A DNA stretch of 64,000 bases, from contig OZ253462.1 of the NCBI GenBank assembly GCA_965261395.1, positions 2,176,001 to 2,240,000 of the forward strand, read 5' to 3'. The notes beneath the pieces are model-generated. The model did no database searches, was not told the DNA's origin, and saw nothing but the letters and a program-made list of their open reading frames with translations. The position numbers and the translations under genes are program-made. Of this stretch, positions 1 through 64,000 are shown one piece after another. Position 1 is the stretch's first letter. Every line of letters begins with the position of its first letter. The DNA comes from Candidatus Latescibacterota bacterium (GTDB lineage: Bacteria > Latescibacterota > UBA2968 > UBA8231).

Positions 1-1794
1 CGCCGGCTCTAGCCCGCGCACCGCAAAGTTGTACACGGTGGACGGCCCGCCCCGAAAAAACCACCCCACCAGATTGATCCCTCCGTGCCGGTACGCCATG
101 TGCAGCACCATCCAGCACGAGCCAGCCGCGCCAATCAAGATCGCCAGGCACACCCCCCACATCACCACCCGCCGACTCGGGCGCGTCATGTCCTCGACCA
201 GCTTTAGCCCGTTGGCCAACAGCGCCATCACAAAGATGCGGATGTCGGCACACCAGATATAAGCCAGCGACAAATTGAACACCCCGCTAGTGCCGATCAG
301 GTTGACGCCCAAGCCGTGTATCATCAGGTCCGGCGCGATCATCGGCGAGCGCACGGCCGCCAACCCAGCCTCGGCCACGATCCGGCTAATCCCAATAAAG
401 ATCAACAGCGCTAATCCAATAAACACCGCCGCCACCCATAATTGCACCCCCATCAGCCACAGCCACCCCACCATCGTCCCCACGCCAGCCAGCAAGGCGC
501 AGACCGCACCGCGATACGAGACGATCTCGTCGCTATCGTCGATGTCGCGCGCGCCCCACAACGCCTTGCGAAACACCCGCTTCAGGTGCTCGCGGCCCAT
601 CCATAGGCCGGCCAACACCAGCGCCAGCAACGCGCCGCCGCCCTGATAGGCCAGATAGGGCTGGGAGGCAATGCCATAGACGAACTGCTGCTTGGACGTC
701 AGGCCCAGCAGCAGCAGGACCTCGGACTCGGCCCGGACCAAGAGCTGGAAGATCCACAGACCAGCTGAGATGCTCGTGCTGATCAAATAAGAAAAGCCCA
801 CCATCGCGAAGATGACCCGCAGTTGCAAACGCTGGCCGAAATAGGGCATGCTCCAATTCAAGTTTACGTTGGGCATCGACGGCTCGTACTGGTGCAGGGC
901 CTCAAGCGACCCCCACAGCACGGGGATGGCGCAACCATACCACATGGCCCGGCTCTTAAAAAAGCGGTTGACCAAACCCCGGCCCTCGCCCTGCACCATG
1001 GCCGCTCCCACCTGCGCTACTGGGTACGCCAGCCGCTCGCGGTCCATCCACTGCCGCCGCAAGATCACGGCCGCGGCAACCATCGTCGCGTAGAGCGCAA
1101 TGAGAAACACCGCCCACCACAACAGCGGCTCGGCCCAAGCCCCATAGGGGATTTCCCCGCCCTCGAAGAAAGCGCGGTTGTCCTCGCCGTCGTCAACCAA
1201 GATCGCGTGCTCGGGCAAGAGTGGGCCGAGCTTTTCCTGCCACTGGTTTTGCGGCGTGCCGTAATAGGCAAAGGCCGCGAGAATGGGCAGCAACTGCTGG
1301 CTCATGCCCATCGTGCACAGGGCCGAGACCATCAAGAGCATGATGTACACCAAGACCAAGTCGGCGCGGTCGAGGGCCAGCGATCCGCCGTGCCAGACTA
1401 GGATCGCATTGAGCAGCACCGAGGCCACCAAAAAGGAGGCAAACCACAGGCCCGGCTTAAACAGGTCGATCTGCGGCTGGGGCAGGTAATACGCCAGATA
1501 AAGACCCAGCGCTACCGCTACCGCGCTCAGCGCCCAGACCCCGTTCCGCGCCACCACCTTGAACAGAACGTTGAGCAGGCCGATGAGCACGAGAAACAGA
1601 AAGATCGCGCCTGGAGTATTGAAATCCCACGCCATAAAGGTCGAGTGCATGGCCATGTTGGCGTATGGCGCACCAATGGCGAGAAAGAAGCTGAGAAAGA
1701 TGCCCGTCCAAAAGCCGCGCCAAGTCACGCCGACTGCGGCCCCCGAACGAGATTTAGGGGAGGTGGCAAAGGTGGAGGGAATGGACCGCTGCAA
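1..1794 (-). CDS. DUF6785-like polytopic membrane protein (putative peptide-transporter-like), runs off the left edge
   Basis: Not in the ORF track. Manual translation from TTG 1794: ...GVTWRGFWTGIFLSFFLAIGAPYANMAMHSTFMAWDFNTPGAIFL..., many hydrophobic segments; lies just downstream of the 1798 stop. Confidence 0.7.
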   Translation of the reverse strand, partial: MQRSIPSTFATSPKSRSGAAVGVTWRGFWTGIFLSFFLAIGAPYANMAMHSTFMAWDFNTPGAIFLFLVLIGLLNVLFKVVARNGVWALSAVAVALGLYLAYYLPQPQIDLFKPGLWFASFLVASVLLNAILVWHGGSLALDRADLVLVYIMLLMVSALCTMGMSQQLLPILAAFAYYGTPQNQWQEKLGPLLPEHAILVDDGEDNRAFFEGGEIPYGAWAEPLLWWAVFLIALYATMVAAAVILRRQWMDRERLAYPVAQVGAAMVQGEGRGLVNRFFKSRAMWYGCAIPVLWGSLEALHQYEPSMPNVNLNWSMPYFGQRLQLRVIFAMVGFSYLISTSISAGLWIFQLLVRAESEVLLLLGLTSKQQFVYGIASQPYLAYQGGGALLALVLAGLWMGREHLKRVFRKALWGARDIDDSDEIVSYRGAVCALLAGVGTMVGWLWLMGVQLWVAAVFIGLALLIFIGISRIVAEAGLAAVRSPMIAPDLMIHGLGVNLIGTSGVFNLSLAYIWCADIRIFVMALLANGLKLVEDMTRPSRRVVMWGVCLAILIGAAGSCWMVLHMAYRHGGINLVGWFFRGGPSTVYNFAVRGLEPA

Positions 1795-1797
1795 ACT

Positions 1798-3648
1798 TCA
1801 ATACTCCACGTGGATGTCGGCCAGCGCGGGCGTCTTGGCGACCAAGGAGCGGACGCGCCGCAAATGCCGCTGTCCGGCCCGGCTCAGCCCGGACTCGTCC
1901 CCCGCCAGCAAATCGCGCTGCTCCAGCGCGTCGGTCGCCAAGTCGAACAGCATGGAGCCGCGCCAGCTATAGTTGATGTACTTCCAATCATCGGCCACGA
2001 CCGCGTAGCCTTTGCGCGACCACTGCACGTGTTCGTCCGTGTTGACCACCACGATCAGGCGCTCGGGATCGAGCGGACGCAGGAGCGAGCGGCCGTCCAG
2101 TCGCTCCTGCCACGCAGCGACCAAGGAATCGGCAGACAGCCCGAGGAGATCCAGCGCGGTCGGCACCAAGTCCGTCAGCGCGACGCGCACCTGCGCGTTT
2201 TGACGCAACTGACCCCAACCCGCGCCCAGCCGCTGCCGGTGACGCTCGGGCACGACGGCAAAAAACGGGATGGCAATCGCCGTCTGGTAATACGAATCCG
2301 TGCGGTGGAGTTTGTGGACGCCGTCGAGGTCTTCGCCGTGGTCGGCCGCAAAGAGCACCATCGTATTCTCCGCTAGCCCCTGTGCGGCGAGGTGGTCGAA
2401 CAGCCGACCGAGCAGGTGGTCCATATAGGCCACCGCATTATCGTAGCTCGCGTCCGGCCACGGCTGCCAATCCGGCGGCGCGTAGCCCGGATAATGCGTG
2501 CAGTTGAATTGCAGAGCCACCACAAACGGGCCGCGTGCGGCAAAGCGGTCGATGGTTGCGAGGGTCTCCGCCATCATCCGGTGGTCGTCCATGCCTTCGG
2601 AGTTGACGATCTCGGCGTCCGAGCGCTCGAGCGTAAACACGTGGTCCAACGCGTCATCGACAAAAAAGCCTTCGAGATTATTCCAAGCGTAGCTCTGCGC
2701 CGAGATCAGCGCCGTCTGGTAGCCAGCGGCGTGGGCGTAGTGCCACAGCAGCGGGGAGGTGTGCTGCTCCACGGGCGGGCGCGACGGGAAAAGTCCGCTC
2801 AGCATGGCCGGTAGCGCCACCTTGGTCGCCGTGGCATTGGACACGGCCTTCTCCATCTGCACCCAATCGGCGGGCCGCGCCTTTTGCAACGCCGCCAGCC
2901 GAGGTGTGGTTTGCCGCTCGTACCCGTAGAGGCCGGTGCGGCTGAGCGCGACGCTTTCCCCGATCACCACGATCAGGTTGGGCGCGCGCTCATCCACAGG
3001 CGCGCCGCTGTAAATGGCAGCCGACGCCGGGCGGCTCGCTTGCAACAAACGCCCGTGTACCCCGCCGATGAACGAGTGGACGGCAAGGTCAACAGCCAGT
3101 TTCGCGGCCGCCGCGTCCGGCACCATGATGCTCGCGTGGCGATGCACCGCGCCAAAAGCCACCGCCCCAGCCAAGCACAGCGCGGCCAAAATTCTGCCGT
3201 GCGCTGGCTGGCGGCCCGAGCGCAGCTTGTAGCGCCACCAGCCCACGATAACGGCCACAAAGGCCACCCAGACCACCGCGTCCCCCCAATCGGCCTCATT
3301 GTAGATATACCCCCAAGCCTCGCGTGGATAGCCAGCCGAATGCACGAGCGCGTAGGCCGTCGGCCAGCAGTAGAATATCTCGTGGAAGCCAATCCATGCC
3401 AGGGCCAGCACGGAGGCTACCAAGCCGACGACGATGACGAACGTAGCTTGCCAGCGCGGGCGCAACCGACTGCTGAGCGCGAAAAGGCCCTGCCACAGCA
3501 CCAGCGAGAACGCCACCGACAGCCCCCACCACACCCACTGCGTCAAGCGCAAGTCGAGCGTCGGCCGCAGCCACAAATCGACGGCCACTCCCAACAAGGT
3601 GATGGGAAGCAAGGGCAACATTTGCTTGCGCACGGCGGGATCGTCCAT
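1798..3648 (-). CDS. Membrane-anchored sulfatase-fold phosphoethanolamine/phosphoglycerol transferase (EptA/LtaS-like)
   Basis: N-terminal TM helices; VVIGES...LYGYERQTTP; SNATAT candidate catalytic Thr; YDNAV; ADHGE. Confidence 0.8.
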   Translation of the reverse strand: MDDPAVRKQMLPLLPITLLGVAVDLWLRPTLDLRLTQWVWWGLSVAFSLVLWQGLFALSSRLRPRWQATFVIVVGLVASVLALAWIGFHEIFYCWPTAYALVHSAGYPREAWGYIYNEADWGDAVVWVAFVAVIVGWWRYKLRSGRQPAHGRILAALCLAGAVAFGAVHRHASIMVPDAAAAKLAVDLAVHSFIGGVHGRLLQASRPASAAIYSGAPVDERAPNLIVVIGESVALSRTGLYGYERQTTPRLAALQKARPADWVQMEKAVSNATATKVALPAMLSGLFPSRPPVEQHTSPLLWHYAHAAGYQTALISAQSYAWNNLEGFFVDDALDHVFTLERSDAEIVNSEGMDDHRMMAETLATIDRFAARGPFVVALQFNCTHYPGYAPPDWQPWPDASYDNAVAYMDHLLGRLFDHLAAQGLAENTMVLFAADHGEDLDGVHKLHRTDSYYQTAIAIPFFAVVPERHRQRLGAGWGQLRQNAQVRVALTDLVPTALDLLGLSADSLVAAWQERLDGRSLLRPLDPERLIVVVNTDEHVQWSRKGYAVVADDWKYINYSWRGSMLFDLATDALEQRDLLAGDESGLSRAGQRHLRRVRSLVAKTPALADIHVEY

Positions 3649-3692
3649 CAGAACCTATAGAATGGCCGCTCATGGCCGCTGCACTGCATGGC

Positions 3693-4604
3693 CTACGCGC
3701 CCAAGACACCTAGGCGCTGCAACTCCTGTTTGATGGCCTCGCGCCCCGCTGGCGGCACGTTGATCCGAGGCGGGCGCACCGCACCGCCAGCCAGCCCCAT
3801 CAGCTCCATCGTCGCCTTGAGCATGCCGGCGTCATCAAAGCGCGAACGCAACCGCTCCAAGGGGGCCAACTGCTCCTGTAACTCGATCATCTGCGGCCAA
3901 TCCTGCCGTTGCGCAGCGGCAAAAAGCGCCAGCTCTAGCTGCGGGGCGAAGTTGACAAAACCAGCGGTAAAGCCCTCGATCCCGGCCTGGAAGCGGAAGT
4001 GCAACACGCCCGGGTCGTGGCGCTTGTTGCCAATCCAGACGAAGCGGTCGCCGAGCCGCTTGATGGCGCGGAAGAGGTGGTGCGGCTCAAAGCAGGGGTC
4101 CTTGATCGCGGCGATCTGCGGCACTGCGGCCAGCCGCTCGAAAAGTTCGGCCGACCAGCCCTGCGTATTGTAGGGCATCAGCGCCAGCCCCGACCGCGTC
4201 CCCAATGCCTCGTAGTATTGAAACACCCCTGCGGGATCTTCGGGCACTTGGTGGCGCGTGTAGGGTGCCATCGCCAGCGCGACGCGCAATCCCAACGCCT
4301 CGTAGCGCGGTGCTAGATCCGCGGCCTCACCCAAGTTGCCGGGCAAGGTCGGCACTACCAGCGCCCGCTCGCCCACCGTCGCTAGGGCGCACTCGGCCAG
4401 TGCCACGCGCTCGGGCGGGGCCAACGCGTCGTTTTCACCGGTGCCGCCGGCTATCACAAAAATCCGCACCCCCCTGTCGGCAGCCCACGCTATATTGCGC
4501 GCAAACCCGTCCAAGTCGAGTGCGTAGAGATCATCGCGCTGATAAATAGTCAGCGCATAGGCGTGGACATCTCTTAGCTGGTCGCGCAAGGCATGGTCGA
4601 TCAT
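3693..4604 (-). CDS. Dihydrodipicolinate synthase/N-acetylneuraminate lyase family aldolase
   Basis: GGTGE, MPYN, AIKD Schiff-base Lys, C-terminal GGAVRPP. Confidence 0.85.
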   Translation of the reverse strand: MIDHALRDQLRDVHAYALTIYQRDDLYALDLDGFARNIAWAADRGVRIFVIAGGTGENDALAPPERVALAECALATVGERALVVPTLPGNLGEAADLAPRYEALGLRVALAMAPYTRHQVPEDPAGVFQYYEALGTRSGLALMPYNTQGWSAELFERLAAVPQIAAIKDPCFEPHHLFRAIKRLGDRFVWIGNKRHDPGVLHFRFQAGIEGFTAGFVNFAPQLELALFAAAQRQDWPQMIELQEQLAPLERLRSRFDDAGMLKATMELMGLAGGAVRPPRINVPPAGREAIKQELQRLGVLGA

Positions 4605-4627
4605 CGCGTTCTCCTGCGTCGTAGTGA

Positions 4628-5743
4628 TTAGTGCGCCACCGAGCCATCGGCGTGAAAATTGCCCTTAATCGCCCAGCGCTCGTACGGGTATTTCGCCAGC
4701 GCATCCTCGACTATTTCAACCCCAATCCCCGGCCGATCTGTCAGTATTCGATAGCCGCCCTCAACCCGTAACTGCTCATCGACGATCTCGGTCATCGGCC
4801 CGTTGAGGGCATTGTGTTCGGTGTGCGTGTAGTTGGGAATGGCCGCGGCTAGCTGCGCGAACGCCGCGTTGTTGATGGGGCTGCCCATCAGATGGGGGAA
4901 AACCCCGACGAAAGCCATCTCCGCCAGCGCGGCAATTTTCTTCACCTGCGTGAATCCGCCCGCCAAGGATACGTCCGGCCGAATCAGGCTGACGATCTGG
5001 CGGTCGATCAAATCCTTAAACTGGAAGGGGTTGTAGCACCGCTCGCCGGTGGCGATTGGGATGTTGATGTGCCGGGCGATGTACTCGAGGGCCTCGAAGC
5101 TCTGTGGCGGCAGCGGGTCCTCGTAGTACAGTATCTTAAAGGGCGTCAATTCCGTGGCTAGTGCAATCGCCTCCTCCGGCCGCAAATTCCGGTGGATCTC
5201 CAACCCCAAATCCATCTCGTCCCCAAGCGCCTCCCGCGCCGCGGCCACCAGTTCCACAGCCGTCGAGATGTTGGCCGTGCTGGTGCGTTGCTCAAACCCG
5301 CTAACAAACGGCCCCATCCGAAACGACGTAAACCCCTGCTCCACTCGCGCCTGCGCGCTCTCCCGCACTTCCGCAGGCGTCTGCCCGCCGATGTTTTCGT
5401 ACACTTTTACCTTGTCGCGGCACTTGCCGCCCAACAACTGATACACGGGCAAACCCACCGCCTTGCCGAATATATCCCACAGCGCAATGTCTATCGCACT
5501 CATCGCCGCACTCATCGCCGCACCCATAAAGTGCGCCGACCGCGACACCACCTGATAGTGATGCTCAATGCGGAGCGGATCCTTGCCCACGTAGTAATCA
5601 CTCAACTCCCCCAGCGCCTCTTTTACCACCCCGTGATGTGCCCACAGCCCAGCCTCCCCATTGCCGACGATCCCCTCATCGGTATAGACCCGCACCAACA
5701 AAAACCTGCCCACTAAAAACGTCCGAATCTCTGTGATTTTCAT
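4628..5743 (-). CDS. Mandelate racemase/enolase-superfamily acid-sugar dehydratase (galactonate dehydratase-like)
   Basis: MKITEI start, AIDIALWDI.GK, YEDP, ATGER, PGIGVE. Confidence 0.85.
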   Translation of the reverse strand: MKITEIRTFLVGRFLLVRVYTDEGIVGNGEAGLWAHHGVVKEALGELSDYYVGKDPLRIEHHYQVVSRSAHFMGAAMSAAMSAIDIALWDIFGKAVGLPVYQLLGGKCRDKVKVYENIGGQTPAEVRESAQARVEQGFTSFRMGPFVSGFEQRTSTANISTAVELVAAAREALGDEMDLGLEIHRNLRPEEAIALATELTPFKILYYEDPLPPQSFEALEYIARHINIPIATGERCYNPFQFKDLIDRQIVSLIRPDVSLAGGFTQVKKIAALAEMAFVGVFPHLMGSPINNAAFAQLAAAIPNYTHTEHNALNGPMTEIVDEQLRVEGGYRILTDRPGIGVEIVEDALAKYPYERWAIKGNFHADGSVAH

Positions 5744-5760
5744 CTTTCTTTCCTTTCTTC

Positions 5761-6510
5761 CTAGTACAAACTCATCAATCCTTCTGCGCCTTTGATCTGC
5801 TTCTTTTCAAAGCTCGGACTAAGCCACCGCGCGCGCGACTCCTGCCCCGGATTGCGATACGCATACACCACGCACCACCGCGTGTCGCTGTCTTCCTTGC
5901 GCGGATTGACTCCATGCGCCGCATGAGTCCACATCAACACCACCGTCCCTTTCGACACCGAAAGCTCCCCGATGCTGAGCGGTTGGCCGCTAACCGGATG
6001 TACCTTCCCCGTCATCCACCCCTGCGCCAACTCCGCATCCGATTCCGCTCTAATACCCGGATCCCGATACAAATGGCTCCCCGGCACCACCTTCAACCCA
6101 CCGTCGTCGGCTGCAAAGCCATTGACGTAAAAAAACACCCGCACAAAACCCAGCGCCGGATCGTCGTCCGAGTACTCGTGGCTGTGCCACTTGCTCCCCT
6201 GATTGCCTCCGTCGCGATTCAACGACACGCAGTGATCGTAGCGAATCTCTGCCCCTAGGATTCGGCGCACCAAGTCCAGCAGTTGCGGATGCCCAATCAG
6301 GCTCTCCAAATAGGCGTCGAATTCAGCGGCAAAGCGCGGGGGGAGATATTCCTCGTCATCGCGTGGCAGCGACTGGATGCGCGCCAACGCTGCGGTCAAC
6401 TGGGTACAAGCCGTATCGGTCAGGATGCCCGGCAGTGCGATGTGCCCGTCGCGGTCGAGGATTGCCCGTTCGTCGTCACCAAACACAAAGGGGCGAAACA
6501 GCGCTTCCAT
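5761..6510 (-). CDS. PhyH-family Fe(II)/2-oxoglutarate dioxygenase
   Basis: DGHIALPGIL, WHSH, GGLKVVPGSH, HAAHG...R. Confidence 0.85.
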   Translation of the reverse strand: MEALFRPFVFGDDERAILDRDGHIALPGILTDTACTQLTAALARIQSLPRDDEEYLPPRFAAEFDAYLESLIGHPQLLDLVRRILGAEIRYDHCVSLNRDGGNQGSKWHSHEYSDDDPALGFVRVFFYVNGFAADDGGLKVVPGSHLYRDPGIRAESDAELAQGWMTGKVHPVSGQPLSIGELSVSKGTVVLMWTHAAHGVNPRKEDSDTRWCVVYAYRNPGQESRARWLSPSFEKKQIKGAEGLMSLY

Positions 6511-6559
6511 ACCTCAAATCTCCAGTCGAATTGCATTTCCAGACGAAGGCGTGCTCCGG

Positions 6560-7315
6560 TTATGCTTGCACCTCTTCGAAAAGCGAGGCCCGCGCGTGGA
6601 AATACGGCGGCTCAAAAAGCAGTGCCTGCCGCTCGGTCAAGGCGACGCCGTCCGGCGGTTCGATGTGGCTTTTGGACCACGACTGCTGCCCTGGGCTGTA
6701 TTTGAACAGCAGCGAGCGCCGCTGGTGTGCTGCTTGCCACGGCGCTGTGCCGTGCGTGAGGGCCTCGGTAAAAATCACCACCGACCCGGCCTTTGCCTCC
6801 GGCACCACCACGCACCCAGCCTCGATATGGGCCTCGCGGATTTCCTGCGGACAGGGATAATTGACCTTGTGGCTGCCCGGAATGCAGCAAAAACCACCCT
6901 GCGCCGGCCCCGTGTCGGCCAAGTTCCAAGAAACGACCGTCAGCCCGTTGTACATCCGTCCATTGAGGAAGTGATAGTACTCCGGCGGGTCGTAGGGCGT
7001 GTTGCCGCCGTGCAACCCGAGCCGCTCGGCCCCAGCCTCCAAGTAAATCGCATAGTAGTGGTCGAGCCGGAAGCCATCGCCGAGAATCACTTTGAGCAGC
7101 GGCATAATGCGCTCGTGGTCGAGCAAATCGACAAAGGGCTGGCCCCACGTCAAAAACCCGCCGCTGTGCAGCCGCCCCCGCGCCTGCTCTATATTCTCGC
7201 CCATCTCTTGGGCGTCAATCAGCCGATTCAACTCGGCAATAGCTTCCGCATCCAACACGTCCTCGACGATCAGATAGCCCTGGAGATCAAACAGATATTG
7301 CTCTACTTCGGTCAT
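6560..7315 (-). CDS. PhyH-family Fe(II)/2OG enzyme, H-x-G variant
   Basis: FDLQGYLIVEDVL, LHGG, GGFCCIPGSH, ALTHG, RRSLLFKY. Confidence 0.85.
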   Translation of the reverse strand: MTEVEQYLFDLQGYLIVEDVLDAEAIAELNRLIDAQEMGENIEQARGRLHSGGFLTWGQPFVDLLDHERIMPLLKVILGDGFRLDHYYAIYLEAGAERLGLHGGNTPYDPPEYYHFLNGRMYNGLTVVSWNLADTGPAQGGFCCIPGSHKVNYPCPQEIREAHIEAGCVVVPEAKAGSVVIFTEALTHGTAPWQAAHQRRSLLFKYSPGQQSWSKSHIEPPDGVALTERQALLFEPPYFHARASLFEEVQA

Positions 7316-7385
7316 GTTTTATGGCTCCTATTTGGGTGGACAGGTTCGGGCACTTTGTCTATGCTCTCCGCTGGAGGAATGCACT

Positions 7386-8171
7386 ATGCTACTGACGACC
7401 GACGAAATGCGCTTCTTCAAGCGCAACGGCTACCTCATCAAGCGAGGCGTGCTCGACCCCGCGCTCATGGAGCGCGCCCGCGCCCGGCTGTGGGACGGTG
7501 CCCCTCCGGGCCGCACTCGCCAAGACCCCGACACTTGGGTTGGCCCCTTCCGCGAAGACGAAGAAAACCTCGACGGAGCCAACCACCGCCGAGGCTTCCG
7601 CTGGAACTTCCGCGAGCCGGGCGACGAGGAGTGGATGGTGCGCCTGCTCGCTACCGACCCCAAGGTGTGGGCCATGGCCGAACAAATGCTCGGCAAAGGC
7701 CAGCTCGTCCAGCCCGAGCGCATCCGCGGCATCTACTGCACCTTGCCCTACGGCGACCACCCGCCCCAAACCCTAGGCTGCCACACCGACGGCCATCCCT
7801 TCCACCTCGGCGCGGTCGGCTACATCGACGACGTGCCACCCAACGGCGGCAGCTTCATGGTCTGGCCCGAAAGCCATCGCGCCTTCTACCCGACCTTCAC
7901 CTCGCAGTACCTCCGCGACCAAAACGAAGCTGCCTACGAAAAAGTGCGCACCGCATTCAACCAGCGCACCCCCGTCGATACCCACGGCCAAGCCGGCGAC
8001 ATCGTCTTCTGGCACCACCGCCTCGGCCACATGGCTAGCCCGAACACCTCGCGCCAATTGCGCCAAGCCGTGCTCTACGATTTTCTCAAGCAGGATATCG
8101 AACAAACCCAACAGGAGCCGCCGCAAAAGGACATGTGGCGCGACTGGTCGGACGAGATGCGCGCCATCTAG
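7386..8171 (+). CDS. PhyH-family Fe(II)/2OG dioxygenase
   Basis: GGAGG RBS before ATG 7386; FFKRNGYL, HTD, VWPESH, WHHRLGH, R. Confidence 0.85.
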   Translation: MLLTTDEMRFFKRNGYLIKRGVLDPALMERARARLWDGAPPGRTRQDPDTWVGPFREDEENLDGANHRRGFRWNFREPGDEEWMVRLLATDPKVWAMAEQMLGKGQLVQPERIRGIYCTLPYGDHPPQTLGCHTDGHPFHLGAVGYIDDVPPNGGSFMVWPESHRAFYPTFTSQYLRDQNEAAYEKVRTAFNQRTPVDTHGQAGDIVFWHHRLGHMASPNTSRQLRQAVLYDFLKQDIEQTQQEPPQKDMWRDWSDEMRAI

Positions 8172-9055
8172 CCGGCAAACGCATCCGAGGGTACGCCGCG
8201 CACCCCGAGATTGACTCGTACCAGCGACCCAGCCAAAGGCTGAGCCTGCCGCGCCTCGTCATCCAAACCCCGGCAAGCCGAAGTGATGTAGAGCTGGTCC
8301 AAGCCCGCCCCGCCAAAGGCGCAGGACGTCACATTGGACATGGGCAGTTCCAAGTGGCGCAGCAACTCCCCAGAGCGAGGGTCGTAACACAGGACGCACC
8401 ACCCTCCGAACACGGCGATCCACAAGGCGTCTGCCTCGTCGATGGCCATGCCGTCTAACACCCCCGGCCCCCCGTATTCCACCACCACGCGCTCGTTGCT
8501 GATGGCCCCGCTGTCGCGGCAGTAGTCGTATGCACGCACATTGTTCAAGCCAGAGTCAATGAAGTACATGGTCTGCTGGTCGGCGCTCCAGACGATGCCG
8601 TTGGATATGCTGACCGGCGCGACCTTCTGGCTCACCGAGTGATCTACGTCGAGACAGTAGAGCGCACCTTGGTCCCGGGCACCCCCAAACTCCATCGTCC
8701 CTGCCCACAACCGCCCAGCCGGGTCGCACTTGCCGTCGTTGAATCGGTTGGCCGGGAGGTCGCGCTCCGGGTCCTCGCCGAGAGGCACCATGCGCTCCGT
8801 CCGCAAGTCGATGTGGGCAAAGCCGTTGTGCAAAGCCACGACGAGGCCGCCGCTCTGCCGCTTGACCACCGTGCCCACAGCTTGGCACGTGGGAATGGTG
8901 CGGTTGATTCCGCTCACCGGATCGTACACATAGACCTCGTGACCGAGAATATCGACCCAGTACAACAACTCGTCATCCGCGTCCCACACGGCCCCTTCGC
9001 CGATGAGCGCATCCTTTTCCACGACTAGGTCGGGTGCTATCTTTTCTCTGTTCAT
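8168..9055 (-). CDS. SMP-30/gluconolactonase/LRE family protein
   Basis: GEGAVWD, RFNDGKCDPAGR, SNGIVWS, DGMAID, CAFGG. Confidence 0.92.
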   Translation of the reverse strand: MNREKIAPDLVVEKDALIGEGAVWDADDELLYWVDILGHEVYVYDPVSGINRTIPTCQAVGTVVKRQSGGLVVALHNGFAHIDLRTERMVPLGEDPERDLPANRFNDGKCDPAGRLWAGTMEFGGARDQGALYCLDVDHSVSQKVAPVSISNGIVWSADQQTMYFIDSGLNNVRAYDYCRDSGAISNERVVVEYGGPGVLDGMAIDEADALWIAVFGGWCVLCYDPRSGELLRHLELPMSNVTSCAFGGAGLDQLYITSACRGLDDEARQAQPLAGSLVRVNLGVRGVPSDAFAG

Positions 9056-9133
9056 TTCGGATTTCCTCCTTTTGGGGCAACACTAGGTTGCCTGCCTTCC
9101 TCTGTCAAACGCGCCGCTCAGGAGCACAACGCC

Positions 9134-10129
9134 ATGACCGCTTTCACCTATCAAGACTTCGACCGCCAGCTCTGGGATCAAGAACTCGAAGACTTCGTCC
9201 CCACCACGGTTTACGACATGCACACGCACCTGTGGTCTGAGGACCACCGAGGCTCCTTGACGGGCGCGCCTACCGGCCTGCGCGAGGAGATCGACTACCG
9301 CGATCACCTCGACTGGGCGGCTAAACTCTACCCAGGCCGCGCCTTCCACATGCTGGCCTTGGGCACCCCGATACCGGGCATGGATGCCGCAGGGCACAAC
9401 GCCTGGATGGCGGCCCAGCTTGCCGCCGACCCCGAATCCGCGATCAACATGATGGTCACCCCGGATATGACGCCCGAATACGTGGCGGCCCAAGTCGATG
9501 AATATGGATTCCTCGGGCTCAAACCCTACCGCACCTTTGCCCCAGACCCAGCCGGTGCCCGCATCTGCGACTTCCTCCCGGAATCCCTCATCGAACTCGC
9601 CCACCACAAGAAGCTGGCCATCACCATGCACCTCGCCAAACCCACCGGCCCAGCCGACCCAGAAAACCAACGCGACTTAACGCGCTACACCCGCGAATAC
9701 CCCAACGCGCAGTGGATTTTGGCCCACTGCGCCCGCTCGTTCAATTCCTTTATGATGGAAGAGGCCGTCCACTTCCTGTGCGATCTGCCCAATATATGGT
9801 ACGACACCTCAGCGGTGAACGACCTGTATTCTCACTATTTGCTGATGAAACACGAGGACCGCAAGCGGGTGATGTTCGGGTCGGACAACGTGGTCGCTGG
9901 CTGTGCGCGCGGCAAGTACATCACCTATGGTCGCGCCTGGCTGTTCTATCCTGGGGACGATTCCGGCACGCCGCACTGCGACTCGCGGGCCACGCTCGTC
10001 ATCTACGAACAACTGCGCCAAGAGCGGCAAGTGGCCGAGATGCTGCAACTAACGCCCGCGGAAATCGAAGATCACTTTGCCGGGAATGCGCAGCGGTTTT
10101 TGGCGATGATGCGCGGACAGACTGCGTAG
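9134..10129 (+). CDS. Amidohydrolase family (Amidohydro_2) protein
   Basis: DMHTH, LAHCAR, YDTS, MFGSD. Confidence 0.85.
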   Translation: MTAFTYQDFDRQLWDQELEDFVPTTVYDMHTHLWSEDHRGSLTGAPTGLREEIDYRDHLDWAAKLYPGRAFHMLALGTPIPGMDAAGHNAWMAAQLAADPESAINMMVTPDMTPEYVAAQVDEYGFLGLKPYRTFAPDPAGARICDFLPESLIELAHHKKLAITMHLAKPTGPADPENQRDLTRYTREYPNAQWILAHCARSFNSFMMEEAVHFLCDLPNIWYDTSAVNDLYSHYLLMKHEDRKRVMFGSDNVVAGCARGKYITYGRAWLFYPGDDSGTPHCDSRATLVIYEQLRQERQVAEMLQLTPAEIEDHFAGNAQRFLAMMRGQTA

Positions 10130-10136
10130 CGTTCGT
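10055..10136 (+). repeat. 82-bp direct repeat, copy 1 (3' end of the amidohydrolase gene plus 7 bp)
   Basis: Matches 12469-12550 at 76/82 positions by manual alignment. Confidence 0.95.
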
Positions 10137-10194
10137 CAATGTGCTTCTTGAAGCACAGGTGCTTATACTTTAGATATCCATCTGGAGACCGGGA

Positions 10195-10440
10195 GTGAAT
10201 CAACAAAAGCGCAATGAGCGCAAATTCAAAAACTGGACTGATTTACAAGATGGTGGACGACAATACTGGTACGATGTCCCCGGTCGTCAGGGATGGAAGG
10301 CACGCTATGTAAAGGAAGTAAACGAGAGCGAAGAGACGGTACGATTCTACCAGCAAATCTACGACCAAGATGGACAGTTGGTAGAAGTACATCAGAAGTA
10401 TCCAGAAGATACCGGGCACCAACTCGTTGGAAAGGAGTAA
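10195..10440 (+). CDS. Small 81-aa hypothetical protein (possible toxin-like component)
   Basis: GGAG RBS + GTG; lower GC than the flanks; 3-bp gap to the next gene. Confidence 0.75.
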   Translation: MNQQKRNERKFKNWTDLQDGGRQYWYDVPGRQGWKARYVKEVNESEETVRFYQQIYDQDGQLVEVHQKYPEDTGHQLVGKE

Positions 10441-10443
10441 GCC

Positions 10444-11181
10444 ATGGAACTCATCACGTCTGAAGTGCTCGCAGACAAAATAAGGACCTACTTACAGCAC
10501 CGATCGTCCCTCGCAGAGTTGGTAGAATGGGCAGAAAACGCGATGATGGACGGCGAGTTTGAGGAAACGAATGACTATGCGATCCGCGATATTACGGGTC
10601 GCTTAGGCGTTGCAGACGTAAAGACATTTAGCTTGAGCAAGGAAGATTTCGAGCAGTTTCTTTCGCAGTTGGAGCATACAGTACGGAAAGAGAACGGGAA
10701 CATGGCTATTCCGAATGGTTTATTGAAGTGGGACATCCCCCAGTTATCGGAAGCACTGCAAATTCCGCAAGACGATGTGCATGATTACTTCACCGATGGC
10801 CGCCGAGTATCCTTTCTACTCGAGCGACGCATAGCTTACCAAGTGCTCAAGGGCTCGCTAGCCAGTAGCGAAGGAGCGGGCTATGACGTACTGGATTCCA
10901 CAGGCCACAAATGGGAAGTCCGCAGTGTGTCCAGAAATGGTATCTATTTTTGTCCCAGCTATATGGTTGGATCAGGAAGGCGCTTTGAAGAGAATGGTTT
11001 TCTACAGAAATTAGACGAGATCGCCGGCTATATTGTCTCTGACATCGAATGTTTCCCCTCCGTACCGTACTGGCAAATTCAGGCGGACACGGTACGAGCT
11101 TGGTGGCTTCATGGGCAGCTTGGTGCAGCGTCGAGGATAAGCCGCGCCAAGGCTCTAGCCTTACTCAGGAGTATATCGTGA
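10444..11181 (+). CDS. Fusion of an ~85-aa acidic helical domain and a PD-(D/E)XK-like putative restriction endonuclease
   Basis: AAGGAG RBS; C-terminal half has E...YD-VLDSTGHKW-EVR; internal in-frame ATG at 10702; stop overlaps the MTase start. Confidence 0.65.
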   Translation: MELITSEVLADKIRTYLQHRSSLAELVEWAENAMMDGEFEETNDYAIRDITGRLGVADVKTFSLSKEDFEQFLSQLEHTVRKENGNMAIPNGLLKWDIPQLSEALQIPQDDVHDYFTDGRRVSFLLERRIAYQVLKGSLASSEGAGYDVLDSTGHKWEVRSVSRNGIYFCPSYMVGSGRRFEENGFLQKLDEIAGYIVSDIECFPSVPYWQIQADTVRAWWLHGQLGAASRISRAKALALLRSIS

Positions 11182-12443
11182 CTACACCCCAACTCGAATT
11201 ATTCCCCCCTGAGCCTCCTCGACTACGGCCTCTAAACGCCAAGGAATTCGCCGACGAAATCCAAGCCTTTGCGGATTTTGGCAAAGAGACGAACATCCTC
11301 GACTTTCCCGATCCCGCCATTTCCATTCCGGTGTACGTCAACGAGTTCTGGACCTCCAAGCAGCGCGCCGCCCACTCGCTCCACGAGGTCTCCTATCGCG
11401 CCTGTTTCAAGCCGCAATTGCCGAGGTTTTTCATTAGCCGCCTGACGCAACCCGGCGACGCGGTGTACGACCCGTTCATGGGGCGCGGCACCACTGTCCT
11501 CGAAGCGGCGCTGTTGGGCCGCCGCCCCATCGGCTGCGACATAAATCCTCTCAGCGAGCACCTAGTCCGCCCTCGCCTAGATCCACCCGCATGGAACGAG
11601 GTAGAGACGCGCTTAATGGCGCTGGACCTCGATAAATCGAGCGAGGTCTGGGACGATCTCCTTGTTTTTTATCATCCTAATACTCTCCACCAAATCGCCA
11701 ACCTGCGCTCCTACCTCCTCACGCGCCGCCAAGAGGGGACCCTAGATCGCGCCGATGCGTGGATTCAGATGGTGGCGACCAACCGCCTGACCGGGCACTC
11801 GCCGGGATTTTTCTCCGTATATACGCTGCCGCCTAATCAGGCGGTGTCCATCGAGTCGCAAAAACGCATCAACCAAAAACGCGCTCAAGTGCCGCCTGAA
11901 CGCGACATAAAGGCCATCATCCTCCGCAAGACGCGATCCTTACTGAGCAAGCTGCAAGCACACGATCTGGAAACGCTGACGGCGAATATCCCCCTGCTTA
12001 TAACCGGCTCGTCTGACAATACCTCCGCCATCGTCAGTGAATCCATCCAACTGGCCGTTACCTCGCCGCCCTTTTTGGACATTGTCAACTACCAAGCAGA
12101 CAACTGGCTGCGCTGCTGGTTTAACGGCATCGACGCCAAGGAGGTGGCTATATGGCAATTGAAAAAACCAGCGGAGTGGCAAGCAGCGATGACCCGTACC
12201 TTCCGAGAGTTGCATCGGGTCCTCGCAAGCGGGGGCTTTGTTGCCTTTGAGGTGGGCGAGGTCCGCAATGGCAAAATCCTACTGGAAACCCTCGTCGTGC
12301 CCGCGGCCATGGAGGCTGGCCTCAAGCCGCTGATGGTTTTGGTCAACGATCAGATGTTCACCAAAACCGCAAACTGCTGGGGCGTGGACAACCGCACAAA
12401 AGGCACCAACACCAATCGGATCGTCCTGATCGGTAAGCCGTAG
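11178..12443 (+). CDS. DNA amino-methyltransferase, probably N4-cytosine (alpha-type motif order)
   Basis: AGGAG + GTG 11178 (GTGA overlap); motif I DPFMGRGTT precedes motif IV TSPPF. Confidence 0.88.
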   Translation: MTTPQLELFPPEPPRLRPLNAKEFADEIQAFADFGKETNILDFPDPAISIPVYVNEFWTSKQRAAHSLHEVSYRACFKPQLPRFFISRLTQPGDAVYDPFMGRGTTVLEAALLGRRPIGCDINPLSEHLVRPRLDPPAWNEVETRLMALDLDKSSEVWDDLLVFYHPNTLHQIANLRSYLLTRRQEGTLDRADAWIQMVATNRLTGHSPGFFSVYTLPPNQAVSIESQKRINQKRAQVPPERDIKAIILRKTRSLLSKLQAHDLETLTANIPLLITGSSDNTSAIVSESIQLAVTSPPFLDIVNYQADNWLRCWFNGIDAKEVAIWQLKKPAEWQAAMTRTFRELHRVLASGGFVAFEVGEVRNGKILLETLVVPAAMEAGLKPLMVLVNDQMFTKTANCWGVDNRTKGTNTNRIVLIGKP

Positions 12444-12468
12444 AGGAATTGCCCTAGCCCCCCATCCA

Positions 12469-12550
12469 CCCACGGAAGTCGAAGATCACTTTGCCGGGAA
12501 TGCCCAGCGGTTTTTGGCGATGATGCGCGGACCGGCTGCGTAGCGTCCGT
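12469..12550 (+). repeat. 82-bp direct repeat, copy 2
   Basis: Duplicate of 10055-10136; abuts the stop codon of the convergent oxidoreductase. Confidence 0.95.
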
Positions 12551-13578
12551 TACCCTCTCGGCAGTGGCAGTTCCACCTTCGTACTACCCTCGGCCTGTGA
12601 CCGCAGCGCGGCTACCATGATTTCCAGCACGTGCCGGCCACGCACCGCCGGCGACGAACTGGACGCGTCGCCCTGTATCGCCTGCGCCAGCTCCTGCACA
12701 GCCGGAATCAGATTCGCGCCAAAAGGACTGGCATACCCGCGGCCCGGCGGCGGCGACACGGCCTCGGGCGTCCCCTCAGGAGCATCGGTCTTCCAAGCCA
12801 TGCACTGCTGATCGGTCATCCAGAAGCGACCATCCGTGCCCTGTAGGTCTAGCTCGAACATCTGCGGCGTCCGCTTGGCGCAATTGATCAGCCCGCGCAC
12901 CCCATTGGCAAACTCCACGATGATCGTCGATCCGGGATCGAATTGCGGATCTTTGCCGCCTCGACCGTCGTACACCGGGCCGTAGTTTTCAAACCCGCGC
13001 TCGTGCGCGGCGATCACCCACACTGGCTCAGCGTCCGCAAAAAAGCAGACCGCATCCACCAAGTGCGTCCCATTGCGAAAGAGCATGGCGCGCCGACCTC
13101 CGAGATGCGCCACAATCCTAGTCAGGCTGCCGATCTCGCCGTTGCGGATGGCCGTGCGCACGGCCTGATAGGAAGGTAGCCAACTGCGCGTGTGATCCAC
13201 CGACAACACCGCGTTGTGGCGAGCGAGCGCGTCGATGATGCGGTCGGCGTCCTCCGCCGTGGTCGCCAGCGGCTTCTCGCAAAAAATGCCGCGTACGCCC
13301 GCGGCCACTGCATCGCAGACTGGGCCGACATGGAGGTGATCCGGGGTGGCCACGCTCACCACGTCGAGGCGTTCCCGTTCCAACATCGCGCGGTAATCCG
13401 CGTATTCGGCGACGGATCCTCGCTCGATCTCGGCCCGCTCGTAAAAGCGCGCCAGCACCTCCGGGTTTATGTCGCAGACCGCCACGAATTCGTATTCCGG
13501 GGCGCGGGCGTATGCATATCCATGACCCCCACCCACTCCAGCGCCAATAACGGCTGCGCGCAATTTGCCTTCAGACAT
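12550..13578 (-). CDS. Gfo/Idh/MocA family oxidoreductase
   Basis: AAVIGAG, VATPDHLH, CEKP, GTHLVD; start MSEGK after AAGGA. Confidence 0.9.
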   Translation of the reverse strand: MSEGKLRAAVIGAGVGGGHGYAYARAPEYEFVAVCDINPEVLARFYERAEIERGSVAEYADYRAMLERERLDVVSVATPDHLHVGPVCDAVAAGVRGIFCEKPLATTAEDADRIIDALARHNAVLSVDHTRSWLPSYQAVRTAIRNGEIGSLTRIVAHLGGRRAMLFRNGTHLVDAVCFFADAEPVWVIAAHERGFENYGPVYDGRGGKDPQFDPGSTIIVEFANGVRGLINCAKRTPQMFELDLQGTDGRFWMTDQQCMAWKTDAPEGTPEAVSPPPGRGYASPFGANLIPAVQELAQAIQGDASSSSPAVRGRHVLEIMVAALRSQAEGSTKVELPLPRG

Positions 13579-13698
13579 CTCTCGTTCCTTTCTCAAGTTG
13601 TCATGCGCCCGCGCACAAAAGCCGCTGACGCCGCCACCTGCTCCTCTTCGAGACTGTGCAATATCAACGACCCGTCAAAGCCGATCTGCCGCAAGAGC
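13570..13698. repeat. 129-bp direct repeat, copy 1 (isomerase 3' end + RBS + first codons of the oxidoreductase)
   Basis: 128/129 identical to 15883-16011. Confidence 0.97.
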
Positions 13699-13811
13699 AC
13701 TTTCGTATCACTAGGTAAGCTGATCAGGATTCGTTACGGCACTCATCATGTTGCTCTTCCTCCGTCTTCGTAAGGACTTGAGGCGACATCTCCAGCATCA
13801 TGTTTCTTCCC

Positions 13812-14579
13812 CTACTTGAACCGATTGGGACACTCCACCTGAAGCGGGGCGGGGCCGCGCCGCCCATATAGCCGCCGCCGCGGTAGTTCGATACCGCCTT
13901 TTATCAAACCAGCCCAGACCGGCGTTTGTTCGTGACCAGTGCGGCTTGCCTCTGCGCGAACCTGTTTTGTGACCTCCTCCATCAGGACGCCAATGTCTGT
14001 CCAGTTAGGTCCGTCTTGGAGCACGCGCAGTATGGCCGCGGTAAAGAGGCCATGCTGTCCGAGTTCCAAGGCCTCTTGATCGTCCTTAGCTGCTGCAAGC
14101 ACGATTCGACCGGCACCGCCAAGATCGGTAACGCCAAGTACTCCACTACGCACGACGGGTAGCCCCTCGACAACACGAGCCGGCGCACCACCGCTGAAAC
14201 AACAGTCGAGAATGACCAAGCTAGCCCGCGCCGCCGTTCTCTTGAGGCGATAAGCGAGCTCTTGCATCAGGATTGTTGTCTGATCAACTGCATTCAGATC
14301 CGCATCGAACGGAACAAGCTGGTGGCCTGGAGTTCCGTGACCCGCGAAGAATACGATGCCCGTATCGTCTTGAGCCGCATCGCCGAGGGCCGAGTCAAGG
14401 GATTTACGAATCGAATCGACCGTCGCCTCATCATCGAGAAGCCTCTTGTCGGCGATGCCCTCGACGGAGTCTTTGAAGAGAGCCCAGAGAGCGATGGCGT
14501 CCTTGGTGGCACCGGTGAGTTCGTGGATTCGGGGGTCTCTGTATTTGTTGATTCCGATGAAAACGGCTCGAAGTGCCAT
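13812..14579 (-). CDS. Caspase-like (Peptidase C14) domain protein, probably C-terminally truncated
   Basis: FIGINKY, FAGHG and LDCCFSG catalytic His/Cys, GLFT, QTP; the tail after IELP looks non-homologous. Confidence 0.85.
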   Translation of the reverse strand: MALRAVFIGINKYRDPRIHELTGATKDAIALWALFKDSVEGIADKRLLDDEATVDSIRKSLDSALGDAAQDDTGIVFFAGHGTPGHQLVPFDADLNAVDQTTILMQELAYRLKRTAARASLVILDCCFSGGAPARVVEGLPVVRSGVLGVTDLGGAGRIVLAAAKDDQEALELGQHGLFTAAILRVLQDGPNWTDIGVLMEEVTKQVRAEASRTGHEQTPVWAGLIKGGIELPRRRLYGRRGPAPLQVECPNRFK

Positions 14580-14643
14580 ATCCTATTCAATCCTCAATCC
14601 ATGTTGTTGCCGAGAACACTCTCGTAGCCAACCAAGTAGGTCG

Positions 14644-15825
14644 TCATGCCTCTTCCGACAAGGCGGCGAATGCCTCATGGTCAACAGTTAGCACTTTGAG
14701 AGTTTGCTTGTGAACACCGATGTCGTGCTCGATCAGGAGATCAATTAGCTTTTCGCCGTCAATGAGTGTGATCGGCGCAGCCCCGCTTTCAAACGCGGCT
14801 TCCTTGGTGCCTTTCGCGAACTGGGAAGTCGCAATGATGGTTCCTCGGACAGCGTTAAACCTGTGAAGTGAGCCACGGAGGGCATCGAGTTCCTTGCGCT
14901 GGATGGTCCGCCGGTGGCGTTTAGCTTGGACGACTTCACGCACTGAAGTAATGCCGAGTTCAATATCGGCAATCACGTCAACGCCCCCGTCACCCGATGC
15001 AGGTGTCACTTCGACATTTTGGTAACCCATCTCCTCAAGGAGACGCTTCACAAGGTGCTCAAAGGCGGAGGCGTCCATGTTGATCAGGAGATCGCGGAGG
15101 CGCTCTCGGACCGACTCCTCTTGTTTCTTGACCAGCGACGGAAGCTCCTGCTGCTCATCATTGCCGAGAACTTCCTCGGTTCTAACCAGTTGGAGATATA
15201 CGAGGCCCGCATCGGTTAATGAGTACATCGCACTCCTGCGATTCACGAAGCCTCGGTCAATGAGATTGTTTAGTCGCCATTGGAGCGTGTTGCGAAAAGT
15301 CGAGCGACTGCCAAATGGAGAAGAATGGCGCTTGAGGTACTCGGTCCATTCTTCGAGTATGCCACTCGCACGTGTCGGCCCGTTGTTGGCCACAAGGGTC
15401 AAGAGCTTAACAAGCCCTTCCTGCTCATCGATGAGGGATTCTGTCTCACCCCGTTCGTGGTTGATGAAGTTTTGGCCGGCTTTGGTTAGGCGAAGATTAC
15501 TATCAGTATCATCTTCAAGCATTTCGTATTTTTGGCTCAGGTGCCAGACACCGGCGGTGTACCTTGGGTTGACAGTCTTACCGCTTTTCGTCCAGATAGC
15601 CCAAGCTAAGTCTTGATCTTCGCCCGAGAGGCGTTCGAGGATCCATGTGTCGGGATCCTTCCAATCGACAGGTTTCTGGGGCGTTCCACGCAGTTCGCTA
15701 ATCGTAGCCTGCAATCTGGTGATCTGTTTTTTGGGCCGCCCAGACCAGACCTGAAGGAGATGGCGAACTTTACGGTACATCGGAAACCACGGTACGCGGA
15801 CACGCTGCTTCGTCTCGTCAGTCAT
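14644..15825 (-). CDS. mrr: Mrr-family (type IV, modification-dependent) restriction endonuclease
   Basis: C-terminal Mrr_cat: FEHLV..LL..MGY, DGGVD, VQAKR, LIDGEKLIDLL. Confidence 0.88.
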   Translation of the reverse strand: MTDETKQRVRVPWFPMYRKVRHLLQVWSGRPKKQITRLQATISELRGTPQKPVDWKDPDTWILERLSGEDQDLAWAIWTKSGKTVNPRYTAGVWHLSQKYEMLEDDTDSNLRLTKAGQNFINHERGETESLIDEQEGLVKLLTLVANNGPTRASGILEEWTEYLKRHSSPFGSRSTFRNTLQWRLNNLIDRGFVNRRSAMYSLTDAGLVYLQLVRTEEVLGNDEQQELPSLVKKQEESVRERLRDLLINMDASAFEHLVKRLLEEMGYQNVEVTPASGDGGVDVIADIELGITSVREVVQAKRHRRTIQRKELDALRGSLHRFNAVRGTIIATSQFAKGTKEAAFESGAAPITLIDGEKLIDLLIEHDIGVHKQTLKVLTVDHEAFAALSEEA

Positions 15826-15882
15826 CTAGATAATTCCGTTTGGAGAGAACGCGGACGGACGCCAATTGGGGGAATAAAATTT

Positions 15883-16011
15883 TTCAGACATCTCTCGTCC
15901 CTTTCTCAAGTTGTCATGCGCCCGCGCACAAAAGCCGCTGACGCCGCCACCTGCTCCTCTTCGAGACTGTGCAATATCAACGACCCGTCAAAGCCGATCT
16001 GCCGCAAGAGC
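15883..16011. repeat. 129-bp direct repeat, copy 2
   Basis: Duplicate of 13570-13698. Confidence 0.97.
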
Positions 16012-16730
16012 GCCAAGTAGCGATCGTAGTCGAGCACACCCGTGCCCGCGGCTTGGTGCCCGGCGTCGCCATCCCGCTCCAAGTCCTTGGCGTGGGCCAA
16101 CCGAATTGAATCCCCGAGCAAGTCAAACGCCTCGTCTAAGATCTCGCGCATCCTCGGCAACTGGCCGGCGTGGAACAGGTTGGCTCCGTCGATGACCACC
16201 TGCAAATGCTTGGACCGCACCTCGTCGAGCAAACGCCGCGCCTTCGGCGCCGAATCCACCACATTGTTAACCTCCGGCTCGAACACGAGGGTTGCGCCCT
16301 GCGCCTCGGCGATCGCCACGGCCTCCTCCATGGCCGCGACCATATCGGCCCATGCGGCTGGCGTGCTGTTGTCGGGATGGCCGCCCCACATATAGTCGGG
16401 GTTGCGCGTTCCGGTGGAAAAGGTAATCAACTCCGTCCCCAACTTGCCGCTCGCAGCAGCCAGCGCGGCGAGCCAACCCATCCCGGCGCGACGCTTTTCC
16501 AAGTCGGGATCGATGATATTAAAAGTCCCCGACAGCGCGGCGATCTCAATCCCCCGCGTTGCGTGCGCAGCGCGAATGCGCTCGCAATCGGCGTCTGTCA
16601 GCGCCACTGGATCAATGCCCGCAGCCGTCAAATCGAGCTGAACGGCCTCCAAGCCAGCCGCCTGCACCCCGTCGAGGCTTTCCTCCAGCGTCGGCCGCGC
16701 AAAAACCTTGTGGAAAATCCCTAGCTTCAT
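15906..16730 (-). CDS. Sugar phosphate isomerase/epimerase (AP_endonuc_2 TIM barrel)
   Basis: FEPE, IDGAN, HAKD, GTGVLDY. Confidence 0.88.
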   Translation of the reverse strand: MKLGIFHKVFARPTLEESLDGVQAAGLEAVQLDLTAAGIDPVALTDADCERIRAAHATRGIEIAALSGTFNIIDPDLEKRRAGMGWLAALAAASGKLGTELITFSTGTRNPDYMWGGHPDNSTPAAWADMVAAMEEAVAIAEAQGATLVFEPEVNNVVDSAPKARRLLDEVRSKHLQVVIDGANLFHAGQLPRMREILDEAFDLLGDSIRLAHAKDLERDGDAGHQAAGTGVLDYDRYLALLRQIGFDGSLILHSLEEEQVAASAAFVRGRMTT

Positions 16731-16837
16731 GTTGCGTCCCTTTCTCTCAGCACCGGCGCATCTTCTGACGTCGCCAGGCGATAACTTCGCGTTCGTGGCG
16801 GTTGCTGCGTTAGGATCTCAATCTCGGCGCAACGAAC

Positions 16838-18538
16838 TCATTTTGCCTCGCCCCAGTTCCGACCGACCCCCGCTTCGACGCGGATCGGCACGCGAAACGG
16901 CCGGCCCTTTGCGTCCTCCACGGGCGACTCCATGATCGACGCGATGAGATCGACGTATTCGGCAGCCTTGTCCCGAGGCGCTTCGAAGATTAGTTCGTCG
17001 TGGATTTGAACGAGCATTCGCGTCTCTGACGGGAGCGCGTTGTCTAAGGCGATCATCTTGTTGCGGCAGATGTCCGCGGCAGTGCCCTGAATCATCGAGT
17101 TAAAAGCGGTGCGGACATTGCCCTCGGGGAATCGCCGCCGCCGGCCGAACATGTTGACGATATGTCCGTGCCGGCGCGTGTAAGCGAGCACATCCTTGCT
17201 GACCTGCCGCACGTTTTTATAGGTCGTAAAGTAGGCTTCGATGAACGCTTTTGCTTCTGCGAGCGAAAGCCCGGTCGCGGACGACAACGCCTTAGCGCCC
17301 ATTCCGTAGAGCAGCCCGAAGTTGAGCGCTTTCGCCATATCCCGTTCCCCAGCAGTCACCTCTTCAATCGGTTTGTCGAAGATGTCGGCGACCGTCTTTT
17401 TATGGAGATCGATGTCTTGTTGGAACGCCTCCATCATCTTCGGGTCCTGGGCGTAATGGGCGGCGCAGCGCAGTTCTACTTGCGAAAAATCCACGTCGAT
17501 GAGGACATGATCCTCCTCGGCGACGAAAGCCGAGCGGATGGTCGCGCCTCGGGGGATTGCCTGCAGGTTCGGGTCGTTCGAGGAAAGGCGTCCGGTGATC
17601 GTCCCCGTCTGATTGAAGTTGCAGTGGATGCGACCCGTTTCCGGCAAGACGAGCTGCGGAAGTTTATCGACGTAGTTCGCGATCAGGGTCATCAGTTCTC
17701 GGTATTCGAGAATGAGCGGGACGACGGGGTGGCGGTGGCGCAAGGCTTCGAGGGCCCATTGGTTGACGGACTGGCGGCCGCGGCGCGTTTGGCGGCCTGA
17801 GGGCAGGTCTAAATCGCCGAACAACACTTTGCCGAGTTCAACGGTCGAATTGACGTGAAACCTCCTTCCGGCATGTGCCCATATTTCCTCTTCCAGTTCG
17901 CGGATGCGCAGCCGGTATTCGTCCCCGATGCGCTTGAGATGGTCGATGTCGAGGCGGATGCCCGTCTGTTCCATCTTCCGCAGAATGCGCATCGTCGGCA
18001 GTTCGTATTCGTAGTATAGATGGGCGAGCGTCGGCAGCTTGTCGATTTCCGGCTTGAACAATTCGTACAGTCGGAACGTGTAATCCGCGTCGGCGCAGGC
18101 GTACTCGGCGAGGTCGGGATTTTTGCCGAACAGCGTCAGTTGATGGAGGTCAACAAAGTCAACGGCTTCCTCGTCGAGCAGGTCCCGCGCGAGCCGTTTG
18201 AGCGACTTCGGGCGGTTTTCGTCGAGCAGGTGAGCCGCGATGAGCGTGTCGAAAATCTCCGCGCCTTCGAGGTCGATGTCGTGCCGTTCGAGGATCGTCA
18301 AATCGAACTTCGCGTGGTGGAATGCGAGCCGCTTTTGCCGCAGCATTTGCTGCAACTTCGGCGCGTCAATCGCCTCTGCGGGCAACCAGAACGCGCGGCG
18401 TGGCTCGCCGCAGAACGAAATCCCGGAGAGCCGCGCGCGCATCTTGTTCAGCGAATCGCCCTCCGTATCGACGGCCAGCGCGGCGTACGGTGCGATTTGC
18501 GCTAGGTCGCTCAGAACGCGGTAGTCCTTCTCCGCCAT
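16838..18538 (-). CDS. Family A DNA polymerase, Klenow-type (3'-5' exonuclease + polymerase, no 5' nuclease)
   Basis: ExoI DTE, ExoII HAKFD, ExoIII YACAD; TGRLSS; motif A DFSQVELR, motif B R..AKALNFGLLYG, motif C HDEL. Confidence 0.92.
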   Translation of the reverse strand: MAEKDYRVLSDLAQIAPYAALAVDTEGDSLNKMRARLSGISFCGEPRRAFWLPAEAIDAPKLQQMLRQKRLAFHHAKFDLTILERHDIDLEGAEIFDTLIAAHLLDENRPKSLKRLARDLLDEEAVDFVDLHQLTLFGKNPDLAEYACADADYTFRLYELFKPEIDKLPTLAHLYYEYELPTMRILRKMEQTGIRLDIDHLKRIGDEYRLRIRELEEEIWAHAGRRFHVNSTVELGKVLFGDLDLPSGRQTRRGRQSVNQWALEALRHRHPVVPLILEYRELMTLIANYVDKLPQLVLPETGRIHCNFNQTGTITGRLSSNDPNLQAIPRGATIRSAFVAEEDHVLIDVDFSQVELRCAAHYAQDPKMMEAFQQDIDLHKKTVADIFDKPIEEVTAGERDMAKALNFGLLYGMGAKALSSATGLSLAEAKAFIEAYFTTYKNVRQVSKDVLAYTRRHGHIVNMFGRRRRFPEGNVRTAFNSMIQGTAADICRNKMIALDNALPSETRMLVQIHDELIFEAPRDKAAEYVDLIASIMESPVEDAKGRPFRVPIRVEAGVGRNWGEAK

Positions 18539-18568
18539 GAATCGCCTCTATGAGAATCGCCTATCTGC

Positions 18569-20011
18569 TCAAGGCAAAAACTGCAATGCGTAGAGCCGCG
18601 CGTCCCGCATCTCAAAGCGCAATCGCACCGGTGCGCCCGCTAGCTTGCCGATGGGCTCCCGCCAACCCACCTCTTTATGCACTCCATTGCCCATCACCAC
18701 TTCAGACTCTTGCACCGCTTGCCCGTTTTCACCGAGCACTTCCACCCGCAGCCACCCTCCGGCCCCGCCGTCGAAGTTCAGCACCAACCGCTCGCCAGCA
18801 AATTGCAATAGTGGCGTCGTAAAAAACCCGCCGCCATAGCCAGCCTCTGCGGCCACAAACCCATCTAGCCGCAACGAGGCGCGAAAAATTCCGCTCGCTC
18901 GCGACTGCTGCTGGTCCTCTCTGCCGCCGTGCCGCCGCGCGGTGCCGTTATAATAGAGCCACAACTCGTCACCCACCGGAATAAACCACGGATTGGCAAA
19001 CAGCATCCCGCTCAGCAGTCCGCCGTCCCAGCCCTGGCGCAAAAAGGCCCGGCGTTCCCCCTGCCGCCGCCAGTCAATGCCGTCGCGGCTGCTGAGCAAC
19101 TGCACGTCCATAGTTGCCGGGAAGTCGTCTTCGCCCCAGTGATAGTACGCCGCCGGTAGCATGAAATAGGCGTCCTGCGCCGCGTCGTACTTGGTGGCGC
19201 AACTAGTATAGAAGTCGATATTGGGCCGGGGATCGTCGCGCTGGAACGGCACTGGGATCTGCAAATCCTCCTCATCCGCTTCAAAGACGATCTCCTGGGC
19301 GGACCAATGCCTAAAATCGGGCGAGGTCATCCGCCCAACGCAGCGGTACGAGCCCTTACCCTCGGCTGCTTCGGACAAGTGCTGGGTCTCCCTAACCCGC
19401 GTATAGCCCACGTATAGGCCAAGCCGGTCGTCCCAGAAAAACATATTCTGCGTGTCGCACATCGTCCGCGGCGGATTCGGCTGGTCTGGATAGTACTGCC
19501 AGTGCAGTCCATCGGCCGAGTGCATCGCCCACAGCCCCGGCTCGATGCCCTGTGCCCGCTCTTCATTGGTCGGCTGGAACTTGGTCCACAGCTTGTAGCG
19601 TTCCTCGGCTGCCGCCCGCTCATCGCGCAAGACAGTCGCCCCCTGCATGCTCTGCTGCTCGACCAACGGCGCGACGATATTATTGGCCCGGCTGCCGCGA
19701 AATTCCACCAAGCCCAACTCTGGCTTTTCCCAGTGCAATCCATCCGCGGATTCTGCGTAGCCCAGCCGCCGCGCCCCCTCCATCGGCAATCCCGTTTGCA
19801 TGGTCGCGTCGTACCACATCCGCCACCGGCCATCCGCTTCCCGCCACACCGTATTATACGCCCCAATCCCCCAATCCTCCCACGCCCGATCCGGCCGCAA
19901 CACCGGCTCTGGATGCTGCACTGGCATCCCCATTCGCAACGCGATCCCCTCGCACTCAGCAAAAAACCGCTCGTCGATAAAAAGCTGCTTCCTGTCGCCT
20001 ATCTCCAACAT
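18569..20011 (-). CDS. Conserved hypothetical protein, probable five-bladed beta-propeller (glycoside hydrolase-like fold)
   Basis: KQLFID start after AAGGAG; repeated S.DG.HW boxes; LRLDGF. Confidence 0.7.
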   Translation of the reverse strand: MLEIGDRKQLFIDERFFAECEGIALRMGMPVQHPEPVLRPDRAWEDWGIGAYNTVWREADGRWRMWYDATMQTGLPMEGARRLGYAESADGLHWEKPELGLVEFRGSRANNIVAPLVEQQSMQGATVLRDERAAAEERYKLWTKFQPTNEERAQGIEPGLWAMHSADGLHWQYYPDQPNPPRTMCDTQNMFFWDDRLGLYVGYTRVRETQHLSEAAEGKGSYRCVGRMTSPDFRHWSAQEIVFEADEEDLQIPVPFQRDDPRPNIDFYTSCATKYDAAQDAYFMLPAAYYHWGEDDFPATMDVQLLSSRDGIDWRRQGERRAFLRQGWDGGLLSGMLFANPWFIPVGDELWLYYNGTARRHGGREDQQQSRASGIFRASLRLDGFVAAEAGYGGGFFTTPLLQFAGERLVLNFDGGAGGWLRVEVLGENGQAVQESEVVMGNGVHKEVGWREPIGKLAGAPVRLRFEMRDARLYALQFLP

Positions 20012-20070
20012 GGGGGCCACTCCTTGGGCGGGACGTGTTGTTTTGCTCTCTTGCAAGGCTAATACGACGC

Positions 20071-21516
20071 CTATTGTTGAGACGTCTTTGGGCGTCTTGC
20101 AAAGGCCCTGTCCAACAGCCGATCGGTCTCCTCGACCACCATCCCAAGAGCTTCCGGTACGAGCTTGGTCCAGTAGCGGGTCTCCACCTCGTGCCCCCCG
20201 CGCTGAAAGGCGTCCGGTATCGGCAAGTAACCACAGTACATGTTGCAGCAGTGGGCCACTATAGTCGTCGCGGCGGGAGATGCCATTTTAATCTGCAGTT
20301 GCCCCTCGACGAAGGGCTCCCCGGCGAGCCCCACCAGAGCGGTGCTGCCTAGGCGCATTACCTGAATCTCATAGCCCAGATCCCGCTCGCGGCGGCGCTG
20401 GAGATCAACGCTGACGATGGAGGCCGACTGAATCCACTCGCTGTCCACTACTTTCGTCCCCGGCGAGACGGGCGAGCCGCCCTCGTAGCCCCGATAGGCC
20501 CTGCTTTCGTTCCATACCGGTTGCGGGTTCTCCGCCAGCACCTGCTGCGCTTTTCGCAGGGCTTCGGATTCGACCGCACGAATGGGTATGGGCAGCCGCG
20601 TCTCCACCACATCGAGTTCATTTGACTCGTCTAGGTCGCTGTACTCCAGCACGCGCCGAGTAACCTCGGCCAGCATGTGGCCCATGCGGCGATGATCGGG
20701 CTGGTAATCGGGGTCGAAGGGATTCCAGGGATTGATGTTGCCACAGCATCCGTTTGCCACCAGTGCCACGCAGCACGGGAACAGCCGCTCCACTTCCTCC
20801 GCCCAAGCGCCGGGCCAGTCCGCTGAGATGACGGCCTGTGGAAACACGTTTACCGGGTGCCCCGTGTGGTGCAGAATCAACGCGATCGGTCGCGCGGAGA
20901 GACTCTGCACGCAGAGAACACCCACTTCGGGGTCGGTCGGACCTTCGAGATAGCGGATATAGGTAGGCCCTAGAGGCTGTGGCCAAGAAGGGCCGGGCAT
21001 ACGCGCCGTGCCATCGTCCGTAATAGCCCTGCGGTTGAATTGAATGCGCCCCTCAATCCCACTGCCGGCTCGCAGCCGCGCAGGCTGAAGATCAGCGGCA
21101 GCCTCCCGCACGGCGGCGAGAATCCTGTCGACGGCATAATCCTCATAGGCACGCACACCCCCCGCCAGCCACTCGAGTTCGTCCGGCACCGGCGGGAAGT
21201 CGCGGTCGAACATGAAGATGCCAAGCGCAGGAGCCGCGTGTACCTGCGTAGCATGTATCATCACCGCCTCGGGTGGAATGCCCTGATCGCGCGCTATCGC
21301 CTCCCGAATACGCGCCGACACCGCTTCAGTAATGATAGTAACATCCAAGCTGATGAAGCAGAGCTTGGTGTCGCCGCTGGCTAGCACCAACGCGCGCGCA
21401 TACAACGGGGAATCCACGTATTTGCCGGGCCGAAACCAACCTACTTCGCCCGCTAGGGAGATATCCCGATCGGGAGTGATCTCGACTCGCGCCGCATTAG
21501 CCATTAGTGTGCCCAT
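20071..21516 (-). CDS. Neutral/alkaline ceramidase-like hydrolase
   Basis: LYARALVL, HATQVHAAP, NRR, GPTDPEV, GHP, ISADWPG, GEPF, GYLP. Confidence 0.75.
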   Translation of the reverse strand: MGTLMANAARVEITPDRDISLAGEVGWFRPGKYVDSPLYARALVLASGDTKLCFISLDVTIITEAVSARIREAIARDQGIPPEAVMIHATQVHAAPALGIFMFDRDFPPVPDELEWLAGGVRAYEDYAVDRILAAVREAAADLQPARLRAGSGIEGRIQFNRRAITDDGTARMPGPSWPQPLGPTYIRYLEGPTDPEVGVLCVQSLSARPIALILHHTGHPVNVFPQAVISADWPGAWAEEVERLFPCCVALVANGCCGNINPWNPFDPDYQPDHRRMGHMLAEVTRRVLEYSDLDESNELDVVETRLPIPIRAVESEALRKAQQVLAENPQPVWNESRAYRGYEGGSPVSPGTKVVDSEWIQSASIVSVDLQRRRERDLGYEIQVMRLGSTALVGLAGEPFVEGQLQIKMASPAATTIVAHCCNMYCGYLPIPDAFQRGGHEVETRYWTKLVPEALGMVVEETDRLLDRAFARRPKTSQQ

Positions 21517-21781
21517 GAATACCTCGCTCGGCTTTTCTTTATTGCAGGAAAAGCATCCCAATGGCCGCCCTAAAAGCCGGTTCGCTCAAAGCGGAATTTC
21601 TCTTCGGCGATCATGGGACGCCTCGTGGTGAAGTTTGCGCCCCATACTGTATCTCGCCAATGAAGTTAGGGCAAGGAGCATCTAACACCGTATTGACACC
21701 GCGCGTCAGGCCCCATAAATAATAAGGCCGCGAAGACCCCAATTGTTTTGGATTACACTGGTGATAAACAAAGGAGTGGAC

Positions 21782-22345
21782 ATGACTTGTGCCCGCGAAG
21801 AACTCGTCTTTTCCGATGCATTCGACGGCACTCTCGATCCCGAGTGGACCTGGCTGCGCGAACATCCCGGCTTTTGGCGCTTGCAGGACGGCCTGGAGAT
21901 TCGCGTCGAACCGGGCGTGGCCCCTACCGTGCAAAACGCGCTTTTGCGCCCGGCTCCGGATCGCAGCGAAGGAACCTGGGCCATAGAAGTGACAGTGTAC
22001 AACCACACCCATCCCATCCAGCAGTACGAGCAGGCCGGCATCACTTGGTACCAAAACGGCAAGCCTGTCTTCAAGCAAGTCAAGGAATTAATCGACGGCG
22101 ATCTCTACATTATTCCCGGCCGCAAACCCATGCCCACCCAGAGCGTGCGCCTACGCCTCCTTGTCTCCGCCGACTCTTGGGAGGCCCAGTACCGGCCCGA
22201 GGGCGAGGACCAATTCCACACCGCAGATCAAGGCGAATTGCCCCCGCCCGGCGACGATCAAGTCAGCATCCAGTGCTACAACGGCCCCGAAAACGCCGAG
22301 CACTGGATCCGCTTTCGGGACTTTCAGATCAAACGCCTAGGCTGA
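21782..22345 (+). CDS. Concanavalin A-like beta-sandwich protein (GH43 C-terminal/DUF1349-like)
   Basis: AAGGAG RBS; FSDAF.GTLDPEWTWLRE, YEQAGI. Confidence 0.65.
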   Translation: MTCAREELVFSDAFDGTLDPEWTWLREHPGFWRLQDGLEIRVEPGVAPTVQNALLRPAPDRSEGTWAIEVTVYNHTHPIQQYEQAGITWYQNGKPVFKQVKELIDGDLYIIPGRKPMPTQSVRLRLLVSADSWEAQYRPEGEDQFHTADQGELPPPGDDQVSIQCYNGPENAEHWIRFRDFQIKRLG

Positions 22346-22355
22346 TCCGCACCTG

Positions 22356-23453
22356 CTAGCGAAACCAGTCGTAATTCAAGCCCAACGACCGATCCTGCAA
22401 CGGCAACTCCACCCGCTCTCCACCCTTCGCCGCAGAAACCTTCAACGCCACCTCCACCTCCAACGCCACGCCCACTCGCCGCCCCGAATTCTTCGGCTCC
22501 TCCATCTCCCCGGCCAAACACCGCATTACATCATCCACGCAATACACCGCCCCATACGGCACATTGAACTGCGGCTGCGGCCAATCCAGTTCCGCCACTA
22601 CCGGCCCCGCCGCCCCTTCCACCTGCTGCCACAACCGCCATCCCTTGCCGTAATCGAAAACCATTTCCCCGCGCTCGCCGCACAACCGCACCCCCGGTGC
22701 TCCCTTGCGGAAATGCACCACCGTCCCATCCGCAGCCACCAACATCCCCTGACCGGCGAACTCGTCGCTGCCCGACTCCCGCCGCGGCTGATCCCCCGTG
22801 CCGACCACCCAAGCCGGAGGCGCGTCGAGGAAATAAGACCAGTTCTGATGCTGCGCCCCAGCACCCGGGGCCTCGATCGACACCAACTCTCCGATCACTC
22901 CTTCGGCAAGTAGCGCCTTGGCCCGCGCAAACGAAGGATGGGTCGTGGTAATCGCCCCACAACATAAGGGCACCCCCGCCGCGGCGCAGGCACCCACCAT
23001 TCGATCCACTTCCTCTAGCGTATGCACCATCGGCTTTTCGGTGACGATGCCCTTGGCCCCGCACTCAACGGCCAGACAGGTGAAATGCGCGCGGTATTTG
23101 GTATTGGTGCACACCGCGACGATATCTGGCCGCTCCTTTCGCAGCATGGCCTCAGCGTCCTCGTAGAGTGCCTCAATCCCATAGCGCTCGCCATAGGCCT
23201 TGAGCCGCTTGGGGTCGCGGTCGGCGGCAATGACCGTCTCTACCTCGGGCCGATCCCACAGCGCCTCGGCATACGAGGTGGGATTGCCCTCGTCACCGGG
23301 ATGGTCGTAGTGGTGAAATTTGCGGTGGATGTCCAACGGCGGCGTGGGCCGGTCGATATCGTCGATTGCAAAGCGATCCCCGACCCGACTGGCCAAGTCG
23401 TAAAGCAGGCCCATCCAGCCTAGGCCGATAACTGCGGCGCGATACATGAGCAA
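22356..23453 (-). CDS. Gfo/Idh/MocA family oxidoreductase
   Basis: AAVIGLG, PDIVAVCT, TEKP. Confidence 0.88.
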   Translation of the reverse strand: MLMYRAAVIGLGWMGLLYDLASRVGDRFAIDDIDRPTPPLDIHRKFHHYDHPGDEGNPTSYAEALWDRPEVETVIAADRDPKRLKAYGERYGIEALYEDAEAMLRKERPDIVAVCTNTKYRAHFTCLAVECGAKGIVTEKPMVHTLEEVDRMVGACAAAGVPLCCGAITTTHPSFARAKALLAEGVIGELVSIEAPGAGAQHQNWSYFLDAPPAWVVGTGDQPRRESGSDEFAGQGMLVAADGTVVHFRKGAPGVRLCGERGEMVFDYGKGWRLWQQVEGAAGPVVAELDWPQPQFNVPYGAVYCVDDVMRCLAGEMEEPKNSGRRVGVALEVEVALKVSAAKGGERVELPLQDRSLGLNYDWFR

Positions 23454-23478
23454 TCTCCTTTAGATAGTTGTCTAGAAA

Positions 23479-24327
23479 TCAATCGGCTCGCAACACCGCG
23501 TTGTGTGCGGCCAGATCCCAAGTCTCGTTGTACACCAGCGGCTGGGCCCGTGCGGGCGGATAGCCGGGGGGCGGATTATTGGGATCGAGCAACGCCAGCC
23601 GATCGCGGCCCCGGGGCGCATCGAGCCACGCCCGCTCCTCCGGCGCGGCTTGCACCGGACGCCGCAAAATAAACTCCACCCGGTCGCGGCGCGAGAAGGC
23701 CGCATGGGCGACAAAGACCCGATGCACGTCGCGTCCATCCCAGGTCGCTAGATCCGGCAGCAGCACCGGGCCGGTACATATCTGGTATTGGCCATCGGCA
23801 GCATTGAGGTTCATGACGTTGATCGGATATTCAAGGGAAACCTCAATGCCACTGGCCGCGTCCTGATATACCGAACGAGCGTTTTGCGCGTCGCCGGCAA
23901 AGGTCGAGGCCACAATGGCGTCGGCTTCCTCCAGCGCCTCGGATGCGGGATAGGAGCGGATGTCGATGGTATAATTCTGGTACGCATCCGCCAGTGAGCG
24001 CGCGCTGACCGCTTCGGGCTCCGTGCTCGGCCGCTGGGCAATCGCCGGAATCGAGGAGCGACTAAAAGCCATTCGCCACTCGCCGCTGGGGACCTGGAAC
24101 AGGTTTTCGCTGGCAATGGTGTATTCGCTGCGGCAGGGCGCGCCCAGAAAAAGTTCGGCCAGCTCAGTCCCGTCACTGTCGCGCAAAACGCAACGGGCCT
24201 CTAAGGTGAAGCGCACGTGATAGACCTGACCGTGCTCGCCGACAAAGCCGCCGGGCCACTTGTAATAAGGGTCCGGCTTCCAGGGATGGGCCTCCCAAGT
24301 AAAGGATGAACGGGGGAAATTGATCAT
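23479..24327 (-). CDS. Hypothetical protein
   Basis: 282-aa ORF with AGGAG RBS; co-oriented with the downstream gene. Confidence 0.7.
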   Translation of the reverse strand: MINFPRSSFTWEAHPWKPDPYYKWPGGFVGEHGQVYHVRFTLEARCVLRDSDGTELAELFLGAPCRSEYTIASENLFQVPSGEWRMAFSRSSIPAIAQRPSTEPEAVSARSLADAYQNYTIDIRSYPASEALEEADAIVASTFAGDAQNARSVYQDAASGIEVSLEYPINVMNLNAADGQYQICTGPVLLPDLATWDGRDVHRVFVAHAAFSRRDRVEFILRRPVQAAPEERAWLDAPRGRDRLALLDPNNPPPGYPPARAQPLVYNETWDLAAHNAVLRAD

Positions 24328-24466
24328 CGCCGTCTCCTGCCGGGCGACTTGCCCCGGCCGCTATGGGTTCACATCTTACTGCGCCAGATTTTGTAGTATA
24401 GCAAAAGGCATCCTTAAGTACAAAATGCCTGATTCACTCTCACACTAATAGCCCAAGGAGAATTCC

Positions 24467-25057
24467 ATGACTCGCCCCAATGCACTCCATTTCGCATGGG
24501 TTGCCGCCCTGACGTTCGCTCTTACCGCCGAGGCCACATTGGCGGAAACCTACGCGATCGATGCTGCGCACTCTTCAATCGATTTCAGCATTCGCCACCT
24601 CGTCGGCCGCACCAAGGGCCGTTTCGGTGACTTTAGCGGCACCGTCGGCTACGACGCCGCCAAGCCCGACTCCTCCAGCTTCTCCGGCACTATTCAGGTC
24701 ATGAGCATCGACACGGGCAACGAACGCCGCGATGGCCACCTGCAAAGTGACGACTTTTTCGGGGCCGAGACCTATCCCACGATCACCTTCGAATCTACCG
24801 AGGTGACCAGCGCGGGCGAAAACACCCTCAGCGCGAAGGGCAAGCTGACCATGCACGGCACCACCAAAGAGGTCACCCTGCCCATCGAGATCCTCGGCAC
24901 CGGCACCAATCCGCGGAGTGGCAAGGCGCAGATCGGCCTAGAAACGAATTTTTCCCTACTCTGCTCCGATTACGGAGTCAATAGCTGGGAACGCTTCAGC
25001 GCCGTGCTCGGAGACGAAGTAAAAATTCAGGTATTGATCGAGGCCAACGCAGAGTAA
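24467..25057 (+). CDS. YceI family periplasmic lipid/polyisoprenoid-binding protein
   Basis: Signal peptide; ID.AHS, SIDTG..RRD.HL, YPTITF, GKLTMHG. Confidence 0.92.
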   Translation: MTRPNALHFAWVAALTFALTAEATLAETYAIDAAHSSIDFSIRHLVGRTKGRFGDFSGTVGYDAAKPDSSSFSGTIQVMSIDTGNERRDGHLQSDDFFGAETYPTITFESTEVTSAGENTLSAKGKLTMHGTTKEVTLPIEILGTGTNPRSGKAQIGLETNFSLLCSDYGVNSWERFSAVLGDEVKIQVLIEANAE

Positions 25058-25068
25058 GTCAGGATCGG

Positions 25069-26037
25069 CTAGCCACGGCGGAACCAGTCGGCCATCCATT
25101 CAAAGTACTCGACGAGGAAGGCGTGGTTCCCCTCTGGCTGGCGGACCTCGAAGCGCTCTGGACAGCCCGCCTCTGCGTACGCCTGAGAGACGACCGGGAT
25201 CAGTTCGTCAACGCCCTCGCGGGGCATGTCTTCGTCCTCGGTCGGAGCGATCATCATAAAGGGGCGCGGCGGCATACAGGCCGCGACGATGGCGGCGTGG
25301 TCGAAATGGCGCAGGAGATGGGGGATAAAATAATAGGCGCTGTGGCGGTCGGCGGCAGTGTGGTGGATTGCCCGCGCCATGCTGCCCACCCCGCCACAGA
25401 CGGGCACCCCCGCCCAGATCCACGGAGCGCACGCCATCGCGTACCAGGTCGCATTGCCACCCAGCGACATCCCGGTCAGCCCGATTCTGTTCGGATCCAC
25501 TCCTGGGGTGGCTGCCAAAAGCCGCGCCCCTTTGAGAGTTTCCTCGACCAATACGCCCATTTGCGTGCGACCGTACGGTGCCAGCAGCTTGTTTTCGGTC
25601 GCCCACTCTTCGAGGCTGTTGCGCCGCACCTCGCACCCTTTGGGGGAAATGGCCAGCGTCGCAAAGCCCCGGCGCGCCAATTCACGAGCCCAGCCCATCA
25701 GCCTCTGCTCCATATAAAAGCGCGGGTGGGCGATTTCTTTAGCCGCTCCCCCAGTGCCGGGTACGCAGACAATGCCGGGTTGGCTGTGCGCCGATTCTTC
25801 CCTCGGCACAGTGAGGATTCCCGGCACTGTCTCACCTAGCGAATTTTCGTAGCTCACCCGCCTAGTGCAAAGGCCGTCCTCTTCTTGCCAGCTCTCTGTG
25901 ATATAGTCAATCGCGGCGGGAATCTCTTCTAGGCCGAGTAATTCCACCAGCTTCGAGCGCACAGCCGCGACGGGGATCGCATCGGGGTAGGCCGGACGGA
26001 TGCCCTTGGGAATAATGGATTGCGTAAGAGGACTCAA
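25069..26037 (-). CDS. Alpha/beta hydrolase (dienelactone hydrolase/esterase-like)
   Basis: RIGLTGMSLGG nucleophile elbow; ED.D; GNH. Confidence 0.85.
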   Translation of the reverse strand: MSPLTQSIIPKGIRPAYPDAIPVAAVRSKLVELLGLEEIPAAIDYITESWQEEDGLCTRRVSYENSLGETVPGILTVPREESAHSQPGIVCVPGTGGAAKEIAHPRFYMEQRLMGWARELARRGFATLAISPKGCEVRRNSLEEWATENKLLAPYGRTQMGVLVEETLKGARLLAATPGVDPNRIGLTGMSLGGNATWYAMACAPWIWAGVPVCGGVGSMARAIHHTAADRHSAYYFIPHLLRHFDHAAIVAACMPPRPFMMIAPTEDEDMPREGVDELIPVVSQAYAEAGCPERFEVRQPEGNHAFLVEYFEWMADWFRRG

Positions 26038-26144
26038 AGTCTTCTTTTTTATTAGGAGGAATTATTTTGTTTCAAGGGCTTGGATTTGAGTGTATGAAAG
26101 GCCCGAATGCTCGTCAAACTAGTACAACAACAGAAGGGGAAGCC

Positions 26145-26831
26145 ATGAAAATACTCATTACCGGTGCCGCCGGACAGGTCGGCTCCACTCTGGTCAAGGG
26201 GATGGGACAGCGCCACCAATTGCGCGGTTTTGACCGCGTGGAAATGCCCGACCTAGCAGACAGCCGGGTGGGCGATGTGGCCGATTGCGAGGCTTTGTTG
26301 GCAGCCGCCGAGGGCATGGAGGCCATCATCCATTTGACGGGCGTCGATGGCGAGTGGGAAAAGGCCCTGTCCAACAATTTTATCGGCACGTACAATATGT
26401 TGGAGGCAGCCCGCATCCAAGGAGTGCGCCGGGTGGCGTACGCCAGTCGCGCCGGGGTACACGGCCCCCTGCCCGAGCACGTTATGCGCCACATTGATAT
26501 GCGCCCCCAGCCAGTGGGCCACTATACGGTCAGCAAGCTATTCGGCGAGCACATGGGCTATTCCTACTCCCAGAAGCACGGCTTGGAATTCGTCGCAGTG
26601 CGCATAGGCAATTTCAGCCTCAAGCGCGATCAGCCCGAGCACCCGCACCATCTCAGCCACGGCGATGCCGTGCGGGTCTTTGAGCAGGCCGTGGTACACC
26701 CCGGGGTGCGCTACGAGATCGTGTACGGAGTGTCGGACAGCACTTGGCCGCGCTACGACCTCGACCACGGACGGCACGCCATTGGCTACTATCCGCAGGA
26801 TAAATCGGATTGGCAGCCCGAGGAGGAATAA
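26145..26831 (+). CDS. NAD-dependent epimerase/dehydratase (uronate dehydrogenase-like)
   Basis: ILITGAAGQVG, YTVSK, VRIG. Confidence 0.88.
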   Translation: MKILITGAAGQVGSTLVKGMGQRHQLRGFDRVEMPDLADSRVGDVADCEALLAAAEGMEAIIHLTGVDGEWEKALSNNFIGTYNMLEAARIQGVRRVAYASRAGVHGPLPEHVMRHIDMRPQPVGHYTVSKLFGEHMGYSYSQKHGLEFVAVRIGNFSLKRDQPEHPHHLSHGDAVRVFEQAVVHPGVRYEIVYGVSDSTWPRYDLDHGRHAIGYYPQDKSDWQPEEE

Positions 26832-26834
26832 GCT

Positions 26835-27653
26835 GTGATCAAATTGAGCACAATGGCCCGCCAGACGCCCACTACCACCCTTGAGCAGGTCGTCGAACAG
26901 GCCCGCCAGTTGCAGTTGGACGGCGTCGATTTCCATTTGTCGGGCATGGACCGCAGCGTCAAGTATATCAACCACGTCAAAAGCCTCTGCCTCAAACGCG
27001 GCCTGAACATCGGCTATGCCGGGGCCGGCAGCTTTGTAGGGCTGCCCGAGGAACGGGCCAAGCGGATGGAGCAGGGCCGCGCCGATGTCGATGCCGCAGC
27101 TTTGTTAGGAGCGCAGGTGCTGCGCGTTTTCGCGCGCCACAAGTGGCCGAGCACCGTCGAGGAACAAGAGGCCCTGTGGCGTCCGATGATCGAGGATTTC
27201 CAAGCGATTGCCGACTACGCGGCCCAACGCGGGGTCATGGTCGCCTTGCAAAACCACGACAACGGCAGTTTCGCCATGACCGCGGACCAAGTGTTGCGCA
27301 TCCTGCGCGAGACCGAGCGCGACAATTTCAGCTTTCTGTTGGATACCGGGCAGTGGCTGGGGGCTATTGGCTCACATCCGCGCGGCGAGTTCGATCCGAA
27401 TGTCGATTTGTACAAAGACTATCTGGAACCGACTGCGCCTTTTGCCACGTACGTGCGGGCCAAGATCTATAAGATCGACAGCGGCGTTGAGGAGTTTATC
27501 GACTACCGGCGCGTGTTAGAGATTCTGCGCGGAGTGGATTTCAACGGCACGATCGGCTTGGTTTTTGAACTAGGTGAGTTCAACCGTTGCAGCCACGAGG
27601 AATGCATGCGCTTGGCCGTGGCCCATTTGCGCCAAGTGATCGCCGCTAGCTGA
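26835..27653 (+). CDS. Sugar phosphate isomerase/epimerase (TIM barrel)
   Basis: LRVF, LQNH, LDTGQW, IDY. Confidence 0.82.
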   Translation: MIKLSTMARQTPTTTLEQVVEQARQLQLDGVDFHLSGMDRSVKYINHVKSLCLKRGLNIGYAGAGSFVGLPEERAKRMEQGRADVDAAALLGAQVLRVFARHKWPSTVEEQEALWRPMIEDFQAIADYAAQRGVMVALQNHDNGSFAMTADQVLRILRETERDNFSFLLDTGQWLGAIGSHPRGEFDPNVDLYKDYLEPTAPFATYVRAKIYKIDSGVEEFIDYRRVLEILRGVDFNGTIGLVFELGEFNRCSHEECMRLAVAHLRQVIAAS

Positions 27654-27725
27654 TGTCCGTGCGCTGCTAACCCGGTTGCCTTATCTTCGTTGGGCCAACC
27701 AGCCAAATCCGAGAAAGGAATGGCC

Positions 27726-28598
27726 ATGTCCGCTCTTGATCCCAGCACTGCCAAGCCCCTCCTCTTTCAACAGAGCCGCGTCGGCTACGTCGATATAGAC
27801 GAGGTTGATCTACCCCGGACCAACGCCGCTGGCAAGCCGGTAATTGATCCGACGCCGGAACAGAGGTACTTACTCGACACCCAGGGTTGGCTATTGATAC
27901 CCGGTCTGCTCAGCGAAGGCGAAGTGGAGGAGATGCGGGCCTTTTGCTACCGCTTGCACCAGGAGCCCGAATCGCTGCCAGAGCCGCAGCGCAGCCCTAT
28001 TGGCGGCCCCTTGGAAGAACTGACCGACCACCCCTTTATCGTCGGTTTTATGAACGAATTCCTCGCCCATCCCGACCTGTCGAGCCAGGACTGCTACGGT
28101 TTTCGCATGGAATCAACCAGCCTAAGTATGCGCCAGACCGGGGAAGGGGGCTTTGCGCCCCACAACGGCAATGGCCTGTGGCGCCTGCCCGGCGACGGGC
28201 ACAACTACCGCTGCGTGCCCGGCAAGGCGCGCAGCAGCTTGACCTGCGTGGTGTGGGAATTGAACGAGGTTGAGGCCAGTGGCGGCGGCACTCTGTTCAT
28301 CAGCGGCAGCCACAAAGCCGCTTTCCCCCTGCCCGACGGAGCCCAAAGCCTCGATTCGGACCTTTGGACTCGATACACGTGTCCGGCCGGCTCCCTACTC
28401 ATTTTCGCCGAGAGCACCACCCACACCGCTTCTCCGTGGGGTAGCACCAAGCACGAGCGCTGCGCCATTTTCAGCCGCTACAATTACGTCGATAGCAAAT
28501 GGCACAAGTGGCAACCCCACCCCCAAGCGCTCGAAGCCATGCCGCCCAAGCGTCGCACGCTCTTCCGGCCCGTCCACGTCGAAGGCAATCTGATATAA
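27726..28598 (+). CDS. PhyH-family Fe(II)/2OG enzyme, H-x-G variant
   Basis: LDTQGWL, PHNG, GGTLFISGSH, STTH, R. Confidence 0.82.
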   Translation: MSALDPSTAKPLLFQQSRVGYVDIDEVDLPRTNAAGKPVIDPTPEQRYLLDTQGWLLIPGLLSEGEVEEMRAFCYRLHQEPESLPEPQRSPIGGPLEELTDHPFIVGFMNEFLAHPDLSSQDCYGFRMESTSLSMRQTGEGGFAPHNGNGLWRLPGDGHNYRCVPGKARSSLTCVVWELNEVEASGGGTLFISGSHKAAFPLPDGAQSLDSDLWTRYTCPAGSLLIFAESTTHTASPWGSTKHERCAIFSRYNYVDSKWHKWQPHPQALEAMPPKRRTLFRPVHVEGNLI

Positions 28599-28639
28599 TA
28601 CGCGAGAGGCGAGGAGCAATTGGCTCCGATCCAGCCAGC

Positions 28640-28835
28640 TCAAATGGATCGCATTGCCTAATCCGATCAAACGATCTCCATCCCAGCCAGTCCATAGCGA
28701 ATGTGAGTTCAGTAAGCCGTTGCGGAGCGCAGTCGGTTTTTGGGCCGCTGACCAATCATTCGATACATACAGTTGCCGTATGGCTTCCAGCGAAATATTT
28801 CGCGTGTCGCTATAGGAAATCGCTGTGCTAGTCAT
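28640..28835 (-). pseudogene. Truncated GNAT acetyltransferase (N-terminal part only)
   Basis: LYVSNDWSAAQKP..LRNGLLNSHSL.TGWDGDRLIGLGNAI; homology then stops. Confidence 0.65.
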
Positions 28836-28884
28836 AGGTATCCGCCGTAAACGCTCGTATAGTGTTCCACTTCGGGAAATGGAT
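28832..28884 (-). pseudogene. 3' remnant of a small gene (resembles the antibiotic-biosynthesis-monooxygenase C-terminus) cut by the IS
   Basis: HPFPEVEHY..* directly beside the IS end; stop overlaps the GNAT ATG. Confidence 0.4.
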
Positions 28885-30060
28885 GGCTTTGGTGCATGGA
28901 TCGGTATTTTTGGGTTTCTCGGTTGAATAAAGACAGGCTCCTCAGTAGATTGGGCATGACTTTTTTGCGAAAAGACTCTATGCCTTCTCTTCCAAGGAAC
29001 CTGTCCTGTCCAACGTATCGTCTGCTCCGTCTTCGGTCAAGCCCCGTCGCCGTCGCTCGAAGGTTGTGTATCGGGTGCGTAATTGGCCTGATTATGATGC
29101 GGGGCTTACCCAGCGCGGTAGCCTGACGGTGTGGTTTTCCCCCCAAGCGGTCGAAGCGTGGTATTATCAAGGGCCGCGCCAACGGGGGGCGCAATATACC
29201 TTTTCGGACGTAGCCATCCACACGGCGTTGACGTTGCGGCTTATGTATCACTTGCCGCTACGCCAAACCGAGGGGTTTGTCGCTTCCATTGTAGCCTTGA
29301 TGGGCTTGGCTATACGGGTGCCGGATCATACGACCCTCTCGCGGCGTCAGGCTGACTTGACAGTAGCGTTGCCTACCCAGCCCACGGATCAACCCCGGCA
29401 TTGGGTCGTTGATTCGACGGGGTTGAAGGGGTATGGCGAAGGCGAGTGGAAGGTGCGTCAGCACGGCTGGGGCAAGCGGCGCACCTGGCGCAAATTGCAC
29501 CTTGGGGTCGACGAAGCCACCGGCGAGATCGTCGCCCAGACGTTGACGGCCAATCGCCCAGATGATGCCGGGCAGGTCGAGCCGTTGCTGGAGCAAGTCG
29601 CGGCCCCCATCGCGGCGGTGGGCGGGGATGGAGCCTATGATAAACGCAAGGTGTTTGAGGCGTTGGCTGCGCCGGACCGAGGGCCGCCGATCCGGCCGAT
29701 CATTCCGCCGCGCAAAGACGCCAAAATCCAGCAACATGGCAACTGCAACGCGGAGCCGTTGCCCCGCGATGAGACGATCCGAACCATCCGTAGCCGGGGC
29801 CGTCGAACCTGGAAAAAAACCAGTGGCTATCATCGCCGATCCCTCGTCGAAACCCAGATCGGCCGCTACAAACAGAGCCTCGGCGACACCTTGCACGCCC
29901 GAACCCTATCCCACCAACAAACCGAAACACGAGTGGGATGTGCCATACTCAACCGGCTATTGCATTTGGCTAAGCCCGAGTCCTATCCGATAACCAAGGA
30001 AGTCTAAAACACACCAGACAAGGGGCAACACGGCCCCGACAGTTTTCATGCACCAAAGCC
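28885..30060 (+). mobile_element. IS5-family insertion sequence (IS903 group)
   Basis: Terminal inverted repeats GGCTTTGGTGCATGGA / TTCATGCACCAAAGCC (15/16); encloses a DDE transposase; no target-site duplication. Confidence 0.92.
29066..30007 (+). CDS. IS5/IS903-group DDE transposase
   Basis: YRVRNW..Y...L.QRGSLTVW, PDHTTLSRR, VDSTGLK, WRKLHLGVD, DGAYD, YHRRSLVET. Confidence 0.95.
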   Translation: MYRVRNWPDYDAGLTQRGSLTVWFSPQAVEAWYYQGPRQRGAQYTFSDVAIHTALTLRLMYHLPLRQTEGFVASIVALMGLAIRVPDHTTLSRRQADLTVALPTQPTDQPRHWVVDSTGLKGYGEGEWKVRQHGWGKRRTWRKLHLGVDEATGEIVAQTLTANRPDDAGQVEPLLEQVAAPIAAVGGDGAYDKRKVFEALAAPDRGPPIRPIIPPRKDAKIQQHGNCNAEPLPRDETIRTIRSRGRRTWKKTSGYHRRSLVETQIGRYKQSLGDTLHARTLSHQQTETRVGCAILNRLLHLAKPESYPITKEV

Positions 30061-30849
30061 TGCCCCAAATACTACATCAATCCCCGATCCTATAGCTTTT
30101 ACAGGAATTATCTGAGTTTGCCAGCACATCCCAGATATTCCCCGTGTATTATTGGTAATAGCTCCTATCACCCCTGCGACTTGCGTTCCATGGTTTGCCC
30201 AGACACTACTCAAGTCGTCCATGGGATCTGAATCACCGTTCCCAAAATCCCATCCCGCTATTACTCTTGTTCTATTCCCGGGATCGAGGTCTTGATGGTT
30301 ATAATCGACTCCTCCATCAATTACGGCTACTTTTATATCACCCCCGGTGCTTAAAGACCATGCACTAGGTGCCTTGATTGGCGTAAATCCTCTTTGCTTC
30401 GACCAAAGGAGGTCATTAGGGGACACTTGCATCGGATGAACGGCCCAATTCAGATCGACATAATCAATGCTATGAACTTTCTTCAATGAATCAACAAGAG
30501 CATTGAGATCAGTCTCTGCGCCTACTTTGATCTCAAAATAACGTGAAAGATCGATTAGTCTCACTCGACGACCCTTTGGGGTAGTCCTTAATGTGTCTCC
30601 CGGCAGAAAATTGGGAAAAATACGAGTCCCTTCTTCAAAGCCAGCATTTTGAAGCAAACTCCTGATTTTTGTAGAACTGATATGGATCAGTTCTAAGTTT
30701 CCTGCCAGTAATTGAAGATCCTCTTTACCAAACTTAATTAGGATTGTCCTTGGTTCATAGTCTGGAGTTTCCTGCGCACCCAAGCTACTGAACCAAATTA
30801 TAGACAAAATGGTCCAAATATACATTGAGAGTAAGGTATTCAGTTTCAT
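30061..30849 (-). pseudogene. Secreted subtilisin-like S8 peptidase truncated by the IS
   Basis: Signal peptide, prodomain, VAVIDGG (Asp), NHGT (His); catalytic Ser region missing; frame runs into the IS end; low GC. Confidence 0.88.
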
Positions 30850-31085
30850 CTTCTCATCTCCTAAGTGGTTAGTTAAGTGCGTTTCTCGATTATTTTTTCG
30901 AAAACGCTTTTACGATTTACGAGCAAATCCATCAATTGGTCAGAATGGCCAAACTGTCAACTTTGCACACTAAGGCCTAGTACCTAGTCCCACATCCAGC
31001 GTAAGACGCGAAGGTTGTGAGTAACGAACGATGCCATTTTGTATGGCCTCCTTTCCCGTATCGACATCGATTTTGATGAAATACA

Positions 31086-31101
31086 AGCACATTCCATGCC
31101 A
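31086..31101 (-). promoter_or_regulatory. sigma54 -24/-12 promoter (copy A)
   Basis: TGGCATGGAATGTGCT, correct GG-N10-GC spacing. Confidence 0.75.
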
Positions 31102-31221
31102 GCTATCATACTTCGCACAAAAAAATCCTCCAGGAAGGCCCTGAAGGACTGAAAAACATGGAATAAAAAAATGAAATGTATGTTCTACACTTTGTTATCC
31201 CATCTGTCGTTATCCATCATT

Positions 31222-31280
31222 TGCACAACTTTTTGTTCATTTTGCACAATTTTTTGTTCACTTGCACAATTTTTTGTTCA
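31222..31280. promoter_or_regulatory. Three tandem palindromic enhancer (UAS) sites
   Basis: TGCACAA-N4-TTGTTCA at 31222, 31243 and 31263; 120-180 bp upstream of the sigma54 box. Confidence 0.7.
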
Positions 31281-31409
31281 TCGGAATAACGCTATACACA
31301 CAACGACTTCTTCGGTCGCTGCAACTGCTGGCATCTGGAAAGATCATACTGAAATTGCGGACAGGTATTCGCGTTTATCTCCTGAATTACAGAGCGCATT
31401 GGAACCCCT

Positions 31410-31790
31410 CATTTCAACACCGATCCCTCCTCTTCCACCCGCCATATATGTGCGCAAATTCCTTGGACCCATCGTCGTTCCACACCGCAAAGAACAAGCC
31501 CCAGATGGTCCCGTCGGCAAAGCTGGTCAACGCGTTGATCAGTGGTATGCTAGCCGTGTAGAGTACATGTTTTCTTGTAGACGCAGTTTACCCAAATGCC
31601 TGGGGATTTCTGCTGGACCGCGTACGCCAAGCGCACAATGACCGCTTCGTCCATCTCCACTCCGAGGCCCGGGCTCTAGCACGAGTGAACAGCCTCGACG
31701 ATCTCAATGCGCTGCCGAGCCGCATCCTCCTCGTACTAGTCGTCGAGTTTGATCGAGTGGGGGCTGTGGGCAGCACGGCCGCTGAAAGGA
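31410..31790 (-). pseudogene. Decayed C-terminal remnant of an enolase-superfamily (MR/MLE) gene
   Basis: Manual translation with stops and frameshifts: IKLDD*YEED..RIEIVE..SPGLGVEMDE...WNDDGSKEF. Confidence 0.45.
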
Positions 31791-31794
31791 TAAG

Positions 31795-32601
31795 TCAATG
31801 CGAAGATTCGTAAAGAAGACGAGTCCACTTGACTGAGATCGATCTAATTTTATGGGACTCAGGGCCAAGATAGCTGACAGGACGAGCTGCTACGTTTCCG
31901 ACATACCTATACCTTATATTGATAGATAGCTCAGAATTTCTCCATTTTTTCACTGAAAATGAACCTTGTAAATGCACACCCAATTCATTGGTTCGAAACC
32001 ACTCCTTGCGACTATCCCATTTGTCTTTTGTTATTGAATGGTCTATTCCTATGCCCATCCAAACATGTAATTGCTTCAACCGTACTATACGACTTTTTAG
32101 TCTAATGAAACTAACATACATTCCGGTCTCACTTATTGTGTCTGGGCCTCCGTGTGAGAAGACGTCTATCTTCTGAGTTGGAGTTCTATTAAAAATTTTC
32201 TCCCGGCCTAATTCGATAGCAAAGGGATCTCTTCCAATCTCAAGAGACCACCCGCCTATAGGACCGTAACCGTAACTATAGATATAGTCTCCTCTATTAG
32301 CGGCGCTCAGAGTTGAGGCTCCACTTTCTATGCTAACGCCTATAAACACTCGGCGCTTCTTCCCTTGGCTGTGGTCTATCGCCTCGGTATTGTCTACCCT
32401 TTCTGCCACTGCCTCAATTCCCTTATCGCCCGGTGTACTATCCTGGTGCGCCAATCCTGGGGAAGACGATTCTGCTTTACTAGCAGCCATCATCCCAGTC
32501 TGTGTCATCTCGGCGTCTTCATGAGCCGTATCTGTGTGTGCATGGTTTACCATGGAGAGAAGCAAAATCACCGTAGCAAGAAAATCAAAGACGAGGCGCA
32601 T
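31795..32601 (-). CDS. Low-GC exported protein, probable small outer-membrane beta-barrel
   Basis: GAAGGAG RBS; signal peptide MRLVFDFLATVILLLSMVNHA; amphipathic beta-strand pattern. Confidence 0.6.
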   Translation of the reverse strand: MRLVFDFLATVILLLSMVNHAHTDTAHEDAEMTQTGMMAASKAESSSPGLAHQDSTPGDKGIEAVAERVDNTEAIDHSQGKKRRVFIGVSIESGASTLSAANRGDYIYSYGYGPIGGWSLEIGRDPFAIELGREKIFNRTPTQKIDVFSHGGPDTISETGMYVSFIRLKSRIVRLKQLHVWMGIGIDHSITKDKWDSRKEWFRTNELGVHLQGSFSVKKWRNSELSINIRYRYVGNVAARPVSYLGPESHKIRSISVKWTRLLYESSH

Positions 32602-32694
32602 AACTCTATCTCCTTCTGATAGCATGGCGTGATAGATCGGGACGATGCGGTCCCGTGTCTTTCTAGTATCACCGATTTTCTCCATAATATCAAA

Positions 32695-33010
32695 TCAACT
32701 TTGCACACTAAGACTTAGTGCCCAGCCCTACATCCAGTGTACGGCGCGAAGATTGTGAGCAACGAATCATGCCATCGAGTGCGGCCTCCTTTCCCGTATC
32801 GCCTTCGACTTCGCTGATATATATACATTCCACGCCAACGATCACACTTCGCACAAAAAAGTCCTTCAGGAAGATCCTGAAGGACTAAAAAAATAGAAGA
32901 AAAAAATGAGATGTATGTTCTACACTTTGTTATCCCATTCGTCGTTACCCGTTATTTGCACAATTTTTTGTTCACCGGTATAACGTTGCATTTACGACTA
33001 TGGCTTGGGC
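32695..33010 (-). repeat. sigma54 regulatory module copy B
   Basis: Similar to copy A; promoter TGGCGTGGAATGTATA (32822-32837) has lost the -12 GC; one UAS at 32957-32974. Confidence 0.9.
32855..32885 (-). terminator. Intrinsic terminator between the UAS and the sigma54 promoter
   Basis: Perfect 10-bp stem GTCCTTCAGG-AAGAT-CCTGAAGGAC followed by T6 on the minus strand; degenerate versions in copies A and C. Confidence 0.7.
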
Positions 33011-34104
33011 CGTTGTATCCCATACTTGCCCATCCGATAGCGCAACGTCTGCGCGCTCATACCCAACAAGCGCGCCGCACCCCGATCCCCTGAGACCATC
33101 CCATTCGTCTTCTCAAGCGCCGCAACCATGCGCTGCCTCTCATCCGCTCCCTTAGCCCTCGGCCGCTTCTCCTCTTGGCCCTCAGCTCCCGGTGCAACCG
33201 GCAAAGCCGACGCCGAAGACGACAACGCCAGCCCCACCTCTAACACCTCCGCCATCTCAATGCACTCCCCTTCGCACACAATCACCGCCCGCTGTATCCA
33301 GTGTGCCAACTCCCGCACATTCCCCGGCCAAGCATACCCCTGCAAATGTGCCAGTACCTCGTCGCTCAAACTCGGCTCCGGACGCTGCAACTTCTGAGCA
33401 TGCTGACGCAAAAAATGCGCCGCCAAAAGCGGTATATCCTCCCGTCGATCCCGCAGCGGCGGCACCACCAACGGAAACACATTCAAACGATAGTACAGAT
33501 CCTCCCGGAACGTCCCTTCCCGGACCGCCCGTTGCAAATCGCGGTTAGTCGCCGCAATGATTCGCACATCCACCGGGATCGACGCCTTGCCGCCGAGGCG
33601 CGTCAGACGATCCTCCTCCAAGATATGCAGCAACACCCGCTGCACTTCCAACGGCAAGTCGCCGATCTCATCGAGGAACAGCGTGCCCCCATGCGCCTGT
33701 TCAAAAAAGCCGCTGCGCCGCCCCACCGCGCCGGTGAAGGCACCCCTCTCGTGGCCGAACAGTTCGCTTTCGATCAGCCCAAGAGGTAGCGCACCACAAT
33801 TGACGGCGATGAAGGCTTGCGCGCGACGTGCGCTCTTGTGGTGGAGGGTCTGGGCGAGCACGCCCTTACCCACGCCGGTCTCGCCCAACACCAACACCCT
33901 CGTATTCGCCTTGGCCACCTGCTTCACTTGTTCCAAAAGCCGGGCAATGACCGGACTGTGGCTTAATACCTCCGAAGTTTGTTGCTTGTTTTTCTTATCA
34001 GCAGCCACCCCAACCGCCAAGCTAGTCCCTTCCCCCTCGGGTTGCCACACCCAATGCACCATTCGGCCTAGGCGTCCGTGGACAGCCCGGCCAGCATCGC
34101 CCAA
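32998..34104 (-). CDS. sigma54-dependent transcriptional activator (AAA+ and HTH), N-terminal sensor missing
   Basis: GETGVGK, ESELFGHERGAFTGA, FLDEIG, FREDLYYRL, WPGNVREL, AARLLG; start uncertain. Confidence 0.9.
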   Translation of the reverse strand: MGDAGRAVHGRLGRMVHWVWQPEGEGTSLAVGVAADKKNKQQTSEVLSHSPVIARLLEQVKQVAKANTRVLVLGETGVGKGVLAQTLHHKSARRAQAFIAVNCGALPLGLIESELFGHERGAFTGAVGRRSGFFEQAHGGTLFLDEIGDLPLEVQRVLLHILEEDRLTRLGGKASIPVDVRIIAATNRDLQRAVREGTFREDLYYRLNVFPLVVPPLRDRREDIPLLAAHFLRQHAQKLQRPEPSLSDEVLAHLQGYAWPGNVRELAHWIQRAVIVCEGECIEMAEVLEVGLALSSSASALPVAPGAEGQEEKRPRAKGADERQRMVAALEKTNGMVSGDRGAARLLGMSAQTLRYRMGKYGIQRPKP

Positions 34105-34161
34105 TCAAGAGGGTGCCCACCCACCGCAGGATGGGCATCAGAGCAATCAGAGTCATACCCA

Positions 34162-35436
34162 TCATGGTCGTCTCCTTATTGAATGGGGCTCATCCGGCCT
34201 GGACGAGGATTCGATGGCCGTAGGCAGCTCAGATCGAGGCCACCGGTACAGCCCCTCGTAGGAGGGGATCCACAGATCACCCCGGCTATCGACGACCGGC
34301 GCACCCATGGCGCGGAACTCCTCATACGGGAACCCAATCCAAACGGCTCCCTCCAACACGCCCAAAGAGCGATCCTCTACCCCTGCATCCTCCGCCACCC
34401 CACAAAACTCATCCCAGCCCACCTCATCGCCCGTGCCAACCCGGTCGTAGCGCTTCCAAATCGCACCCTCCTTGACATACAACCCTTCCCCACAATCCAC
34501 CCACACCCGCCCCTCCCGATCCGCCAAGAGCATCCGGACGGCCAGCCGATACCACGTCCACTGCCGCCCATCAAAGGTCAGCAGCCGCGTCCAAGTCTTT
34601 TCTAGACCCCCCACCTCATCCAAGACTTGCCAAAAATGAGCAAGCGCCCACAGCGTGCCGGAGCGATCCACCGCGAGCTCGGTAACATACAAGTGGTCGA
34701 AGCGATCCTCGCGCTCGTCGATCCCTATATCAGCGAGGTCGTAGGTCCACCAATCCTGCCCGTCAAAGCGAGCCAACAGGTACCCGCCACCACTGCCGGT
34801 ACACCACACCTCCCCGTTGGGAGCCACCGCGTGGCGATACCCTCGCTCCTCAAACTGGTAGCGAGTCCAGCGCCGACCGTCGAACCGCGAAAGCCCGTTC
34901 AAACTCCCCGCCCACACCCGACCCGGCCCATCCACCGCCACCGAGCAGATCAGATCGTCGGCTAGGCCCTCCGCCTCGGTGAAGGTCGTCCAGCGCTGGC
35001 CATCAAAGCGGCTCAGACCCGCATCCGTCGCCACCCACACGTTGCCCGACCCGTCCGCCGCCACGTCCCAAATCTTGCCGGCATAGCTCGTCGCCGCGTG
35101 CCCGCCGGCCTCTGCACGAACCTCCACCTCCACCTCCGGCAGCCAAATGCCCATGCCCGTGCCGGTCACCGTCGAGCCCGGGGCCTCCACCGGCCTAGGC
35201 CGCCCCACCTCCACCACCATCGGCGTCCCGAGCGTGCGCGGCTGCGGGCCGTCCGGCGTGTACAGGGTCACCGGCCGGGTTCCGCGCCCGGCCAGCTCCG
35301 CAGGCCACGGCAACACCATCACCGGCCAGCCGCTCGACAGCCGCACGAGCTTGGGGTGCAACCGAACCGGATCTGCGGCATGGCGTACCCCGATCATGCG
35401 ATCGGCGTCCAATGGTTGCTCCATGAGTGACGTCAT
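34162..35436 (-). CDS. Reg_prop-type beta-propeller protein, probably decayed/truncated
   Basis: AGGAGG + ATG 35436; repeats D..GNVWVAT..GLSRFDG..W; ends PTAIE. Confidence 0.65.
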   Translation of the reverse strand: MTSLMEQPLDADRMIGVRHAADPVRLHPKLVRLSSGWPVMVLPWPAELAGRGTRPVTLYTPDGPQPRTLGTPMVVEVGRPRPVEAPGSTVTGTGMGIWLPEVEVEVRAEAGGHAATSYAGKIWDVAADGSGNVWVATDAGLSRFDGQRWTTFTEAEGLADDLICSVAVDGPGRVWAGSLNGLSRFDGRRWTRYQFEERGYRHAVAPNGEVWCTGSGGGYLLARFDGQDWWTYDLADIGIDEREDRFDHLYVTELAVDRSGTLWALAHFWQVLDEVGGLEKTWTRLLTFDGRQWTWYRLAVRMLLADREGRVWVDCGEGLYVKEGAIWKRYDRVGTGDEVGWDEFCGVAEDAGVEDRSLGVLEGAVWIGFPYEEFRAMGAPVVDSRGDLWIPSYEGLYRWPRSELPTAIESSSRPDEPHSIRRRP

Positions 35437-35489
35437 ATAGTGCGGCCTCCTTGTCCGCATCGGCTTCCACTGCGCTGGCATGACCTATA

Positions 35490-35505
35490 TGCACATTCCG
35501 TGCCA
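35490..35505 (-). promoter_or_regulatory. sigma54 -24/-12 promoter (copy C)
   Basis: TGGCACGGAATGTGCA. Confidence 0.8.
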
Positions 35506-35628
35506 ACGAGCAGACCGCGCACAAAAAAATCCTTCAAGAAGGCCCTAAAGGATTGAAAAACATGAACTTTAGAAATATAGGAGGGATAGGTTCTACGCTT
35601 CGCCGCTCAGCCCTTGTTGCTCATCACT

Positions 35629-35667
35629 TGAACAACTTTTTGTTCATATTGAACAACTTTTTGTTCA
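35629..35667. promoter_or_regulatory. Two palindromic UAS sites, 21-bp period
   Basis: TGAACAA-CTTT-TTGTTCA twice, perfect 7-bp arms. Confidence 0.75.
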
Positions 35668-35705
35668 TCGGGCCAGACTCTTGGCTACCGTGATAACGTT
35701 TGTAT

Positions 35706-37954
35706 TTACGACGACGACTTCGGCCGTTGTATCTCATACTTGCGCATCCGATACCGCAGCGTCTGCGCACTCATGCCCAACAAGCGCGCCGCACCTCGAT
35801 TCCCTGAAACCACCCAATTCGTCTTCTCAAGCGCCGCGATAATCTGCTGCTGCTCATCCTCGCCCTCAGCCCCCTGTTCAACCGGCGACGCAGATGCGGG
35901 CAGCGACAAAGCCAGCTCCGCCGCTCCCGCCGACAGCACATCTATCACCTTAATTCGCTCCCCCTCGCACACAATCACCGCTCGCTGCATCCGATGTGCC
36001 AATTCCCGCACATTCCCCGGCCAAGAGTGCGCCTGCAAATATTCCATAACCCCATCACCCAACGTCGGCACCGGGCGCTGGAACCGTAGGGCATAATGAC
36101 GCACAAAATGCGCCGCCAACATCGGAAGCACTGGAGTATCCGTCTCGGCCACCTGCTCCACCTTTTTCAAGACCCGGGTCACGACCGGATTTTGGCTGAG
36201 TAAACTTGAAATCCGTTGCTCGTCTGGGTCATCGGCGACCACCTGTACCTCCAAGCTAGCCACCTCCGACTCCAACTCATCCTGATCTTGGGTCCGCACC
36301 TCAAAGCGATATTCACCGACCGGCACGCCTCGGTACGACACCTTATCGTCAGGCGTGAGTTCACTCCATTGGGCCGCCGGATCATAGCCGACCAGCTGAT
36401 GACTGTAGCGCATCGGCGTCGCCCCGATTCCGAAACGGATGCCCTGGAAATGAATCGCGATCTCGGCCGTGCTCTCTGGATAGGACACGGCTTGGGACGA
36501 CTCCACAAGACGCCCCTCCACAACCTGACGGATCACAATAGCTGGAGGTGTACCGCGGGGCTGATACGCGACCAGCCCGGACTTCGTCCCAAACCACAGC
36601 CGACCTTGGCTATCGCACAGGATCGCCTCAACCGTATTGATAGGCACGAATTTACCCCGAAGGATGTGGCAGAAGGTTTGGCCATCGTAGTTCAAGATGT
36701 CCCCGCCGTTGGTCCCAATCCACAGCCGCCTCTGCCGGTCCGCCGCTAACGCCAGAATGCCATTGGCCGAAAGCCCACCTTGGTCCCCCGTAAACTGACG
36801 CACCTGCTTGGAGCGGTAGTCCACGGCAAAAAGGCCGTGAGCCGTCCCCACCCACAGCGTACCCTCATGCTCGCACAAGGCGTTCACATAAGAAACCGCT
36901 TCTAACCCGGCTATATCCAACGCCCGGAAATGGCCATCCTTATAAGAATACAACGCTGGCCTTTTTCCATGCGTACCGAACCAGAACACGCCCTCTTCAT
37001 CCTGTAGCAGGACGCGACAAGGATGGGACAACCGCCCCTCAAACGGGATGAAGCGATCTTCTTTGATCCAGCCAAAGCGTCCCTCGGACGTGCAGACGCT
37101 CATGCCCCCTACCCGATCTGGGCACAGCCCCGTGATTTCTTCGTGGCCGCCCTCGGCCACTTGGATCACTTGGGTTTCTTTACCCGTCCCCTTGCAGACC
37201 TGTCCGCTGGGACCACCTCTCCAGATGGCCCCCTTTAGATCCACCACCAGCGCCGAGACCGCCCGACCCTTCTCCACCGGGCGGAGCCGGTCGTCCGCCA
37301 AGCAGGCCAAGCCCCCCGCCGTGCCAATCCAGATCCGGCCTTCCCGGTCTTCTTCTAGACACCGGATCTCGCAGTTGAGAAGGCCATCGGCTTCCGTGTA
37401 GCGCTGGACGCGGACCGGATCGCAAAAAACCAGCCCGCCACCCCAAAGCCCCAACCAGATGTTCCCTTCGCAGTCCTCGTAGGTCAGGCGCGTATCCGCA
37501 AAGGGAAACCCCGGCAAGCCGACCGAGAACGAACGCCAGTCCTGCCCATCGTACACCAGCACCCCCCGGCGAGCTATCCACAGCCAGCCCCGTTGCCGGT
37601 CAGAACCCGCATCGCGCCGTCTGACTGCGGTTGCAAGCCCAAGATGTCGTTGCAGGGCAGGCCGTCTTCGATGGTATATACCTGAAAACTCCGTCCGTCG
37701 TAGGCGGCCAGTCCACCGCCGAGCGTCCCAAAGAGCAACCGCCCATCCGCGTCCTCGGCGATGGCCATTACCGTCCGGTGGGGCAGTCCTTCCGCCAGAC
37801 CAAAGGTATCGAAATGCGTCCCATCGAACCGGCTGACCCCACCATCGGCGGTGGCGATCCAGAGTAGCCCCCAGCGATCTTGGTAGATTGCTTCCACCTG
37901 CATCCCGGCCAGCCCATCATCAACGGTGTACCCATGCCACGAGGCGCGGACTCA
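35706..37954 (-). pseudogene. Beta-propeller + Y_Y_Y + sigma54 activator fusion, frameshifted, AAA+ core deleted
   Basis: ORFs 37574-37903 and 35706-37562; VEQVAETDTPVL joins directly to PMLAAHF...WPGNVREL...HTH; no Walker A or GAFTGA. Confidence 0.85.
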
Positions 37955-38124
37955 CGCTACGTCCCTCCAGATTATCGATCACTAGCAATGCGCAATGCGA
38001 TGGCGACGCCTACGATTAGATAGCACATTTGTCAGTTCATCTCAGTGCTCGGCTCAGGTGCGGTTTGGTTTATTTTTGCTTATTTATACAAAACGCCACT
38101 CCGACCCAAAACGCGAGGTAAGAC

Positions 38125-39729
38125 ATGTACGACCTGTTAATCCGCAACGCCCAGCTCCTCGACGGCAGCGGCCAGCCAGCTTTCCGCGGCGACATCGCCA
38201 TCGAGCAGGGCCGCATCGTGGCCATCGGCGACCTTGCTGCGGCCGAAGCGAGTCGCACCATCGACGCCGAGGGCCGCATCGCCTGCCCCGGCTTTATCGA
38301 CATCCACACGCATTCGGACCTGACCATCGCTCTCGACGGCCGCGCGCTCAGTTCCCTAACGCAGGGCATTACGACCCAAGTTATGGGCAACTGCGGAGTA
38401 TCGGCCGCGCCCACCCGCGACTACGAGCCGTACTACGGCCCGCTCGACCCGGCGATGACCCGTGGCTTGGCGTGCGACTGGACCCATTTCGGCGACTATT
38501 TCCAGCGGCTCGAAGCCAATGGATTGGGCACGAATACCGCGACCTTGGTCGGCCACGGCAACGTGCGCGTCGCCGCCATGGGCTACGACGACCGCCCGCC
38601 GACTGCGGCGGAAATGGAGCAGATGAAGGCACTCGTCGCCCGCGCGATGGAAGACGGCGCGATGGGGCTGTCGTCGGGCTTGGCGTACGCGCCCGGCCCG
38701 TATGCGGCGCTGGAAGAACTCATCGAGTTGGGGAAGGTCGTCTCTGAGTACGGCGGCATCTATACCTCGCACATCCGCAACCAGACCGAGTCGATTGCCC
38801 AAGCCGTCGGCGAGGTCATTGCCGTCGGCGAGCAAGCTGCGGTTACAGCCCACGTCTCGCACATGCAGCCTGGTGCGCCGATGATCGGCGCGACCCGCGA
38901 TCTGCTCGCGACCATCGACCAGAAGCGCCGCGAGGGCTGCGACATTAGCTGCGACGCCATTCCCTATACGGTCGGCAGCACCACCCTCAAGTCGCTGTTG
39001 CCCCCTTGGGCCTTGGCCGGTGGTGACGAGGCCCTGCTCCGGCGGCTACAAGACCCAGAGACCCGCGCCAAGATCGAGCAGGACACCATACAGCACGGGG
39101 CCGAGAGCGGCGGCAGCCGCAAGCGCAACTTGGCGCGGAATGGGCAATGGGACAAAATCTGGCTGGGCAGTGCCGAGCAAAACGCTGCCCTAGTCGGCTT
39201 GAGCTTTGCCGAGATCGGTCGGCGGCGCGGTCAGGACCCCCACGACGCGGTCTGCGACATCCTCGTCGAAGAGCGCGCGCGGCCGTGGATGCTGGCCGAG
39301 GACGTGTCTGAGGAGGACTTCCTCAACATCGCCCGCCACCCCACCGGCGGCGTCATCTCCGATGGCTTCTCGCTGGTACCCGAAGGCACTTTGGCCGAGG
39401 GCAAGCACCACCCCCGCTCCTATGGGGCCTTCCCCTACTTCCTGCGCCGCTTCGTCCGCGAGCAAGGCGCGCTGCGCTGGGAAGAGGCCATCCACAAGCT
39501 CACCGGGCACCCCGCCGCCCGCTTCCGCTTGAACGAGCGCGGCCTGTTGCGCGAAGGCTACTGGGCCGACTTGGTGGTCTTCGACCCCGCAGCCATTGGC
39601 GAGTGCGCCGACTTTGCCGACCCCTACCGCTATCCGCAGGGCATCGACTGCGTAATCGTCAATGGACAGATCGCCGTTGAACAAGGAGAAATAGCCGACA
39701 GTCGCGCCGGACAGATCATCCGGGCATGA
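38125..39729 (+). CDS. D-aminoacylase (N-acyl-D-amino acid deacylase) family
   Basis: PGFIDIHTHSD, GNCG, SHIR, SD, HPRSYG.F, ADLVVFD. Confidence 0.92.
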   Translation: MYDLLIRNAQLLDGSGQPAFRGDIAIEQGRIVAIGDLAAAEASRTIDAEGRIACPGFIDIHTHSDLTIALDGRALSSLTQGITTQVMGNCGVSAAPTRDYEPYYGPLDPAMTRGLACDWTHFGDYFQRLEANGLGTNTATLVGHGNVRVAAMGYDDRPPTAAEMEQMKALVARAMEDGAMGLSSGLAYAPGPYAALEELIELGKVVSEYGGIYTSHIRNQTESIAQAVGEVIAVGEQAAVTAHVSHMQPGAPMIGATRDLLATIDQKRREGCDISCDAIPYTVGSTTLKSLLPPWALAGGDEALLRRLQDPETRAKIEQDTIQHGAESGGSRKRNLARNGQWDKIWLGSAEQNAALVGLSFAEIGRRRGQDPHDAVCDILVEERARPWMLAEDVSEEDFLNIARHPTGGVISDGFSLVPEGTLAEGKHHPRSYGAFPYFLRRFVREQGALRWEEAIHKLTGHPAARFRLNERGLLREGYWADLVVFDPAAIGECADFADPYRYPQGIDCVIVNGQIAVEQGEIADSRAGQIIRA

Positions 39730-41003
39730 GCTATGCCCAACTAACGCGCTTCATGTTGCCCTTGGTGGTGACGGCGCTGGTACAAGAGCTCAGCGGCCAG
39801 TTCCTCAATGGCGGCATGGCGCGGATGCCGAAGGCAGTCGAAACGCTGGCCGCGTTTGGCTTGGCCTTTGGCTTGGCTTTGTTCCTCTCCGGCCCCCTGT
39901 CTCAGGTGCGGCAGCTCGGCTTGGTTCTCGTCGAGCACACCCAAGGCTACCGAGTCTGCTTCCGCTTCGTGTTGGCCGCTGGGCTGCTATTGGCTGGTAT
40001 CTTAGCCAGCTTGGCGCTGACGCCTTTGGGGACTTGGATCATCAACGATTTACACGGGGTCGATCCCGCACTCGGAGAGGCGGTGCGCTTGGCCCTGCTG
40101 TGGCTCGTTCCTTTCCCCGTCCTGCACGGGATGACGCGCTTTTACAGCGGCGAACTCATCCGCGTCCGCCGCACCGACATCCCCGCCTACGCCACCACCA
40201 CCGGAATCGCCCTCAGCATCCTCGCGGTCTTTGCGCTGCTGCCGCTCGGCTTTGTCCGCCAAACCCCCATTCTATTGCCGGTCCTCGCCACGTACACGGG
40301 TGCTCTCACCGAGCTTTGCGTGGTCGCGTGGGGGCGCTGGCGCTTGGTGCACTGGCCCGCGCCAGCCAACGCGCCGGTCCTGACCTACTTCTACGTCCTG
40401 CGCTTCTTCTGGCCCTTGGCACTGATCATGGCCGTGCAGGCTGGCACCCGGCCGCTGATCAACGTGTTCGTCGCCCGCAGCGCCGACGGCACCGAAGCGC
40501 TGGCCGTGCTGACCATCGTCTATGCGCTCGGCCACATCCCCTATGGCTGGCTCAACGAACTGCGCAACCTGCCGACGGCCTTCCGCCAAGAAGGGGATTT
40601 GGCCAAGATCCGCCGCTTCTGCTGGGGCTGTTGTCTGTTTTCCTGTGCGTGGATGTTGGCGCTGTTTTGGACGCCGGCTGTCAATTACATACTCGGCGCT
40701 TGGATCGGCATTGGCCCCGAATTGATCGCCGACTGCAAGACGCCGCTGCTACTCTTTACGGGCTTTCCCTTTGTCGTCAGCCTGCGCAGTTACTTCCACG
40801 GCATCGGCCTGCTCCAGCACCGCACCCAAGCCATGGCCCCGAGTGCTCCGTCGCGCGTAGCGACGGTCTTGCTGATGTTAGCCCTGCTGGCCAATTTCGA
40901 GCTCCACGGTGCGACCTTGGCCGTGGGTGCCTTAGTCAGCGGCCACACTGTGGAGGCCTTGGTCGTCTGGTGGAGCATTGGGCGCGGTCGGCGAGCCTCT
41001 TGA
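39726..41003 (+). CDS. MATE/ANKH-like polytopic membrane transporter
   Basis: About 12 hydrophobic helices; internal duplication RFMLPL / RFFWPL. Confidence 0.7.
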   Translation: MSYAQLTRFMLPLVVTALVQELSGQFLNGGMARMPKAVETLAAFGLAFGLALFLSGPLSQVRQLGLVLVEHTQGYRVCFRFVLAAGLLLAGILASLALTPLGTWIINDLHGVDPALGEAVRLALLWLVPFPVLHGMTRFYSGELIRVRRTDIPAYATTTGIALSILAVFALLPLGFVRQTPILLPVLATYTGALTELCVVAWGRWRLVHWPAPANAPVLTYFYVLRFFWPLALIMAVQAGTRPLINVFVARSADGTEALAVLTIVYALGHIPYGWLNELRNLPTAFRQEGDLAKIRRFCWGCCLFSCAWMLALFWTPAVNYILGAWIGIGPELIADCKTPLLLFTGFPFVVSLRSYFHGIGLLQHRTQAMAPSAPSRVATVLLMLALLANFELHGATLAVGALVSGHTVEALVVWWSIGRGRRAS

Positions 41004-41141
41004 CGCAGCTAGGTCTCTGTCCAACGTTCTATGCAGATTTTGCGGGTGGGCAACCACAGGGGTTGTCCTTACCAAATCTCTGTAGTCATGCCCTTACCAA
41101 ATTCCTGATCCAACCACACAACCCGGAAAGGGACGCCATCC

Positions 41142-42776
41142 ATGAACGGCAACCAAGCCATTGCCCACATCCTCAAGGCCGAAGGCGTCGCGTGGCTGTC
41201 GGCTTTTCCCGCCCAGTCGCTGATTGACGAGGCGGCACGCGCTGGTATCCGGCCCATTATCTGCCGCCAGGAGCGGACGGGCGTCAACATGGCCGACGGC
41301 TTTAGCCGCACGACCAATGGCCGCCCCTTTGGCGTCTTTACCATGCAGACCGGGCCGGGGGCTGAAAACGCCCTTGGTGGCGCGGCCCAGGCCTACGCTG
41401 ATTCCATTCCCCTGCTGCTCTTGCCCGGCGGCGCGCCCACGGCCCGCACGCAAGTGCCGCCCAACTTCGACGCGGTGGATAACTATCGCGGCATCACCAA
41501 ATGGGCCGCGAACATCAACCGCGTCGAGCGCATTCCCGAGCTGATGCGCCGCGCCTTTAGCCAACTCGCCCACGGCCGCCCCGGGCCAGTGCTGGTGGAA
41601 ATCCCCAGCGACTTGGCCACCGCCGAATTTCCCGGTGATCTCGACTATCAACCGGTCAAAGCCTACAAGTCGGGGGCCGACCCTGACGTGGTGCGCGAGT
41701 TGGTCGCCGCGCTGGTCAAGGCCGAATGCCCGGTCATCAACGCCGGGCACGGCGTGATGTGGGCCGAAGCCACGGACCAGCTCGTGGCCCTTGCCGAGCT
41801 GCTCAATGTGCCCGTTATGACCACCTTGGCCGGTAAGAGCGCGTTTCCCGAGAACCATGCGCTCGCGCTGGGCACCGGCGGCCACACCGGCACGCTGATG
41901 GTCGATCGCTTCTTGCAAAAGACCGACTTCGTCTTGGGCGTGGGCACCAGCTTTACCATCTCGGTCTTCAATGCTCCCATGCCCGACCGCGCCGTCTTGG
42001 CACAGGTGACCAACTGCGCGGAGGATCTCAACAAGGACTACCGGATCGATTTGGGGGCCATCGGCGATGCGCGGATCGTGCTGGAGCAGATCATCGAGGA
42101 AGTCCGCCGGCAGCTCGGGACCGACGGGCGAGGAGACGGCGGAGTTGCGGCCGAGATCGCAGCCATCCGCGCTGAGTTCAACACCGCATGGGCACCGAGA
42201 TTTCGCTCGGACGAGGTGCCGATAAACCCCTACCGGGTCTTCGCCGAACTCGCTCGCGCCGTGGATGTGCCCAACACCATCATCACCCACGACTCGGGCT
42301 ATCCCCGCGATCAGCTCGTGCCGTTCTGGCGGCCCCAAGTCCCCAGAGGATACATCGGCTGGGGCAAATCGACCCAGCTCGGCTACGGCTTGGGCTTGGC
42401 CTTGGGGGCCAAGTTGGCCGCGCCGGACAAGCAGGTCATCAACGTCATGGGCGATGCGGCTTTTGGCATGGCGGGCCTCGACATTGAGACTGCGGTGCGC
42501 GCAGAAATTCCCATTCTCACGGTGGTGCTCAACAACGGTGTAATGACCCACTACGACCAGCACATGCCCTACGCCAGCGAGCACTGGCAGAGCAACCAAC
42601 TCGGCGGTCACTACGCGCAGGTAGCCGAGGCCCTCGGTGCCCACGCCGAGCGCGTTGAGGCACCCCCGGACTTGGCCCCGGCCATCCAACGCGCACTCGC
42701 GGCCAATCTCGAAGGTCGAGCCGCTCTGTTGGAGGTGATGACCAAGGCGGAAGAAAACGTCGCCAAATTTTGGTAA
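41142..42776 (+). CDS. Thiamine-pyrophosphate-requiring enzyme (acetolactate synthase superfamily)
   Basis: RQER...MADG, GPG, GDAAFGM...LNN TPP motif. Confidence 0.92.
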   Translation: MNGNQAIAHILKAEGVAWLSAFPAQSLIDEAARAGIRPIICRQERTGVNMADGFSRTTNGRPFGVFTMQTGPGAENALGGAAQAYADSIPLLLLPGGAPTARTQVPPNFDAVDNYRGITKWAANINRVERIPELMRRAFSQLAHGRPGPVLVEIPSDLATAEFPGDLDYQPVKAYKSGADPDVVRELVAALVKAECPVINAGHGVMWAEATDQLVALAELLNVPVMTTLAGKSAFPENHALALGTGGHTGTLMVDRFLQKTDFVLGVGTSFTISVFNAPMPDRAVLAQVTNCAEDLNKDYRIDLGAIGDARIVLEQIIEEVRRQLGTDGRGDGGVAAEIAAIRAEFNTAWAPRFRSDEVPINPYRVFAELARAVDVPNTIITHDSGYPRDQLVPFWRPQVPRGYIGWGKSTQLGYGLGLALGAKLAAPDKQVINVMGDAAFGMAGLDIETAVRAEIPILTVVLNNGVMTHYDQHMPYASEHWQSNQLGGHYAQVAEALGAHAERVEAPPDLAPAIQRALAANLEGRAALLEVMTKAEENVAKFW

Positions 42777-42787
42777 AGGAGGAGCAA

Positions 42788-43870
42788 ATGGACCAGTACA
42801 AAGCCGTTCTCATCGGTTGCAGTCGCATGGGCGCTTTCATCGACAACGAAGTCCCGCCCGATATGCGCCCGTACTCCCACGCCGCCGGATACGAGGCTTG
42901 TGAGCGCACGGACCTCGTCGCCTGCTCGGATCTGCGCGTCGATGTAATGGAAAGGGTCGGCGCGCGCTACGGCATCCCCGCGGACAAGCAGTACACCGAC
43001 TACCGCGAAATGCTCGCCCGCGAAAAGCCGGACATCGTCAGCGTCGCCACTCAGCCCGAGCACCGCGCCGAGATCGTCATCGCGGCAACCGAAGCGGGTG
43101 CCCGTGCGATCTACGCGGAAAAGGCGTTCTCGGCTTCGCTGGAGGAAGCCGACCGCATGGTCGAAGCCTGCCAGCGCCACAATGTCGCACTCAACATGGG
43201 CACCAATCGCCGCTTTCACCCCGGCTACGACCAAATGAAGGCCGTCATCGACTCCGGGGAAATCGGCGCGTTGCAAACCCTCATCATCCACCTAACGAGT
43301 TCGCTCTTCAACGGTGCCAGCCACAGCTTTGACCTGCTCCAGCGCCTCAATTCCGACGCCCCCGCTGCTTGGGTGCAAGCGCATTTGCCCAATGGCGATG
43401 AGATTATCGACGGCGATATCCTGCGCGAGGATCCGGTCGGGCACGGCATCATCCAGTTCGCCAACGGCGTCACCGCGTACGCGCTCAATTCGGGTCGGGG
43501 TTTGGAAGTGGAGGCCGTCTGCGAAAAAGGTGTGGTGACGGCACTGGGCAATGATAAAGAGTGGCAGCTACGGGCACCGGTAGCACACGATCACCGGGGC
43601 CGCGATAAATTGGGCTTGGTGGAATTCCCTTCTTTCGAGCACCGGGCTTCGACGCTTTGCTTGGTCGAGGATTTGGTCCACTCACTCGATACGGGCGCTC
43701 CGCCGCGCGGCGGTGCGGAGCTGGCGCGGGCTAATACCGAGCTAATTTTCGCGTTTGTGGAGTCTCACCAGCGCGGCGGTGCTCGCGTAGAGTTGCCGCT
43801 GGCCGGGAGCGCCTATCGGTTGGAGCGGGACCGCGCGCCGAGGCAGCCTAAGTACGAGGCGGACGCTTAG
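42788..43870 (+). CDS. Gfo/Idh/MocA family oxidoreductase
   Basis: LIGCSRMG, PDIVSVAT, AEK, SHSFD. Confidence 0.88.
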   Translation: MDQYKAVLIGCSRMGAFIDNEVPPDMRPYSHAAGYEACERTDLVACSDLRVDVMERVGARYGIPADKQYTDYREMLAREKPDIVSVATQPEHRAEIVIAATEAGARAIYAEKAFSASLEEADRMVEACQRHNVALNMGTNRRFHPGYDQMKAVIDSGEIGALQTLIIHLTSSLFNGASHSFDLLQRLNSDAPAAWVQAHLPNGDEIIDGDILREDPVGHGIIQFANGVTAYALNSGRGLEVEAVCEKGVVTALGNDKEWQLRAPVAHDHRGRDKLGLVEFPSFEHRASTLCLVEDLVHSLDTGAPPRGGAELARANTELIFAFVESHQRGGARVELPLAGSAYRLERDRAPRQPKYEADA

Positions 43871-43879
43871 GTGCAGGGC

Positions 43880-44098
43880 AGCTAGGTCCGTCCTCAGAAC
43901 ATTTAACACGTCCTCGATGGATGCAAAAACCGGAATGTCCAGCCCGTATTCCGCCCACCGCTCCTGATTCTGCTGAATCACTGCGGGATCGGCATCGTAC
44001 ATCCCCACTAGTTCCACCTCGCCCGGCCTTGCCGCCGCCTCCCGCACGTGCATGGCCGCGTGCCTGTGCCAAGCGCCTAGGAATGCAAACTTCAACAT
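43880..44098 (-). pseudogene. N-terminal remnant of a Gfo/Idh/MocA oxidoreductase
   Basis: AAGGAG RBS; MLKFAFLGAWHRHA...ELVGMYD...SIEDVL, then collides with the convergent gene. Confidence 0.7.
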
Positions 44099-44112
44099 GC
44101 TCTTGTTTCTCC

Positions 44113-45381
44113 TTACCAAGTACCCACAAATTCGTCCACGCCAAAGCCCTCGGGCATCTCATTGTTAAAGGTGCGCAACGGCCGGGATTCGAAGTTCGGC
44201 GGGTCGGCGGCGGGCCGAAGGCTCGCGTATATGTCGCTGTAATGTTGGTGGACGCGGGCCTCGGCTTGCTGCAATCGCTCGTTGAGCGCGGCCAAGCGGC
44301 TTTGCAGGGCCTCGGCTTCGGCGGCGGTAAAGCGCTGCGCCATATCCTCGGAGTAGGATGCGGGCGGTGAGCCATCGATCAGCGGCTTGCGCTCTTGCAC
44401 GGACATCTGGGCGATCTCCGGCCGGTGCAGAAAGACGACCTTGTTGGCGATCCGGCACAACAGTACCACGCTTACCATGCGGCCGAACTCTCCTCGGTGC
44501 AGCTCGGCCAAGCAAGTGCGGAATTTTGGCTCGTCGCGGGCAATCAGCGTGCGGAAGGTTGCCTCAATCTGGTCCTGCTCCCGATCGTAGCACTCGGCCC
44601 AATGGGCAAAGCGAGCCTTGGTCTCGGGCGAGGCGTGTTGCAGGAAGCCATCGGCGTGATACCAGTCGAGATGGTGGTGATACGAGAAAATCTGGCTGCC
44701 GAAGGAGCGAAAGCCTAGGTGGATGGTGCGGCGCAGCCGGCTGGTGTACTGGCTGCCCCAGTGCATCATCAAGTTGGGATAGACGATCCCGTCGCCGGGC
44801 TGTAGCTCGATGGGGATTCCGCCTTCTAGCGGCACTTTTGGGTCCAGCATGAGCTGCCGCCGCTGCCCTTCGTTGGTGGGTTGCTTGTGACTCTCGGGCA
44901 GGATCCAGAATACGTCGTCTTCGTAGAGCGCGATGTTCCACTGCACATATCCTGGGGCATTGGCCATGAGATCCGCTTGCATGCCGCTGAGTGGTGCCTG
45001 CTCAGCCGAGCTGGCGTCGCGGTGCCAATCCGTGTATCCATAATCGATCAGCCCGCTGCACAGCGCACCAAAGGCAGTAAGGGCCGTCACCGGAGCCTGC
45101 ATGAGCTGGGCGCTGACGCCAAAGGTCGTCTCGCCGAGGCAAAAGTCGATGACATCGGCGGTCTCGGCATCAATCGAATTCATGGTCAGTCGCGGTTGGG
45201 CGCTTTCGTACCAAGCACCGCCGAGCGGGTCGCCGGGTTGGCGTGCGGCCGCCGAGCGCGCCTTTTCACGGTCCACCATCCACTCGATGGCGAGCCGCAT
45301 CGCGTCCAACCGCTCGGGCGGCACGACGTTGCGCAGGATCAGGTAGCCTTCGCCGCGGAATTGTTGCAGATCGACGTGCAT
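44113..45381 (-). CDS. PhyH-family dioxygenase with C-terminal helical extension
   Basis: FRGEGYLILRNV, WHRD, LPESH, MHWG, RRTIH. Confidence 0.82.
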   Translation of the reverse strand: MHVDLQQFRGEGYLILRNVVPPERLDAMRLAIEWMVDREKARSAAARQPGDPLGGAWYESAQPRLTMNSIDAETADVIDFCLGETTFGVSAQLMQAPVTALTAFGALCSGLIDYGYTDWHRDASSAEQAPLSGMQADLMANAPGYVQWNIALYEDDVFWILPESHKQPTNEGQRRQLMLDPKVPLEGGIPIELQPGDGIVYPNLMMHWGSQYTSRLRRTIHLGFRSFGSQIFSYHHHLDWYHADGFLQHASPETKARFAHWAECYDREQDQIEATFRTLIARDEPKFRTCLAELHRGEFGRMVSVVLLCRIANKVVFLHRPEIAQMSVQERKPLIDGSPPASYSEDMAQRFTAAEAEALQSRLAALNERLQQAEARVHQHYSDIYASLRPAADPPNFESRPLRTFNNEMPEGFGVDEFVGTW

Positions 45382-45407
45382 GACGCTCTCCTATCGTTGG
45401 GAGGCCG

Positions 45408-46805
45408 CTAGCTGCGAGCGGCTCGTTCGATCAAAAGCCGATCCTGCTGGCTTTGCCGCACCTGCGCCTCCAAGGCGACCGGGTCCCACTCGGACAATAG
45501 TCGCTCTTGGAGGTCGGCTAAGATGGCCGCGTGGGCTGGATGGTCCGCTAGGTCGTCGAACTCGTTGGGGTCGGCCTCTACGTCGTATAGCTGGGGTGGA
45601 TCCCCCAAGCTGTAGTGGAGCTTGTAGCGGCCGCGCCGCAGCATGGCCGTGGGCCCCGCCACGCCGTGGGCTAGGTATTCGGAAAATGCTTCGTCCTTCC
45701 AGCCCGCGTCTTGCCCTTGTAGCAATCCCAATAGACTATCGCCGTCCAGCGGTCCTGTGCTGGGCGCGTCGGCCACATCGACAATGGTCGCCACCAGATC
45801 CACTAGCGAGACCACTTCGCCGATGTGCTGACCGGCGGGAATCTGCCCAGGATAGACCATTTGCAGCGGCACCTTGGCGGACGCCTCGTACATGCTCGAC
45901 TTCCGCCACATGCCGTGCTCGCCGTTCATTTCTCCGTGATCGCTGAAATTCACGATGAGCGTATTGTCGCGCTGTCCGGTCTCTTCTAAGGCGGCGAGCA
46001 GGCGGCCGATCTTCTCGTCGAGATAGGTAATCAGCCCATAGTAGCCGGCGCGTGCGCAGCGCACCTGTTCTGCGGGGAAATCGACTGCCCCGAACATCGC
46101 CCGCATCCGCTGGTGGACGGGGTGCTGGCTTTCGAGGTGGCCGGGGGGAATTTCCGGCATGTCGATTTGGTCGAGGGGATAGAGATTAAAAAACCGCTCG
46201 GGCACTACGAGCGGAAAATGCGGCGCAATAAATGAGACATTTAGTGCCCAAGGCTGCTCCTTGCGGGCCGGGTCGCGCAGGTAGGCCAACGCCTGCTGTT
46301 CCACCAGATCATCGACTTCGATCTCTTGGGTCGTCCCCGGCCCGGCCTCGGCCACGCCGCCCCAGGGCTTGTCGGCTGGTGGCGTGCCCTTGCTCCAGTC
46401 GGGCGTGCCGCGCGGGATGCCATCTTTGGTCCACAGCTCGGCGTGCAAATCGCGTGCTAGCTGGGCGCGGAAGCCGTGTAGCTGATCGGGGCCGCAAAAG
46501 TGCTGCTTGCCCGACAGCACCACATCGTAGCCAGCGGCGCGCAGCCGATGGGCCCAAGTGACCGCATCCGACGGCAGGGGGCTGGCATTGTCAAAGGCCC
46601 CGATCTGGCCGATGTAGCGGCCGGTCATAAACGACATCCGCGACGGCAGGCAGAGCGGCGAGTTGCAATAGGCGTTGTCAAAGGTCGCACCCTCGGCGGC
46701 CAATTGATCCATAAAGGGCGTCTGCACGAGCGGATGCCCATAGGGGCCGCTGTACATGGGCGCGTGCTCGTCGGTCATAATGAGCAGTATGTTGGGACGA
46801 TTCAC
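45408..46805 (-). CDS. Cys-type sulfatase (choline-sulfatase-like)
   Basis: PNILLIMTDE, CLPSR, GKQH, PHFP, SDHGE. Confidence 0.93.
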   Translation of the reverse strand: MNRPNILLIMTDEHAPMYSGPYGHPLVQTPFMDQLAAEGATFDNAYCNSPLCLPSRMSFMTGRYIGQIGAFDNASPLPSDAVTWAHRLRAAGYDVVLSGKQHFCGPDQLHGFRAQLARDLHAELWTKDGIPRGTPDWSKGTPPADKPWGGVAEAGPGTTQEIEVDDLVEQQALAYLRDPARKEQPWALNVSFIAPHFPLVVPERFFNLYPLDQIDMPEIPPGHLESQHPVHQRMRAMFGAVDFPAEQVRCARAGYYGLITYLDEKIGRLLAALEETGQRDNTLIVNFSDHGEMNGEHGMWRKSSMYEASAKVPLQMVYPGQIPAGQHIGEVVSLVDLVATIVDVADAPSTGPLDGDSLLGLLQGQDAGWKDEAFSEYLAHGVAGPTAMLRRGRYKLHYSLGDPPQLYDVEADPNEFDDLADHPAHAAILADLQERLLSEWDPVALEAQVRQSQQDRLLIERAARS

Positions 46806-46881
46806 GGGTTGCTCCTAGTTTGTGGGCGTGAAGAATCGCGGGCCAAGATAAGTCAAACAAATCTCGTCAACCAGCCGCCGC

Positions 46882-47310
46882 TCAGCCATCACCCCGCACG
46901 CCCAAGCCGTGGACATAGACTAATTCGCTACCGCAGTAGCCCGTCCACAAGACCAAGCCGCCGATCAGGACGCCGAGGGCGATCCACGCATAGAGCGGCC
47001 ATCCCGCAAGCCGTCCCTTGAGATGCAAGGGCAAGCGCCCGAGGACGGCTCCCAACCCCAATAGCAAGGTCCAAGTAGCGAGGGATTCGTGCGTGGCTAA
47101 CGGCTCAGCGGCCGGCCCATCCCAAGCCTTGTCCGCGGCCGCGTTGCCACTGAGCACGGCGGCCGTCGCCGCGAGTACACCCAACACCAGCAAGCCGTAC
47201 GCTAGATGGTGCCCGGCGCGGCGACCCAGCCACAGTGCGCCTAGATCGCACAGTGGACTCAGCGACAAGAGCGCGACGGGGTAGTGGACGATGAAGGGAT
47301 GCCAATCCAT
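46882..47310 (-). CDS. DUF2231-like membrane protein
   Basis: HPFIVHYP, HE, G..GSELVYVHG.GV. Confidence 0.82.
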   Translation of the reverse strand: MDWHPFIVHYPVALLSLSPLCDLGALWLGRRAGHHLAYGLLVLGVLAATAAVLSGNAAADKAWDGPAAEPLATHESLATWTLLLGLGAVLGRLPLHLKGRLAGWPLYAWIALGVLIGGLVLWTGYCGSELVYVHGLGVRGDG

Positions 47311-47360
47311 ATTGTTAATGAAGCTTGGGAACGCGATACCTCAAACCGGAGCAATGCCCC

Positions 47361-48659
47361 ATGGCCACGGACTTGTGCCAACACATCGCCGACACGCTGC
47401 TAATCGACACGCACGAACATCTGCGCAAGGAGCGCGATTGGGTCGAGAATGGCCCGGACATTTTGCAAGACCTTTTTGGCAACTACGTGCCCGCCGACCT
47501 GATCGCCGCCGGGGCCACTCCCGCAGACTTGCACAAGCTCAACGACGCCTCCGACCCAGACTTTGGCGCGCGCTTTGACGGCATCCGCGCGGCCTTTGCG
47601 GCCATCCGCTTCACCGGCTACGGCGAGGCCGTGCGCATTCTCGCACACGAAGTTTATGGCATGGCCGATTTTAGCGGCGACGAGCTGGACAAGGCGCAAG
47701 AAAAGCTCACTGCTTGGCGTCAACCCGGCGGGCGGCACGAACTGCTCAGCCAGATAGGCCGGCTGGACCACGTGCAGACCGACGACTTCTCTTGGCCCTG
47801 CACGCCCGACGAGTCCGGCGTGGACTTTTTCCTCTACGACTTGTCGTGGGCCGCCTTTTGCAACGGCCAAATTGACGCCGAGGCCATTGAGGGAGAAACC
47901 GGCGTGGCCGTCACCGACTTGGCTAGCCTCAAGCAGGGCATGGAAGCTATCTTCGACCAGCACGGCCCCCATGCCATAGCGGTCAAAGCCCAGCATGCGT
48001 ACAACCGCACACTGCGCTGGGAAGAGCGCGCCGACGCCGACGCCGAGCGCGTGCTCCAACGCCTGCTCCAGGGCACAGAGCTCGACGAGCCGAGCCGGTT
48101 GCTGTTGGGCGACTGGTGCTGGGCGCGGGGCACCGAGTTGGCGATCGAATACGAGCTGCCGTTCAAGATCCACACTGGCTACTACGCTGGCAACGACCGC
48201 ATGCCCGTTGACCGCATCAAAAGCGGCAACCTCTGCCCCTTGCTGGCCCGCTACCTCGATTGCCGCTTTGTACTGATGCACATTGCCTATCCCTATTCCA
48301 ACGAATTGGTCGCGCTGACCAAGCACTACCGCAACGTGTACGCCGACCTCTGCTGGGCGTGGTCCATTGATCCGTACAGCGCGTGCGACTTTGTGCGCCG
48401 CTTTATCCACGCCGCTCCTGCGTCCAAGCTCTTTGCCTTTGGCGGCGATACCGGCTGGCCGACCAGCTCGGTGGCCTACGCGATTCAGGCGCGCCGCTGG
48501 CTCACCCGTGCCCTCCAAGGCGAGATAGACGACGGCCTGCTGACCGAGGCCGAAGCTATAGAACTAGCGACCCGCTTTATGCGCGGCAACCAAGAGGCCT
48601 GTTTCGATTTGGCTGGGACGCGGCAGGCGCTACGCGAGACGGTTTCAGCGGCTGGCTAG
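47361..48659 (+). CDS. Amidohydrolase superfamily protein
   Basis: IDTHEH, IHTG, MHIAYPY, FGGD. Confidence 0.85.
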   Translation: MATDLCQHIADTLLIDTHEHLRKERDWVENGPDILQDLFGNYVPADLIAAGATPADLHKLNDASDPDFGARFDGIRAAFAAIRFTGYGEAVRILAHEVYGMADFSGDELDKAQEKLTAWRQPGGRHELLSQIGRLDHVQTDDFSWPCTPDESGVDFFLYDLSWAAFCNGQIDAEAIEGETGVAVTDLASLKQGMEAIFDQHGPHAIAVKAQHAYNRTLRWEERADADAERVLQRLLQGTELDEPSRLLLGDWCWARGTELAIEYELPFKIHTGYYAGNDRMPVDRIKSGNLCPLLARYLDCRFVLMHIAYPYSNELVALTKHYRNVYADLCWAWSIDPYSACDFVRRFIHAAPASKLFAFGGDTGWPTSSVAYAIQARRWLTRALQGEIDDGLLTEAEAIELATRFMRGNQEACFDLAGTRQALRETVSAAG

Positions 48660-48665
48660 GGTTCG

Positions 48666-51472
48666 TTAACGAGGCGGCACTTTATTCATTACCCTCCGCC
48701 TCCTCTTCCGCTTCCCTGTCGCTTCCGCCGCTAGCGGTGCTTGCGACTGCTCGTAAAGCGTAAAGAGATGCTCTACGCGCTCTCGCTCCGAGGCGAAGCG
48801 TGCGCGGCGATAGAGGCCGTCCACAGCGCGGTCGAGGGCTGAGTGCGCTCGACGCAAATCGGGCGGCATCGCGTCTGGGTCGTAGAGATCGGCGAGCGTA
48901 GCGTCAGGATGGTTGGCGCGGGCGGCGAGGACGGCGTCGGCATGGGGAGCGAGGCGTTCTAGGTCTTTCTCGGAAACAAGTGGGAGAGGGAAGGTGTTAT
49001 AGACGACGCCTATGGAATAGCGGTAGTCGCTTTTGAGCCGCCCGCCGAAATGTCGCATCCACGCCATGTGCATAGCCGAGGTGAGTAGGGCGAACGTCGG
49101 CTTGGTTGCATTGACGAGGACGCGGACGAGGTTACTTGGAACGACCGGAGGTTCTAGCCAGCCTATGGGCACATATTCGCGCCGTTCGGAACTCACTTCC
49201 GGGATGACCAAGAACGGGGCATCGGGGATGACGTTGACGTGGTAAAGCGTTGGTGTTTCCGCCAGCTTGCGAGTTGGTGCGCTTTTGCTTTGTCGCCGAA
49301 AGGCGCGTACAGCCCGCACACGCTCGTGTAGGGCCGGTGCCTGCCGCAGCAGGTCGGGCGGTGCCTCGCCGAGCCACAGAATCCAACGCTCGCCACCGTT
49401 GAGGTATTCCCAAGCACCAATGAACGGGCGAACATAAGGCGCAGCCTTTGGGCACTCCGCTAACAACGCATCGCGCTCGTCCGCATCTAAGATGTAATGG
49501 CCGCCATCAATCGGCTTCGACCCAATGATGAGCTTCGCCAGCCCATTGATCGGCTGACTCTCCGTGCCCACGACCAAATGCGGATTGGCCAGCCCGCCGC
49601 CGTCGAACAGATAAGGCGTGATTGCCGCGAAGCTAGCTTCCTCCGGCTCGCCGTTGATGTCGGGATAGGCAAACAGCCGCTTTTCCTTGCGTGCCGTTTC
49701 CCGTTTGTCCAGTCCGATAATCACCACGTGAACATGCGCCTTGCCGCGTGCATCCGAACCCCAAGCAAACGTGGGTGAGCAAAGGCAATGTCGAGGCGGC
49801 AGCGGTTGAACAAGACCGGCCAAAGCTGCGCCACCTGCTCGCCCTGCGTAATGGAATTGGTGGCCACGAACCCAATGCGCGGATTGCCTTTCTGCGCGTA
49901 CTCGCCAGCGCGTATGAACCAAGCTGCCACGTAATCAAGGGTGCCGCCGCTGCCGCCAAGCGCAGCGACCTGTTGTACCTGCTTCCGTTGATCGGAGGAC
50001 TGGAGCTTCGCGCCCACAAATGGCGGATTCCCGAATACATACGAACATTCCGCTGGCGGCAGCAGTTCGGCCCAGTCCATTGTTAGCGCGTCCGCGTTGT
50101 GGATGTGCGGCGACTTCTCAATCGGGATACGCGCATAGGTCTGGCCGAACTCTAAGCTCAGCCGGTTGTTCATAATGTGGTCCATCATCCACAGCGCGGT
50201 CTCGGCGATGCGCGCTGGAAACTCGCTAATCTCGATGCCATAGAACTGATCAACGTTGACTACGGAAAGCAACTCGGCGAATGCAGAAAGCTGGCCGGAT
50301 GGGTGCAACTCGCGCAACACCTCGATCTCAAGCTGCCGCAGCTCGCGGTACGCGATGATGAGGAAGTTTCCGCAGCCGCACGCCGGGTCGAGAAACGTCA
50401 ACTGACCTAGTTTTTGTTGGAAAGTGTATAGATCGGGGATGCGGCGGTTGTCGCGCCGGGTCTTCAGGCGTGCAAACTCGGCCCGCAGGTCGTCTAAAAA
50501 CAGCGGCTCAATCACCTTGCGGATGTTCTGCTCGGTGGTATAGTGGGCACCCTGGGCGCGGCGCTCGGCTGGCTCCATCACCGATTGGAACAGCGCGCCG
50601 AAGATGGCCGGGGAAATCGCGGTCCAGTCGAACAAGCAAGCGTCAATGAGGCTCTGACGCATTTCGGCGTCGAAATCGGGGATGCGAAGCGGTTCGGCGA
50701 ACAACTCGCCATTGACATACGGGAAGCGCGCCAAGTCCTCGTCTAGCTTGGTTTGCCGCCGCTCCTCCGGCGTGTTCAAGACTTGAAACAGTCGCGCTAG
50801 ATAGGGGCCGAGGTCGCTGCCGTCGGGTGAGGTGCGCTCCTCAATGAACTGCAAGAAGATGTCGCGCGGCTCGAAGATGCCGGTGTCGTCGGCAAACAAG
50901 CAAAACACCATGCGCACGAGGAAAAGCTCCAAGTCGTGGCCGTCGTAGCCAGACTCAGCGAGCGCATCGTGCAGGCGAGCAATGCGCTCGGACGCCTCGA
51001 TGTTGACCGGGTCTTGGTCGCGGAATGTGCGCCGCTGCACCCCGATGATGAAGCCGAACTTTTCGACGTACTGCGGCAGGTCGGCGAGGGCAAAGCGCGT
51101 CTCCTCGCGCTCATCTCGGTCGAGCAGTTCAAAGGTCTGAAAGTCGCAGAGCAGTTGGTAGCGGGGGCGGTCGCGCTCAGGCAGTGCATCGAAATAGGTA
51201 CCGGCCTGTTTACGTGCGGCGGTAAGGTCGCGGCCCGCGCTCTTTTGCTCGACCAGCAACACGCCCGGCCAGAACAGGTCAATGAAGCCGTGCGAGTTGT
51301 CCAAACGGCGAACGTGCTCCTCATAGCGCGCAACCGTGCGGCGACGCACGCCGAAGATCTCAAAAAACTCGTTGTAGAAGCTTTGGGTCTCGCCGCTCTC
51401 ATAGGTCGCGTTGGCCCACTCCGAGGCGAATTGGGCGGCGCGGGAGCGGATTTCGTTCCATGAAAGGCGCAT
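48666..51472 (-). pseudogene. MmeI-like type IIL restriction-modification enzyme with a single frameshift near 49775
   Basis: N-terminal ID..WPG.LLVEQK nuclease; GAHYT, LDPACGCGNF, GNPPF; FAH|TFAW split by an apparent 1-bp loss; C-terminal TRD GRLKSDYRYS...TLADLYD. Confidence 0.9.
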
Positions 51473-51585
51473 GGCGATGGGTTCTACGCTGGCTTGCTAC
51501 TGAAATAGTTGCGTCTTTGCGACGAGCGAAGACGGCGAGTTCCCTGCTAGGAATGGCGGATACATTGCGAACAGATTATCCACGC

Positions 51586-51663
51586 TAAGATTCTTCCCGA
51601 CGCCGCTTGCTGTCTATAAAAAAGATACAGTAGCGGTGACGTGTTGCTGATGAACTCAGACAT
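51586..51663 (-). pseudogene. 5' remnant of a DUF3368 PIN-domain toxin
   Basis: MSEFISNTSPLLYL overlapping the UPF0175 stop; stops after 25 aa. Confidence 0.65.
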
Positions 51664-51907
51664 GCTTGCGTTCTAGGTCGTTCAACTCCGTCTCAAGTGG
51701 AAAGACCTTGTAGCGATCAAGCGTCAACAGAAATTCTACGCGCGCCATCCCGGCAAGCTCCGCAGCTCGCCCAGACGAAAGACGGCCAAGCTCGTAGAGC
51801 TTGACTGCGGCTAGCATACGGAGTTCACGTGCAAAGGCGCGCTCGTCGGTCTTCGCGGCCAGCAGTACGCTCTCTGGAACATCGATTGCGATTTTCCGCG
51901 TTGCCAT
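51656..51907 (-). CDS. UPF0175 family antitoxin
   Basis: LAAVKLYELGRLSSGRAAELAGM.RVEF. Confidence 0.9.
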   Translation of the reverse strand: MATRKIAIDVPESVLLAAKTDERAFARELRMLAAVKLYELGRLSSGRAAELAGMARVEFLLTLDRYKVFPLETELNDLERKHV

Positions 51908-51966
51908 TCTCCTCGCCCTTTTGATCACCTGAGTAGCGAACTATGAGATAGCGTTATAGCAACGCC

Positions 51967-52701
51967 CTATTGAAACAACTGCACCGTCGGCTTGATTACC
52001 AAGAGGGGCACGCAGGCGCGGGGCGGTAGTGAGGCGACGAAGAGCGCGGCTTGGGCCAGCTCTTCAGGTTGCAGCATGGCGGCCCGGCGTTGGGCGCTGA
52101 CGGGTTCGGGCCGCTGGGCCAAAATTGGCGTCTCTACCTCGCCGGGACAGATTGCGCAGGCGCGGATGCCGGACTCGACTTCCTCTTCGTTAATCGAGTT
52201 CGTCAGCGCTACCGCCCCGTGCTTGGAGGCCGAATACGCGGCACCGGCCAGCTTGCTGGCCCGCAGGCCGGCGATGGACGAAATGGTGATGATGAGGCCG
52301 TCGTTTTTTTGCCGCATCCCCGGCAACACCACCCGCGCCATGTTGTACACCCCAGTGAGATTGATGGCAATGGTCTGGTCCCAGTCCTCGGGTGCCACGT
52401 CGCCGACTGCGCGCGGATTGGTGTTGATGCCGGCGTTGTTGACTAGGACATCGACGGCACCCCACTTGGCCTCGACGGTGGACGCTAGGGCCTCGACCGC
52501 GCTGCGGTCGGATACGTCGCAGGCGTGGAGCAGAATCCGGTCGGCATCAAGGCCAGCGGCCGCAGTGGAGAGCGGTTCAGGACGTCGCCCGACAAACGCC
52601 ACCCGCGCTCCTGCGTCGGCAAAACCGCGTGCTATAGCCGCGCCGATCCCAGTGCCCGCGCCGGTTACAACAACAACTTTATCGACGAATTGCCGCATCA
52701 T
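51967..52701 (-). CDS. SDR family oxidoreductase
   Basis: [17 protein letters not shown]. Confidence 0.93.
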
Positions 52702-54167
52702 TCTGCTCCCTTTTTAAGTGCCTGTAAGCGCTGGGCTTCCTCGCGCTGCTTGTAAAACGAGTCGAGGGGAAAGCAGCCCGAAATCATGCCGTTGCGCGGC
52801 GCGGTCGTGCAATCGGAAAACGTGCGGCAGATGACGCGGCGTTGCAGTTGGCCCGTTTGCAGCACGTCGCAGGGCAGGTCGGGATAGGACAGAACCATCC
52901 GCCCTAAGCCGATAAAATCCACCATGCCTGCCCGTACGAGGGCCTGCCCCACGTGCGGCAGGTACTCCTGCAAGTAGGAATAACCCGACCCGACGAACAG
53001 GCTGCGCGGAAAGCGCGCCTTGAGCCGGGCGACCATTTCTACTTGCCGCGCCACTCCGCACAGTGGGTCTTCCGGCGGCAGGTACCCATCGGAAGGGGGA
53101 AAGAGCGCCGGTCGCTGGATGTGCGGATTGTAATAAGGGCTGCCGCAGGACAAGTTGAACAGGTCCACGCCCAAGCTCTCCAACAAGGCGATGAACTGCT
53201 CGGCCTCGCCTAAGTCCATTTGCCGTGGGTCGCCCTGATCGACCCCAAAGCCGTACTCGTAGGGCAGGCAGTTTTGATACGGCTCGGGCACTCCATGCCC
53301 CGGCTTGCCGTCGATACTCGCGTTTGGATCGGGCTGGAAGGGCACCAAGTCGAAGGCGCTCAGCCGCACGCCGATACCGAGGCCGGGTGCTCGGTTGCGG
53401 ATCCCCTCGATGATGCGGCGGACAAAGCGCGTGCGATTGGCAAACGAGCCACCAAAGGGGCCGGGCCGCGTAAACGCGCTGAGGAATTCGTGCCCTAGGT
53501 AGCCGTGGCAATGCTTGATGTCCACGAAGTGATAGCCCAGTTCATGGGCGATTTGCGCACCGGCGACGTAGCGATCGATCAACTCCTCGATATAGGCGTC
53601 CGTCAGGAGCGGATAGTCCGCGTCAAGGCCGAATTTGCGATCCAGAATCGGGTGGTGATAGAGAATGGCCGGCGCGGATTGGTCCTTGCGATAGGGCCGA
53701 CAAAACCGCCCCGAATGCGTCAGTTGCAGGCCGAGGAGCAGATCGTCGGTGGTGCCAAACTGCTCGCGGTGTGCCGACAAGAGGATGTCGCGGAGTTCGG
53801 CCATGCCAGCGCGGTTTTCCTCGCGCGCCATAAGCTGGTTCGGGTTGGCGCGGCCCTCGGGTGCCACGGCGAATGCCTCCCCGCCCCAGATGAGCTTGGC
53901 CCCGCTGCGCCCGAAATTCCGCCAGCGACGGCGCGTCAAGTCGCTCGGCTGGCCGTCTTCAGTCCCATCCCATCCCTCCATCGGCTGAATGGCAAAGCGA
54001 TTGCCGATGCGGATGCCGCCGGGGTACGCGGCTTGGGCCAGCGGGGAAGAGGGTGCGGTTTCGATCTGGTCGTCGCAGGGCAATTCCGCGCCCAAATGGG
54101 CCAAGTGGGCGCGAAAGTCCGCTGCCCGCTTAAAGCTGGAGATGCGCGGATAGCGCGTCTTGGCCAT
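52698..54167 (-). CDS. NADH:flavin oxidoreductase (old yellow enzyme family)
   Basis: [27 protein letters not shown]; true start probably MAKTRY, overlapping the lgt stop. Confidence 0.88.
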
Positions 54168-54919
54168 TAAGAGGCCTCCCGGCGTTGCAGGTACAGCATC
54201 AGCCCCAAACCGAAGGCAATCATGGCGAGGCTGAGGAGCTGGGCTTGGCTCAGGCCCCACAGTACGCGCGGGTTGACCCGAATGAACTCCACCAAGAACC
54301 GCGCTAGTCCGGCGAGGATGAGATAGAAGCTGAACGACAGACCCGGGGGCTTGAAGCGGGTCCGCATCTTCCACAAGAAGGCAGCGATCCCCAAGTGGGC
54401 GAGGGTTTCGTACACGGGAGCGGGATGGACCTTTTCAAGGGTTGGCACCACCCCGTTGGGATAGGCCATGCCCCAGGGAAGATCCGTCGGCACCCCGTAG
54501 TCGCCATCGCCGGCGAGCTGGCAGCCGATCCGCCCGATCCCGTAGCCCACGGCAATTGCAATGCCCAACGAGTCGGCGACTTGGCCCAGCGGCGCACTGT
54601 GGCGGCGAATTTGCCACAGCGTGCCGGCAGTGGCGACGACAAATCCCCCGTACCAAGTCAAGCCGTAGCCAGAAAACAGCAGGTCGAACACCTCATCCCA
54701 GGTCTCAGGCGACGTTTCAAATAGCACAAAGTAGAGCTTGGCTCCGACGATCCCGCCGACCATGCAGGTGGTGACAATCGTCGATCCCAGCTCGTCGTGT
54801 AGCCCTTGGCGCTTGAACTCGCGGTTGAGCACACGCAGGGCCGCCAAGAAACCAAGGGCGACCATGAGGCCAAACGTGCCGATGCTAATGGGGCCGATCT
54901 CGAATAGGTAGGGATACAT
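54167..54919 (-). CDS. lgt: Prolipoprotein diacylglyceryl transferase
   Basis: [28 protein letters not shown]. Confidence 0.92.
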
Positions 54920-54921
54920 AA

Positions 54922-57900
54922 TCAGATGTTTTTGCGGCCCAGCGCCTCGATCTGTCGCTTAAGTGCTGCGGCGATCTCGTAGTAGATCTCATAGGGACTC
55001 AACGCCTCGGCGCGCCCTTTGAAAGAGGTCGTTTCTAGGGGGGGGCCAAAAAGCAGGCGCAAAGGGTGACGCGCTGGTGTGCGCGTCCCCTTGGGCAAGG
55101 CTTCGCGGGTGCCGGCAATGTGCAGGGGCACTACGGGCATGTCCAGCTCGTAGGCCAAAAGCCCCACGCCCGCCTTAAACGGCTGTAGCTGATCGTTGAC
55201 TGAGCGCGTGCCTTCGGGAAAGACCAGCAGCGGGCGGCGCACCCCCATCAATTGCCGCGCCCGCACCAAGCCGGCGGCAAAATCACCGTGGCCGTCGAAG
55301 GGGACGGCGTTGGCAAAGGTGTACAAAAACCAGCGCAGCTCGGAGTCGGCAAGGTAATGCTCGCTGGTTGCGATATTGAGGTGATCTACATGGGAGCGCA
55401 CGGCTGAGTACACGCAAGCACCGTCGAGGTGGCTGGCGTGGTTGGCGGCAATCAGGTAGGGCCGATCTTGTGGCAAGTGCTCTAGGCCACCGGCCCGGAG
55501 GTCGAAAAAGCGGCGGAACAAGGGGCCGCCGGCCTCCCACAGGAATTCTTGCAGCATCTTTTTGCCGGCCTCGCTCTCTGGCTCGGCACTCGGCTCGGCC
55601 TGCAAGATGCCCGACCAGTACGCCGGCGACTGCTCCACCTCCCAGTCCACCCCATCGCTCAAGTGAGCCTCCAGCCGCGCCAAGACGCTGCGGAGCGTGT
55701 CCTGTGGCTGCAAAAGTCCATCGACTTGGACCCCCAGCCGCTGGCCGAGCCACGCGGCGAACTCCACTGCCATCAGCGAATCCAACAAGGTGTCGAGCGG
55801 CGCGTCTATGTGAGCTGCTACCTCCCCAGTGCTCAGACCAGCGAGCAGGCCGATTTGGCACTGGATCGCCCGCTCCCATTGCGGCAGGGCCGTGTCTGGG
55901 CAGTCTTCGCGCTCGATGGCGGTCAACAGGGTTTGGCGGTCTACGGTGCCGTCGTCCAGCCTTGGCAGCGGTTGGGTCCAAAAGTGCAGGCGTTGGATCC
56001 GCTGGTGGCTGGGCAAGGTGCGCGAAATCTCGTATGAGCGCGCTTGGATGGCCTCGCGCAGGGCTTCGACTTCCTCGGAGTCGCGGTTGATTACGGCCAC
56101 GCCGCGCACTTCTTCACCTTCGGTGCGAGCCGAGGGCACGCCGACCACGGTCAGCTCGGCCACGTGCGGCAGTCCGTGGTAGAGCAATTCGATTTCGCGT
56201 GGATAGACGTTGTGGCCTGCTCCATTGACGATCAGGTCTTTGCTCCGCCCCTCGACGAAGAGATAGCCGTCGTCTAGGCGGCCGACATCGCCGGTGTGTA
56301 GCCACCCGTCGCGCAACACCGCTTGGGTCAGTTCTTCTTGGGAAAGGTACCCCTCCATGACGTTGGCACCCCGCACCAACACCTCGCCGACGCCGCGCTC
56401 GTCTGGCTCGGCGATCTGCACTTGCTGCCCAGGCAGCACCTGCCCCACCGACCGGGCTTTGCCCTGCTTAGGCACGTTGACCGCCACGATCGAGGCCGCT
56501 TCGCTCAGGCCATAGCCTTGGCAAATCGCCACGCCGAGACGCTCGTAAGCGTCGAGGAGGTCGTCGGACAGGGTTGCGCCGACGCTGACGACCCGCCTCA
56601 GAGCCGCTAGTGCAGCCGTGGCCTCCGTGGCCTCGGCCCCGAGGCGCTCGACGCGGTCGGCCAAGACGCGCAACAGGCGCGGCGCGGTCAACAGCATGGT
56701 CGTACCCGTATCGTGCAGGGCGCGGAGCATCTCGCGGCTGTTGACGGCCTCTAAATACGTGATGGTGGCCCCGCTGAGCAGCGGCAGCAGCAAGCCGCCC
56801 GTGAATTCGAGGACTTGGTGCAGGGGCAGGGTCGAGAGCATGCGGTCGGATTCGTAGATGCCCAGCACTTCGCCTTGGGCTAGGACGTTGCAGATGAGAT
56901 TGCGATGGCTCAACACCACTCCGCGCGGCTCGATGACCGAGGTAAAGAGGATCGACGCTGTGGCGTCTGGCCCGACCCGCGGCGACTTCCAGCGGCTGGC
57001 TCCGCCGGCTGCGGCCGGCTCGGGAGCGTGCCCGAACGGCAGACCGTCGCGATCTACATTGAAAAAGGCCATCTCCTTGTGGGCAGCTACGCCCTCGGGC
57101 GAGAGCAGGGAAAAGCGCTTTTCCGCCGCAATTAGCGCCCGTGCTTGGACAAAGTCGCACAGTGCCCAGATGTCTTCCTCGCGCGTCTGCGGGTCGATGG
57201 GCACGACCGCTAGCCCGAGCAGGCTGGCCGCCATGTAGGCGATGACCCACTCCGGCCCGTTGTCCCCGCACAGCAGAACCCGCGCATCGGCCGACACGCC
57301 CTGCGCTTGCCAACTGCGCGCCATGCACTCGGCGCGAGTGAGCAACTCGTCGTAGCTGATCCGCGTCCAGCCGGCGCGGCGTTCGATTTGCAAGGCCGTT
57401 CTGGCGGCGTAGCGGCCGCAGGCCCAGCGCAACAGGTCCGGGATCGTGCGGATGCTTTCCTCGATGCGCCAGCGCTGTTCCTCGCCCCCCACTTCGCTCG
57501 GAGCCGCGCTCAACGGCTCGCGGTCGTCGTCGGTTCCGCCCAGTTCGTGGCGCCGCAGGCCGGGCAGGTGGGTCCTTTGATAATATTGATACCAGTCAAT
57601 CCGCCGCACGTCCATGTTGAAGATTCGCTGCTCTTCGGGGGACAGCGACTCGTAGAGGGCCAACATGCGCTTGGTTTCATAGCGGCAGTCGAGGGTCGTG
57701 TACGGGCTGAATAAGTCGGTGAAGTACTGGACGCGCTTGAGTCGCGTCTTAAGCGCGGCCAAGCGGCGTTTTTTCTGGGCCGGTGCCCAGCGCTCGGGCA
57801 GGTACTCGTAGAGCTTTTGCTTTATCTCCAGAGGATAGAGGTACTTCCAGTTGAAGGCGCGCTGGAAGCGGGCCACCGTCGGGAAGGTCCAATCCACTAG

Positions 57901-59124
57901 CTCGGGCCGCGAGCCGTCTTTGTTGAGGAGGGGGTGTTCCTCAAAGTAGCCTTTTACGTACTTGAACATCCGGGTGTTGGGCAGTGGGTTTTCCTCGCTG
58001 GTTGCCGCGTGGAATACCTCCACTTTAGAGGCCGTGGCCTGCGTGGCCGCGGCCAGCACGGTATTGACGACGATGTCCACGGGCACCAAGTCCATGGGCG
58101 CACCGCCTGCGGCCGGGAAGTCCGGGACAATCCCCCGCCCGTAGGCCACGATTAGTGGATCGGTTACTTTGAGGCCGTGGATCCAGCCTGGATGTGGATC
58201 TTCGAGCGCGCCTTCGGTGACGCTGGGCCGCACGATGGCCAGCGGCACTTGGTCGCGGTGCTTGACGAGTAGCTGTTCGCCCATGGCTTTGGTAAAAGTG
58301 TACACGTCATTCCAGCCATGCTGCCGCGCTCGGCGCATCCCCTCCTCGACCAGCTCGCGCTCGATCCAGCGGCGACAGCGGTCGTCAACCAGCTTTTGCA
58401 AGCGGCTGTCAGAAAGTTTGCGGCTATGGCTCTGCTCGACGATCTCGTGGCGGAATGCTTGCTGTTGCTCGGCGCTTTGCGCTTGGGCGCGGATTGCACG
58501 GCAGCGGGCTTGCGCTTGGGCGATCTCTTCTTCGGGGACGAAAGGCTGTGGAGGCGTGTTGCCGTCGATCAGGTGTTGAATAGTGCGATTGATCGGAAGT
58601 GTTTGCTCGGGGATGGTGCCAGTGAGGCGGCCGTTGACGTATGCGGTTGATACGTGTACTAAGACGGGCTTTTTGCGGCCTTCGCGGGCCAGCCGCAAAA
58701 GCTCCTGAGGTGCCAAGGTGTTGAATTGGATCGCCGAGTCGAGCGGTTCGTCAAAGGTGACGCTAGCCGCATTGCCGATGATGAGGTCAACTTCCGCTAG
58801 CAGCTCGTCGCGGGATGCGTCGTCTAGCCCGAGGCCTGGCTGCCGCATGTCGCAGGCGAGGGCGCGCACCTTCTGTCGCACCGCGGCAAAGGCGGCTGGC
58901 TCCTCGCGGCGAAAGCGGTCGAAGACGACTAGCTTGAAAAGCTCGTCTAGCCGCTCCTCTACCGGCAGCGCGGCCCCGCCAGGACTCCGACCGGGCCGCA
59001 ACACGAGGTACAAGCACCGCACGCCGGGCAAATAGCGCAGGATCTTGGCCGTCAGCCCCTGCCCGTAAAACCCGGTGCCGCCGGTCAGCAACACGGTGCG
59101 GTCCTGATAGAATTCTCTGATCAT
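54922..59124 (-). CDS. ElbD-like multidomain enzyme: fatty acyl reductase - adenylation - ACP - lysophospholipid acyltransferase
   Basis: TGGTGF.G, HVSTAYV, YTFTK, male-sterility C-terminus; GYGLSE, HTGDVG; LDSL; NHASHLD, FPEGTRS. Confidence 0.88.
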   Translation of the reverse strand: MIREFYQDRTVLLTGGTGFYGQGLTAKILRYLPGVRCLYLVLRPGRSPGGAALPVEERLDELFKLVVFDRFRREEPAAFAAVRQKVRALACDMRQPGLGLDDASRDELLAEVDLIIGNAASVTFDEPLDSAIQFNTLAPQELLRLAREGRKKPVLVHVSTAYVNGRLTGTIPEQTLPINRTIQHLIDGNTPPQPFVPEEEIAQAQARCRAIRAQAQSAEQQQAFRHEIVEQSHSRKLSDSRLQKLVDDRCRRWIERELVEEGMRRARQHGWNDVYTFTKAMGEQLLVKHRDQVPLAIVRPSVTEGALEDPHPGWIHGLKVTDPLIVAYGRGIVPDFPAAGGAPMDLVPVDIVVNTVLAAATQATASKVEVFHAATSEENPLPNTRMFKYVKGYFEEHPLLNKDGSRPELVDWTFPTVARFQRAFNWKYLYPLEIKQKLYEYLPERWAPAQKKRRLAALKTRLKRVQYFTDLFSPYTTLDCRYETKRMLALYESLSPEEQRIFNMDVRRIDWYQYYQRTHLPGLRRHELGGTDDDREPLSAAPSEVGGEEQRWRIEESIRTIPDLLRWACGRYAARTALQIERRAGWTRISYDELLTRAECMARSWQAQGVSADARVLLCGDNGPEWVIAYMAASLLGLAVVPIDPQTREEDIWALCDFVQARALIAAEKRFSLLSPEGVAAHKEMAFFNVDRDGLPFGHAPEPAAAGGASRWKSPRVGPDATASILFTSVIEPRGVVLSHRNLICNVLAQGEVLGIYESDRMLSTLPLHQVLEFTGGLLLPLLSGATITYLEAVNSREMLRALHDTGTTMLLTAPRLLRVLADRVERLGAEATEATAALAALRRVVSVGATLSDDLLDAYERLGVAICQGYGLSEAASIVAVNVPKQGKARSVGQVLPGQQVQIAEPDERGVGEVLVRGANVMEGYLSQEELTQAVLRDGWLHTGDVGRLDDGYLFVEGRSKDLIVNGAGHNVYPREIELLYHGLPHVAELTVVGVPSARTEGEEVRGVAVINRDSEEVEALREAIQARSYEISRTLPSHQRIQRLHFWTQPLPRLDDGTVDRQTLLTAIEREDCPDTALPQWERAIQCQIGLLAGLSTGEVAAHIDAPLDTLLDSLMAVEFAAWLGQRLGVQVDGLLQPQDTLRSVLARLEAHLSDGVDWEVEQSPAYWSGILQAEPSAEPESEAGKKMLQEFLWEAGGPLFRRFFDLRAGGLEHLPQDRPYLIAANHASHLDGACVYSAVRSHVDHLNIATSEHYLADSELRWFLYTFANAVPFDGHGDFAAGLVRARQLMGVRRPLLVFPEGTRSVNDQLQPFKAGVGLLAYELDMPVVPLHIAGTREALPKGTRTPARHPLRLLFGPPLETTSFKGRAEALSPYEIYYEIAAALKRQIEALGRKNI

Positions 59125-59134
59125 GGCGGAAACG

Positions 59135-59182
59135 GAAAAAAGCCCCATCCTGTGCAGCGAGTGGCCCGTCAGGACAGGGCTT
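59135..59182 (-). terminator. Intrinsic-terminator-like hairpin directly upstream of the ElbD-like gene
   Basis: AAGCCCTGTCCTG...CAGGATGGGGCTT stem (two G-U pairs) then a U-tract. Confidence 0.6.
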
Positions 59183-59227
59183 AAAATGCTGTAATATAGA
59201 AGGCGGGGTGCCCTCCCACAAGGAGGC

Positions 59228-59374
59228 TCACTGCGCGGGACGCTTGGGATCGCGGCCCTTGCTATCGCGCCGATTTCGGTCTAGCCCTTGCTTGGTGATA
59301 TAGGGGTGTTCGACCTGTTTTTCCAGTTCGCGGCGCTGGTCGGCCCAATCGATGTCTCGTTTTCGCTTGGCCAT
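59228..59374 (-). CDS. Small charged 48-aa hypothetical protein
   Basis: MAKRKRDIDWADQRRELEKQVEHPYITKQGLDRNRRDSKGRDPKRPAQ*; below the ORF-track cutoff; host-like codons. Confidence 0.55.
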   Translation of the reverse strand: MAKRKRDIDWADQRRELEKQVEHPYITKQGLDRNRRDSKGRDPKRPAQ

Positions 59375-59439
59375 GTTTTGATATTATCTTTGTTATCTAG
59401 GTTAATCTATGCGCAGGACGGGACGGGACAACCCAAGCT

Positions 59440-60345
59440 ATGTCCAAACACTGGGTCTTGATAGCTAATCCAACGGCGGGCAACGCCCGCGCCCGCAGCG
59501 TCGCCGAGCAAGCATCTTTGGCTATACAAGCCGCCGGCCAAGCGGTCGAATTGCGCTACACGCGGGCCAAGGGCCACGGAACCGAACTGGCGCGGCAGGC
59601 CGTGGCCGAGGGCGCTGAGCGGCTCGTGGTCTGCGGCGGTGACGGCACCATCGGCGAGACACTTGCGCCCCTCGCCGGTTCGCACACGGCCTTGGGGCTA
59701 CTGCCCTGTGGCACGTGCAACGACTTGGCCCGCGCCCTCGCCGTGCCGTTGCGCGTAGAAGCGGCCATAGACAATCTGCTCCGTGGCGAGGTGCGCGCCA
59801 TAGACTTGGGGCGGGCTGGCGACCGCTTCTTCGCCACAATTGCCGCCTTTGGCTTTGACGCCGAAGTCAACCGCCGCATGGAAAGCGCCCAAGGGCCTCT
59901 GTCCGGGCGGCCCCGCTATATCTTGGAAGCGTTGCGGCACATCGTTCGCTACCAGCCAATTCGGGTCCGCCTTTGCGGCGATTTCGGGGAGATTGAGCAA
60001 GAGGTGCTGCAAGTATCTACCGCCAATGCGCGGAACTATGGAGGCAATCTGTGCGTTGCCCCAGATGCCGACCTCGGCGATGGCCTCTTCGATGTGGTCG
60101 TCGTCGATGCGGTGCCACGGCGGGCGATCTTATCGCTGATGCTCCGCCTCTTTTGGCAAGCACACGTCCGCCATTCAGCCGTGCGCGTCGAGCGCACGGC
60201 CCGCCTAACGCTGCACACCGACGCGCCGCACCGCGTATATGCGGACGGCGACTATCTAGATCAGACGCCGCTCGTGCTGGAAATTAGCCCGGCGGCTCTG
60301 CGGGTGGTGGTGCCGAGTTCTTGCTCGCAAGGGGTGCGTTGCTGA
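59440..60345 (+). CDS. Diacylglycerol kinase-family lipid kinase (YegS/DgkB-like)
   Basis: NPTAG, GGDGT, P.GT.NDLAR, GFDA, YGG, DG. Confidence 0.92.
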   Translation: MSKHWVLIANPTAGNARARSVAEQASLAIQAAGQAVELRYTRAKGHGTELARQAVAEGAERLVVCGGDGTIGETLAPLAGSHTALGLLPCGTCNDLARALAVPLRVEAAIDNLLRGEVRAIDLGRAGDRFFATIAAFGFDAEVNRRMESAQGPLSGRPRYILEALRHIVRYQPIRVRLCGDFGEIEQEVLQVSTANARNYGGNLCVAPDADLGDGLFDVVVVDAVPRRAILSLMLRLFWQAHVRHSAVRVERTARLTLHTDAPHRVYADGDYLDQTPLVLEISPAALRVVVPSSCSQGVRC

Positions 60346-60395
60346 TATTGCCCAAGGGGCGGCATTTCAATTACGACTTATTACACAACGTTTTT

Positions 60396-61373
60396 ATGGC
60401 TACCCGAGCACAGCAAATACGCCTTGGCATCTTCTTCTTGGTTTCGCTCTCCGTCCTCGCGCTGTTCTTCTTCGTCGTCGCCGGCAGCCATCTCCTGAGC
60501 CAGCGCGATACCTATTACATCGAGTCCAACTCGCCCGTCAGCGGCCTCAACAAAGGCGCGGACGTCAAGTACTTGGGTTTTAGTATTGGCCGAGTCGAGG
60601 ACATTGCGATCGCGCAGGATCATCTCTCTACTTTGGTAATCGAGATTTCGATCGAGAGGCGGCGGGCCGCAAACGCCATCCGCACCGACACGCAAGCGCG
60701 CATGGCCTCGTTGGGGATCACCGGCCTGAAGTTCATCGAGCTTTTCGGCGGCAGCGACGACGCTTCAGTCCTCCCTCCGGGGTCCACCATTGTCGCGGGT
60801 GATACTTTTTTTAGCAGCATGCAAGAGCGTGCCGAAGTGCTCAGCATCAAGGTGGAGCAAACCATCGACAACCTAAACGCGTTGTTCAGCAGCGAAAACC
60901 AGCGCGTCTTCACCGAGACGCTGAACAACGCGGGCAATCTGCTGGCCACGGCCAACGCGCTGGTCGAGGACAACCGCTCCGCATTCGACGAGACCGCGGC
61001 CAATATGGTTGCCACCAGCCGCTCGTTCGCCAAGACCAGCGCGACGTTGGAGACGACGGTCGATTCCCTGCACGCCTTACTCGTGGGCGCGAAGCTGCAA
61101 CAGACGGTTGACGACCTGCAAGTGACGATGCACAAGTTGCGCCAGCAAATGGACGGCCCGGTTCCCTTGCTTATCGCGCGGATGGACACCGTGATGGGCC
61201 ATATTGACCGGACCTTTGTGGGCATCGACCAGACCGTGGGGGCCAGCCGACAGAATCTCCTGCGCGCCATGCGGGAACTGGAGGAAACTTTGCAGAATAT
61301 CCGCGAAACCACCGAACTAATCCGCGAGAATCCCGCGGTACTCATCCGAGGTCGCAGTGGTGGGACCCAATAG
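60396..61373 (+). CDS. MlaD/Mce family substrate-binding protein
   Basis: N-terminal TM; VSGL..GADVKYLG..IGRV; GITG..FIEL; helical tail ending ENP..LIRG. Confidence 0.9.
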   Translation: MATRAQQIRLGIFFLVSLSVLALFFFVVAGSHLLSQRDTYYIESNSPVSGLNKGADVKYLGFSIGRVEDIAIAQDHLSTLVIEISIERRRAANAIRTDTQARMASLGITGLKFIELFGGSDDASVLPPGSTIVAGDTFFSSMQERAEVLSIKVEQTIDNLNALFSSENQRVFTETLNNAGNLLATANALVEDNRSAFDETAANMVATSRSFAKTSATLETTVDSLHALLVGAKLQQTVDDLQVTMHKLRQQMDGPVPLLIARMDTVMGHIDRTFVGIDQTVGASRQNLLRAMRELEETLQNIRETTELIRENPAVLIRGRSGGTQ

Positions 61374-62124
61374 CCGAATTCGCCGCTGCGGTCAGGCCAT
61401 CATCTTGGCCGCCGCTCTATCCGGCTGCGCCCAGTTGCTAGGCGGCGACGCTAAGCTGCTGCAACGGCGCTATTTCAAGTTGGATATCGAACCCTTGCGC
61501 GGTAGCTTGGAAGGTTCCGAGCGTCCGTACCCTTTCCGATTGCAGGTCAAGGGCTTTGAGGCGCCCCGAGCGTATGACCGCACCCACATCATCCACCGCC
61601 GAGACCAGTACGAACTGCAGCTCGACAACCTCCACCACTGGATGGAGCGCCCCGGCGACATGATTACCGACGCGGTCAAGCAGTACTTGCGCCAAGCTGA
61701 CCTCTTTACCTATGTCGGCGGAGATGGCGATTTTTTCGAGCACCGCCCGGATTACGTGCTCGGCGGCTCAGTCAAAGCCATCGAGCGCTTCGACAGCGGC
61801 GACTTGTGGGCAGCCCATCTCGTTATGACGATGGAACTGGTTAGGCAGGACGATGGCAAAGTTATATGGCAGGACGATTTCGACGAGGAGAAACAGGTGT
61901 TTTCCCCGGCCATGATACACACGGTAGCCGCGTTGAGCGGGATTTTGGGCCAGCGGATGAAGAAGGCGATCAGGGAGATTGACTTCAAGTTCAGCAACAA
62001 GCAGCGGCCCATGCCCATCGCGCCCATTGCATCCGACGAGGAAATCGCCCCAGCGGCCCGAGATACAGTGCTGCAAACCGAAGCCGGTCACTACGAACTC
62101 ATACCGGGAAAGCTGGCCCCCTAG
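61357..62124 (+). CDS. PqiC-like ABC transport auxiliary lipoprotein
   Basis: Lipobox LSGC; W.ERPG motif; position in an Mce operon. Confidence 0.8.
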   Translation: MVGPNSRIRRCGQAIILAAALSGCAQLLGGDAKLLQRRYFKLDIEPLRGSLEGSERPYPFRLQVKGFEAPRAYDRTHIIHRRDQYELQLDNLHHWMERPGDMITDAVKQYLRQADLFTYVGGDGDFFEHRPDYVLGGSVKAIERFDSGDLWAAHLVMTMELVRQDDGKVIWQDDFDEEKQVFSPAMIHTVAALSGILGQRMKKAIREIDFKFSNKQRPMPIAPIASDEEIAPAARDTVLQTEAGHYELIPGKLAP

Positions 62125-62132
62125 GACTTGGC

Positions 62133-63638
62133 ATGTACAAGCTACTCTACATCCTGATCGCCCTGCCGTCGCTCGCTGGCCCAGCCCTAGGCGACAGCTA
62201 CACTTGGATCGCCCCACCCGGGCGCGGCCAACTCGAACAGGACCCAACGCTGATTCCCAAGGGCAAGGGCTTTCTCTTCGTGCCGACGATGTCCGGCTCC
62301 CTCAACGAGCCCAGTTTCCTCGTCTTACAGGGCAACAAACCCATCCGCGAAGCCGCCCCCGGCACCGGCGTGTTGCTCTCGCCCGGCAACTACGAATTGC
62401 TGGTCGGCTCGGGCACGGACATTCAGATGACGAGCCGCACCGTGCCGATCCAAGAGGGCATGACGACCCTGGTAAAGCCCTTCTGGGCCGGACTAGTCAT
62501 CAACGTCATGTCCGAGAACCGCACATCGATCAACGAATCCTATGAACTGTACCGGGAATCCTCGCAGGAAAACTACGGCCTCGGTTTTGGTGTCGAGGAG
62601 GAGCGAGGCGAAGCGGTCAAAACTTGGCTCCTGCCTCCAGGCGTTTACTCAGTAGTGCAAGTCGGCGACAACGTATTAACCACCCGCAAGTTTAGCGTCC
62701 GCTTAGAGCCGGGCGAGTTGGTCCAGCGCAACCTAGTAGTGGACACCAGTGACGATACCTTCATCGGCTTCTACCCCCCGGCTCAGCATGGCCTCCTCGC
62801 CCAAGTGGATGGCCCGCGTTGGAAGACCTCCCTTCAGTTAAGCGGCTCGCCCCGGCTGTCCACCTCGCAAAATAAAACCGGCGCAGATCGCTCGGTCCTC
62901 GCGCTCTCCGCTGAGATCTTCGGCAGCAGCATCTATAATACGGACCGCCACTACGCCAATCTGCGGCTGGACTTTGAAGAGGGTTTCACCCGCGAGGAGG
63001 GCGATGACTTCCGCAAGTCCGTCGATGAGTTTGAGGTCCGCGCTACATATATCTACCGGCTTTCCAAGCGAATCGGCCCCTATTTGCGCGGGGTGTTCAA
63101 CACCAAGCTATTCGCCGAGGAGGAACGCTTCGACCAGCCGCAGAGCCTGCTGATCCGCGACGGCAACCAGATCGAAGCCATGGCGGGCATTAGCGAATTT
63201 ACCCTCTCTCCGCCCTTCAGCCCCCTCGAACTGCGCCAAGGCATCGGCATCAACGCCCAGGTTATCAGCAGCTTTCCCCTGAACCTCGACATGCGCGTTG
63301 GTTTTGGGGCGCGTCAAAGCTATTTTACCGATACCTATGACCTAAACTCCTCCGGAACCACCGCCCGCAAGTTGGAGGACCAGACCGCCACCGGCTTGGA
63401 GGCCGTGCTGCTCCTCCGGTCGCGTTTTTCGCGATTCCCCAGCTTGGATTCGGAGTTTGACCTCCTTATCCCGGAGACGGCTACCGACACTTGGGAATTC
63501 ACTTGGGAAAACCGCTTGCGCTTGCCGCTGAGTCGCTTCATCAACATGGTCGTCGTCTTCGACTTCGAGCGCAAGCCGCCGGTCCAGCGGCTGCAATCTG
63601 AACAACAGGTCCTGCTGCGCCTCAACTATTTGCTATGA
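62133..63638 (+). CDS. Exported protein, probable outer-membrane beta-barrel with N-terminal beta-sandwich domains
   Basis: Signal peptide; amphipathic strands; C-terminal LRLNYLL. Confidence 0.65.
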   Translation: MYKLLYILIALPSLAGPALGDSYTWIAPPGRGQLEQDPTLIPKGKGFLFVPTMSGSLNEPSFLVLQGNKPIREAAPGTGVLLSPGNYELLVGSGTDIQMTSRTVPIQEGMTTLVKPFWAGLVINVMSENRTSINESYELYRESSQENYGLGFGVEEERGEAVKTWLLPPGVYSVVQVGDNVLTTRKFSVRLEPGELVQRNLVVDTSDDTFIGFYPPAQHGLLAQVDGPRWKTSLQLSGSPRLSTSQNKTGADRSVLALSAEIFGSSIYNTDRHYANLRLDFEEGFTREEGDDFRKSVDEFEVRATYIYRLSKRIGPYLRGVFNTKLFAEEERFDQPQSLLIRDGNQIEAMAGISEFTLSPPFSPLELRQGIGINAQVISSFPLNLDMRVGFGARQSYFTDTYDLNSSGTTARKLEDQTATGLEAVLLLRSRFSRFPSLDSEFDLLIPETATDTWEFTWENRLRLPLSRFINMVVVFDFERKPPVQRLQSEQQVLLRLNYLL

Positions 63639-64000
63639 CGTGGGTGCAGAGCGACGAACAGGGAATCGCGCTCGGGCGCGCGCTTTCGCTACACACTATC
63701 GGCGCGCTCGTTCCCCAAGTCCGCGATCTCATCGCCGAGCATCCGCGCTCCGCGCTCCGCGCTGACTTGCGCCAAGTCGAACACCTCGACACCGCGGGAG
63801 CCGTCTTCCTGCGCGGCTTGCCCGATCTCGCCCGCTCCTTGGACAAGGAACTCCGCCTCGATGGGCTACCCACCCACTTGCAGCCCGTTTTCGACTTTGC
63901 CACGCCCGCGCCGCCGCTTGAGCCGCCCGTGCCGCGCCGCGTCGCTCTTGAACGCCTCGGCGCGTGGGTCCGCGCTTGGGGCGTCCGCGCCGCTGATTTT
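63635..64000 (+). CDS. STAS-domain N-terminus, probably a STAS-MlaE permease fusion (runs off the right edge)
   Basis: ATGA overlap; DLRQVEHLDTAGAVFL STAS motif. Confidence 0.75.
   Translation, partial: MTWVQSDEQGIALGRALSLHTIGALVPQVRDLIAEHPRSALRADLRQVEHLDTAGAVFLRGLPDLARSLDKELRLDGLPTHLQPVFDFATPAPPLEPPVPRRVALERLGAWVRAWGVRAADF

Follow-up and report, generated by a model that had tools for sequence, protein, structure and literature searches.

Two defence-gene cassettes flanked by long target duplications at a gene-junction cluster of a Candidatus Latescibacterota bacterium

Locus layout and content of the cassettes

In this study we describe a locus of a Candidatus Latescibacterota bacterium, in which two small cassettes, each placed between direct repeats, lie among three host genes. 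All coordinates refer to the window, that is the whole stretch of 64,000 nucleotides which was analysed (GCA_965261395.1, OZ253462.1:2176001-2240000). The first host gene encodes an amidohydrolase (9134..10129, plus strand; Pfam Amidohydro_2, 5e-16), which is full length and 87-94% conserved in relatives. It is followed by a GFO/IDH/MocA oxidoreductase gene (12550..13578, minus strand), with a likely start at the ATG at 13578, provided with a ribosome-binding site (the ORF listing runs to 13596), and by a xylose-isomerase-like TIM-barrel gene (15906..16730, minus strand; Pfam AP_endonuc_2, 1e-33). According to Pfam all three genes are full-length, so the claim of the sequence-only reading that the host genes had been left intact was confirmed.

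The first repeat pair, DR1 (10055-10136 and 12469-12550), is 82 nt long with 76/82 identical positions by repeat search and ungapped comparison, the copies differing at repeat positions 4, 10, 36, 65, 67 and 79. The second pair, DR2 (13570-13698 and 15883-16011), spans 129 nt with 128/129 identical positions and the only mismatch at position 17. Both pairs had been reported with these lengths and identities and were found again, and in ungapped comparison the identity ends sharply at all four borders. The 6.55-Mb single-contig genome holds exactly two copies of DR2 and, in case of DR1, two full copies and two weak partial matches (49-57 nt, 77-86%). Comparison of DR1 with DR2 revealed no relation in sequence, which bears out a further point of the same reading. 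DR1A (10055..10136) comprises the last 75 nt of the amidohydrolase gene with 7 nt past the stop codon and is its working 3' end, and DR1B (12469..12550) is a second, non-coding copy of this end, adjoining the convergent oxidoreductase gene at its stop codon. DR2A (13570..13698) contains the real oxidoreductase start with its ribosome-binding site. It also holds, as a dead copy, the final 103 nt of the TIM-barrel gene; the working 3' end of this gene lies in DR2B (15883..16011). Since the 129-nt duplication runs from the end of the upstream gene through the ribosome-binding site into the downstream gene, of which it covers the first three codons, both host genes are whole and the second cargo would be read from host signals.

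Cassette 1 (10137..12468, plus strand, 2332 nt) begins with a small ORF of 81 aa (10195..10440, plus strand), which has no family match and is partly kept in relatives with the full restriction-modification (R-M) unit. Next to it lies a gene for a type II restriction endonuclease of 245 aa (10444..11181, plus strand; PADLOC REase_II PDLC03550, 4e-43), for which neither Pfam nor NCBIfam gave a match. This gene adjoins that of an N6/N4 DNA methyltransferase (11181..12443, plus strand; PADLOC MTase_II PDLC03325, 6e-197; Pfam N6_N4_Mtase, 1e-19), whose ORF is listed from 11049, with the family match starting from residue 45, i.e. at about 11181. The adjoining endonuclease and methyltransferase genes make up a predicted type II R-M system.

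Cassette 2 (13699..15882, minus strand, 2184 nt) is located within the operon that runs from the TIM-barrel to the oxidoreductase gene, in the direction of the operon. It carries an Mrr-family nuclease gene of 393 aa (14644..15825, minus strand; PADLOC PDC-S02, PDLC04796, 2e-140; Pfam Mrr_cat, 1e-29), in which the PADLOC match is full-length (residues 6-391 aligned to positions 3-384 of a model of 390), and which is a candidate single-gene defence system of the PDC-S02 type. Downstream, a caspase-domain gene of 255 aa (13812..14579, minus strand; Pfam Peptidase_C14, 3e-18) encodes a product with 91% identity to residues 1-236 of a 1005-aa protein of the relative G002, a neighbour of Mrr that matches HamB helicase models (1e-34). 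The 255-aa gene is the remnant of such a fusion of caspase and HamB-like helicase, the helicase part having been removed by a deletion of ~2.26 kb, with borders taken from comparison with relatives. As regards a Hachiman-like pair, in cassette 2 the HamB-type helicase is gone and the caspase part only is left, and no HamA family match was seen among PADLOC models for the nuclease partner. Judging from the sequence, Mrr is preceded by a putative leader ORF of 21 codons (15826..15891, minus strand), for which the duplicate of the oxidoreductase ribosome-binding site and ATG provides the start, and whose stop codon directly adjoins the Mrr start (TAGATG). In G002 the equivalent leader ends at the Mrr start with TAATG, and in G005 it reads on beyond this start. 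Both cassettes had been described as restriction-type; this description holds for cassette 1 and fails for cassette 2, where an Mrr-type nuclease and a caspase remnant occur with no methylase and no R-M pair.

Both cassettes are lower in G+C (0.539 and 0.547) than their flanks (0.61-0.64). Site-specific integration classically leaves foreign DNA between direct repeats, and the repeats here could be regarded as att sites of larger integrase-bearing islands or phages, which decayed to small cassettes. We consider this highly improbable. Like att islands, insertion sequences and transposons, the cassettes are flanked by direct repeats of the target; unlike them, they have no integrase or transposase (Pfam search of every larger ORF in the two cassettes), no tyrosine or serine recombinase in or beside them, no inverted repeat at the ends and no tRNA as a target (ARAGORN, window 1-30000), all of which agrees with the first description of the locus. 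Integrases are also absent from the variable segments of 18 relatives, and no integrase or recombinase family was found in any of the 101 cargo ORFs taken genome-wide. The repeats consist of ordinary coding sequence of unrelated host genes, and differing cassettes at the same junction have differing repeat borders. They are moreover far longer and more variable than the short target duplications of fixed length left by insertion sequences.

Empty sites and history of the cassettes in related genomes

The locus was compared with 22 related loci, 18 from the ingroup and 4 from the outgroup. The site of cassette 1 (site 1) is empty, with one repeat copy, in 2/18 ingroup loci (G004 and G018), that of cassette 2 (site 2) in 12/18, and in the four outgroup species site 2 is free of any insert the size of a cassette. 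The empty sites which the sequence-only reading proposed to look for were thus found, and the repeats, being single-copy in relatives without the cargo, are duplicated host sequence. The junction of cassette 1 with DR1B is identical in G000, G010, G019, G020 and G022, and that of Mrr with DR2B in G000, G002 and G005, and each cassette junction has a single origin. Public runs holding this stretch mix related strains, with a variant junction that shows as a loose end at 12530 in run X18, which might suggest that the repeats are an assembly artefact, such as a chimera of two strains. The same structures and junctions recur in other species that were assembled separately (G002, G005, G010, G019, G020 and G022), therefore assembly chimerism is not their cause; the repeat copies also differ from each other, at 6 positions in DR1 and at 1 in DR2, and an artefact can practically be dismissed.

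In all 13 occupied relatives that keep the amidohydrolase gene, the repeat copy at the amidohydrolase end matches over 62 nt only. Hence the 82-nt repeat was not the original duplication: the ancestral one at site 1 was 62 nt long (10055-10116) and reached 82 nt in this genome only, where 20 host-like bases were regained later. The notion of a recent capture does not hold either, because cassette 1 has one origin common to most of the ingroup and the divergence of Mrr follows that of the hosts; by these comparisons both cassettes are old residents that date back to the species radiation. Among the relatives, the restriction gene has been lost 3 or more times. The taxa without cassette 1 (G004, G006 and G018) group together in one clade within the occupied taxa of the flank tree (SH-aLRT 85-95; support for the key nodes is only moderate, 84-93, and recombination could blur the tree), and this fits one precise, repeat-mediated loss of cassette 1. 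Precise pop-out through the repeats, as proposed earlier, is in this way backed by one phylogenetic instance, at site 1.

The same core-gene pair carries differing defence cargo across the relatives. In G018, a diverged caspase-helicase cassette occupies the same host junction with both borders different and with a 48-nt repeat of 98% identity, so that the junction was reused independently by another cassette in another species. The DR2 copies, identical at 128/129 positions here, share only 89% identity in G002 in spite of the same junctions, a difference that may be counted in favour of gene conversion or re-formation of the repeats.

Further rearrangements were noticed around Mrr. In G005, a 158-nt dead copy of the 5' end of the TIM-barrel gene is placed between a 36-nt piece of DR2 and Mrr, a relic which suggests a duplication of about 860 nt. 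In G012 and G013, Mrr is located directly upstream of the TIM-barrel gene. At its 3' end, the Mrr module has one and the same border, window position 14632, in G005, G012 and G013. Its 5' border is 15882 in G000, G002 and G005, and the match to the window extends to 15888 in G012 and to 15885 in G013. Part of this overrun is a GAA(A) microhomology, found both in the host target and in the DNA upstream of Mrr, and a 9-nt near-match borders the 20 nt that DR1A regained; such microhomologies are short (3-9 nt) and could have arisen by chance.

The relic in G005, the position of Mrr in G012 and G013 with the 14632 border common to G005, and the shift of DR1 from 62 to 82 nt after insertion could all be accommodated if the repeats were worn remains of longer tandem duplications, in which unequal crossover beside a resident cassette duplicated the whole neighbour gene and deletions trimmed the copy. 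This would be a specific version of the recombination model, with repeat length reflecting erosion, not insertion. We regard the worn duplication, and with it such a meaning of repeat length, as possible but rather doubtful, given that no relic of a longer duplication lies beside DR2A in G000 and G002, nor at site 1. Furthermore, the dead copy in G005 is equally distant (84-91% identity) from every sampled TIM-barrel gene, therefore neither donor nor date can be named for it.

A known footprint and its occurrence across the genome

Nobusato et al. (2000), a study cited by Furuta et al. as their reference 37, reportedly described insertion with long target duplication of R-M genes. The footprint was later described by Furuta, Abe and Kobayashi (2010, PMC2853133) for R-M systems of types I-IV, with inserts below 20 kb, target duplications above 30 bp, no mobile element behind the repeats, and a repeat whose counterpart in a related genome, with both flanks but no insert, is a single copy. 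In their tables the repeats measure from 46 to about 420 nt and often overlap gene 3' ends, the cargo includes types II and IV, the intraspecific screen takes inserts with both R and M homologues, and the context screen lists type IV cases (PMC2853133). By these measures, the cassettes described here (2332 and 2184 nt) are below 20 kb, their duplications (62 nt ancestrally and 82 nt now, and 129 nt) exceed 30 bp, single-copy counterparts exist for site 1 in G004 and G018 and for site 2 in 12/18 ingroup loci, and the Pfam, tRNA and terminal inverted repeat searches were negative; R and M genes occur together in cassette 1, not in cassette 2. Both are small cassettes without a mobility gene between direct repeats of host sequence, and they belong to the known footprint (PMC2853133). 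What had been proposed as a capture route is thus not new but already described, and a single case is in itself not a new phenomenon. In comparison with the cases described there, ours offer a genus-wide history (one origin, a change in repeat length, loss of the restriction gene three times, a single precise loss of the cassette, and reuse of a junction), one of them lies inside an operon, and the genome shows the footprint also around non-R-M cargo (Hachiman, SoFic, TIR); the list given there has no Latescibacterota or Gemmatimonadota label (PMC2853133). Our literature search, which was of limited scope, returned no earlier report of the footprint around non-R-M defence cargo.

Within this genome, 6/14 of the repeat-flanked inserts checked have clean empty sites in relatives. 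Such sites were seen for the Hachiman insert in 11/24 relatives, for a C5-methylase cassette in 6/24, for the SoFic insert in 1/5 and for a TIR/SMC-like island in at least 8/24. Seven of the 14 (L040, L041, L055, L045, L053 and L043 with 5 relatives each, L042 with 24) gave neither a clean empty site nor a rejection. L032 was rejected as a target duplication, as in relatives the indel has borders that differ from those of the repeat. The inserts with clean empty sites, together with the different cassette of G018 and its 48-nt duplication at the same junction, substantiate the earlier idea of a recurrent route. The accompanying expectation of cargo rich in defence genes is borne out to a modest degree only: at E<=1e-15, PADLOC matches were obtained for 25/101 cargo ORFs versus 12/103 ORFs of size-matched random segments (p=0.018), and counted by segment for 14/39 versus 8/39 (p=0.21). 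No 8-mer is shared by at least 5 of the 94 cassette ends, the enriched 6-7-mers being A+T-rich words only, and promoter and terminator matches are no commoner than in shuffles. In a mosaic test of the Hachiman-site repeat copies the mismatches were scattered, with no donor signature.

Since nucleases are encoded in both cassettes, the cargo itself may have driven the insertion, its restriction or Mrr nuclease breaking the chromosome and repair capturing the cassette with a long duplication; Furuta et al. point to some property shared by the R-M types in general, such as double-strand breakage (PMC2853133). We find this explanation unlikely, if conceivable for these two cassettes. The same footprint, with clean empty sites, surrounds cargo devoid of a restriction nuclease, e.g. 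SoFic, and its presence around other kinds of cargo in the same genome therefore points to host recombination rather than to the cargo. Ku (PF02735) was not found in the single-contig genome, which makes end-joining capture unlikely, and duplications of 36 to about 290 nt, with a relic implying about 860 nt, fit a defined enzymatic stagger poorly. Fill-in of a staggered break, one of the routes first suggested for this locus, is disfavoured for the last two reasons.

Possible route of insertion and its meaning

Defence hotspots and islands lie between conserved core genes, and their cargo is exchanged by homologous recombination in the flanks. The locus resembles them in that one core-gene pair has differing defence cargo in relatives. 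To our knowledge, descriptions of hotspots give no prominence to a duplicated target flanking each cassette on either side, which is the defining footprint here. De Vries and Wackernagel are said to have described homology-facilitated illegitimate recombination in natural transformation, where a homologous anchor is combined with a microhomology joint and no element enzyme takes part. The likeness to our case lies in the anchor and the joint; ComEC is present in the genome and Ku was not found. Classically, that process deletes recipient DNA where the illegitimate joint forms; a duplication would require a joint behind the anchor, e.g. on a sister duplex.

In our opinion, the locus probably arose by two separate insertions with long target duplication into a hypervariable gene-junction cluster, through host recombination and without a recombinase of the cassettes. 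In the proposed order of events, cassette 1 would have entered once, in an ancestor of the ingroup species, into a cluster of amidohydrolase, convergent oxidoreductase and TIM-barrel genes, with the 62-nt duplication of the amidohydrolase 3' end. Cassette 2, with the Mrr-type nuclease and the now truncated caspase-helicase, would have been placed inside the operon. An illegitimate joint at the level of microhomology, formed beside homologous sequence, could leave a duplication with the cargo in between, possibly by unequal crossover in which the partner is a sister or related incoming DNA, or alternatively by Campbell-type entry of a circle bearing a fragment of the target. The unit may then spread among relatives by ordinary homologous recombination in the flanks, and the repeats may later permit gene conversion and precise deletion of RecA type. 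The duplication keeps tightly packed flanking genes intact, therefore such events survive at gene junctions. Because no circle, tandem duplication or donor allele was observed as an intermediate, we infer this cargo-independent mechanism and its molecular steps from their products; Logan contigs of mixed strains, which are blind to rare variants, listed no repeat-to-repeat empty-site joint and no circle junction, and this negative carries no weight as to excision in the population or the on/off defence which the sequence-only reading proposed.

The entry of defence genes into chromosomes without enzymes of mobile elements is still poorly explained, and the one named model links the footprint to restriction enzymes. 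The locus and its 22 related loci provide a dated, multi-step natural history of two insertions, in which the 62-nt ancestral duplication, the repeated loss of the restriction gene, the nested loss clade, the reuse of a junction and the old age of the cassettes are new details, and the genus would lend itself well, as a data set, to working out the mechanism. Related bacteria keep remodelling a locus where both cassettes are old residents. Tentatively, and with less than even confidence, we suggest that insertion with long target duplication is a cargo-independent, recombinase-free host route and not a property of R-M systems, and that it may be a main way through which this sponge-type genus takes up defence and toxin-antitoxin genes, reshuffles them and sheds them precisely. 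If so, the route would consist in unequal or microhomology-primed recombination at tolerated gene junctions, and the repeats would serve as living substrates on which conversion, loss and local hopping act, as in case of the Mrr module found on either side of one gene.

Repeats and cassettes at the two sites

Both direct repeats were recovered by repeat search and comparison, at the positions and identities reported in the sequence-only reading. DR1 (82 nt, 76/82 identical, 10055-10136 and 12469-12550) flanks cassette 1 at site 1, and DR2 (129 nt, 128/129 identical, 13570-13698 and 15883-16011) flanks cassette 2 at site 2. At each of the four borders the match breaks off abruptly. In the whole 6.55-Mb single-contig genome (G000) DR2 is present in two copies, and DR1 in two full copies accompanied by two weak partial matches. 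DR1 consists of the final 75 nt of the amidohydrolase gene and 7 nt past its stop, its second copy adjoining the stop of the oxidoreductase gene, which is convergent. DR2 joins the final 103 nt of the TIM-barrel gene, through a 14-nt spacer that carries the ribosome-binding site, to the first 9 nt of the oxidoreductase gene, ATGTCTGAA; the insertion at site 2 lies within this operon and in its direction, leaving both host genes whole. As had been claimed, no integrase or transposase family is encoded by any ORF of either cassette, no tRNA is found in window positions 1-30000 and no inverted repeats at the cassette ends. The G+C content of cassettes 1 and 2 is 0.539 and 0.547, respectively, versus 0.61-0.64 in the flanks.

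The description of both as restriction-type cassettes proved right for cassette 1 (10137-12468, three genes), a type II restriction-modification (R-M) unit comprising an 81-aa ORF without family match, a type II restriction endonuclease (PADLOC PDLC03550, 4e-43) and an N6/N4 DNA methyltransferase (PADLOC PDLC03325, 6e-197; Pfam N6_N4_Mtase). It has to be amended for cassette 2 (13699-15882, - strand, two genes), whose Mrr-family nuclease aligns along its entire length with PDC-S02, a candidate single-gene defence family (2e-140), and is accompanied by a 255-aa caspase-domain protein. The latter is a remnant, matching only residues 1-236 of its G002 orthologue (91% identity), with ~2.26 kb missing. 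In that relative the gene (L012:5123-8140, + strand) encodes a 1005-aa protein, an N-terminal caspase domain fused to a HamB-like DEAD-box helicase, and adjoins an Mrr-family PDC-S02 nuclease gene; the pair may be a Hachiman-like candidate in which the Mrr nuclease replaces HamA and a caspase is added. From the duplicated ribosome-binding site and ATG there runs a 21-codon ORF, with its stop directly against the Mrr start (TAGATG). The equivalent ORF ends with TAATG at the Mrr start in G002 and reads through beyond it in G005; we infer translational coupling of this ORF to Mrr.

History of the locus in related genomes

Having searched 40 related genomes, we took the locus from 18 same-genus species and mapped each; a sponge-metagenome run also contains related sequence (90-99% identity). 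The cassette 1 methylase is present in 14/18 relatives, four of which (G003, G007, G013, G019) keep the full R-M unit. In the other ten the methylase stands without the restriction gene, with deletion end-points at window positions 11226-11230 (8 species), 11200 (G022) and 11143 (G008); these three different end-points imply at least three losses of that gene. The junction between the cassette and the second DR1 copy (DR1B) is identical in all genomes retaining DR1B (G000, G010, G019, G020, G022), and cassette 1 at site 1 is one ancient insertion. The claim that the insertion itself had duplicated 82 bp did not hold. In 13/13 occupied relatives retaining the amidohydrolase, the repeat copy at its end matches over only 62 nt, beyond which cassette sequence provides the gene with a new stop codon. 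The 82-nt form occurs in G000 only, with a 9-nt near-match at the border of its extra 20 nt; this longer form is secondary.

Site 1 is empty, with a single repeat copy, in G004 and G018, and G006 lacks cassette 1 together with the oxidoreductase gene. In a tree of three flanking gene blocks from 21 taxa (G003 and G005, with blocks missing, were omitted), G000 is placed beside G022, while G004, G006 and G018 are nested within the occupied taxa as a single clade (SH-aLRT 85-95). Combined with a single origin of cassette 1, this nesting fits one precise loss through the repeats, a capacity that the sequence-only reading had foreseen.

At site 2, 12/18 relatives have the predicted empty arrangement of one DR2 copy and adjacent host genes, and four more distant species all lack an insert of cassette size there. 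G002 shares both junctions with G000, yet identity between its repeat copies is only 89%; the near-identity in G000 suggests that the repeats underwent gene conversion or were formed anew. In G005, where Mrr stands without the caspase gene, a 36-nt piece of DR2 is found together with 158 nt of dead TIM-barrel sequence copied from the gene's 5' end; this relic suggests an earlier duplication of the whole gene (~860 nt) next to Mrr. In G012 and G013, Mrr lies on the opposite side of the TIM-barrel gene, without a long repeat. In G018 the site holds a diverged caspase-helicase cassette that lacks Mrr, differs at both borders and has a 48-nt repeat, an independent reuse of the junction. Mrr identities between species (88-95%) are in step with those of host genes, so its residence at the locus goes back roughly to the radiation. 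On these comparisons both cassettes are old residents, not recent captures.

Several other features were observed at the locus. A perfect 30-nt palindrome lies directly 3' of the orphan methylase gene in L011 (3578-3607 of the reverse strand), G002, G009 and G013, relatives without DR1B; the same place holds a perfect 22-nt palindrome in G011 and G021 and an imperfect 32-nt one in G012. In 10/18 relatives, nine of them with cassette 1, the oxidoreductase is flanked on its amidohydrolase side by a PQQ-dependent dehydrogenase segment, which in G019 and G020 is bounded by a ~8-13 nt repeat derived from the former amidohydrolase end. A family-A DNA polymerase gene (16838-18538, - strand; 566 aa, 91% identity in relatives), with a 3'-5' and without a 5'-3' exonuclease domain, lies immediately upstream of the variable locus. 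The interval between the TIM-barrel and PolA-like genes is a third variable site, holding in nine relatives, and lacking in G000, a module of three genes (~135-144, 97 and 522 aa; L020:10649-12798 in G012) with no Pfam or PADLOC match.

Repeat-flanked inserts across the genome

A k-mer scan of G000 for isolated two-copy direct repeats (40-600 nt, >=88% identity, 0.7-25 kb apart) returned 46, DR1 being masked by the isolation filter. Cassettes 1 and 2 aside, 39 inserts of <=9 kb contained 101 ORFs, including R-M systems, an AHJR-type nuclease, Hachiman, GmrSD, a Dsr1/SIR2 protein, a TIR-TPR protein, and SoFic, BrnT and PIN/HEPN modules. These ORFs matched no integrase or recombinase family; IS transposases occur in 4/39 inserts, and a further two have transposase-like matches (UPF0236, weak Y1_Tnp). 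The proposed defence enrichment over random segments is modest: PADLOC matches at E<=1e-15 were obtained for 25/101 ORFs versus 12/103 in size-matched random segments (p=0.018), or, per segment, for 14/39 versus 8/39 (p=0.21). The random segments themselves matched Thoeris and other systems, so G000 is defence-rich throughout.

Clean empty sites were found in relatives for 6 of 14 inserts checked (cassettes 1 and 2 and 12 others), which, together with the reuse of the site 2 junction in G018, bears out the suggestion of a recurrent route. One is a Hachiman cassette (L057:1201-6219, G000:C1:5214858-5219876; HamA and HamB with a HIRAN domain) flanked by a ~180-210 nt duplication; its site is empty in 11/24 relatives, shares its junctions with G022 and houses other cargo in G006, G010 and G013. 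Another, L029 (L029:1201-5352, G000:C1:509057-513208), is a 3.8-kb cassette with a 192-nt flanking repeat (187/192), encoding a C5 DNA methylase, a PD-Lambda-5_A-like protein and two unknown ORFs; this cargo is found in 0/24 congeners, the site being empty in six and holding other inserts in four. The SoFic insert L047 has an empty site in 1/5 relatives. For the TIR/SMC island L031, one border of which has an additional 115-nt segment, the site is empty in at least 8/24.

The 233-nt repeat (91%) around an AAA_21/HEC-01 ATPase gene (L032:1201-4628, G000:C1:1349607-1353034) was the one case among the 14 to be rejected as a target duplication, since it does not lie at the indel borders of relatives; the inserted block includes duplicated host sequence, whose counterpart lies 700 nt from the insertion point. 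Two related IS4/5-type elements (L031:3050-3992 and L042:8057-8994, ~87% alike) each have at least nine further 100%-identical copies in G000, which suggests a recent IS expansion; several copies are located within defence islands.

A known footprint and its possible origin

The insertions are of an already known kind, the original paper on which reportedly dates from 2000. The sequence-only reading had proposed a recurrent, non-site-specific capture route; the footprint agrees with insertion with long target duplication as set out in PMC2853133, which describes it around R-M cargo of types I-IV, with repeats of 46 to ~420 nt often overlapping gene 3' ends, and gives its mechanism as unknown. 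A full-text search of limited literature found no description of this footprint around non-R-M defence cargo.

The R-M literature models a break driven by the cargo itself, which may apply to the two nuclease-bearing cassettes; the non-nuclease cargo elsewhere in G000 speaks against it as a general cause, and apart from this model the cargo offers no explanation of the insertions. Host recombination is favoured because the cassette ends share no motif, Ku was not found in the single-contig genome, duplication lengths vary (36 to ~290 nt among checked cases) and a 3-4 nt GAA/GAAA microhomology joins the host target to Mrr-upstream sequence in the G012/G013 context; ComEC is present in G000. We infer this mechanism, as no intermediate was seen. 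Under host recombination, an illegitimate joint beside homology would create the duplication, the unit would then spread by homology in its flanks, and recombination between the repeats would later remove or homogenise it. The locus usefully adds a natural history to the known footprint and, with the rest of the genome, gives a moderately interesting pointer to a mechanism independent of cargo.

Follow-up and report, generated by a model that had tools for sequence, protein, structure and literature searches.

In a 64,000-nt stretch (the window) of the metagenome-assembled genome of an uncultured, sponge-type Latescibacterota bacterium, the gene for prolipoprotein diacylglyceryl transferase (lgt) directly follows a gene for an ElbD-like multidomain protein, a type of enzyme associated with ether lipids in Myxococcus xanthus. 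This raises the question of whether lipoprotein lipidation is tied to ether-lipid synthesis in this organism or whether the two genes share an operon for historical reasons.

Gene order around the ElbD-like gene

The operon on the minus strand is tightly packed and runs from a small ORF through the ElbD-like gene, lgt and an OYE flavoenzyme gene to an SDR gene (Table 1). The ElbD-like protein was described from the sequence alone as a megaenzyme of ~1400 aa ending 2 bp before lgt, and the junction (TGA-tt-ATG) indeed has a 2-nt spacer. The lgt stop and the OYE start share 1 nt (TAATG), and the OYE stop overlaps the SDR start (ATGA); the SDR directly follows the flavin oxidoreductase, also as first described. 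The claimed overlap between lgt and the flavoenzyme gene exists, but it measures 1 nt and not ~200 nt. OYE homologues from other phyla start at the position equivalent to residue 67-77 of this long ORF, which places the true start at the ATG at 54167. Two studies supply metatranscriptome contigs over the locus, which bridge the lgt/OYE and OYE/SDR junctions; none of the matches listed bridges the ElbD/lgt junction, and the RNA libraries may contain DNA. The operon genes are predicted to be co-transcribed. The 35-aa small ORF is 86-100% identical across close loci; other genera of the family have a recognisable version (about 45-76%) just 5' of FAR/ElbD and in the same orientation. The small ORF has no match in a Pfam search and is possibly a first cistron or leader.

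Table 1 Features of the locus, in window coordinates
Feature	Position	Strand	Length, domains or remarks
SDR ORF	51967-52701	-	244 aa
OYE flavoenzyme, longest ORF	52698-54374	-	558 aa; real gene 52698..54167, 489 aa
lgt ORF	54167-54919	-	250 aa
ElbD-like ORF	54922-59148	-	1408 aa
Small ORF, 5' of ElbD-like gene	59267..59374	-	35 aa
YegS-type lipid kinase	59440-60345	+	DAGK_cat + YegS_C (Pfam)
MCE/MlaD-family lipid-transport protein	60321-61373	+	MlaD, PF02470 (Pfam)
ABC-transport auxiliary lipoprotein	61357-62124	+	ABC_trans_aux, PF03886 (Pfam); lipobox
DUF3078 protein	62133-63638	+	DUF3078 (Pfam); signal peptide
STAS-MlaE permease, 5' part only within window	63635..64000	+	PF02405, 253.9 bits

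The divergent DAG-kinase gene and Mla operon of the sequence-only reading are recovered by Pfam on the plus strand. The kinase is of the YegS/BmrU type (TIGR00147, 160.2 versus a cut-off of 118.65), and in 8 of 23 loci from other phyla a full-length ElbD gene has a kinase of this type immediately upstream. Besides MlaD, the Mla part comprises the auxiliary lipoprotein, the DUF3078 protein, which is likely located in the outer membrane, and the STAS-MlaE permease; no MlaF ATPase was seen adjoining these genes. The lipobox of the auxiliary lipoprotein (..ALSGC..) makes it a predicted Lgt substrate encoded across the divergent promoter.

The ElbD-like protein and the predicted ether-lipid route

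Pfam identifies NAD_binding_4 (residues 21-363), Sterile (466-534), AMP-binding (574-935), AMP-binding_C (985-1062) and Acyltransferase (1220-1344) domains in the ElbD-like protein, and no ACP domain at E<=0.001. The ACP is recognised instead by a phosphopantetheine motif (LLDSLM, Ser1124, region 1114-1132) that is invariant among 14 aligned homologues. The FAR-A-ACP-acyltransferase order read from the sequence therefore stands as that of ElbD (FAR - acyl-CoA synthetase - ACP - AGPAT-like acyltransferase within a single polypeptide), although its ACP is seen by motif and not by a Pfam hit. In a comparison with the fatty acyl-CoA reductase structure 7eoz (whole-protein E 7e-63), residues 263-538 form the top-scoring stretch. 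Motifs of the FAR, ACP and acyltransferase domains are all intact, and GxxGxxG, YxxxK, DSL (Ser1124), HX4D (H1237..D1242) and PEGTRS are invariant in the alignment of the 14 homologues. The adenylation P-loop reads FTS--VIEPRG, a 2-residue deletion common to the genus and its nearest relatives, suggesting that the acyl-CoA synthetase (ACS) step may be impaired. However, dN/dS values of 0.17-0.28 for the ACS domain (0.10-0.32 over all domains) argue for function despite this deletion. The true start is likely the ATG at 59124; the 8-residue N-terminal extension of the ORF contains a stop codon in one relative.

The FAR domain is strictly conserved, whereas the ACS-ACP-acyltransferase half is under weaker constraint and is decayed or lost in sister genera. 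In several genera, FAR-only genes (about 540 aa) stand in for the full ElbD-like gene, with lgt and OYE still downstream. Full-length homologues in Acidobacteriota and Poribacteria are 31-38% identical to the window protein. The domain order is also that of ElbD from the M. xanthus elbA-E operon (FAR - ACS - ACP - AGPAT-like acyltransferase; Lorenzen et al. 2014, as cited in the relevant part of PMC9131029), and the two proteins agree in length (about 1400 aa), with the FAR, ACP-Ser and HX4D motifs conserved in the window protein. This likeness is one of domain order and motifs, sequence relatedness having been computed against the Acidobacteriota and Poribacteria homologues. Unlike the M. xanthus protein, the window protein has the shortened P-loop, and its locus has lgt, OYE and a classical SDR in place of adjacent elbB (HAD) and elbE/elbA (NAD-epimerase family). 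The best HAD match in the genome lies at 5.84 Mb (31% identity), and a distant Latescibacterota genome (L077) has a HAD gene 3' of its ElbD.

That ElbD has homologues outside myxobacteria is not new. Passages in bioRxiv 10.64898/2026.06.23.733905 and PMC9426513 describe elb-like clusters in Acidobacteriota and Poribacteria, 'standalone elbD hits' in sponge Latescibacterota, which is the lineage type of the window, and a DAG kinase adjoining elbD, as found here. Those passages on elb-like clusters mention neither the family's lgt-OYE tail nor its FAR-only variants, and the bioRxiv text, in the portion available, contains neither 'lgt' nor 'diacylglyceryl'.

The FAR of the ElbD-like gene is the sole FAR in the genome, and an AGPS + SDR pair is located 0.98 Mb away. 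This AGPS resembles the solved guinea-pig structure 4bby over its full length (E 1.7e-148, residues 38-601), well past the generic FAD-oxidase fold, with the next non-AGPS match at E 3.6e-26. The eukaryotic and M. xanthus MXAN_1676-1674 route consists of FAR1, GNPAT, AGPS and an acyl/alkyl-DHAP reductase. The genome likewise has one FAR, AGPS followed by an SDR, and a 646-aa protein that matches an acyltransferase weakly; unlike in that route, these components lie at three separate loci, with the FAR fused to ACS-ACP-acyltransferase. Sister families have an operon of FAR, a 645-aa protein and AGPS. Genes for AGPS are present in 39 of 41 genomes of the lgt-linked family, 27 of 29 of family f2, 13 of 13 of f3 and 1 of 36 of families f5-f14; none was found in the genome of one relative with a full ElbD (G015). 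The clear AGPS + SDR pair suggests that ether-lipid synthesis probably proceeds from FAR to AGPS. However, the part of PMC9131029 on M. xanthus describes the ElbD route as largely independent of AGPS, with its ether-forming step not established, so the FAR-to-AGPS coupling is one that we infer. With a sole FAR and a bona fide AGPS in the genome, the ether-lipid role outside myxobacteria that had been suggested for this ElbD-type enzyme is plausible.

The linked lgt

The window Lgt matches PF01790 over the whole model (166.8 bits, positions 1-240 of 240) and the E. coli Lgt structure 5azb (E 1e-12); on the stricter equivalog TIGR00544 it scores 101.1, under the cut-off of 118.9. The sequence-only reading had called for a separate housekeeping lgt to be sought. 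No second lgt was found across the 6.55 Mb genome with the Pfam model and seven diverse Lgt queries, including that of E. coli, so the linked gene must perform ordinary lipidation. One LspA and two full Lnt proteins are encoded elsewhere in the genome, and a crude lipobox screen returned 521 of 17,421 ORFs, compared to 112 of 10,565 in the reversed genome.

Equivalents of R143, R239, E243, R246, D129, H196, Y201 and G154 (E. coli numbering) are retained. Roles in the E. coli enzyme are reportedly known for R143, R239, E243, Y26, N146 and G154 from work by Pailler in 2012 and Mao in 2016. The N146 position is Cys in the window Lgt and in 33 of 41 Latescibacterota Lgts, sole copies included, while the Tyr26 position is Phe in all 17 FAR-linked Lgts and Tyr in 23 of 24 other Latescibacterota rows. 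In a phylogenetic tree of 42 rows, the 17 FAR-linked Lgts form a single clade (SH-aLRT 100). This clade joins the sole Lgts of sister genera (g17, g24 and g26) and the f8/f14 pair (93) in an unresolved three-way fork; in genus g17 the Lgt gene adjoins cysS. The grouping with sole Lgts of the sister genera of the class points to vertical descent. Together, the single copy, the sole-Lgt clade and the retained catalytic arginines indicate that the linked gene encodes an ordinary housekeeping prolipoprotein diacylglyceryl transferase and not a dedicated, specialised paralogue.

Of 29 close loci, 26 have FAR/ElbD and lgt next to each other, as do 35 of the 41 genomes, from 14 of 16 genera, of one Latescibacterota family; ElbD identity falls to 44% across the 14 genera that retain the adjacency. 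Beyond this family the linkage is not kept. It is absent from all 47 genomes of other Latescibacterota with a FAR gene, and a wider set of 67 loci has it in ten, all of this family's type; the remaining 57, from lineages such as Acidobacteriota, Poribacteria and Gemmatimonadota, all lack it. Looked for across taxa, the synteny of elbD-like genes and lgt thus holds within one family only. One close relative has FAR and OYE with no lgt between them, and genus g3 has kept ElbD but lost its lgt neighbour, relying instead on an Lgt from a different clade.

Operon history or functional coupling

We consider it probable (roughly 0.7) that the window holds an envelope-lipid gene neighbourhood with a FAR-to-AGPS route, into which a change of gene order in the family's ancestor brought a housekeeping lgt. 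This interpretation draws on observed gene content, junctions, copy numbers, synteny range, phylogeny and motif conservation; the lipid products are all predicted. The ElbD-like operon faces a lipid kinase and an MCE/Mla lipid-transport operon. Its FAR domain would make fatty alcohol, and the ACS-ACP-acyltransferase half may load an acyl chain and transfer it to a glycerol/DHAP backbone. The ether bond would arise when the distant AGPS exchanges the fatty alcohol onto acyl-DHAP, in the manner of the eukaryotic/MXAN_1676 route. After entering the operon in one family's ancestor, lgt would be co-expressed with the lipid genes. Tight spacing of lgt need not imply shared function, since in E. coli, which served as a control, lgt is likewise a few nucleotides (6 nt) upstream of a gene in the same direction, whose product is the unrelated thymidylate synthase (thyA).

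Alternatively, Lgt could be adapted to an ether-rich membrane and transfer 1-O-alkyl-2-acyl-glyceryl groups from ether-linked phosphatidylglycerol (PG), its operon position having been selected for matching anchors. The translational coupling of a sole lgt to the FAR/ElbD gene, its persistence through 14 genera, the family-specific Phe at position 26 and the predicted capacity for ether lipids are consistent with this, and the adjacency may have been kept by selection for joint expression of lgt and the lipid genes, beyond historical accident. Archaea provide a parallel, as they carry lipobox proteins in ether-lipid membranes (parts of PMC12462473 and PMC13631571) and anchor lipoproteins by ether lipids; there, the relevant part of PMC12462473 names the non-homologous AliA and AliB as the lipidating enzymes and states that no Lgt homologues have been identified, whereas the window has a true Lgt homologue. 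However, the sister families f2 and f3 also combine FAR and AGPS with their Lgt located elsewhere, and the relative with FAR-OYE and the ElbD-bearing genus g3 both do without the linked lgt. Tyr-to-Phe is a conservative change, and an ether linkage of PG in this organism is a presumption. Among the matches listed in a literature search, which concern archaea, Bacillus N-acetylation or unrelated topics, there is no report of such bacterial lipoproteins. We therefore regard this functional coupling as unlikely. Its most specific form, in which the sole Lgt is co-translated with the ether-lipid machinery as a user of ether-linked PG, yields 1-O-alkyl-2-acyl-glyceryl thioether anchors and has Tyr26-to-Phe as part of the adaptation, appears more doubtful still.

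The operon could also be a historical mosaic, with OYE and SDR belonging to an unrelated small-molecule pathway and the ElbD-like/FAR alcohols or aldehydes serving, for example, storage or signalling lipids. The OYE is a YqjM-like FMN oxidoreductase (Oxidored_FMN in Pfam) with the FMN TIM barrel and the HxxHGY substrate/proton-donor motif (as HCHGYL); its top match is the chromate reductase/OYE 5nux (E 9e-18, residues 119-342 and C-terminal barrel strands). Full-length relatives at 55-65% identity are widespread across many phyla beside varied neighbours (MFS/SSF transporters, SDRs, GFO/IDH/MocA oxidoreductases, DUF993, ThuA, GntR), in other Latescibacterota beside mreBC, and the classical SDR (adh_short in Pfam) follows OYE only in the window's genus and close relatives, all of which suits a mosaic. 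It is nevertheless improbable in view of the co-occurrence of FAR and AGPS over the class, in one operon in sister families, and of a FAR-OYE adjacency that persists across the lgt-linked family even without lgt. A wax-ester synthase was not found, which carries little weight since the search control matched nowhere.

That the Lgt-family protein itself forms the ether bond, by moving the (diacyl)glyceryl group of PG onto the hydroxyl of a FAR-made fatty alcohol in an O-analogue of its thioether chemistry, would fit the FAR-to-Lgt order retained where the ACS-ACP-acyltransferase half is lost and the ElbD ether-forming step left unestablished in the part of PMC9131029 cited above, but is very improbable for a sole Lgt that must lipidate proteins (LspA, Lnt, hundreds of lipobox candidates), groups with ordinary sole Lgts, is nearby in 0 of 57 ElbD loci not of the family's type and coexists with a bona fide AGPS that already accounts for the bond.

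The lgt linkage is therefore best read as operon history. Alkyl-glyceryl-anchored lipoproteins, which the sequence-only reading had drawn from it as a specific inference, are possible but without specific support here, given a sole ordinary lgt, a linkage confined to one family and a relative with FAR-OYE lacking lgt. Alkyl-acyl-glyceryl lipoproteins would be a predicted, passive outcome of an ether-containing PG pool. We know of no description of an alkyl-glyceryl lipoprotein modification, and a 1-O-alkyl-2-acyl-glyceryl thioether anchor would be a lipoprotein form not described for bacteria.

These results give the ether-lipid capacity of sponge-type Latescibacterota a concrete genetic outline, with the sole FAR in an ElbD-like fusion and AGPS + SDR elsewhere in the genome. 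A lipid kinase next to FAR/ElbD genes is a recurring arrangement across phyla, and the ACS-ACP-acyltransferase half is dispensable in several genera, which bears on what ElbD does. If Lgt accepts ether-PG, the lipoproteins of these bacteria would carry a new type of anchor, relevant to innate immune recognition of symbiont lipoproteins.

Layout and expression of the operon

The four-gene minus-strand operon and the divergent lipid kinase and Mla genes described in the sequence-only reading are real, as judged by open reading frames, Pfam domains and junction sequences. The ElbD-like gene meets lgt at TGA-tt-ATG, lgt meets the flavoenzyme gene (an Old Yellow Enzyme, OYE) at TAATG, and the flavoenzyme gene meets the SDR gene at ATGA. 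Since homologues in other phyla begin at residue 67-77 of the longest ORF, the flavoenzyme start is placed at ATG 54167; the overlap of lgt with this gene noted earlier exists as TAATG, but in its long form it was an artefact of choosing the longest ORF. The ElbD-like protein likely starts at ATG 59124, because one relative has a stop inside the 8-residue extension. The genome is a single contig of 6.55 Mb with a marker-gene completeness of 95%, of which the window spans positions 2,176,001-2,240,000. The nearest public relatives (87-93% identity over the 1408-aa protein) are labelled Candidatus Latescibacterota, with a few older bins labelled Gemmatimonadetes.

Features of the operon and its surroundings (window coordinates)
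Feature	Coordinates	Strand	Evidence or remark
ElbD-like protein, 1408 aa	54922-59148	-	Pfam NAD_binding_4 21-363, Sterile 466-534, AMP-binding 574-935, AMP-binding_C 985-1062, Acyltransferase 1220-1344
lgt, 250 aa	54167-54919	-	Pfam LGT, 166.8 bits
OYE-like flavoenzyme	52698-54167	-	Pfam Oxidored_FMN
Classical SDR		-	Pfam; last of four consecutive ORFs
YegS/BmrU lipid kinase		divergent from operon	TIGR00147, 160.2 vs cut-off 118.65
MlaD/MCE protein		divergent	
Auxiliary lipoprotein		divergent	lipobox
DUF3078 protein		divergent	
STAS-MlaE permease		divergent	extends beyond window end
Small ORF, 35 aa	59267-59374	-	highly charged; no Pfam match
Amidohydro_2 protein, 444 aa	47325-48659	+	
MmeI-type restriction-modification gene	48666-51472	-	two ORFs, overlap ~200 nt

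Some 120-230 nt separate the small ORF from the ElbD-like gene downstream; close loci conserve it at 86-100%, and other genera of the window's family have a recognisable counterpart in an equivalent position. An Amidohydro_2 protein is likewise encoded a few kb past OYE in many of the family's genera (64-98% identity); it belongs to the conserved neighbourhood but has no evident link to it. The first MmeI-type ORF encodes N-terminal, helicase-spacer and methyltransferase domains and the second the TRD and C-terminal domains; these parts abut in related loci (e.g., L004, 14272-15966 and 15970-17028), and the window's gene may carry a frameshift.

The region is completely or almost completely covered by metatranscriptome contigs of two studies, at 92-99% identity. 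Single contigs bridge the lgt/OYE junction (X1 record 2 and X2 record 11) and the OYE/SDR junction (X1 record 1 and X5 record 16); none of those listed bridges the ElbD/lgt junction, and uncovered parts carry no weight. Since RNA libraries can hold DNA, the bridges lend weak support to co-transcription of the operon. A scan for promoters and terminators is uninformative, with no promoter-like sites and 9 terminator-like sites where chance alone would give 8.9.

The lgt gene and its linkage to the ElbD-like gene

Among close loci, lgt directly follows the fatty acyl reductase (FAR)/ElbD gene in 26 of 29; two of the remainder lie at a contig edge, and in the third (L030) the OYE gene follows FAR directly, without lgt. 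Within the window's family, 35 of 41 genomes, representing 14 of 16 genera, have the two genes side by side. The six other genomes include three that look like contig breaks (G117, G092, and G114) and two of genus g3, one (G056) with ElbD on an 81-kb contig without lgt or OYE downstream and the other (G045) with its FAR/ElbD and Lgt matches on different contigs. In the sixth (G076), neither an Lgt nor a clear match to FAR/ElbD (best E 3.7e-24) was found. Outside this family, a FAR match near Lgt was seen in none of the 47 Latescibacterota genomes having a FAR-type match, as read by eye from the listed match positions. In a wider set of 67 ElbD/FAR loci, Lgt lies within 6 kb in ten, all of the same family type, and is absent from that interval in the other 57, including all those of Acidobacteriota, Poribacteria, Gemmatimonadota, Aminicenantes, Dehalococcoidia, and Rubrobacter. 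Cross-phylum synteny of elbD-like genes and lgt was not found in this set, and the linkage highlighted in the sequence-only reading is conserved locally only. In Escherichia coli, lgt lies 6 nt from thyA, so lgt can be placed in this way without sharing a function with its neighbour.

The Pfam model finds one Lgt in the window's genome, and tblastn with seven diverse Lgt proteins, including that of E. coli, matched only the window lgt; no second, housekeeping copy was found by either whole-genome search. The genome also encodes one LspA and two full-length Lnt proteins, and a crude lipobox screen picked out 521 of 17,421 ORFs; when the genome was reversed, it picked out 112 of 10,565. The housekeeping role must therefore fall to the window lgt. 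Lgt is present in 116 of 121 surveyed Latescibacterota genomes, mostly in exactly one copy. In a tree of 42 Lgt sequences, the 17 FAR-linked proteins form a single clade (support 100), which joins the sole Lgts of sister genera g17, g24, and g26 and an f8/f14 pair (support 93) in a three-way fork whose branching order the tree leaves unsettled. In g17, the Lgt gene adjoins cysS. The Lgts of f3, g21, and g22 fall in a different clade (support 99), together with the only Lgt of g3 and with second copies present in two window-family genomes. Because the genome has one Lgt, and this one groups with those that are the only copy in sister genera, a dedicated paralogue is rejected: the window lgt is an ordinary housekeeping gene, whose location stems from a family-level gene-order event. 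The second copies just mentioned (G095, L066 5113-5925; G111, L070 4894-5733) adjoin CobW, DUF3299, and ABC-3 transporter genes, which suggests a metal-related context for these spare genes, and have Asn where E. coli Lgt has N146.

The window Lgt retains the equivalents of E. coli R143, R239, E243, R246, D129, H196, and Y201, residue roles being those given in the E. coli literature. Cys occupies the N146 position in 33 of the 41 Latescibacterota Lgts and is therefore a lineage trait, not peculiar to linked copies. Among the positions compared, the sole change specific to the linked clade is at the E. coli Tyr26 position (residue 16 of the window Lgt), which is Phe in 17/17 FAR-linked proteins and Tyr in 23/24 others from Latescibacterota.

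The sequence-only reading had also proposed alkyl-glyceryl-anchored lipoproteins. Alkyl-acyl-glyceryl lipoproteins would follow if phosphatidylglycerol were ether-linked in this organism and Lgt tolerated the ether form, a bold idea without specific support. Neither bacterial lipoproteins with an ether anchor nor an operon of lgt with ElbD came up in the literature searched; the papers listed on diacylglyceryl transferase, ether lipid and lipoprotein concerned archaeal AliA/AliB, Bacillus N-acetylation, and unrelated matters. Neither "lgt" nor "diacylglyceryl" occurs in the text of the preprint bioRxiv 10.64898/2026.06.23.733905.

The flavoenzyme and the lipid kinase

The OYE-like protein has a YqjM-type HxxHGY motif and belongs to a widespread, well-conserved family of ~485 aa, with full-length relatives (55-65% identity) in Verrucomicrobiota, Acidobacteriota, Armatimonadota, Spirochaetia, Chloroflexota, and an Algoriphagus isolate. 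Across loci L110-L181, the gene is usually accompanied in other phyla by genes for MFS/SSF transporters, SDRs, GFO/IDH/MocA oxidoreductases, DUF993, ThuA, and GntR regulators; elsewhere in Latescibacterota it adjoins mreBC. A role as an ether-lipid-specific partner is not supported, the family being widespread with sugar-type neighbours, and the tie to lipids comes from gene order in the window's family alone. From these neighbourhoods, the family looks like it serves an uncharacterised small-molecule (sugar-like) pathway.

The lipid kinase differs in this respect: in 8 of 23 loci of other phyla, the gene directly upstream of full-length ElbD, on the same strand, encodes a YegS-type kinase. 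In L233, and in four loci whose FAR or FAR-acyltransferase genes are shorter, such a kinase gene lies a few kb downstream of ElbD/FAR. Diacylglycerol kinases beside elbD are already noted in bioRxiv 10.64898/2026.06.23.733905.

The ElbD-like protein and the probable ether-lipid pathway

An alignment of the window protein with 13 homologues from Latescibacterota and Acidobacteriota (identity down to 33%) has an invariant FAR nucleotide-binding motif, YxxxK, ACP serine (DSL, Ser1124), HX4D, and PEGTRS. With FAR, ACP, and acyltransferase motifs all present, the architecture is that of Myxococcus xanthus ElbD (UniProt Q1DC43) as described in PMC9131029, and the domain order recognised in the sequence-only reading is borne out by Pfam domains and invariant motifs. 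An alignment-based scan and a search seeded with a distant Acidobacteriota protein found wider relatives only in Acidobacteriota, Poribacteria, and similar groups, the M. xanthus elb locus not being among the hits. Two residues of the adenylation P-loop (residues about 736-740) are missing in the window's genus and its nearest relatives, the acyltransferase HX4D or EGTR is degraded in genera g3, g4, and g6 of the family, and a FAR-only ORF of ~540 aa replaces the full gene in at least g5, g7, g9, g15, and g16. Judged from these sequences, the C-terminal half is decaying across the family. In five within-genus pairs, dN/dS was 0.10-0.135 for FAR, 0.17-0.28 for the acyl-CoA synthetase (ACS), 0.12-0.32 for ACP, and 0.12-0.17 for the acyltransferase; by this measure every domain is under purifying selection within the genus, FAR most strongly.

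The ElbD-like gene encodes the only FAR of the genome (next NAD_binding_4 match 52 bits vs 198). A 613-aa alkyl-DHAP synthase (AGPS)-type protein at 3.21 Mb matches guinea-pig AGPS over residues 38-601 (E 1.7e-148), and an overlapping SDR gene lies downstream, the pair spanning G000:C1:3211165-3213800. A 646-aa protein at 0.75 Mb (G000:C1:746986-748926) has a weak acyltransferase match, below cut-off (E 0.003). In sister families f2 and f3, FAR, a 645-aa protein, and AGPS form a single operon (e.g., L079 1953-7352 and L081 2009-7643, with a FAR of ~535 aa). This 645-aa protein, whose homologue in the window's genome is the one at 0.75 Mb, belongs to no Pfam family, has a weak PF01553 match, and is a candidate DHAP acyltransferase. 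AGPS was found in 39/41 genomes of the window's family, 27/29 of f2, 13/13 of f3, 1/2 of f4, and 1/36 of families f5-f14; FAR-type matches are confined to f1-f4, except G003, G015, and G020. No match to CarF/PEDS1 (PF10520) or wax-ester synthase (PF03007) was obtained in the genome, but these two negatives are uninformative, as the profiles matched no control genome either; the PlsA/Ger marker PF09989 was not found in the searched genome.

Two observations count against a supply of FAR product to AGPS: the M. xanthus ElbD route is reported as largely AGPS-independent in PMC9131029, and the distant relative G015 has ElbD, with AGPS not found. In G015, from a distant Latescibacterota family, a full-length ElbD gene (L077 10857-15415) is followed by genes for an elbB-like HAD hydrolase, a Zn-dependent alcohol dehydrogenase, a LarA_N-domain protein, and a YegS-type lipid kinase, and may represent an AGPS-independent ElbD cluster.

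With the sole FAR in the ElbD-like gene and AGPS present, the proposal of ether-lipid synthesis outside myxobacteria is reasonable, but it is already known in kind: ElbD homologues have been published from Acidobacteriota subdivision 4 and Poribacteria, and "standalone elbD hits" from sponge Latescibacterota MAGs, in bioRxiv 10.64898/2026.06.23.733905 (both) and PMC9426513 (the former). From the sole FAR and its co-distribution with AGPS, we infer that the conserved job of the ElbD-like gene would be to provide AGPS with fatty alcohol, with the ACS-ACP-acyltransferase half as an accessory that may acylate the backbone.
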